Source: a virus (Duplodnaviria; Caudoviricetes). From it: a stretch of 30,299 nucleotides of DNA. Both the position numbers and the translations under genes were made by a program. How positions within the stretch are numbered: position 1 is the stretch's first letter; every line of letters begins with the position of its first letter. Of the stretch, positions 1-30,299 are shown one piece after another. The notes below the pieces were generated by a model. That model had not been told where the DNA came from, did not search any database, and saw only the letters and a list, made by a program, of their open reading frames with translations. The DNA lies in the IMG/VR virus record IMGVR_UViG_3300014208_000104, positions 1-30,299 of that record; one strand, written 5' to 3'.

Positions 1-1
1 C

Positions 2-64
2 CGCCGCGTTGCCGATGCGTTCGAGGACGTGGCGGCTGTCATTGCCAAGGAGGGGACGAAATGA
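2..64 (+). CDS. 3' end of a hypothetical phage protein (partial)
   Basis: Open frame RRVADAFEDVAAVIAKEGTK* whose TGA overlaps the next ATG (ATGA at 61-64). Confidence 0.5.
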   Translation, partial: RRVADAFEDVAAVIAKEGTK

Positions 65-183
65 GTGACCGAGACAAGGTGCTTCGCGCTATTGTTTGGG
101 GGTGTTCCGCCGCCGGACGTAGAGGTGAAGACTTGCCGCTATACTTCGAAGCATTTTGCATTGTGTGGGAGGTTATGAAATGA
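61..183 (+). CDS. Small hypothetical protein (40 aa)
   Basis: SD AAGGAGGGG upstream; MSDRDKVLRAIVWGCS...WEVMK*; ATGA coupling at both ends. Confidence 0.6.
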   Translation: MSDRDKVLRAIVWGCSAAGRRGEDLPLYFEAFCIVWEVMK

Positions 184-1379
184 ACGACATGCGCGAGACG
201 CTGGAATATTTCGCTCATATCCACGCACCGTCTCATCCAAACATGACGACGCATGAGGCAGAGGAGTCCTATCTAGCGCAACTCGAAGACATCCGCCGAC
301 GAGCGCGTAAGACCCTCCTCTCCGTCCCACCCGCCCCCGCATCGGACGCGAGGGAGATGATAAATCAAATTCTTGATGCACTATACCCCGAGCAGGGCAT
401 CTCTCGCGAAGAGGGCTATCGACAGGCGATGGCTGTTGTTGCTCGCCACGACGCCGCCCTCCTCGCCTCGCGGCAGGGGGGCTGGATAAGCATCAAGGAG
501 AGGCTTCCCGAGCCCAAACAATCGGTATTGGTGATACTGGATACTAATAATAGCCACTATTCCGGGCAGATGCACGTTTGTCGATTTTCTCCATTTGACT
601 ATGGAGATGGAAAGCCGATTCCCGAGTTTTCTATGCCGGGATTCGGCGGGCTATCTGCAAGTCACTGGATGCCGCTACCCCCGCACCCCGAGCTGGGCGC
701 CTGCGCTCCGAGTGAGATGGCGCTAGCGCGTGAAATGTCCAAGACCGTGCCGACCGGAGAGCCTGCCGGGTCGCTCGCCTTTCCCATTATCGTCGAAGAA
801 CTGCTATCGGATCGCGAAGCAAAGAGCGAGTATGTCCAAGCGGCAATCATTTTGCTTCGGGGGATATTCCAACGCCTCTCCCCGAGCGAGACGGCACCCG
901 AGGGCGGAGAGGGCTTGGAACCGGGCGAACCCATCATGAAGGGAATGTGTCCTTGCTGTGGAAATCCACTGCAAGTCATGGTTGGCGACGATGAGGGGAA
1001 AGCAACCGTCCTCGGGCTCGATGGGAGAGGCGGCATAGTACCCCGCTGCGATAGAAAGTTGGACTGGACAGGGAACTCCGATGAATCGCCGATCGAGCCT
1101 AACCACCTCGAAAGGTTACGGAGAGTCCCTATGTCCGAAACCCGACTTCTCTTTTCACCGCAAGAGGCAGCCGAGGCCCTCGGCGTGTCCATCATCACAA
1201 TTCGAAGGGCATTTTACGCGGGGCGCTTGTCTGGCGTCAAAATTGGCAAGTTAGTGCGCTTCCGACGCGAGGCCATTGAAACCTTCATTGACGTATCCGC
1301 CATCCCAGCAGGCGGCCAAAAATGGACGCGCACCGCGAAACCCCGGGCAAGGGGCGGGGCGCATCATTCAACGCCTTGA
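180..1379 (+). CDS. Mosaic phage early protein with DUF551-like module and C-terminal excisionase-like HTH
   Basis: ATG 180 after GGGAGG; WISIKERLP...SHWMPLP (DUF551-like); CPCC motif; LFSPQEAAEALGVSIITIRRAFYAGRL...IGKLVRF (MerR/Xis-type HTH). Confidence 0.75.
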   Translation: MNDMRETLEYFAHIHAPSHPNMTTHEAEESYLAQLEDIRRRARKTLLSVPPAPASDAREMINQILDALYPEQGISREEGYRQAMAVVARHDAALLASRQGGWISIKERLPEPKQSVLVILDTNNSHYSGQMHVCRFSPFDYGDGKPIPEFSMPGFGGLSASHWMPLPPHPELGACAPSEMALAREMSKTVPTGEPAGSLAFPIIVEELLSDREAKSEYVQAAIILLRGIFQRLSPSETAPEGGEGLEPGEPIMKGMCPCCGNPLQVMVGDDEGKATVLGLDGRGGIVPRCDRKLDWTGNSDESPIEPNHLERLRRVPMSETRLLFSPQEAAEALGVSIITIRRAFYAGRLSGVKIGKLVRFRREAIETFIDVSAIPAGGQKWTRTAKPRARGGAHHSTP

Positions 1380-1810
1380 ATCTACCCCTGCCGCCGGATC
1401 GGGATACGACCTACACCATTCTCGGCGAGAAAATCGAGGAATATGTCGCCAATGCAACAGCTGCCGCTCGCAATCACGCCGAAGTTTGGATGCACAAGGT
1501 GGAGGACATCCGGGTCGAGGTGAACAAGCAGGCCGACGAGCTAGCAGCCCTGCGCGCCGAGCGGGACCGGCTACGGGAGGCGCTAGGGCGGATTGCCCGC
1601 AATGGCAAAATGTCTACTGCGAGCAACGCCGACGAACGGCTGGTTGATTGCGTGGCGCTTATCAACTCCATGATCGACGAGGCCCGATCAGCTCTTGTCC
1701 AGCCAAACCATATTGCCGACATCAGCAAAATGGTTGGGCCTCCCTGTTCGATTTGCGGAGCAACCAACGGCATGCACTGGTTCCACCCACACGAGCCGGG
1801 GCACCCTTGA
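1322..1810 (+). CDS. Hypothetical coiled-coil phage protein
   Basis: ELAALRAERDRLREAL coiled coil; C-terminal CxxC and His cluster; stop lies at the downstream promoter. Confidence 0.6.
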   Translation: MDAHRETPGKGRGASFNALNLPLPPDRDTTYTILGEKIEEYVANATAAARNHAEVWMHKVEDIRVEVNKQADELAALRAERDRLREALGRIARNGKMSTASNADERLVDCVALINSMIDEARSALVQPNHIADISKMVGPPCSICGATNGMHWFHPHEPGHP

Positions 1811-1835
1811 CCCCCACGCCCTAATGGGATACAAT
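1807..1835 (+). promoter_or_regulatory. Sigma70-type promoter of the ParB/ABC-GNAT operon
   Basis: TTGACC (1807-1812), 17 nt, TACAAT (1830-1835); SD GGAGGG before ATG 1868. Confidence 0.75.
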
Positions 1836-1840
1836 AGAAT

Positions 1841-1856
1841 TGTTTCACGTGGAACA
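1841..1856. promoter_or_regulatory. parS: parS-like palindrome (ParB/Spo0J binding site)
   Basis: TGTTTCACGTGGAACA, the reverse complement of TGTTCCACGTGAAACA (Bacillus-type parS); palindrome extends to ATTGTTTCACGTGGAACAAT. Confidence 0.85.
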
Positions 1857-1867
1857 ATGGAGGGTGC

Positions 1868-2449
1868 ATGGCTGAAACGATCCGAATAGCTTGCACGGGC
1901 TCGGACATGCTCCCCCTCGACCAGATCGAGGACTTTCAGAGCGGCCTGAAAAGGCGCGGCAAGAAGGAAGTCGAGCAGATAATCACGTCCATCCTCAAGT
2001 TCGGGTTCTCCTTCCCCTTCTACGTCTGGAACGGCACCGGCCACAACTACTGCCTTGACGGCCACGGGAGGCTTGCCGCCCTCGCCGAGCTTCGCCGCCG
2101 TGGCACGAGCCTGCCGACCTTCCCCGTGGTCTACGTGGATGCTGCCGACGAGGCCGAGGCCAAGCAAAAGCTTCTCCGGCTCAATAGCCAATACGGCACC
2201 ATGAGCATCGACAGCGTGCTCGAGTTCATGGACGGGCTGGAGATCGAGGGGGAGGAGCTGGCGCTTCCGAGCGGGACGCTGGAATTGGATTCATCCGAGA
2301 TGAACACGGTGGCCTCAGCCGGCGCGGACGAGGTGGGCTACCACGAAAAAATAGAGATCATAATTTCCGCTTCGGGCGACGAAGAAGCGGAAGCGCTTTA
2401 CGGCGAGTTTGTCGAAAGGGGGCTTAAGTGCCGCATTTCGACATTGTGA
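1868..2449 (+). CDS. ParB/Srx N-terminal-domain protein, no HTH
   Basis: SILKFGFSFPFYVW...LDGHGRLAAL...PVVYV...EAKQKLLRLNSQYG is a typical phage ParB-like domain. Confidence 0.85.
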   Translation: MAETIRIACTGSDMLPLDQIEDFQSGLKRRGKKEVEQIITSILKFGFSFPFYVWNGTGHNYCLDGHGRLAALAELRRRGTSLPTFPVVYVDAADEAEAKQKLLRLNSQYGTMSIDSVLEFMDGLEIEGEELALPSGTLELDSSEMNTVASAGADEVGYHEKIEIIISASGDEEAEALYGEFVERGLKCRISTL

Positions 2450-3507
2450 AGCATAATGAGATCGAGGCGAAGTCTTTCCGTGTCGCCCAACTTTATGATC
2501 AATTCGATATCACCGGGGACAGGTTTGATGAACGATTCACCGGGGACATAGAGCCGCCCGAGTCATGGAGTATCGGCGTCATAGTCGGCAAGTCAGGCAC
2601 GGGCAAGACGACGATAGCTCGAGAATTGTTCGGCGAATATTTTGCGCACTTCGACTATTCGGCGTCTTGTGTTGTGGACGATTTCGACAAAAGCATACCG
2701 AGCGTCGAGCTTTTCGGGGTTCTCTCCTCAGTCGGCTTTGCTTCGCCACCTTCATGGCTCAAGCCTTATTCGGTTCTATCCAACGGCGAGAAAATGCGAG
2801 TCGATCTTGCTCGGGCCATTTTGCAAGATCAAGAGATCATTATTTTCGACGAGTACACTTCGGTTGTTGACCGAGAGGTGGCGCAGATAGGAAGTCTCGC
2901 TCTTCAGAAGAGCGTAAGGCGCGCCGGGAAAAGATTTATCGCCGTCACCTGCCATTACGACGTGATTGAATGGTTAGAGCCTGATTGGGTTTTTTCGACC
3001 GACGAAATGACAATGACAAGGGGGTCGGTTCGTCGCCCAAAAATCGATATTGAAGTTCGCAAAATTAAAGGGTTATGGGGAATGTTTAGGCGTTATCACT
3101 ATCTAAACCATGATATCAGCCGATCGGCTGATGAGTTTGTCGCGTTCTACCACGACAAGCCAATAGGGTTTAGCGCATGGATACATTTCCCCAATAACAT
3201 GGGCTTGTCGATGATGAAGGGTCATCGATTTGTGGTGCTACCTGACTATCAGGGAGTAGGGCTCAACTCCCGATTGGTCAACTTCTGCGCGGACTATTAC
3301 AACTCTAAAATAGATTTTGTGGGGATTACAACTTCGCATAAAGGTTTTGCAAAGGCATGGATGAGAGAAAAAAACTGGCGACTGATAAGAGCTGGTCATA
3401 CCTCGATAAATACAAATATCAAGGCATTAAATAAAAGCGTTTCATCAGCACGAAATACCTACTCGTTCCGGTATTTTCCAAAACGAGAGGGAGCCGCGAA
3501 TGTTTAG
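2428..3507 (+). CDS. ABC-type ATPase fused to Mom-like GNAT acyltransferase (putative DNA modification enzyme)
   Basis: Walker A GKSGTGKT, signature LSNGE, Walker B IIIFDE, H-loop VTCH; C-terminal RRYHYL...RFVVLPDYQGVGL acetyl-CoA motif. Confidence 0.85.
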   Translation: MPHFDIVKHNEIEAKSFRVAQLYDQFDITGDRFDERFTGDIEPPESWSIGVIVGKSGTGKTTIARELFGEYFAHFDYSASCVVDDFDKSIPSVELFGVLSSVGFASPPSWLKPYSVLSNGEKMRVDLARAILQDQEIIIFDEYTSVVDREVAQIGSLALQKSVRRAGKRFIAVTCHYDVIEWLEPDWVFSTDEMTMTRGSVRRPKIDIEVRKIKGLWGMFRRYHYLNHDISRSADEFVAFYHDKPIGFSAWIHFPNNMGLSMMKGHRFVVLPDYQGVGLNSRLVNFCADYYNSKIDFVGITTSHKGFAKAWMREKNWRLIRAGHTSINTNIKALNKSVSSARNTYSFRYFPKREGAANV

Positions 3508-3798
3508 GATCGGTTCATCGAACAGAACGGGACGGCGCAACACCCAGTGCCAATACCCCGCGAAGGCCCACGGGCTCGAACTGTCTTTGATGCAATCGAT
3601 GATTTCTACAGATCCGATGATTGCGCTCGGCACATGGGTATACGAGACATCCAAGGCAATGTCGGGGGTTGCTAGGCTTTGCGCTACATGGATCAAGACC
3701 CGACCACGAAACGACGTTCGCCACGAGCGATTTTCAACGTCCTTCGCCCCGGAGCAGATGAGCCAGGCCCAGGGGTTTTTTACGGTCAGCGCTTTCAT
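3445..3798 (-). CDS. ASCH domain protein
   Basis: MKALTVKNPWAWLICSGAKDVENRSWRTSFRGRVLIH...AIIGSVEIIDC...HWVL...RGSLSFW. Confidence 0.9.
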   Translation of the reverse strand: MKALTVKNPWAWLICSGAKDVENRSWRTSFRGRVLIHVAQSLATPDIALDVSYTHVPSAIIGSVEIIDCIKDSSSPWAFAGYWHWVLRRPVLFDEPILNIRGSLSFWKIPERVGISC

Positions 3799-3804
3799 AG
3801 CTCA

Positions 3805-3810
3805 ATTATA
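3805..3810 (-). promoter_or_regulatory. -10 box of a probable leaderless ASCH transcript
   Basis: TATAAT 6 nt upstream of the ATG; no SD. Confidence 0.55.
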
Positions 3811-3899
3811 CACCCAATTACTTACCGGAGCAGCAATCATCTCCAAAAAGATGGCGATTTATTGGCCTTATGGTATAAGGACTTCCGAAGGAATGCGCT

Positions 3900-4298
3900 A
3901 TGCCTAGAGGGAAAACCGAGAACCTTGTACCCCAGTCAAAGCGAACAAAGGCGAAACAAAGGGAAATCGCGCGCGAAGGGGGCAAGGCCTCTGGCGTCGC
4001 CCGCCGCGAGAAAAAGCTCATGTCGCAGATATATGGCGAGTTCCTGGCCGAGCGCTTCGCCGTCACCGTCGATGGCAAAAAACAGGACATGACCGGCGAG
4101 AAGCTGGTCAACCGCGTAGTCAAAAAGGTGCTGATTGCGGGCGGGCCGTCCGCCGTGTCGCTCATGCGCGAGATCCGCGAGGCGACCGAGGGCAGCAAGA
4201 TAGCCCATTCCGGCTCTGTCATGTTCGGCAACCTCTCTGACGAGGACCTTGAGAAGCTTGTAGCTGAAGAGATCGCGGGGCGGTCCGGTGCAAAATAG
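3900..4298 (+). CDS. Putative terminase small subunit
   Basis: Immediately upstream of TerL; ENLVP...REIAREGGKASGVARR basic N-terminus seen in TerS-position proteins. Confidence 0.65.
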   Translation: MPRGKTENLVPQSKRTKAKQREIAREGGKASGVARREKKLMSQIYGEFLAERFAVTVDGKKQDMTGEKLVNRVVKKVLIAGGPSAVSLMREIREATEGSKIAHSGSVMFGNLSDEDLEKLVAEEIAGRSGAK

Positions 4299-6720
4299 GG
4301 AGCTGGCCCAGGCTATCCTCGAGCTGCGCGCCCGCAAGGCCCGGAAGTCGCACCTAGACTTCATGACGTTCGCTTGGCGCGGGCTCGGTCAGTTCACGCC
4401 GGGCTTTCATACCCGGAAAATCTGCGAGCGGATTGACCGGGCCTTCGAGGACTACCGGCAGGGCCGGACCACCTACCTGCTGATCAACGTCCACCATCGG
4501 GCCGGGAAGGCGTTGCAGGTTGATACGCCTATCCCGACACCCAGCGGATATAGCCGAATAATAGATCTAACAATAGGAGATGAAATATTCAATGAGCATG
4601 GGGAAATATGTCGCGTATTGGCTAAGAGTCCGGTATACAAAGACAGGGATTGTTATGCAGTACATGCTAATGACGGGGAAATAATAATAGCGGATGGGGA
4701 ACATGAATGGGTTACGAGACAATGCCGACATGAAAAGAAGTTTTTGAGGCACACAACGGAATGGCTGGGTAACAGAACGTGTCTGTTGAGATCATTGATA
4801 GCGACGCAACGGTCGTTACAATTGCCCGATCGTAAATTATTAATTGATCCATACGTCTTTGGCTTATGGTTGGGCGATGGAAGATCGAATAACACCTTCA
4901 TTACTTCCGGGGTTAACGAAGATCAAACATTCATAAATAACGAGATAGTAAAGGCTGGATATAAGATCACACCGCATAAAGACAAGCGGAATACCAGCAT
5001 AATGGGAATATTGATAAAACTACGGGAATTGAATCTATTAAATAACAAACACATACCAATGGAATATAAGCGTTCGTCGATATCGCAGCGGATGGCATTA
5101 TTGCAGGGGTTGATTGATACCGACGGATATGTTGATCCGAGGCGGGGACTAATTGAGTTTTGTAATGTCAATAAAACACTGGCAGAAGACGTGCAAGAAC
5201 TCGTTTCATCGCTTGGGGTTAAATGCTCATTGAATGTTGGAGACGCGACAATAAATGGTAGGTTCATATCCAAAAAATACAGGGTCATGTTCTACATGGA
5301 GAACGCGGCTAGACTTCCAAGGAAACGCCAATATTCTCGTAATGGGACGAGACAGCCAGGAAGATATATAGATGTCCATCCATATGGCAAGGCTGACACC
5401 GTGTGCATCCAAACAACATCGCCTAGCGGGATGTTCCTTTGCGGCAAGACAATGCTTCCCACGCACAACAGCGATATCGTCTCTCGCTATCTTGGCCCTC
5501 ACTTCCTCGGCGAGTTTTCCGGCGCGGAGGTTATGCAGGTATCCTACGCTGCCGACAAGGCGACCGAGTTTTCAGCCTTCGCTCGCGGCGTGATAGAGTC
5601 CCCGCGCTACGGGCTCTGCTACCCCGGCCTTGTCTTGTCTACCGATACCAACCGCAAGGACCACTACCTCACTGACAAGGGCGGCGGGCTCATGGCGACG
5701 GGGCTACAGGGCCACATGACGGGCTCAGGCTACGCGCTGGGCATTCTCGATGACTATTGTTCGGGTCGCGCTGAGGCCGAGAGTGCCGTACAGAGGGACA
5801 ATGCGTGGAACGCCTTCAAGGACGACTTCATGACCCGCATCGCCCCGGTTGGGATTGTGCTTGTGCTGGCGACATGGTGGAACATCGACGACATCACAGG
5901 CCGGATTCTCAAGGCCATGAAGGCCGACCCCGAGTTCCCGCGCTTCGAGGTTATGCAATTCCCGGCCAAGGCTACTGACTACAAGGGCGATGGCGAATAC
6001 CCCTCGGAATATCTTTTCGAAGAGCGCTATCCCAAGACATGGTATCGGACGCAATATGCGACGCTCGGGCGCTATTCGGCCGCGGCGATTCTCGACTGCA
6101 ATCCCCAACCCCGAACAGGCGGGCGGCTCAACGTTGAGCATATCGAGTGGTACGATGAGCCGCCAAAGGACAAAAAACTATCGTGGGTCCGGGTTTGGGA
6201 TCTAGCCCACACCGCCAAGCAGCGCGGGGGCGACGATCCCGACTGGACGAGCGGGACGTACCTTGCCTTCGAGCGCCGGGCGGGGGACCCCGTGCCGCAC
6301 CTCTGGGTTGATCACGTCATGAGGACGCGAGATGATGCTACGGAGCGGGATGCGAAGATCAAGACGACGGCTAGAATGGACGGGCCCCGGGTACGCCAGG
6401 GTGTAGAGTCCTCGCTGGATTCCAAGGACGCATATCCTTATCTCAAACGCGCCATGCCCGAACTTTCATGGTATAAGATCAATATTCATGGCGAGGGCGA
6501 CAAGGCTATGCGCGCGACGCCCTTGGAGCCGATATTCGAGGCGTCCGGACACGTCCACGTCCGTCGCGGCGAGTGGAACGACGCATGGCTTGATGAGATT
6601 ATGCGTTTCGATGGCTTGACGGGGCACGATGACCAAGTGGACAATCTGAGCGCGGGGTATATAATGCAGATGGGCAAGCGGATGCGCGCGGGGCAATCAG
6701 CCGCCGCGCTGGGGCTATAA
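4288..6720 (+). CDS. terL: Terminase large subunit containing an intein (about 490 aa after splicing)
   Basis: Split Walker A HHRAGK/S, Walker B GILDD, nuclease motifs RVWDLA, DPDWT, HDDQVD. Confidence 0.95.
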   Translation: MQNRELAQAILELRARKARKSHLDFMTFAWRGLGQFTPGFHTRKICERIDRAFEDYRQGRTTYLLINVHHRAGKALQVDTPIPTPSGYSRIIDLTIGDEIFNEHGEICRVLAKSPVYKDRDCYAVHANDGEIIIADGEHEWVTRQCRHEKKFLRHTTEWLGNRTCLLRSLIATQRSLQLPDRKLLIDPYVFGLWLGDGRSNNTFITSGVNEDQTFINNEIVKAGYKITPHKDKRNTSIMGILIKLRELNLLNNKHIPMEYKRSSISQRMALLQGLIDTDGYVDPRRGLIEFCNVNKTLAEDVQELVSSLGVKCSLNVGDATINGRFISKKYRVMFYMENAARLPRKRQYSRNGTRQPGRYIDVHPYGKADTVCIQTTSPSGMFLCGKTMLPTHNSDIVSRYLGPHFLGEFSGAEVMQVSYAADKATEFSAFARGVIESPRYGLCYPGLVLSTDTNRKDHYLTDKGGGLMATGLQGHMTGSGYALGILDDYCSGRAEAESAVQRDNAWNAFKDDFMTRIAPVGIVLVLATWWNIDDITGRILKAMKADPEFPRFEVMQFPAKATDYKGDGEYPSEYLFEERYPKTWYRTQYATLGRYSAAAILDCNPQPRTGGRLNVEHIEWYDEPPKDKKLSWVRVWDLAHTAKQRGGDDPDWTSGTYLAFERRAGDPVPHLWVDHVMRTRDDATERDAKIKTTARMDGPRVRQGVESSLDSKDAYPYLKRAMPELSWYKINIHGEGDKAMRATPLEPIFEASGHVHVRRGEWNDAWLDEIMRFDGLTGHDDQVDNLSAGYIMQMGKRMRAGQSAAALGL
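4510..5469 (+). mobile_element. Class 3 (Ala1) intein with LAGLIDADG homing endonuclease, 320 aa
   Basis: Starts ALQVDTPIPTPSG; block B ADGEHEW; FGLWLGDG and LLQGLIDTDG; block F TVCIQ; ends PTHN/S; AT-richer than flanks. Confidence 0.92.
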
Positions 6721-6730
6721 GGGGGAGGGG

Positions 6731-6829
6731 ATGATGTTCGACGATGAGGCCAATGGCGGAAAGCCTTACCCGGTGGAATTCTACGATAATGAACCTATGG
6801 TTATCGGCACAATTCACAAATTGGAGTAA
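6731..6829 (+). CDS. Small hypothetical protein (32 aa)
   Basis: G-rich SD GGGGGAGGGG then MMFDDEANGG...VIGTIHKLE*. Confidence 0.4.
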   Translation: MMFDDEANGGKPYPVEFYDNEPMVIGTIHKLE

Positions 6830-7096
6830 ACCATGAACGGCGAGCAAATGTATGGCATGGTCCTTGTGTGCCGCGCTTATTATCAGATTCCAGGCAACAG
6901 CACGGGCGGAAGTCTCCATATCGTGCTTGACGACGGAAATATCGAAACCGAACACGTTGTTTTTTGTTCGGCCGAGGCGATAAAGGAAGCTGATATTGTC
7001 GGCGAAGGCATCGCCCACATGTTGCTGCAAATGTCGTATGATGAGCGCTCCGAGTTGCGCAACCATTATGCCGAATATGCGATGGAGTAAACCATG
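6822..7096 (+). repeat. 14-bp direct repeat TGGAGTAAACCATG flanking an inserted ORF
   Basis: Identical copies at 6822-6835 and 7083-7096, each containing SD, stop and start. Confidence 0.8.
6833..7090 (+). CDS. Hypothetical phage protein
   Basis: SD GGAG; GGSLHIVLDDGNIE motif. Confidence 0.7.
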   Translation: MNGEQMYGMVLVCRAYYQIPGNSTGGSLHIVLDDGNIETEHVVFCSAEAIKEADIVGEGIAHMLLQMSYDERSELRNHYAEYAME

Positions 7097-8695
7097 GAAC
7101 TAGCAGAGATCCAGAAGCTGATTGACGGGCACCGCACCGACCGCTACGAAAAGCAGTGTCGCTACGCGGGTGGGCGCAACCCCGCGATCCTGGACCGCAA
7201 GGCCCACGAAGAGCCGGACAACCGCATCCCCGTGCCTATCGCGCGGAAGGGGATTAGGCTGGTCTCCGGGTACATGTTCAAGCCGGGCAATATCACTTAC
7301 TCAACCGATCCCGAGGGCTACTACGCCGATACGTTGAAGCCAATCTTTGACATTTCCGACGAGGAGTTGACGACCCAAGAGGAGGCCGAGACCGTACTTA
7401 CCCACGGCGAGGCATGGGAGTATCACTACAAGGTGGACGGCAAGCCCCATTTCGTGGAAGTTCCCTATGCCCAGTGCATCCCGATATGGGATGATGCCCT
7501 CCCCCCGAATCTTGTCGGCATGATCCGCCACTATTGCGAGATGGAGGGCGACGAAGAGATTCAGGAGATTTACTACTGGGACGAGGCGCGGGCGCGAAAG
7601 TGGGAGGGCAAAAAGGGCGCGATGGTCGAAATTACGGCCGACCCGGAGAGGGGCGAGGAGGGCATGGGGCTCCACGGCTACGGCGAGGTGCCCTTCGCGC
7701 AGTTCAAGATGGCCCGCGACTGTTCCAATCTCTTCGACTGCGTTATATCCCTGATCGATTTTCACGACCGGCTTATCTCCGAGGACTTTGCCAACGAGGC
7801 GCAGCGGTTCGCCTCAAGCTACATGCTCCTCCGCAATCGCCTTGCTAGCGAGATCGATCCCGATACCGGGAAAAGCGAACTTGACATGATCAAGGAGACG
7901 CGGACCTTTGAGGATCTTGGTGATGACGTGACCAAGGCTGTTGCCTTCCTAACGAAGACGATTCCCATAGACTTTATCAAAACCGCCGCCGATACTTTTG
8001 AACGGCTTATCTATGACATGATGCAGATCATCAACCCTAACGATATCGCCACCACGGGGCAGATATCTGGCATAGCCCTCGCCTACAAGCTCCTGCAATT
8101 CGAATACCTGTGCGCCCCGATCGAGGCGTATTTCTCTCGCGGGCTGCAATGGCGGGTACGGCTAATCCAGAAGGCCCTCGGCTCCATCTCGACGGAGACG
8201 CGGAGCGAGCAGGTGACCATCCAGTTCCGGCGCAACCTGCCCTTCGACATGGCCAGCGCGGTTGAGCAATTCGTGAAGATTGTCGGTATTCTTCCCGATG
8301 AGATTGCGCTCAAGCTCTTCCCCGCCTCATTCATAGCGGATACGAAGGCCGTCGCCGAGGAGATGGGAAGCGCGAAGGGAATGGATATGAACAGCAATCT
8401 TCTGCCCGACGGAACCGGCCCTGATGGCCTCGCCCTGCCCGCCGGCGGAGACGTACAGGCCCAGGCGCTAAACGGTGCTCAGGTAGCCTCTCTTATGACC
8501 GTGGCGCAGGCCGTGGCCGATAATCAATTGCCGCTTGCTACTGGTATCGAGATTGTACTAGCCGCGATGCCGACGATGACGCGCGAGGATGCGATGAGGA
8601 TGCTCGGGCCAGCCGATGCGTTTACGCCGGACAAGCCGGAAGTAGTTGCGCCCATTGGTAAGCCAGCGGCGCAGGATGCGAGTAAGGGGGAATGA
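7094..8695 (+). CDS. Portal protein, SPP1 gp6-like, with C-terminal extension
   Basis: Follows TerL; PDNRIPVP, GYMFKPG, HGYGEVP, ISGIALAYKL, IQFRRNLP. Confidence 0.9.
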   Translation: MELAEIQKLIDGHRTDRYEKQCRYAGGRNPAILDRKAHEEPDNRIPVPIARKGIRLVSGYMFKPGNITYSTDPEGYYADTLKPIFDISDEELTTQEEAETVLTHGEAWEYHYKVDGKPHFVEVPYAQCIPIWDDALPPNLVGMIRHYCEMEGDEEIQEIYYWDEARARKWEGKKGAMVEITADPERGEEGMGLHGYGEVPFAQFKMARDCSNLFDCVISLIDFHDRLISEDFANEAQRFASSYMLLRNRLASEIDPDTGKSELDMIKETRTFEDLGDDVTKAVAFLTKTIPIDFIKTAADTFERLIYDMMQIINPNDIATTGQISGIALAYKLLQFEYLCAPIEAYFSRGLQWRVRLIQKALGSISTETRSEQVTIQFRRNLPFDMASAVEQFVKIVGILPDEIALKLFPASFIADTKAVAEEMGSAKGMDMNSNLLPDGTGPDGLALPAGGDVQAQALNGAQVASLMTVAQAVADNQLPLATGIEIVLAAMPTMTREDAMRMLGPADAFTPDKPEVVAPIGKPAAQDASKGE

Positions 8696-9036
8696 TGTTT
8701 AAGGCTATTATGTCAGATTGTAAGAATCCAGAATGCCGAAGCGGTAAACTATGCGTTTGTGGCGGACATTCGGCATCGGACGTTAAAAAGAACCTCAATA
8801 ACCATTCTACCCGTTCACGATTAAACATTCGCAAACAACAAGGTGAGTTTGACTATATCAATAATGCTTATGGCTTGCATGTCGTCCGAGGTTCAAGGGT
8901 TCGATGGCTTCCGACTAATATTCTCGGAAGTGTAGCGAAGGGAGACGGCCAGTATATTCATATCAGATGGGACGATAGCGGGAAAGTGAAAGGGCCATAT
9001 CATCCTACTTCGGAGCTTGAATATCTGATAGAATAG
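8692..9036 (+). CDS. Hypothetical phage protein
   Basis: ATGA overlap; FDYINNAYG...YIHIRWDD...PYHPTSELEY. Confidence 0.7.
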   Translation: MMFKAIMSDCKNPECRSGKLCVCGGHSASDVKKNLNNHSTRSRLNIRKQQGEFDYINNAYGLHVVRGSRVRWLPTNILGSVAKGDGQYIHIRWDDSGKVKGPYHPTSELEYLIE

Positions 9037-9052
9037 AAGGAGGGGGAACAAG

Positions 9053-9208
9053 ATGGACAGGCACAATATTTCCATGCATTCGCTCGGGGTACGATACGGG
9101 AAGGACGCGCGCGATGACAAAATGATTGACGCCTACTTGCAACGACGCCACGAGGCTAGCAATAAGCGCCTTCCTGCCGAATATAAAACAGCCAAGGGGG
9201 ATATATGA
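9053..9208 (+). CDS. Small hypothetical protein (51 aa)
   Basis: SD AAGGAGG; MDRHNISMHSLG...AKGDI*; ATGA overlap with next gene. Confidence 0.6.
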   Translation: MDRHNISMHSLGVRYGKDARDDKMIDAYLQRRHEASNKRLPAEYKTAKGDI

Positions 9209-9447
9209 GCGAGTGGATAAAGGTAAGCGATAGATTGCCCGCCAATGGCGTCGAAGTGTTATGCCATGAAATAGGGCAACGGATATTCATAGGGCGATAT
9301 TCTTCTTATGTCGGGCGAGGCACTACCGACATCCATGCTATGCGATGGGAAGAATATGGCCTTAATGATTTTGACAATATGGGATGGATGGCGTCATTCC
9401 CTGTTTTGCATTGGATGCCGCTTCCTGAAGTTCCAAAGGGGGAATAA
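9205..9447 (+). CDS. DUF551-like protein
   Basis: MSEWIKVSDRLP...VLHWMPLPEVP. Confidence 0.85.
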   Translation: MSEWIKVSDRLPANGVEVLCHEIGQRIFIGRYSSYVGRGTTDIHAMRWEEYGLNDFDNMGWMASFPVLHWMPLPEVPKGE

Positions 9448-9448
9448 C

Positions 9449-9910
9449 TTGAAAGAATGGGCTAGTATTGATTATGGCACTTCGCCCGATGCGCCAAAGG
9501 AGCGTAAGCATGTACATATTGACTTGGAGAATACCAAGGGGATATCCGACATGGATCGAGGAGATCAGGCAATCAAGGATGCCGCCGAAGAAATCTGGCA
9601 AACAGTTGTCGAAGACATTGAAACGTGGCCCGAAGATTCTTCGCCGCGAATCGTATTAAATGCCTTTAGGGCAATGAAGGTCGAGCGGGATAATTTTGGG
9701 ATACAGCTTCAACGCGAGAAGGATATCAACCTCGGCATTTTTGATGCTCAAAACTACTGGCATAAAATACATGATTTGCTTGAACGCCAGTATGGAGAAA
9801 TAATGGAATGGGTAACGCAATCCTTTCTTGAAGGGACGTCGGTCGAGCCATATCAAAGTATGCTCAATCGGCATACGGTTGAATATGCCGCAATGAGGAA
9901 ACACAAATGA
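9449..9910 (+). CDS. Hypothetical protein (TTG start)
   Basis: SD AAGGGGGA before TTG 9449; fills the gap and is ATGA-coupled to next gene. Confidence 0.6.
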   Translation: MKEWASIDYGTSPDAPKERKHVHIDLENTKGISDMDRGDQAIKDAAEEIWQTVVEDIETWPEDSSPRIVLNAFRAMKVERDNFGIQLQREKDINLGIFDAQNYWHKIHDLLERQYGEIMEWVTQSFLEGTSVEPYQSMLNRHTVEYAAMRKHK

Positions 9911-10197
9911 GAACCCCGGAAGAGTTTGCTAAACTTCTGGTAGGAATGGAAAGAGAAATTAATTTTACCCATGTTAGAATGCATGGATGCATGACAACTC
10001 AATTCCTCGATGAACTATCGGATAGCATTTATAGCCATTTCAAAGATCAAATAAAAATAAGAGATCAGGAAATATTGGAAACCGCCAAGAATGCCGGATG
10101 GAAATGGATAAAGGAAAATTGCGATAATACTGTCCTTTTGGGCGATTCTTTTGAATCGGCTATTGATTCGGCACTTCTCGAGCCTCCGAAGGATTGA
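9907..10197 (+). CDS. Hypothetical protein
   Basis: SD GAGG; coupled start; MRTPEEFAK... Confidence 0.65.
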   Translation: MRTPEEFAKLLVGMEREINFTHVRMHGCMTTQFLDELSDSIYSHFKDQIKIRDQEILETAKNAGWKWIKENCDNTVLLGDSFESAIDSALLEPPKD

Positions 10198-10200
10198 TTG

Positions 10201-10239
10201 ATGCCTGACCTCCCCTTCCGCGACCTAGCCAAGGAGTGA
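10201..10239 (+). pseudogene. Relic 5' end of the minor head (F) gene
   Basis: Encodes MPDLPFRDLAKE*, versus MADIPFRDLAKL at 10389. Confidence 0.7.
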
Positions 10240-10241
10240 AT

Positions 10242-10388
10242 ATGGGAAAGGACGAAATACTAGCCGAAATGGCGGAGCTGGGGAAGCCTAAATACTATTT
10301 TTGCGACACCGAAACTCCCATGAATGCCCTGCGCGAAAGGTTGTTTAATTTAGAGCATCCCGAACATGCGTATCCCGAGAGATTCTAA
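10242..10388 (+). CDS. Small hypothetical protein (48 aa)
   Basis: SD AAGGAG; MGKDEILAEMAELG...YPERF*; abuts F gene start. Confidence 0.6.
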   Translation: MGKDEILAEMAELGKPKYYFCDTETPMNALRERLFNLEHPEHAYPERF

Positions 10389-11390
10389 ATGGCTGATATA
10401 CCCTTCCGAGATTTGGCCAAACTTCAGCAGTCCCGATTCGACGCGTTCGAGACGCAACAAAACGTCATTGACCGCATCCTCCTTCGCAACTATAAAGCGG
10501 CCTATGAGGAGACAATCGGCCAAATGGCGAAGCTCTATGCGAAGGTGGGGCTCAAGACCCCCGTTGACGGGATGAGCATACGGAAAGAGGACGCGATCCG
10601 ATACAACCAATTCCAGAACCGGCTAGACAACCTCGCCGCCGAGATGAAGGGGCTACGGGCCAAAGGCGTCAAGCTCACCGAGGAGACAAGCGCACAGGCC
10701 GTGCAGGATGCCTACTACGGGGGGCAATGGGCATTCGAGCAAGCCGTGTCCGTGCCGTTGCCTATTCCCGCCCTGCCGATTTCCGTTATCCGCGTCGCCG
10801 TCTATTCCGACGTTTCGGGCCTCGATCTAGTCAAGACATGGGACAAAAACACGATTGACGGGATATACAAGACGCAAGCCGCGATGATGCGCGGGCTAAC
10901 ACAGGGCTACAGCTACGCTAAAATGGCGAGCGCCATCAAAGGCGAGTTCGACAAGGGCCTCTGGCAGGCCATGCGGGTAGTCCGCACCGAAGCCGGGAGG
11001 TGCTGGTCGGAAGGCGCGGAGGCGGCGCATCAGGCGGCCAGCGAAGCGGGTCTGAACGTGCGCAAGCGGTGGAGCGCGGCGCTGGATCGGCGGACGCGGC
11101 TCGATCATGCCGCGCTTGACGGCACCTACGCCGACGACGAGGGGCTATTTCACATCGGCGGGCTATCCGCCCCGCAGCCGCGTGAGTTCGGTGACCCCGC
11201 GCAGGATATATCGTGTCGGTGCAATGCTTACGACGTGCTGGACGGCATCGAGCCATCTGTCCGCCGTATCCGAGACGATTACACCGACCCGAAGTCTGGA
11301 TCGAGCATTTGCCCGTACCAGACCTTCGAGCAATGGGCGACGAAATATGGCTGGACAAAAGAAAAGGGCTGGCCGAAGAAGGGCAAATGA
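10389..11390 (+). CDS. Minor head / head morphogenesis protein (Mu gpF, SPP1 gp7-like)
   Basis: RVVRTE, KRWSAALDRRTRLDHAALDG, DISCRC motifs. Confidence 0.9.
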   Translation: MADIPFRDLAKLQQSRFDAFETQQNVIDRILLRNYKAAYEETIGQMAKLYAKVGLKTPVDGMSIRKEDAIRYNQFQNRLDNLAAEMKGLRAKGVKLTEETSAQAVQDAYYGGQWAFEQAVSVPLPIPALPISVIRVAVYSDVSGLDLVKTWDKNTIDGIYKTQAAMMRGLTQGYSYAKMASAIKGEFDKGLWQAMRVVRTEAGRCWSEGAEAAHQAASEAGLNVRKRWSAALDRRTRLDHAALDGTYADDEGLFHIGGLSAPQPREFGDPAQDISCRCNAYDVLDGIEPSVRRIRDDYTDPKSGSSICPYQTFEQWATKYGWTKEKGWPKKGK

Positions 11391-11674
11391 TCCTTCTCAC
11401 AACCATCGCGATATGGTACATGCTCCTACGCTGGTCGATTCGACATATCCATTCGACCTATGATGGCTTCATATTCTCGCACCATTTCAAAAACGGGGAC
11501 CGCGTGATATGGCGCGGCTGGTACGCCACGGTGATTGACTGCAAAACGGTGGATTGCGTGATTCGCCGCGACTACAAAGGGTTATTGGGCATACGGGCAG
11601 GGACGGGGGCGAGGCAAATAGCCGTAGGCATCCCCTCCTCTGCCCGCGCGCCTTTGATTTCAAGGGGGAAGTAA
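11387..11674 (+). CDS. Hypothetical protein with hydrophobic N-terminus
   Basis: ATGA overlap with F stop; MILLTTIAIWYMLL...FKNGDRVIW. Confidence 0.55.
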   Translation: MILLTTIAIWYMLLRWSIRHIHSTYDGFIFSHHFKNGDRVIWRGWYATVIDCKTVDCVIRRDYKGLLGIRAGTGARQIAVGIPSSARAPLISRGK

Positions 11675-11820
11675 TGGCTATCGCGCCTAAGGGCATCGAC
11701 CTTGAATATTACGGCGTCGGCGGAAACCGCGTCACCCGCTGGGTTCTTGGTGTGATGGCGTGGGTGTTTGGCATCAAGCTTCATGTTGTCGAGGCTGGTA
11801 AGAAAGAGGGGATCGCGTGA
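11674..11820 (+). CDS. Small hypothetical protein (48 aa)
   Basis: SD AAGGGGG; TAATG coupling; MAIAPKGIDLEY... Confidence 0.55.
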   Translation: MAIAPKGIDLEYYGVGGNRVTRWVLGVMAWVFGIKLHVVEAGKKEGIA

Positions 11821-12086
11821 AGGTGGTAATATGTGGCATCCCCTTTGCGATAATATACGTTGATTCCGCCCTTACTGGGAACGATAGGTTTGGAGAATGC
11901 GACGTAATGGCAGCAACGATCAAAATAAATAAACGGTGTTCTCAAGAACAAAAAGATGCGACGCTTATACACGAATGGGTGCATGGGGTTGCCGGTTGTA
12001 ACGGAACCTCCCAAAACGAGGATATAATTGGCGTAGTTGCTACCGAGCTATATAGACAAGGTTTTAGAGTCAAGGTGGAACCTTGA
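11817..12086 (+). CDS. Small zincin-like metallopeptidase
   Basis: FGECD...IKIN...TLIHEWVHG (HExxH) plus downstream E. Confidence 0.75.
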   Translation: MKVVICGIPFAIIYVDSALTGNDRFGECDVMAATIKINKRCSQEQKDATLIHEWVHGVAGCNGTSQNEDIIGVVATELYRQGFRVKVEP

Positions 12087-12265
12087 CCCTCGCCGACCGC
12101 CAGTCCGACGCCGCCGCCGGGGCGCTGGTAACCCGCATGCTTGGCGAACTGCGGGAAAGGGGAATGCGGAATTACCACCTTGTCGTGCTTGTGAACGACG
12201 GCAGGGCGCAGGTGGTGCGGGACATGGTGATAGGGGAGTGCGAAAAGGTAAGCGCAGCCGGGTAG
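12083..12265 (+). CDS. Small hypothetical protein
   Basis: TTGA overlap; SD AAGGTGG; ends immediately before a promoter. Confidence 0.5.
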   Translation: MTLADRQSDAAAGALVTRMLGELRERGMRNYHLVVLVNDGRAQVVRDMVIGECEKVSAAG

Positions 12266-12294
12266 TTGCAATTTTGAGCAATCCGTGATAGACT
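12266..12294 (+). promoter_or_regulatory. Sigma70-type promoter of scaffold/capsid genes
   Basis: TTGCAA, 17 nt, TAGACT with extended -10 TG. Confidence 0.7.
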
Positions 12295-12332
12295 ATTGGT
12301 AATTCGTAGGGGCATTCGCCCCGAAACGCACC

Positions 12333-12391
12333 GAGAGGGGCGGCTAATCCAACCGGGAGACCGGGCGGAATAGTCGCCCCTCTTTTGTTTT
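12333..12391 (+). terminator. Long hairpin with U-tract in the capsid operon leader
   Basis: GAGAGGGGCGGCTA pairs with TAGTCGCCCCTCTT; inner CCGG-GAGA-CCGG; followed by TTTTGTTTT. Confidence 0.6.
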
Positions 12392-12434
12392 GGCACTGGC
12401 CGGGCACGAACTGGCTGGGGCAAAGGAAGACACG

Positions 12435-13103
12435 ATGAACCTGAAAGACCTAGTGGGGAAACTGCCCGAGGCAGACCGCCCGGCCGCGGAAGCAGCTATC
12501 CAAGAAGCGATACTTGCGGCCAATCCGGTTGCGGGGATCGACTCGAAGGAAAAAGCGGCTGAGTACATCGGCAAGAACCAGTACTTCAAGGCAGCGCTTG
12601 ACGCCGGGGTATCGCTCGGTGTCGAGGCACATGACAAGAAGTTCATGGCCGAAAAGTTTCCGAAACTCGTAGAGGCCGAGGTCAAAAAGCTGACTGGTCC
12701 TGAGACTGACCCGATCAAGATCGAGTTGGCGCAGATCAAGGCGGAACGAGAGGCGGAAAAAGCCGAGGCAAAGCGGGACAAGCTCCGGGCGCTGGCTATC
12801 AAGTTGGCGGCCGACGAAAAAATCCCGGTAGCCCACATCGAACGGTTCATCGACGAGGATGACGAGAAGACGACGGCAAGCGTCAAGGCTTATGCGAAGC
12901 ACCTGAAGGACTATGCAAAAGCCGAGACTGAAGCCGCGCTCAAGGAACGGCTGGGCAATACGGGAACGCCGAGAGGCGGGGCCGCGATCCCTCCCGCCGA
13001 CCTCAAAACCAGATATGCGGAAGCGCTAAAAGACCCGAAGCGGGCCGACGAAGCGCTCGCCCTGCATGAACAGCTTGAACAAGCGGCCCGCGCGGGCCAG
13101 TAG
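12435..13103 (+). CDS. Capsid scaffolding protein (DUF4355-like)
   Basis: SD AAAGGA; charged helical protein directly upstream of capsid gene; ERLGNTGTP near C-terminus. Confidence 0.8.
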   Translation: MNLKDLVGKLPEADRPAAEAAIQEAILAANPVAGIDSKEKAAEYIGKNQYFKAALDAGVSLGVEAHDKKFMAEKFPKLVEAEVKKLTGPETDPIKIELAQIKAEREAEKAEAKRDKLRALAIKLAADEKIPVAHIERFIDEDDEKTTASVKAYAKHLKDYAKAETEAALKERLGNTGTPRGGAAIPPADLKTRYAEALKDPKRADEALALHEQLEQAARAGQ

Positions 13104-13111
13104 GAGCAACC

Positions 13112-14095
13112 ATGAGTTCGCCGATGGATTCCGACACCCTGAATTATAGGGGTCTACTTTTCGCCTACGGAGCCAATGCGGCCCCGTTCCTCGCCTCGAT
13201 CGCGAGCAAGTCCAAGCGTGTGGGCTCGTGGTCGGTTCCCATTTCTAACAACTACACCCCTGGCGGCGGCGCGCAGACCACGGTTTCCGAGGATACCGCC
13301 AAGTCCGACGCGGCTGCTAACACGGTGACGCTGGCTCAGACCTACAACGTCTGCCAGATCCAGTGGTACCATGTCGAGTCCACTTTCAAGAAGGAGTCGA
13401 TGACCGGCCAGTTCTCCGGTCTCAATGTCGATTCGTCCGGCGTGGCGCTTTCCGGAATCGCCTTCCAGAAAAAGGTGGGCCTACAGAAGCTCGCCAAAGA
13501 CCTTGAGTTTTCTCTGATTCAGGGCGCGTATACGGGCGAGACCGATTCTTCGACCAATACCAAGATGCGCGGACTCAAGAACGCCATCAGCACGAACACG
13601 GTCGCGGCCGGCGGGCTCAAACTGTCCAAGACCATGATCGAGGAACTTGTCCGCGAGATGGTGGCCTCTGGTGCACCTTTTACCGATCCCGTCGTGCTCT
13701 GCAACGCCTTCAACATCCAGCAACTTTCGGATATCTACGGCTACGCCCCGATGGACCGCAACATGGGCGGCGTCTACATCAGGGATTTCATGGTCCCCGG
13801 CGCGGGTGGCTCCGGCATTCTCACCGCCATGTACTCGCCCCAGGTCCCGACTGATGAGGTTTACATCGTCGAGCGCGATGTCTGCGCCCCGGTGTTCTGC
13901 CCCGTCCCGGCCAACACCGAAGGTATTCAGATCGGTCAGCGCTTCGATGCCAGCATCGACGGCGTGGACGTGGGCTACTATGTCAAGTCGCAGCTCGGAG
14001 CGGTCGTGGGGGGATTCCTGTATATGCAGCCCTCCTTTGACTATGGCCCCGAGATGTACCACGGCAGCGTTACCGGCCTCGCCACCTCGGCGTAA
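13112..14095 (+). CDS. Major capsid protein (DUF5309/SU10-like)
   Basis: APFLASI, NVCQI, KDLEFSLIQG, MRGLKNAI, YGPEMYHG; size and position. Confidence 0.85.
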   Translation: MSSPMDSDTLNYRGLLFAYGANAAPFLASIASKSKRVGSWSVPISNNYTPGGGAQTTVSEDTAKSDAAANTVTLAQTYNVCQIQWYHVESTFKKESMTGQFSGLNVDSSGVALSGIAFQKKVGLQKLAKDLEFSLIQGAYTGETDSSTNTKMRGLKNAISTNTVAAGGLKLSKTMIEELVREMVASGAPFTDPVVLCNAFNIQQLSDIYGYAPMDRNMGGVYIRDFMVPGAGGSGILTAMYSPQVPTDEVYIVERDVCAPVFCPVPANTEGIQIGQRFDASIDGVDVGYYVKSQLGAVVGGFLYMQPSFDYGPEMYHGSVTGLATSA

Positions 14096-14107
14096 GGAGC
14101 AAGCGAA

Positions 14108-15322
14108 ATGAAGTTTGAATCTTCGTCCGCCATATCGAAGGGATTGGGCAACGCCCTTGAAATCATCTCCGAAGTGGGCTCCCTTCCGTTTATCCGCGGC
14201 ACTTGGTTCTATGTTGACCCGCTTTCGGGAGACGACAATTCCGACGGTCGCACCATCGGCACCGCACTCGCGGGGGTCCGGGCGGCCTACGGGAAATGTA
14301 CCGACAAGGCCGGGGATGGTATCTGCTTCTTGTCTCGCGGTAGCGCAACGAGTTCCGACACCACGGCCTACCTCGGTGGCACGCTCAACTGGGCTAAGCA
14401 CGGCATCACGTTCTTCGGGGCGTGCGCCGGGCAGGGCTTCAACAACCGCGCCCGCGTCGTGAGTCTTGACCGATCCTATGCCGCGTCTACCCTTTCGTGG
14501 ACGGCTGCTGGCGTCATAACCGATTCGGCGAGCGGGTTCCTTACCGAGGGCTTCGAGGCAGGGGATGCGGTCCTTGTAGCCGTCACTTCCGGCACCGCGA
14601 TAACCGCCCTCAATGTCGTCGCTTCTGTGACGGCTTCCACGATGACCCTTACCGACGCTGTGACCGCGAACGCAGCGCCCGGGGCCTCGACCATCTCCAA
14701 CCATTGCCGCCCGCTTATCAACCTGACCGGCCGCAATAACAGGTTTGTCAATCTCGCCTTCGTCAACGAGGGCACGGTCGCGACCGACGATGGCGCGGTT
14801 CTTGTTGCGGGCGTTGACAACTACTTCGAAAACTGCTATTTCAACGGCGCGACTTCCGCGACAGTGGCGGCGGAGACCACCGCCTACCATGTCACCGTCA
14901 ATACCTCGGAGTGCCGCTTCAAGCACTGCTTCTTCGGCAGCAATTCCACGATTTGGGCCGGGGCAAACGCGCTTCTTCGTCTTGGCGTTTCCACTACGCA
15001 GATCGGGCAGAACTTCTTCGAGGATTGCTACTTCACCTCTTACTCCGCCACGGCCGGGCACATGGCGATCGCCATCACCAACGCGGCTACTCTCGGCGGC
15101 TGGATCGTGTTCAAGAATTGCAGTTTCGTGAACTGGGATTCCGGGGCTGCTACCGCACTTACTGCCGCTATCGGCGGGACGGATACCAACAACATGGGGA
15201 TCATACTGGAAAAGTGTTCCATGGTCGGTTGGGCTATCTGGGTAGATACGGGATGGGACAACGTCTATACCGACGTTCCTGCCTCGGCTTCAGCTGGTGG
15301 CGTCGCTGTGGTGACCGGCTAA
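14108..15322 (+). CDS. Putative head decoration/fibre protein with beta-helix repeats
   Basis: WFYVDPLSGDDNSDG motif; repeated FENCYF, FKHCFF, FEDCYF, FKNCSF; Thr/Ala-rich; follows capsid gene. Confidence 0.65.
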   Translation: MKFESSSAISKGLGNALEIISEVGSLPFIRGTWFYVDPLSGDDNSDGRTIGTALAGVRAAYGKCTDKAGDGICFLSRGSATSSDTTAYLGGTLNWAKHGITFFGACAGQGFNNRARVVSLDRSYAASTLSWTAAGVITDSASGFLTEGFEAGDAVLVAVTSGTAITALNVVASVTASTMTLTDAVTANAAPGASTISNHCRPLINLTGRNNRFVNLAFVNEGTVATDDGAVLVAGVDNYFENCYFNGATSATVAAETTAYHVTVNTSECRFKHCFFGSNSTIWAGANALLRLGVSTTQIGQNFFEDCYFTSYSATAGHMAIAITNAATLGGWIVFKNCSFVNWDSGAATALTAAIGGTDTNNMGIILEKCSMVGWAIWVDTGWDNVYTDVPASASAGGVAVVTG

Positions 15323-15642
15323 TGAAAATCTACGGCACGGGGTCTTTCAAGGCCCCCGGCTCGAGTCGGGTAGTGTGGGATTTCGACGATGGCCCCTTCG
15401 ACACCGTCAATCCCATGCTCATTGCGGAGGCGAAGCGGCGCGGTTATTCCTTTACCGCCCCCCCGCCTCCCCCCGTGCGCGAGAAACGAAAGCCCGGCAG
15501 ACCGCCCAAGGAGGCAAGCAATGCCGATGAAAAGTCAGGCGCAGCGAAAAAAGCTGTGGGCGACCGATCCCGCGCTGGCAAAGAAGATGGAAGCCGAAAC
15601 GCCGAAGGGCAAGAAGCTACCAAAGAAAAAGAAGGCCAGTAA
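15322..15642 (+). CDS. Hypothetical head-region protein
   Basis: TAATG coupling; MKIYGTGSF...RRGY, PPPPP linker, KPGRPPK (AT-hook-like). Confidence 0.6.
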   Translation: MKIYGTGSFKAPGSSRVVWDFDDGPFDTVNPMLIAEAKRRGYSFTAPPPPPVREKRKPGRPPKEASNADEKSGAAKKAVGDRSRAGKEDGSRNAEGQEATKEKEGQ

Positions 15643-15646
15643 ATGA
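15521..15646 (+). CDS. Small Lys-rich basic protein (41 aa), overlapping gene
   Basis: Perfect SD AAGGAGG; MPMKSQAQRKKLWATDPALAKKMEAETPKGKKLP; ATGA-coupled to next gene. Confidence 0.7.
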   Translation: MPMKSQAQRKKLWATDPALAKKMEAETPKGKKLPKKKKASK

Positions 15647-15849
15647 GCGTTCCCCGGATCACGGAAATACTGGAAGAGGAAATCCAGGCTAGGCTCGATT
15701 CCCAGGATGAAGCCACGCGCGAGAAAGCCACCTCTGACTATCTCGCGTTTGCCACCCTCAAGGAATTGAGGAAAATCAGAATGATTCTCGAAGACGAAAC
15801 GGGGACCGAAATCCCCGATGAGGAAATCGAGAATGAGGAGATCACATGA
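15643..15849 (+). CDS. Small acidic hypothetical protein
   Basis: ATGA coupling at both ends. Confidence 0.65.
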   Translation: MSVPRITEILEEEIQARLDSQDEATREKATSDYLAFATLKELRKIRMILEDETGTEIPDEEIENEEIT

Positions 15850-16490
15850 GCATTTTGCAGTTTCTTTCCAAGAACGACACCACCAAACAGGTCCGGGGCG
15901 CGCACAGCGACATCCTGCCTTTCGTCCCCGTCGGCGGTAACTACATGGAGTGGGCGCGCAAGGGACAAATCTTCGTCGGCTCCACCACGACCGCCGCGAT
16001 CATCCCGAAGTTCGACGACACCACCAACGTCCCGACGCTCTGGAACCCCGCCGACTCCGGGAAGGCCATCGTCCCGATCTCCCTTTCCGTCTCCTATCTC
16101 GCGGAGGGAACGGAGATCATCCATAGCATCCTACTCGGCTACAAAACCAATGCGGGATCGGCGCTCGGCACCGCCGCGCCCTTCTCGGTGTTCACCGAGG
16201 TCGCGCCGGTTTCGCTCAACATCGGCAGCAAGGTCGCGGCCGTGGGCAAGTGGTCCCCGGCTACCAACACCGCCACTGCGGCCCATACCTACCTCATGAC
16301 CCTTGGCATGGGCTTCTGGACCGAAGGCACCGCCGCCACGTCTTCGCCCTATTCGGCCATGGAATACGAGTTCAAGGGCCGCCTACTCATGCAGCCCGGA
16401 ACCTCGGTAATCGTCTGCGCCGACGCCGCGTCTTCGACCACGGCCTACGTCTCCCTCGTGTGGGCCGAACTGCCCCTCGAATACCTCTAG
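15846..16490 (+). CDS. Putative virion structural protein
   Basis: SD GAGGAG; Thr/Ala-rich; TLWNPADSGK, LLMQPGT, SLVWAE; capsid-like codon bias. Confidence 0.65.
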   Translation: MSILQFLSKNDTTKQVRGAHSDILPFVPVGGNYMEWARKGQIFVGSTTTAAIIPKFDDTTNVPTLWNPADSGKAIVPISLSVSYLAEGTEIIHSILLGYKTNAGSALGTAAPFSVFTEVAPVSLNIGSKVAAVGKWSPATNTATAAHTYLMTLGMGFWTEGTAATSSPYSAMEYEFKGRLLMQPGTSVIVCADAASSTTAYVSLVWAELPLEYL

Positions 16491-16496
16491 CCGTTT

Positions 16497-16546
16497 AGCG
16501 GGCGGGGTGGGGTTCTCCCTCCTTTCTCTGCCTTGCCCGCTTTTTT
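16497..16546 (+). terminator. Intrinsic terminator with pyrimidine-rich anti-SD loop
   Basis: 16-bp stem (16497-16512/16526-16541, with G-U pairs), loop TTCTCCCTCCTTT, T6 tract. Confidence 0.75.
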
Positions 16547-16557
16547 AGGAGGATCGT

Positions 16558-17250
16558 ATGGTATCGCTCGCCAACGTTAAAGCCTTCCTCCGCATCACCG
16601 ATACTGATGCGACGCGCGACGCGCTGATATCGCTCCTCATCCCCATTGTCTATGCTGACATCGTGGAAGAGTGTAACAATCTTTTCCGCGCCCCTGATTA
16701 TGACCTCACCTCCGACGCGATCTACTTTGACGTGACCGGATCGACATACAAGATACTTCTTGACGCAGGCGGATTCACCGCGCAGGGCTGGCCGACCGGG
16801 GGCAACCTCATGGTGTCCGGTTCGCGGCAGAATGACGGGATCTTTACAATCTCCGCGCAGGCCGATACCTATATCACGACGACCGAAGCCATTGTTGACG
16901 AGATTCAGACCGCGACGGCATATGACGTGCGGATCGACCTCTGTGCATTCCCCAAGCCCCTCGAACTGATCGCCTCGCGCATGATCGGCTATCAGCTCGC
17001 CAATTCAAACAGTGCCGGGCTTACGTCCATGCGGCTCGGAAATTATTCGGAGACCCGGCAGGTTTCGCGGGGTGGATATCCCGACGAGATATTGGCTTCG
17101 CTGCATCCATGGAAGAATCACCGCGTCGGGCGCGGCACAGTGCAGTGGCATATCAACGAAAACCGGACCTATTTCCCTGTTACCGTGACCAGTACCGAAG
17201 GCACCACGGTTGATGTTACCTACGAGACGGGCGGACACCATGGGTATTGA
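16558..17250 (+). CDS. Head-tail adaptor (gp15/gp6-like) with inserted beta domain
   Basis: MVSLANVKAFLRI...DALISLLI...ECNN; S-x-x-LGNYS; YPDEILASLHPW. Confidence 0.8.
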   Translation: MVSLANVKAFLRITDTDATRDALISLLIPIVYADIVEECNNLFRAPDYDLTSDAIYFDVTGSTYKILLDAGGFTAQGWPTGGNLMVSGSRQNDGIFTISAQADTYITTTEAIVDEIQTATAYDVRIDLCAFPKPLELIASRMIGYQLANSNSAGLTSMRLGNYSETRQVSRGGYPDEILASLHPWKNHRVGRGTVQWHINENRTYFPVTVTSTEGTTVDVTYETGGHHGY

Positions 17251-17578
17251 CCGATTCTGGACGCAATCCATATACGTCTATAACTTTGCGGCCTCCGCAA
17301 CATGGCCCTTTGATGAAACATGGTCGCAAATTACGGGCTCGCCGTTCAAGGGCTCGGTGACGGAATTGTCCGGGGATCGAGCGATAGTCGGTGGCTCAAG
17401 CGAGGCACGGGCGGACATCATGGTCACCATGTCCACGGCAAATGCAGTGCTGAACAAGCACAAGATCAAATGGAACAGCCGCAAGTTCGACGTAGTCCAG
17501 ATTAAGGCTTTACCGGAACTTCCATCCCATCATCAGGAAATCTACTGCAAGGAAAACCTCGAGGTGGTGCTACCATGA
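17240..17578 (+). CDS. Head closure protein (gp16-like)
   Basis: Position; IKWNSRKFDV...HHQEIYCKE. Confidence 0.7.
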   Translation: MGIDRFWTQSIYVYNFAASATWPFDETWSQITGSPFKGSVTELSGDRAIVGGSSEARADIMVTMSTANAVLNKHKIKWNSRKFDVVQIKALPELPSHHQEIYCKENLEVVLP

Positions 17579-18003
17579 TCGGCGTAACTATCACCCCGAG
17601 CCAGATTGACTACTCGAAGATAATCGACGAGAAAACCGTCGAGAAGATCATCAAGGGCGAATGCGTCATTTTGGCCGGGTTTGCTAAAGAACTTGTTCCT
17701 GTCGATACTGGGCAATTAAAAAGCTCTATCATGTGGGCGACGTCGCAGGATAAGGGCGGCTTGAATGAAGGCGGCGGAGAACCGACTAGCGCCTTTAATT
17801 ACCTTGATCCTCCGAACGAAAAAGAAACGGGCTATGTAGGTTCGCATCTTGAATATGCGGGGCCTGTCGAGTATGGGATAAAGGATAAGCCACAATATCC
17901 TAGACAGCCTTATTTGCGCCCGGCTATCGACTATAGCAAGAAGGTACGGGAAACGAGGCGAGCGGGAATCATTCGGGCGGCTATAAAGGAAGCCTACAAA
18001 TAA
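17575..18003 (+). CDS. HK97 gp10-like tail completion protein
   Basis: PVDTGQLKSSI, YAGPVEYG, QPYLRPA. Confidence 0.85.
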   Translation: MIGVTITPSQIDYSKIIDEKTVEKIIKGECVILAGFAKELVPVDTGQLKSSIMWATSQDKGGLNEGGGEPTSAFNYLDPPNEKETGYVGSHLEYAGPVEYGIKDKPQYPRQPYLRPAIDYSKKVRETRRAGIIRAAIKEAYK

Positions 18004-18398
18004 TGGCTAGCACCTCCATAGAGCAAGCGCTAGACGTAAAGCTCAGGGCCTCTACAGCGTGGCTTGCGACGTTGACGGGGGGATTATACCCATATAGCGC
18101 GCCGGACACGCCTATGGAGCCCTATGCCTTCTATAGCGTCATTTCCGACCCGACAGAGGAAGAGGCTTTTGAGAATACGGATACGGGGATAGCGAGAATC
18201 CAATACGACTTCGTAGTGAATAGCAAGGCGCAGAAGTCAATCGCCCTCGCGGCCCGAAAGATTCTGAATCACCTCGCCTCGTTTACCGATGGCGTGAGCG
18301 TGACTTCGATTGTGGCGAATGGCGTTCGCGATATCGAATTGACCGGTAACGCATGGCAATTCCAGTTTGACGTTATGGTGCAATATACAAGGGTTTAA
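18003..18398 (+). CDS. Tail terminator (DUF3168/gp17-like)
   Basis: Position; LYPYSAP...PYAFY...RIQYDF. Confidence 0.75.
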   Translation: MASTSIEQALDVKLRASTAWLATLTGGLYPYSAPDTPMEPYAFYSVISDPTEEEAFENTDTGIARIQYDFVVNSKAQKSIALAARKILNHLASFTDGVSVTSIVANGVRDIELTGNAWQFQFDVMVQYTRV

Positions 18399-18407
18399 GG
18401 AGGAAGC

Positions 18408-18563
18408 ATGTGGGCAAGTTCTGAAAATAGAGGCGGATGGACTAGTACTGATTCGGCAATGAATTGTATTGAATGCGGATACCTTCTATCGGGAATAGAA
18501 TCGGTCCATTTGCATTATACTGATGAATGCTATGGAGAATATTGTCGGAGAAATAATGGATAA
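18408..18563 (+). CDS. Small Cys-containing hypothetical protein (51 aa)
   Basis: SD AAGGAGG; CIEC...ECYGEYC. Confidence 0.55.
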   Translation: MWASSENRGGWTSTDSAMNCIECGYLLSGIESVHLHYTDECYGEYCRRNNG

Positions 18564-19191
18564 AATTAGGCGCATCGCTCTAGTCGGAAACGGTGCTACT
18601 ACTCGGGCATCAGATAATTTCGAAGGGGAGATATGGACGACGGCGAGCGTGGCGAAAATCCTCCCGCGCGTTGATCGCGTTTTCGAGGTTCACAAGGAAT
18701 ACGACGCGCCGAGGCTGAACGGGTATGACTGCCCGATTATAATGAACGGGCCGCATTCGGACATCAAGCATTGCGTCGATCTTGGGATTGGGGAGCTGGT
18801 CGCTGAGTATGGCCCCATATTTCAATTTTCCTACGACTACATGATGGCGCACGCGATGGAAGCGAGAATCAAGGATATCACGCTTTTTGGTATCGATCTT
18901 GCGACCGACGACGAATACGAGCATATGCGGCTGAGCTTCTACTACTGGATCGGGGTACTCCGTGGGTCCGGGGCGACGGTTCGGGTGTCGGAAGGCTCGG
19001 CGATTCTGCAAGGCGACTGGCAATATTGTCACAAGGCAAACCGTGTGCGTGATTGGGTCAACGCGCGAATCCCGCTAATACGGGATAAGCTCGCCGAGGC
19101 AGAGGACAATAGGGACGTGGCGGCGTCTAGGGCCGACCAATTCAGAGGATACCGGGAAGCACTCGAAGATATGTCCCGGTTAGGAGTGTAA
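18556..19191 (+). CDS. Maf/sialyltransferase-like (GT42/GT29/MptE-like fold) putative glycosyltransferase
   Basis: SD GGAG before ATG 18556; IALVGNG near N-terminus; SYDYMMAHA...IKDITLFGIDL; C-terminal coiled coil. Confidence 0.6.
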   Translation: MDKIRRIALVGNGATTRASDNFEGEIWTTASVAKILPRVDRVFEVHKEYDAPRLNGYDCPIIMNGPHSDIKHCVDLGIGELVAEYGPIFQFSYDYMMAHAMEARIKDITLFGIDLATDDEYEHMRLSFYYWIGVLRGSGATVRVSEGSAILQGDWQYCHKANRVRDWVNARIPLIRDKLAEAEDNRDVAASRADQFRGYREALEDMSRLGV

Positions 19192-19194
19192 ATA

Positions 19195-19695
19195 ATGAGC
19201 GCATCTACCCGCTCCAATGGCTACGATTGGCGGCTCAAGCTACTCACTGTCGTGACGTGCACCGCATGTTCGACCAACCCCGACTCTATTCGATTCATAG
19301 CGACTACCTGTACGGTTGTCGGCGGGTTCGATAGCATCGGTGGGCTCGGCGGTACTTTCGACGTTGACGACAATGTTGCGTTCGAAGACGCCATGCACCA
19401 CACCGTCATCGGCCCCGCAAACTATGGCCCCGTCGTGGCATCGGGCACCTACGACCCCCTTGAGACCTCGCAGAAGGCAATTTTCGGTGAGATGGTCCAC
19501 GAAGCCGGGGGCGCGACCACCGTTCGGCCCACGACTCGCGTATGGGCCGCAGTCGATACTGTCAACAAGCGTTCGCATCGGTTCAAGGGACGTTTGATCG
19601 AGTTCATCCCCGGCCCTGCGGGCGCGCGCGGGAAGGTCCCGGTCAGCATCAAGATTGCCGTGGATTCGATTCCTCAGGTCTGCACCACGGCGTAA
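19195..19695 (+). CDS. Putative tail tube (major tail) protein
   Basis: Upstream of the chaperone/tape measure genes; beta-rich; HRFKGRL...KVPVSIKIAV; SD AGGAG. Confidence 0.7.
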   Translation: MSASTRSNGYDWRLKLLTVVTCTACSTNPDSIRFIATTCTVVGGFDSIGGLGGTFDVDDNVAFEDAMHHTVIGPANYGPVVASGTYDPLETSQKAIFGEMVHEAGGATTVRPTTRVWAAVDTVNKRSHRFKGRLIEFIPGPAGARGKVPVSIKIAVDSIPQVCTTA

Positions 19696-19700
19696 AAACA

Positions 19701-19748
19701 GGCGGCGTCAATGCGCGAGGCAGCCGGTTCGAACCCGGCCGCCGCCCA
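19701..19748 (+). ncRNA. tRNA-like mini-element (acceptor stem plus T-arm, no D or anticodon arm)
   Basis: GGCGGCG/CGCCGCC 7-bp stem; GCCGG-TTCGAAC-CCGGC T-arm; 15-nt connector. Confidence 0.7.
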
Positions 19749-19765
19749 TGGGTAAAGGAGCTATT

Positions 19766-20155
19766 ATGATCGAACTAAAAGAAGGGAATATTGGTACCAT
19801 CGGCAAGGGTGCTAATATGGTGACCTATCGCTATCGCGGCATGACCGGCGAGGAGCAGGCGCGCTATATTAATGACGCCATCAGACTGGCTGGAAGCCAA
19901 GACGGCATATCCTATGTCGATGTTGCCAAGAATCACGTAACGAGCATCGATAATCTTTTCGAGAACGACGGCAAGACACCCATAAAAACCATCGCGGAAT
20001 ATCTTGCGACGACAGATCTTGACGGAGCAGGATATGGCATTATGGCGATGGGCATGGAGATCTGGAACCGAACCAATGGTATCAATAAAAAAAAATCATC
20101 GCCGCCTTCTACGCCCGAAGCAAACGCTACGGCTCCTACCGCCCCGAATGCATAA
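19766..20155 (+). CDS. Tail assembly chaperone (gpG-like)
   Basis: SD AAAGGAG; lies between tail tube and tape measure; contains A9 slippery run. Confidence 0.75.
   Translation: MIELKEGNIGTIGKGANMVTYRYRGMTGEEQARYINDAIRLAGSQDGISYVDVAKNHVTSIDNLFENDGKTPIKTIAEYLATTDLDGAGYGIMAMGMEIWNRTNGINKKKSSPPSTPEANATAPTAPNA
20087..20095 (+). promoter_or_regulatory. Programmed -1 frameshift site (A9)
   Basis: AAT AAA AAA AAA TCA; the -1 frame is open from 20089 to 20430. Confidence 0.75.
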
Positions 20156-20430
20156 TCCCCGCGCTCACCGGGGTGACATCGTGGACGATAACGGTTGAGA
20201 ACAAGGAGGGCGAAGACGTAGAGGAGGGGGACGTTGAGTGGTTTATTCCGGGCTTCGGCGTCGATGAGGAATATCTGATGTGGGAACGGATCTATATCCG
20301 AGCTCGCGATCAGGGAAGAATGCCTTATGCCGGGGGATGGCTTGATGGGCTGCATCAGCATAATGAGCTGATCGACTTTTTCACGCATTTAGATTGCGCG
20401 ATACAGGAGCAGGACAATGGCAACGGTTGA
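20089..20430 (+). CDS. Frameshifted chaperone extension (gpT-like)
   Basis: KKIIAAFYARSKRYG...RMPYAGGWLD...; no independent start near the 5' end of the frame. Confidence 0.7.
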   Translation, partial: KKIIAAFYARSKRYGSYRPECIIPALTGVTSWTITVENKEGEDVEEGDVEWFIPGFGVDEEYLMWERIYIRARDQGRMPYAGGWLDGLHQHNELIDFFTHLDCAIQEQDNGNG

Positions 20431-22183
20431 CGAAATAAAGATAGTAGTCCGGGCCGAAGTCGATGCCGCTGTGTCGAAGATGCAGCAGCTTGATAATGTC
20501 AACAAAAGCAACACAAAAACCGGCGTTGACCTTGCAAAATCGATAGCTGGATATACTACGGGATACGGATTGGCCGTTCAGGCTGCACAAGCAATCATAC
20601 GGACCGGGGTTGACTTAATAAAAACATCGGTCCAATTAGCTGCCGCTCAAGAACGCGTGAAAATGGAATTTGCGGTTTTGACGGGCAGCATGGAAGTGGG
20701 CAATAAGCTGTTTGCTCAAATGAATGCACTTGCGGCACAGACGCCGCTCGAATTATCCGACATTGCGGCCGCAGGGAAACAGCTATTATCAGTCGGTATC
20801 CCGGTTGAAGAGATAACGACCAAACTTCGACTTCTTGGTGATGTTGCCATGGGCAACCCCGAAAAACTCCAGCGCCTCGTGGAAGCCTTTGGACAGCTAA
20901 AATCCAAGGGCGTCGCTAGCATGGAACAGCTCAATCGATTCGTCGAGGCGGGTGTCCCCATTATGGCGGAGTTACAAAAACAGACCGGGAAATCGGGTGA
21001 TGAAGTATTTAAAATGGTTTCTCAGGGGAAGATCGGTTATGCCGAAATAACAAAGGCCCTCGAATCCTTAACCGGGGAAGGCGGCCTGATGCATGACATG
21101 ATGAAGCGTGTCGCGGAAACCACGGAAGGAAAGTTTTCGACCGCATTGGATAATGCAAAAAATAAGCTTATTGAATTGGGTAAAAACTTATTGCCTGTTG
21201 CCACAGCGGCATTGGATGCATTCAATAATGCTTTGGGAGGAACAGAAAAGGCTGTCGCTCCCAAGAAATCATATACTCAGCAATATGAAGATGCAAAAAA
21301 CGAAATCGCCAAATCTACCGAAATGGTTAAGGCGCTTAAGGACGCACTTGCGAAATCAGGAGACCAGCCAGCCGACTTGCGGGCGGCATTTGTTCGGAAT
21401 ATAACCGCGTCGCTTGAAGAAGAAAAAACAAAAATACAGTTATTCAGCCTTATGATTCCGGCGTTGGAGGCAAAGGCTGCCGCTGAAAAGGCTGCCGCTG
21501 ATGCATTAAAGCCAAAGGTGACCCAATTCGTGGGGGCAGGATATCTTCCCGCACTTGAATCTGGCCCATCATCGCAATATATGCTTGATAGAAGTGCGAT
21601 GGCAGAGGACCAAACTGAAGCATTGACAAAGGCTTATGTTGATTACGGCGATGCAATGTTGACGGCATCCAAGATAGCATCAACGCAATTCATTCCGCAT
21701 CTTGGGAAACTCATAGACGACACAAGAGAGCTGACCGACGCTGAAAAAGAATTGCAAGTCAATCAGCAACGGCTCGCCGATCTCATGGCGTCAGGATTAA
21801 CCGACTCGATAATGGCGCTCGGCGAGGCCATGATAACCGGTCAAGATGGGTGGGATAACTGGGCGGCCTCGGGGCTCAAAGCTATTGCGCAACTTGTCGC
21901 GGAATGGTCGAAGGCCCAGATATTGCTCGGCATCGGGAAACTCATGGGGGGCGACATGACCGGCTTCGGTAATATCGCGGCGGGCTCAGGTGGAGCCATA
22001 CTAAGCGGAGCCCTAAGTGGTTCGGCGAGCGAGCTGGCTAACTCTAAAAAACAGGGCGTTGCCTCTCGTGGTATGACCTATGTCGATAATCGAAAAACCT
22101 ATGTCGCGGGTTCGGTCATACGCGAGAGGGATCTTGACAATGCCGGGAACCGTGCAGAGATGCGGCGAAGCAGGGGGTATTGA
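20417..22183 (+). CDS. Tape measure protein (short, 588 aa)
   Basis: AAQTPLEL...LGDVAMG...GQLKSKG...EQLNRFVEAGVPI tape-measure domain; helical, Ala/Gly-rich. Confidence 0.9.
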   Translation: MATVDEIKIVVRAEVDAAVSKMQQLDNVNKSNTKTGVDLAKSIAGYTTGYGLAVQAAQAIIRTGVDLIKTSVQLAAAQERVKMEFAVLTGSMEVGNKLFAQMNALAAQTPLELSDIAAAGKQLLSVGIPVEEITTKLRLLGDVAMGNPEKLQRLVEAFGQLKSKGVASMEQLNRFVEAGVPIMAELQKQTGKSGDEVFKMVSQGKIGYAEITKALESLTGEGGLMHDMMKRVAETTEGKFSTALDNAKNKLIELGKNLLPVATAALDAFNNALGGTEKAVAPKKSYTQQYEDAKNEIAKSTEMVKALKDALAKSGDQPADLRAAFVRNITASLEEEKTKIQLFSLMIPALEAKAAAEKAAADALKPKVTQFVGAGYLPALESGPSSQYMLDRSAMAEDQTEALTKAYVDYGDAMLTASKIASTQFIPHLGKLIDDTRELTDAEKELQVNQQRLADLMASGLTDSIMALGEAMITGQDGWDNWAASGLKAIAQLVAEWSKAQILLGIGKLMGGDMTGFGNIAAGSGGAILSGALSGSASELANSKKQGVASRGMTYVDNRKTYVAGSVIRERDLDNAGNRAEMRRSRGY

Positions 22184-24975
22184 TGGCGCTTAAGTATCTG
22201 CCAAAGTCTTGGCGCGACGACATGCGCACCAACTTCGCGCACAAGCATAACTTCTACATCAATCCGCGCAATCGCGTTTTCCCCGCGATGACCTCGGCGG
22301 GCGTTACCTATATCAAGAACGATGTATCCACCAATATGCGCGGGACGTATCGGATGCAGTGCGGGGCATCGACTAACTTGACCTATCTCTACACATTGCC
22401 ACAGCGGTTTATTTTAGAAGGGTGGTTTAAGCCTGAGTTTGCGTATGATGTAGCCTGGTACCAGACGATATTTGCGGCGGCCGATGCTGCGGAGTTTTCG
22501 CTAATCTACAACGCAACCACAGACAAGTTCGACATGATCCAAAGTCACGGCACCACGCTTTCGTCGACCGCATTTACGGCAACGGCCGATTTGCAAAAGT
22601 GGGTTTATGTTCGGGCCTTCTACGACAATTCCGCGAAGTTGGCTGGCCTGTACATGACGGTCAATGGTGTTTCATATTCCGATGCTCAAAACGTGCCCGG
22701 CGCTGGTCCATTCCTTCCCCTCAATGCAATTGCATTTATGCCCGCCGTGGCGGCCGAATCTTCCTATTGGATCATCCACGAGTTGGACGAAACGCTCGCG
22801 ACGGGAGACTACAAAACCTACAAGGCCGACCGTCAAATCATATTCGACTTCAACGGCACAACGCTGGGCCGAGAACGCCTCCGTATTCCGGTTGTCCACG
22901 AGGTGGCCGATGATCGCGGAGTGCTTGCCTTCGATTTCCGCAAGGGGGTCGATGCGCCGATGACGGGAAATCCTGGAGCCAATTCGGCGGGTATAACATT
23001 TAAGAATATAAATGGGCAATTTAGCGATGATCAATATGATGCATTTGACCCATTCAATGGGCGGTACAACGGGACACAGAAATATTTGCAGAATCGTGTA
23101 CCCATAGAAATCGACAGCGAGTCACCCGCGAACACTGTACGCGATTCTCTTCTGGCTCACTATTCATTCCACGCCAGCGATGGTACCGACAATTCTGGCT
23201 ACGGCAACACCATGACATTAAGCGGTGGCACATTCCTAGATGGCAACTATGATAAGCTGCTCGACCTGAACGGGACCACCGATTACGCGACCATGCCTAA
23301 GCAAACACTCGCGACGGGGACTCTGTGTTTCTCGTGGAAAACAGCGGTTAACTCAGACACGCATATTATATTCTGCAATAATGTATCTTCGGCTGGCAAC
23401 TTGTCGTATATCCGGCAAAGAACGGGCGGAGCATTGCTTATACATGTAAGCAATGGCGTTACCGATGTACCGCGTACACTTGCAAGTTACTTCCTATATG
23501 ATAATATAGAACACAATTATGCGATTACAATAACTACAACAGCGATACTATGCTATCGTGATGGGACGTATATAGGCGGTTGGGTTGAGGGATGGACTGG
23601 GTATAGCTTGAAGTTATATTATGTCGGTAGATACACCGGGGCCGGTTACTATAGCGATGGGTCGATTGGAAATATAAGAATATATAATGCGGTTAAGAGC
23701 GCAACACAGATAGCCGAAATGTCCGCCGACCCCGCAGACTGGGGCGCCTTGTCCAAAATGGAGCCGCTATTCATTGGTCGTACGGTTCCCGGTGCATTCC
23801 GTCGCACCAGCCCGAGCAAGTACAATGGCGAGGCGCGCGTCGAGGCGGAGGATTGCGTTGCGGAACTGGGCGAGGCGAGGCTTCCTGTTGCTTCGGCATT
23901 TGATACCTATAAACTAAGTGACCCTACTACTGAGGCATCAAGCCTATTCCATGCGATTACGCGCCTTGTGACGAAAAAAGAGATCCGCAATTATGCGCTC
24001 AATTCATCGATTGAAAACGCGACAATAGCGAATAGCTGGACAAACTCTGGTATGGCGACATTTGAGCGATCTAACACCTATGCGCAATTCGGCACCTACT
24101 CAATGAAATGCATCGCCGATGCGGCCGGAGATAAGGTAACGCAGATAATAAAGTTTGAATCGACCGACAAGATAGATGTTGGCGACGTATTTAACTTTTC
24201 GGCATTCATTCATCAGGGCACGGCATCGACGGTCAAAATACAAATAGAGGAATTGACCTCGGCCGGGACCTTGGTCGGCTCAGCAAGCGAAACCGCATGT
24301 GGGACCGATATTGACTTATTTACTCGTGTTAATGTCTCTCGAACTATACTTTCATCGACCTGCACTGAACTGCGGATTACGTTTTATGCTGTTGGCGCTT
24401 CAACATTTTATGCCGATGGCGTTATGCTGACTCGCGGCATAGATGCACTCGATTATTTTCTACTCAATGCGACTGATGGTTCGGCGGGGGCTGGGAGCGC
24501 GGATTCGGCGGCCACCACTACCTATGACACGATAGCCATTGATGCTGAATCGGTCAATGTAACACATCCATGGGTTGAGGTGGAAAGAAATGATCAACCA
24601 TGGTCGCACCTCAAAGCAATCGGAGCGGCATCGCTCGCCTCATATCTCGGGGCTACTCCTGACAATGTGCTGACTATGCGGGTCCGCTACAACGAAACCG
24701 ACGAGGACATCAATGGCGACGTTGAGGACATAGGCAGCATCGGCACGTCGTTATCGGCAGATGGAATTAATTCGATTGCGGTTTATGGCTCGCAGGTTGT
24801 CAAGGAAACGGGCGAGGAGCTATTATATTCCGGGCAGGCAGACGACCGATGGACGCATGACGGGGGGAAGCTTTTGTACCATGCCATAGCAAGCGGGGCT
24901 TTCGCCGCCCTCTCGGGCGCTACGGAGCACGAATTGAAATATGACGATAGTTTTGATGCGGGGAAGTTCCAATAA
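22183..24975 (+). CDS. Large tail protein with LamG/concanavalin-like and carbohydrate-binding-like domains
   Basis: LEGWFKP; DNSGYGNTMT...FDLNGTTDY-like...IGNIRIYN (LamG-like); NYALNSSIE...FYADGVML (CBM-like); follows tape measure. Confidence 0.75.
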   Translation: MALKYLPKSWRDDMRTNFAHKHNFYINPRNRVFPAMTSAGVTYIKNDVSTNMRGTYRMQCGASTNLTYLYTLPQRFILEGWFKPEFAYDVAWYQTIFAAADAAEFSLIYNATTDKFDMIQSHGTTLSSTAFTATADLQKWVYVRAFYDNSAKLAGLYMTVNGVSYSDAQNVPGAGPFLPLNAIAFMPAVAAESSYWIIHELDETLATGDYKTYKADRQIIFDFNGTTLGRERLRIPVVHEVADDRGVLAFDFRKGVDAPMTGNPGANSAGITFKNINGQFSDDQYDAFDPFNGRYNGTQKYLQNRVPIEIDSESPANTVRDSLLAHYSFHASDGTDNSGYGNTMTLSGGTFLDGNYDKLLDLNGTTDYATMPKQTLATGTLCFSWKTAVNSDTHIIFCNNVSSAGNLSYIRQRTGGALLIHVSNGVTDVPRTLASYFLYDNIEHNYAITITTTAILCYRDGTYIGGWVEGWTGYSLKLYYVGRYTGAGYYSDGSIGNIRIYNAVKSATQIAEMSADPADWGALSKMEPLFIGRTVPGAFRRTSPSKYNGEARVEAEDCVAELGEARLPVASAFDTYKLSDPTTEASSLFHAITRLVTKKEIRNYALNSSIENATIANSWTNSGMATFERSNTYAQFGTYSMKCIADAAGDKVTQIIKFESTDKIDVGDVFNFSAFIHQGTASTVKIQIEELTSAGTLVGSASETACGTDIDLFTRVNVSRTILSSTCTELRITFYAVGASTFYADGVMLTRGIDALDYFLLNATDGSAGAGSADSAATTTYDTIAIDAESVNVTHPWVEVERNDQPWSHLKAIGAASLASYLGATPDNVLTMRVRYNETDEDINGDVEDIGSIGTSLSADGINSIAVYGSQVVKETGEELLYSGQADDRWTHDGGKLLYHAIASGAFAALSGATEHELKYDDSFDAGKFQ

Positions 24976-26603
24976 TGTCGCCAGAAGAAGCGGGGGTTGA
25001 ACAGCCCGATCCCATTATCGAGGAAGTTTTCTTTCCCGATCTCACAGAAATCGTACATCCTGGCCAGATTGCGGATGATGCTACTACCGTAACGACCCCC
25101 GATGCTCCTATCATAACTGCTCCACCTATCATCGAAAGGCCGTCCGCCGCGGACAAGATAGCTCCACTGTCTCCCGAACAATTGGCCGCAATGGCGCAGG
25201 CCGCCGCTGATGCGCGTTTCCGCGACAATTTGGGTTTGCAAAAAAGCGAGCCCAAGAAACCGAGGATTATCGGCGTTTCTGGGGCTCGCCTTGTCGAGAC
25301 CTCCCAAAAGTCCGATGACACGCTTTCGGCCAATGATGCGCTTGACGTGACGCTGGATACCACGACGCAGCCCGATCGCGCGCTCGTGACGATCCAAAAC
25401 AATCGCGGGTATGATGTCTACATGACGGGTCTGTCCATTTATGGGAAGCGCATTATGCGCTATGACAAAGCCCTCGTATCGGACAAGCTCAAGCGCGATG
25501 ATGATATTCGACGCAACGGCGAAAAGGTTAAGACCATATCGAATGATTACATCATAACTGCCGCGCAGGTCGATAAACTCGCCGACTATTGGTACAAATA
25601 CACGCAGACACCTAAACACATTTATGCAATCTCGATAAAAGGCATTGCGCCATGGTACGAAACGGGCGAATGGTATCGGCTGCAACTCGGGACAGCGGAC
25701 ACAAACGAATATATCGACGTCACTGCCGAATGCTATGATGTGCAATGCGAAAAGCGCGCGGGTACCATCGGCCACACCATAGCAATGTTTCGCGAGGTCG
25801 TCGAGGGCTGGACGAAGACGACGCTTTATGCGGCACGTGCGCAGGGCGGAGGCGCTCCGGGACGCCGGACTCGGCGGAGCAACAATGTCGTGGTCGCGGC
25901 CTATGGCTACCACGGCACGGCGGACTACTACTGCGACGGCACGGCTGACGATGTTCAGATTAATGCTGCCATTGATTATGTTGCTCAGACGTGGGGCGGT
26001 GGGCGCGTCGAACTGACCCAAGGTACTTATTTACTAGCAGCCAAGATCGAGGTAAAAGCAAACATAACATTAGCGGGCGGTGGCAGCAGGACGATTATAA
26101 CATTCGGCGAATACGATGAAGCCGGGTCCAGTTATTGTATATACATAAATGCTGCCGGTGTAGAATTGCGCGATTTTATTATTGACGGCAGTGATACCAA
26201 TAGAAACATAAATACAGTGATAGGTGTATTTATGTATACCAGCGCAGATGCGAATATAAGAAACGTTAGCGCAACGAGAATAAAAAATCAGTTTGCAGGT
26301 GTTACGGTTGGGTTTTTCGGGTATTCGATTAACGGAATATTAACAAACTGTAGTGCTACCTTGATTTCTACCTCCGCCGCCGGGATAGCTGCGGGATTCT
26401 CTGGCGCTAAGCGGGTTACGGATTGCGTTGCAGATAGCGTCACCGCAACAGGGGGAGGGTCGGGGTATGGATTTAGGGCATGTAAATCGTGTCTTGGTAA
26501 CAAGAGTACAAACAATACGACTGCGGCTTATTATGTATCATATGCCGATGCCGGAACCACGAATGCCTGCGCAGATACCGCAGCGGGCGGCTATAATTCA
26601 TGA
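24975..26603 (+). CDS. Tail spike/receptor-binding protein with pectin-lyase-like beta-helix
   Basis: ADYYCDGTADDVQINAAI...GGGRVELTQGTY...NITLAGGG; AT-richer C-terminus. Confidence 0.75.
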   Translation: MSPEEAGVEQPDPIIEEVFFPDLTEIVHPGQIADDATTVTTPDAPIITAPPIIERPSAADKIAPLSPEQLAAMAQAAADARFRDNLGLQKSEPKKPRIIGVSGARLVETSQKSDDTLSANDALDVTLDTTTQPDRALVTIQNNRGYDVYMTGLSIYGKRIMRYDKALVSDKLKRDDDIRRNGEKVKTISNDYIITAAQVDKLADYWYKYTQTPKHIYAISIKGIAPWYETGEWYRLQLGTADTNEYIDVTAECYDVQCEKRAGTIGHTIAMFREVVEGWTKTTLYAARAQGGGAPGRRTRRSNNVVVAAYGYHGTADYYCDGTADDVQINAAIDYVAQTWGGGRVELTQGTYLLAAKIEVKANITLAGGGSRTIITFGEYDEAGSSYCIYINAAGVELRDFIIDGSDTNRNINTVIGVFMYTSADANIRNVSATRIKNQFAGVTVGFFGYSINGILTNCSATLISTSAAGIAAGFSGAKRVTDCVADSVTATGGGSGYGFRACKSCLGNKSTNNTTAAYYVSYADAGTTNACADTAAGGYNS

Positions 26604-26622
26604 TGCAGATTCCGAAATCTTA

Positions 26623-26631
26623 TGATATATT
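26623..26631 (+). promoter_or_regulatory. Extended -10 box (probable leaderless transcript)
   Basis: TGaTATATT 6 nt upstream of ATG 26638; no SD. Confidence 0.45.
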
Positions 26632-26637
26632 TGACGC

Positions 26638-27099
26638 ATGGGCAAACTCATGGGCCGAGTAATTATCACATGCGTGTTTTTTTGCGTCCTTACCTCTTGT
26701 TCACCATTCGCAATTAATACCATGGGATATGTCGCTGGGAAGGAAAGCTTAGATGAGGCATGGATAGTCGTTTCCTCATTTCGTTTTCATGCCGAGCCAG
26801 CAGGAGAAGATTACTGGAAAAGCCCCGCAGAACTTGAGGCCGATGGTGAAGGCGATTGCGAAGACCTTGCTGTCTATATGGTATATTTGCTTGGTCCAGA
26901 AGCCTTGATGATTGGCATCCACGAACCGGGAATAGATCATGCGATTGTAAAATATAAAGGGAAATACCTTGACCCTCAAAGATTGGGATTTTATTATAAC
27001 CCCGCCGAGATCGAAATACTTATTGAATACGATTACTGGCGGCTTATGTCGCGCGTTACCCGTTTTGGCACCAAGTCTATAAGATACGAGGTTAAGTGA
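26638..27099 (+). CDS. Transglutaminase-like cysteine peptidase (BTLCP/C93-like) lipoprotein
   Basis: Signal peptide ending VLTSC; DYWKSPAE...GDCEDLA, DHAI, YLDP give a Cys-His-Asp triad. Confidence 0.8.
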   Translation: MGKLMGRVIITCVFFCVLTSCSPFAINTMGYVAGKESLDEAWIVVSSFRFHAEPAGEDYWKSPAELEADGEGDCEDLAVYMVYLLGPEALMIGIHEPGIDHAIVKYKGKYLDPQRLGFYYNPAEIEILIEYDYWRLMSRVTRFGTKSIRYEVK

Positions 27100-27332
27100 T
27101 GGAAGACGCAGACGATAAGGCCATGCTTGCCCGAATCGACGAACGAACGCAAGCGATCATGCAGCGCCTCGACGGTCTGGCCTCGTGCGAGCGCGTGGAT
27201 GCTCTCGAAGGGCGCATCGATAGGCATGTGGAGACGCACGACAAGAAAGGCGGGGTCATCGCGACGTGGGTGGGCATAGCCGTTGCAGCGGTGCTCGGGC
27301 TGGCGGGAATCGTTAAGGGGAGCACGCCGTGA
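27099..27332 (+). CDS. Small membrane protein of the lysis cassette (XhlA/holin-like)
   Basis: LARIDERT coiled coil plus single C-terminal TM segment; precedes endolysin. Confidence 0.65.
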   Translation: MEDADDKAMLARIDERTQAIMQRLDGLASCERVDALEGRIDRHVETHDKKGGVIATWVGIAVAAVLGLAGIVKGSTP

Positions 27333-27808
27333 ATAAAAGTCTTGATGCGCTACTCATTGGCCCGGCCGCAGCTGCCCGCTCCGCGCTTGCCGAACTGGCC
27401 GCCGCATGCGTCGATTGCGCTGTCACCTCGACGCGCCGAACCGCTGACGAACAATACGCGCTTTGGTGCCAAGGCCGCAAGCCGATAGGCGTCGTCAATG
27501 CCGCGCGAGCTATCGCGATGCTGGCACCCATTGGCGCGGCAGAAAATGGCTATACTGTCACCAATGCCGATGGTCGGAAGCAGTCCGAGGGTGGCACGGG
27601 TCGAAGCGCGCACCAGGTAGGGACCGCCCTAGACGTGGTGCCTGCCGAGAACGGCCGCCCTGTGTGGCCAGAAGGATCGGACCCGCGCTGGACAAAGATC
27701 GCAGCGGCGTTCAAGCGGCATGGTTTCGAGTGGGGCGGGGATTGGACGATGGCGCACGACGGAATCGCCCCAGATTATCCACATTATCAGTTTTCAGAGA
27801 GTGTCTAA
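27329..27808 (+). CDS. Endolysin, M15 family peptidase (CwlK-like)
   Basis: RTADEQYALWCQGR, VTNA, SAH-x6-D, FEWGGDW, DYPH. Confidence 0.9.
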   Translation: MNKSLDALLIGPAAAARSALAELAAACVDCAVTSTRRTADEQYALWCQGRKPIGVVNAARAIAMLAPIGAAENGYTVTNADGRKQSEGGTGRSAHQVGTALDVVPAENGRPVWPEGSDPRWTKIAAAFKRHGFEWGGDWTMAHDGIAPDYPHYQFSESV

Positions 27809-27820
27809 TTAGGAGATAAT

Positions 27821-28249
27821 ATGCCAGCCGTAAACATAGATACCAAGGGCCTCGGCGAGGCCGTCGCGGGCGTGGGCAAAGCTGCTCTGGACATTCGCGC
27901 CGCCATCACGGGGCAGGCCGTCCTTGATCCTACCAAGCAGGCCGATCTTGAAATGAAACTCGCCGAAGTAGACGCGCAGGTTATGGCGGCTCAGGCTGCC
28001 GTGGATGCAGCCGAAGTGGCGCGGGGTGGCTTCGCGGGAAACTGGCGGCCCGCTCTCGGCTGGACCTGCGCCGCCGCCTTCGCCTACCAGTACGTCATCG
28101 CCCCGCTCGGGACGTGGGGGCTGTCGCTCCTCGGCGTGGCAGTCGCGGCCCCGCGCCTCGATCTGTCGGAGCTAACGCCGCTCGTCCTCGGGATGCTCGG
28201 GCTTGTGGGAGCGCGGAGCTACGAAAAAGCCAAGGGCGTAGCACGTTGA
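27821..28249 (+). CDS. Holin (GTA 3TM-like)
   Basis: NWRPALGW...LVLGMLGLVGARSYEK. Confidence 0.85.
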   Translation: MPAVNIDTKGLGEAVAGVGKAALDIRAAITGQAVLDPTKQADLEMKLAEVDAQVMAAQAAVDAAEVARGGFAGNWRPALGWTCAAAFAYQYVIAPLGTWGLSLLGVAVAAPRLDLSELTPLVLGMLGLVGARSYEKAKGVAR

Positions 28250-28300
28250 CGGCGGGAGGGGCCGGGATCGCCCTCCGCGAGCCGGGGCGCTCTCCCCGGT

Positions 28301-28528
28301 TTACTCGGGCTTGCTCTTGGGCCGCCCGCGCGGCTTCGATCCCGGCTTGACCGGCGCGGCCCCATTGACCACGCTCGCCGCGCGCTTGGCGTCGGTTTTG
28401 GCCGCGCCGCCCCTGCGCCCGAGTGCTACCGCCGCGATGTTGCGGCCCTGACAGTCCATGCCGTAGCTCGATAGGGCGCACATCGGGCAATTGCCATCCA
28501 TCTGTGTGCAATACGCGGGCTTGTCCAT
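28301..28528 (-). CDS. Small basic DNA-binding-like protein with Cys cluster
   Basis: SD GAGGAGG; CTQ-x4-CPMC-x8-C; AAVALGRRGGAAKTDAKRAAS...PRGRP. Confidence 0.75.
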   Translation of the reverse strand: MDKPAYCTQMDGNCPMCALSSYGMDCQGRNIAAVALGRRGGAAKTDAKRAASVVNGAAPVKPGSKPRGRPKSKPE

Positions 28529-28538
28529 CTCCCCCTCC

Positions 28539-28838
28539 TCAAAACTCATCTATTCCCGTCTCGATGTTGTAGTAGCTTGAGTCTATGTAACGGGCCTCGA
28601 GGAGCGCTTCCCCTTCGAGGTATTCCGGGTCGGGGCTGACATCAAACTCTATTTCTAAGCCAAGTTCGCGGGCCGCCGCGAGGGTGTGGTGCTTGTCGGC
28701 TACCATCGCGTACTCGACGCCGTTGATGATCCCAACGTAAGAGCAGGGGATGGATACGGATTCGACATCCTCAAGCTCTGCCTTTTTGGTCTCGACGGTC
28801 TCGGGGTCCAAGTAGCGCTGGCTGCTTATGTACCGCAT
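28539..28838 (-). CDS. Minimal ParB-like domain protein
   Basis: SD GAGGAG; ISSQRYLD...VADKHHTLAAARELG (DGHH-like motif). Confidence 0.7.
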   Translation of the reverse strand: MRYISSQRYLDPETVETKKAELEDVESVSIPCSYVGIINGVEYAMVADKHHTLAAARELGLEIEFDVSPDPEYLEGEALLEARYIDSSYYNIETGIDEF

Positions 28839-28866
28839 ATCCGCTCCTCAATCTCTTGATGCTATC

Positions 28867-28895
28867 ACTATATCCCAAGCGCTTGGGGTTGTCAA
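28867..28895 (-). promoter_or_regulatory. Leftward sigma70 promoter with palindromic operator in the spacer
   Basis: TTGACA, 17 nt, TATAGT on the minus strand; CCCAAGCGCTTGGG at 28874-28887. Confidence 0.8.
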
Positions 28896-29047
28896 AGAAA
28901 ATCGATGGATTTCTGTACGATTTTTCCGCCCCGGTTTTCGCCCTCTTGGCACGGAACCTACAGATTCACACAATGGTATACTTTAATATACTATTGTTAT
29001 ACAAATAGATACACCACAACAATCTTTAGAAATCGGCGTGAAATCGC

Positions 29048-29075
29048 TTGACATTACTATAGACCGGGGTATTAT
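29048..29075 (+). promoter_or_regulatory. Rightward sigma70 promoter (leaderless transcript)
   Basis: TTGACA, 16 nt, TATTAT; ATG 7 nt downstream; no SD. Confidence 0.7.
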
Positions 29076-29082
29076 TAAGCCC

Positions 29083-29283
29083 ATGATGACGCTACCGAAA
29101 AAATACCGGGTCAGGCCCTGCGGGGCGAAGGGGCTTCAGGTATCACTCCCCGCCGAATGGATAAAGGCCGAAAGCATAGAGGATCGGGACATGCTCCGCG
29201 CCTTTCGCGACGACGAGGGGCGGCTGATATTTGAGCCGATCCGGCGCGAGCGCGTGGAATACGCCGAAGGAGGAGACGAATGA
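29083..29283 (+). CDS. AbrB/MazE/SpoVT-like DNA-binding protein
   Basis: GLQVSLPAEWIKAESIEDRDML...DEGRLIFEP. Confidence 0.75.
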   Translation: MMTLPKKYRVRPCGAKGLQVSLPAEWIKAESIEDRDMLRAFRDDEGRLIFEPIRRERVEYAEGGDE

Positions 29284-29804
29284 ATGATCAGATTGCGGGA
29301 CTGACCCTGCATTTCGTATCGGTGGCGTCGGGGCTGGGCAAAGCCACGATCAAGACGATCCAGTCTCGACACCCCGAATTGCAGACATTGCCCTATTCGA
29401 CGAGGGCCGGGGGCGCGCGCATCTACTTCCAGCCCTTCATCGATTGGCTCGCCAAGTACGAGGGCAAGGAAGCCGCCGACAAGCTGAGAGATTCGAAAGT
29501 TGCAAAAGATTCAGATCGTGCAACTTTTGAAACTTTCCGGCCTCGCCTCTCCGGTGCCCTTCTCCGCGAGCTACGCCTGTCCGTCAAGGCTGGCATCCTG
29601 CAAGCCCCTGACCCCCGCCGCATCCTCGGGCTCGACGACTCTCCCGCCAACCTCCTCCCCTTCCCCATGGATAGTGCCATGGCCGACGCCCGCGAAACCC
29701 TGGGCGACAAGGGCCTGCGTCAGATCATCGCGGCAGCCTCCCGCATCGCCAAGGAGGCCCACGACCGGAAAGACGCGGACCGCAAGCAAGTGAGGCTGTT
29801 TTGA
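29280..29804 (+). CDS. Hypothetical early protein, possible N-terminal HTH
   Basis: SD AGGAGG; ATGA coupling; VSVASGLGKATIKTI. Confidence 0.65.
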   Translation: MNDQIAGLTLHFVSVASGLGKATIKTIQSRHPELQTLPYSTRAGGARIYFQPFIDWLAKYEGKEAADKLRDSKVAKDSDRATFETFRPRLSGALLRELRLSVKAGILQAPDPRRILGLDDSPANLLPFPMDSAMADARETLGDKGLRQIIAAASRIAKEAHDRKDADRKQVRLF

Positions 29805-30299
29805 ACCGAAAAGATGCCGCGATACTCCGCTCGCTCTATCCCTGCGACGAGGCCGAGAAATGGGCAAAGACCCAGCCATCCCTCGCCGAAGCATGGGCCA
29901 ACTGCAAGCGCTCCGACTGGATGATGTGGGCGCTCAATAAAATCGATTTCAAGGATGACAAAAAACTTCGCCTTTATGCCTGTGCCTGCGTGCGGGGCAC
30001 CCCGCTTGCCGATGGTCGGACATTGTGGAATTTGCTGACAGACGAGCGGAGCCGCAACGCGGTGGTGGTTGCCGAGCGTTTTTCGAATGGCGAAGCAACT
30101 GAACAAGAGCGGGCCGCCGCACGGGCCGCCGCACGGGACGCCGCACGGGCCGCCGCATGGGCCGCCGCATGGGCCGCCGCATGGGACGCCGCACGGGGCG
30201 CCGCGCGGGCCGCCGCACGGGACGCCGCATGGGACGCCGCACGGGCCGCCGCAGGGGCCGCCGCAGGGGCCGCCGCACGGGACGCCGCACGGGCCGCCG
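29801..30299 (+). CDS. Ala-rich repeat protein (Imm5-like fold with AAAR/AAAW repeats), 3' partial
   Basis: TTG start overlapping previous stop; PCDEA...DWMMW...KLRLYACAC...DERSRNAVVVAERF, then (R/W/G)(A/D/G)AA repeats; absent from the ORF track because there is no stop in the window. Confidence 0.75.
   Translation, partial: MNRKDAAILRSLYPCDEAEKWAKTQPSLAEAWANCKRSDWMMWALNKIDFKDDKKLRLYACACVRGTPLADGRTLWNLLTDERSRNAVVVAERFSNGEATEQERAAARAAARDAARAAAWAAAWAAAWDAARGAARAAARDAAWDAARAAAGAAAGAAARDAARAA
30110..30299 (+). repeat. 12-bp coding tandem repeat, about 16 units, runs off the window
   Basis: Unit (C/T/G)GGG(C/A/G)CGCCGCA. Confidence 0.9.

Follow-up and report, generated by a model that had tools for sequence, protein, structure and literature searches.

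The 70-nt spacer between the tail tube gene and the tail assembly chaperone genes of a virus with siphovirus gene order carries, on its coding strand, a predicted structure at positions 19701 to 19746 that resembles the top half of a tRNA. The element is neither a tRNA nor an intrinsic terminator. It is probably derived from a tRNA and probably selected, and it occupies a gene border that in most relatives carries a terminator-like hairpin. The reading that we favor over its rivals, and judge about as likely as not, is that it works as a phage t-element, in which an RNase P cut followed by 3' trimming would split the tube message from the chaperone message.

The window (the whole stretch of DNA analyzed here, 30,299 nt) is an entire linear viral record, approximately 79% complete, and the listed sequencing runs that contain the region are labeled as groundwater metagenomes, with no RNA run among them. 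Its genes are arranged as terminase, portal, scaffold, capsid, neck, tail terminator, tape measure, endolysin, and holin. The tail tube and chaperone genes that the initial annotation had named as the flanks of the element were both borne out. The tube gene follows the neck and tail-terminator genes, and the AlphaFold model of its product (mean pLDDT of 66) had lambda gpV as the best Foldseek match (E value of 1e-6); the protein had no match in Pfam or PHROG and none among 50,697 annotated phages. Unusually for a lambda-like tube, this protein and its relatives have a cysteine-rich CTACS motif close to the N terminus and a conserved C-terminal cysteine. The downstream gene precedes the tape-measure gene, which begins at 20417, and contains an A9 run (20087 to 20095), from which a -1 frame stays open as far as 20430. 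Homologues of both parts lie at the same place in relatives, and we take this to be the tail assembly chaperone arrangement, as in lambda G/GT, with a probable programmed frameshift at the A9 run. A-runs were also seen at a like place in the chaperone genes of L137, L139, and L158. The features of the region are as follows.

19195 to 19695, plus strand: tail tube protein gene, 166 amino acids, with the stop codon TAA at 19693 to 19695
19696 to 19700, plus strand: single-stranded leader of 5 nt between the stop codon and the helix, with A at -1
19701 to 19707, plus strand: 5' strand of the acceptor-type stem, GGCGGCG (tRNA positions 1 to 7), from sequence and folding
19708 to 19722, plus strand: connector of 15 nt replacing the D arm, the anticodon arm, and the variable loop (approximately 41 nt)
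19723 to 19739, plus strand: T arm (tRNA positions 49 to 65), a 5-bp stem with a canonical 7-nt loop
19740 to 19746, plus strand: 3' strand of the acceptor-type stem, CGCCGCC (positions 66 to 72), stacked directly on the T stem
19747 to 19749, plus strand: discriminator C, then A and T, without CCA; 3' trimming is predicted after 19747
19755 to 19760, plus strand: Shine-Dalgarno-like AAGGAG of the chaperone gene, from sequence, present too in the loose end of a diverged strain
19766 to 20430, plus strand: tail assembly chaperone pair, with the short frame at 19766 to 20155 and the -1 frame open from the A9 run to 20430

The predicted fold covers 46 to 47 nt and begins 5 nt after the tube gene stop. 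All seven acceptor-type pairs (19701 to 19707 with 19740 to 19746) and all five T-stem pairs (GCCGG at 19723 to 19727 with CCGGC at 19735 to 19739) are Watson-Crick, and the loop at 19728 to 19734 is TTCGAAC, so that the annotated 7-bp stem on a 5-bp arm with a 7-nt loop held at 12 of 12 pairs. The T-arm motif GGTTCRANYCC is present at 19726 to 19736. The T that had been placed at position 8 (U8) is indeed found at 19708 but is changed in one diverged strain, and the CA pointed out after the stem is present but represents the discriminator C plus an A rather than part of a CCA end. The tiny TGC/GCA connector hairpin was likewise predicted, as 3 bp between 19712 to 19714 and 19720 to 19722, and may be incidental. 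The bases after the stem are C-A-T-G with no T-run, and scoring for terminator-like sites over 19696 to 19765 returned none, in agreement with the earlier view that this is no ordinary terminator. No promoter-like site was scored just upstream of the element. An in-frame ATG at 19748 was considered as the chaperone start and rejected, as it is not kept in the diverged strain.

No second motif of this kind was present on either strand of the window. An equivalent arose in 1 of 500 dinucleotide shuffles if only Watson-Crick pairs were counted and in 17 of 500 if G-U pairs were allowed. The folding energy was unremarkable, with a z score of -1.4 for 47 nt (17 of 200 shuffles were equally stable) and of +1.3 for 111 nt. 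Pairing of the T arm was 0.90 to 1.0 across all folding contexts tried. That of the acceptor stem was 0.93 to 0.99 if folding started after the stop codon and approximately 0.25 if 20 to 35 nt of the tube gene end were included, and with the tube gene end free, the best alternative structure outcompeted the tRNA-like fold by 0.4 kcal/mol. This competing pairing would be removed by ribosomes translating the end of the tube gene. As the initial annotation had anticipated, no full tRNA was detected: ARAGORN called no tRNA gene, and Rfam gave no hit at the gathering score (the best local hit was tRNA-Sec, with an E value of 8.2) and no model match to tmRNA, Y RNA, or other families.

Similar elements occur elsewhere in the clade. 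The window and the genomes of six near-complete relatives were searched with a strict scan that sees top halves only and that required a 7-bp stem, a 5-bp T stem, at most one G-U pair in each, and a connector of 3 to 70 nt. It gave eight hits compared with a single hit in 30 shuffled sets (8 versus 0.03). Three of the eight overlap tRNAs called by ARAGORN, and the remaining five are top-half elements, all on the coding strand between recognizable genes and none followed by CCA. Four of the six relatives carry such other elements between genes, none of which was named by Rfam, as listed here.

G001, C1:18627-18588, minus strand: top-half element (L292), perfect 7 plus 5 bp, 9-nt connector, 11 nt after the portal stop
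G002, C1:10776-10855: top-half element (L301), connector of 49 nt with two hairpins, 7 nt downstream of an HNH endonuclease gene
G004, C1:24057-23961: top-half element (L302), 66-nt structured connector, between terminase and portal
G005, C1:32245-32330: top-half element (L294), 55-nt structured connector, between terminase and portal

By eye, the G001 element, which ARAGORN did not call, lies a few bases after an extended -10-like hexamer, and the G004 and G005 elements each directly follow promoter-like hexamers. The distribution is patchy: an element precedes the portal gene in G005 and not in G006 or G003, and at the terminase-portal site, G001 carries a long, plain hairpin and a T-run, while G003 and G006 have none. 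Patchiness is also expected of decaying tRNA genes. Four true tRNA genes were found inside the late region of G003 and G004, none with an encoded CCA, which points to a host that matures CCA-less precursors. A control scan for bottom halves (D and anticodon arms) had no hits, but it recovered just one of the four real tRNAs and so carries no information.

As a t-element, the structure would have arisen when a tRNA gene lost approximately 26 internal bases and the phage retained its top half. Ribosomes occupying the end of the tube gene would favor the fold. RNase P would cut between 19700 and 19701, a position predicted from tRNA geometry, and RNase Z or 3' exonucleases would then trim after C19747, releasing a stub of approximately 47 nt. 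The chaperone message would thereby gain a new 5' end, located 7 nt upstream of the ribosome-binding site. The split would uncouple the decay of the tube message from that of the chaperone/tape-measure message and would probably lower downstream output, a job likely done by a hairpin plus T-run in relatives.

The substrate rules of the two nucleases fit this scheme in part. According to the relevant passages of PMC11143913, hairpins made of an acceptor stem and T stem-loop are cut at the canonical site by Escherichia coli RNase P, and phage RNAs and mRNAs are among the natural substrates of the enzyme, while those of PMC10731613 describe a preference of bacterial RNase P for a 3' RCCA and U(-1) and judge non-tRNA substrates to be weak competitors. 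The window element has the 12-bp helix, the T loop, and the G at +1 of the RNase P optimum; it lacks a 3' RCCA and has A, not U, at -1. A 2003 study by Li and Altman reportedly dealt with RNase P and operon mRNAs. RNase Z, in the pertinent sections of PMC7479834, contacts the T arm and acceptor stem, is inhibited by a C after the discriminator, and works more slowly on RNAs with long 5' extensions. The element has both contact regions, with A at position 74 and no C after the discriminator. Before any RNase P cut, though, its 5' extension would comprise the entire tube message. For this reason, RNase P would be the first to act, and a cut by RNase Z alone that leaves the tube message protected is unlikely. 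Thus, the earlier claim of a minimal RNase P and RNase Z substrate stood with regard to the helix, the T loop, G at +1, and the absence of C at 74, but not with regard to the missing RCCA, the A at -1, and the long 5' extension. The suggested stabilization of the tube mRNA is doubtful, since an RNase P cut at 19700/19701 would leave that message without the helix and with five unprotected bases after the stop; stabilization fits an uncut barrier better.

Capsid and endolysin searches indicated no host. A 39-kb contig of one relative was found in an Omnitrophota genome bin, which is a weak host hint only. The hinted genome has an RNase P RNA. The RNase Z family cutoff was passed in neither this genome (0 of 1) nor any of 151 Omnitrophota genomes, with approximately six near-full-length matches, and the 3' step may therefore be exonucleolytic if this weakly hinted phylum is the host.

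To compare the same site in relatives, which were fetched with tube and tail-terminator queries, 16 tube-like proteins were aligned, and the distinct relatives with a readable tube-chaperone spacer, 12 in number, were tabulated. The counts exclude L134, an identical copy of the window, and L140 and L141, which are partial matches of 26 residues; nor does the table include the duplicates of one phage (L135, L154, L008, L009, L138, L159, and L161) or the truncated L136 and L155. A hairpin was found in 10 of the 12 spacers, followed in 9 of the 12 by a T-rich tail as defined by a simple rule, and none of the 12 held a T loop. L158 and L160 are syntenic, with tube genes that have no detectable similarity to that of the window. 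The two relatives with the highest tube identity to the window, L001 (68%) and L137 (66%), have spacers of 8 or 11 nt with no structure, that of L001 following a second tube copy, so nothing at the tube-chaperone site is indispensable. The site usually holds a terminator-like structure, and the stub replaces it in one lineage. The proposed step-down of expression at this point is in keeping with the terminator-like character of the site in relatives but finds no counterpart in the two closest ones. Two tandem, diverged tail-tube genes were observed in L001 (3001 to 4017), L135, L136, L158 (5124 to 5963), and L160; the window has one.

The frequency of plain hairpins at this site is also what would be seen if the element were never cut and its G+C-rich helix paused RNA polymerase or stopped 3'-to-5' exonucleases; the tube message would then end at the helix and be stabilized, and the tRNA look would be inherited without being used. 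Such a barrier gives the expected direction, more tube message, and is consistent with the poor match of the element to the RNase P optimum and with the long hairpin of G001 and the top-half element of G005 occupying the same terminase-portal site. However, the element has no T-run, and a barrier needs neither the 7 plus 5 geometry nor the T loop that the five non-tRNA clade elements keep, although this geometry argument is partly circular because the scan selects for it. We regard an uncut barrier as unlikely, but it is the alternative that survives best.

Evidence for selection comes from one diverged strain, a 723-nt contig of run X2 that was aligned over 19600 to 19749 with 24 differences, of which 16 were listed. 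No listed difference falls within approximately 30 nt of an alignment end, so positions 19720 to 19749 are unreadable in this strain, and the eight unlisted differences may fall in the T arm or the 3' strand. The last 65 nt of the tube gene contain 11 differences, affecting 7 of 22 third codon positions, and the leader has one substitution and one inserted base. None of the 15 visible positions of the stem and connector (19701 to 19707 and 19712 to 19719) is changed, and the chance of this is 0.003 to 0.06, depending on the rate assumed. All four linker positions (19708 to 19711), including T8, are changed. The alignment breaks after 19749, beyond which the spacer differs and the ribosome-binding site is kept. 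These observations suggest purifying selection on the element. The covariation that had been proposed as a check was not obtained: with two sequences containing the element and 15 stem and connector positions readable in the second, no compensatory change was seen, and the comparative support for the window copy is thin.

The element is probably a tRNA that lost approximately 26 internal bases, an origin made probable by the top-half elements in four of the six relatives and the CCA-less tRNA genes in two of them. Positions 19713 to 19747 share 29 of 35 bases with the 3' half of a viral tRNA-Arg(CCT), L376, and 19713 to 19722 resemble tRNA positions 39 to 48. A pattern scan of IMG/VR yielded 48 loci, 16 of them with 5/5 T-stem pairs and all of these full tRNAs, a count with some circularity, since tRNAs supply most of the T arms in the collection; in these 16, the matching stretch is the 3' strand of the anticodon stem plus the variable loop. 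On a variable-loop profile built from 40 other tRNAs, the pentamer that precedes the T stem ranks 96 of 1,024, which is modest support. Two tRNAs among the collected loci start with GGCGGC, both tRNA-Cys, and the parent isotype is not identifiable from the 3'-half matches (tRNA-Arg) or the stem (tRNA-Cys). A collapsed tRNA, listed by the initial annotation as an alternative, is probably where the element came from, given this 3'-half similarity, but it does not compete with the functional explanations. A phage attachment site was rejected by inference, with both acceptor strands present and integration expected to split the tail operon; no integrase was found among the 36 open reading frames scanned in this approximately 79% complete record.

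The same origin raises the question of whether the element does anything at all, since a tail-operon tRNA gene that collapsed recently could have kept its stems intact by inheritance. Whole tRNA genes in the late region of G003 and G004 and the likeness of the 3' half to real tRNAs agree with such an idle relic, as does the absence of the element from all 12 other relatives, and separate deletions in the two strains could account for the four linker changes. On the other hand, the connector has the same length in both strains (no gap is listed over 19699 to 19749) despite differences at approximately one-third of third codon positions, every one of the 12 pairs is Watson-Crick, and G001 has an independent element with a 9-nt connector and perfect pairing. 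An idle relic is, in our estimate, quite unlikely.

Virion proteins trigger abortive defenses. The host could also excise the stub and add CCA, producing a released mimic that soaks up defense enzymes attacking tRNA 3' ends or T arms. The two predicted cuts would free a 47-nt RNA in step with a highly expressed virion gene, the clade elements follow terminase, portal, and tube genes, and three of them start within a few bases of the promoter-like hexamers noted by eye, as would be the case for small RNA genes. Such a decoy nevertheless seems improbable, as the stub offers no anticodon loop to anticodon nucleases, encodes no CCA, has a discriminator C without G at -1 and thus no clear charging identity, and has no promoter-like site scored before the window copy. 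Chance G+C-rich pairing without any tRNA link, which the folding z score of only -1.4 and the G-U-tolerant shuffles would allow, is very improbable and largely refuted by the Watson-Crick-only shuffles, the exact placement in a 70-nt coding-strand spacer, the persistence in the diverged strain, and the excess in the clade scan.

Searches beyond the clade returned no close homologue of the element among the IMG/VR pattern-scan matches listed. One scan gave at least 119 loci, at least six of which had 5/5 T-stem pairs and the seventh acceptor pair (one of them a normal tRNA-Cys), and another gave 13 loci, none with more than 3/5 T-stem pairs. BLAST of the element against annotated phages and plasmids produced weak partial matches and one full-length match, H21 on a Streptantibioticus plasmid, which was rejected: it lacks the T loop and lies on the opposite strand in an apparent transporter coding sequence. 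Elements with an acceptor stem, a T arm, and a short connector were observed between genes of unrelated viral contigs, namely L310 (1501 to 1549), L145 (587 to 627), L087 (500 to 539), L032 (500 to 550), L094/L128, L313, and L315. In the L310 element, the 7-bp acceptor stem is identical to that of the window element, and the 3' end is ACCA. These unrelated elements (e.g., L310, L145, L087, and L032) flank nontail or unknown genes, and no general link to tail tubes is shown by them.

Several other features of the window were observed. The gene at 18523 to 19191, between the tail terminator and tail tube genes, belongs to no known family, shares 50 to 65% identity with its counterparts in most relatives, and gives the impression of a nucleotide-binding or glycosyltransferase-type domain at the N terminus of its product. 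The large terminase (4288 to 6720) has an internal LAGLIDADG domain at residues 256 to 339, which is absent from the terminases of G001 and G003, whose matches cover residues 10 to 75 and 395 to 810; the insertion is a probable intein. A G+C-rich inverted repeat followed by a T-run at 16490 to 16557, before the head-tail adaptor gene, is likely an ordinary terminator, seen by eye and not scored by the terminator search. A fused ABC-type ATPase and GNAT acetyltransferase gene (2428 to 3507) adjoins a ParB-like gene upstream of the terminase.

If the host cuts the element, the virus would set the ratio of the tail tube message to the chaperone/tape-measure message by a tRNA stub and not by a leaky terminator. 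The swap at one orthologous site, with mostly a hairpin plus T-run, a stub here, and nothing in two relatives, makes the question directly testable. A stub retained in this role would also offer a reason for the persistence of broken tRNA genes in phage genomes. More tentatively, and as a possibility that we would not favor at present, tailed phages may repeatedly make stubs of 40 to 50 nt from tRNA genes as host-cut punctuation of late operons that is interchangeable with terminators, and those released after the most abundant virion genes may double as CCA-tailed tRNA mimics against host defenses directed at tRNA ends. Such stubs escape ARAGORN and Rfam. In a literature search that covered few subscription papers, we found no paper on stubs of this kind in phage late operons; tRNA-like candidates are reported among 10,006 viral RNAs in the relevant part of PMC10690425, and the alignments of that work may hold the class.

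The element shares properties with several known systems. Like the terminator-like hairpins of relatives, it starts within a few bases of the tube stop codon and is closely followed by the ribosome-binding site of the chaperone gene; unlike them, it has no T-run and consists of two stacked helices with a tRNA T loop and not of one hairpin. With canonical tRNA genes it has in common the acceptor stem, the T arm, U8, and a tRNA-like 3' half, but it lacks the D arm, the anticodon arm, and CCA and cannot decode. The natural non-tRNA substrates of RNase P named in the relevant passages of PMC11143913 and PMC10731613 are tmRNA, the phage C4 and M3 RNAs, and his operon mRNA. The 12-bp helix capped by a T loop and the G at +1 are like those of model and non-tRNA substrates, whereas the missing 3' RCCA and the A at -1 are not; C4 RNA has no T loop, and none of the natural substrates in those passages is a collapsed tRNA between tail genes. 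A t-element upstream of the 5S rRNA of Haloferax volcanii is processed by tRNase Z and RNase P, as described in the pertinent section of PMC4326828. It is likewise a prokaryotic tRNA-like cis element that frees a neighboring RNA, with processing being predicted in our case, but it is archaeal and chromosomal and flanks rRNA, whereas the window element lies inside a protein-coding phage operon. In Arabidopsis mitochondria, t-elements end mRNAs (Forner et al. 2007, PMC1920247). In the examples given in that account, they are organellar, approximately 70 to 75 nt long, and have mapped RNA ends, whereas the window element is viral, measures 46 to 47 nt, has no D or anticodon arm, and has ends predicted from sequence. 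The two are alike in being tRNA-like and noncoding, in carrying the GGTTCRANYCC T-arm motif, in lying at a gene border, and in being proposed as RNase P/RNase Z signals. Assignment of the stub to the t-elements would go by this shared shape and position, and, if the host does cut it, the stub would be a phage version of mitochondrial tRNA punctuation.
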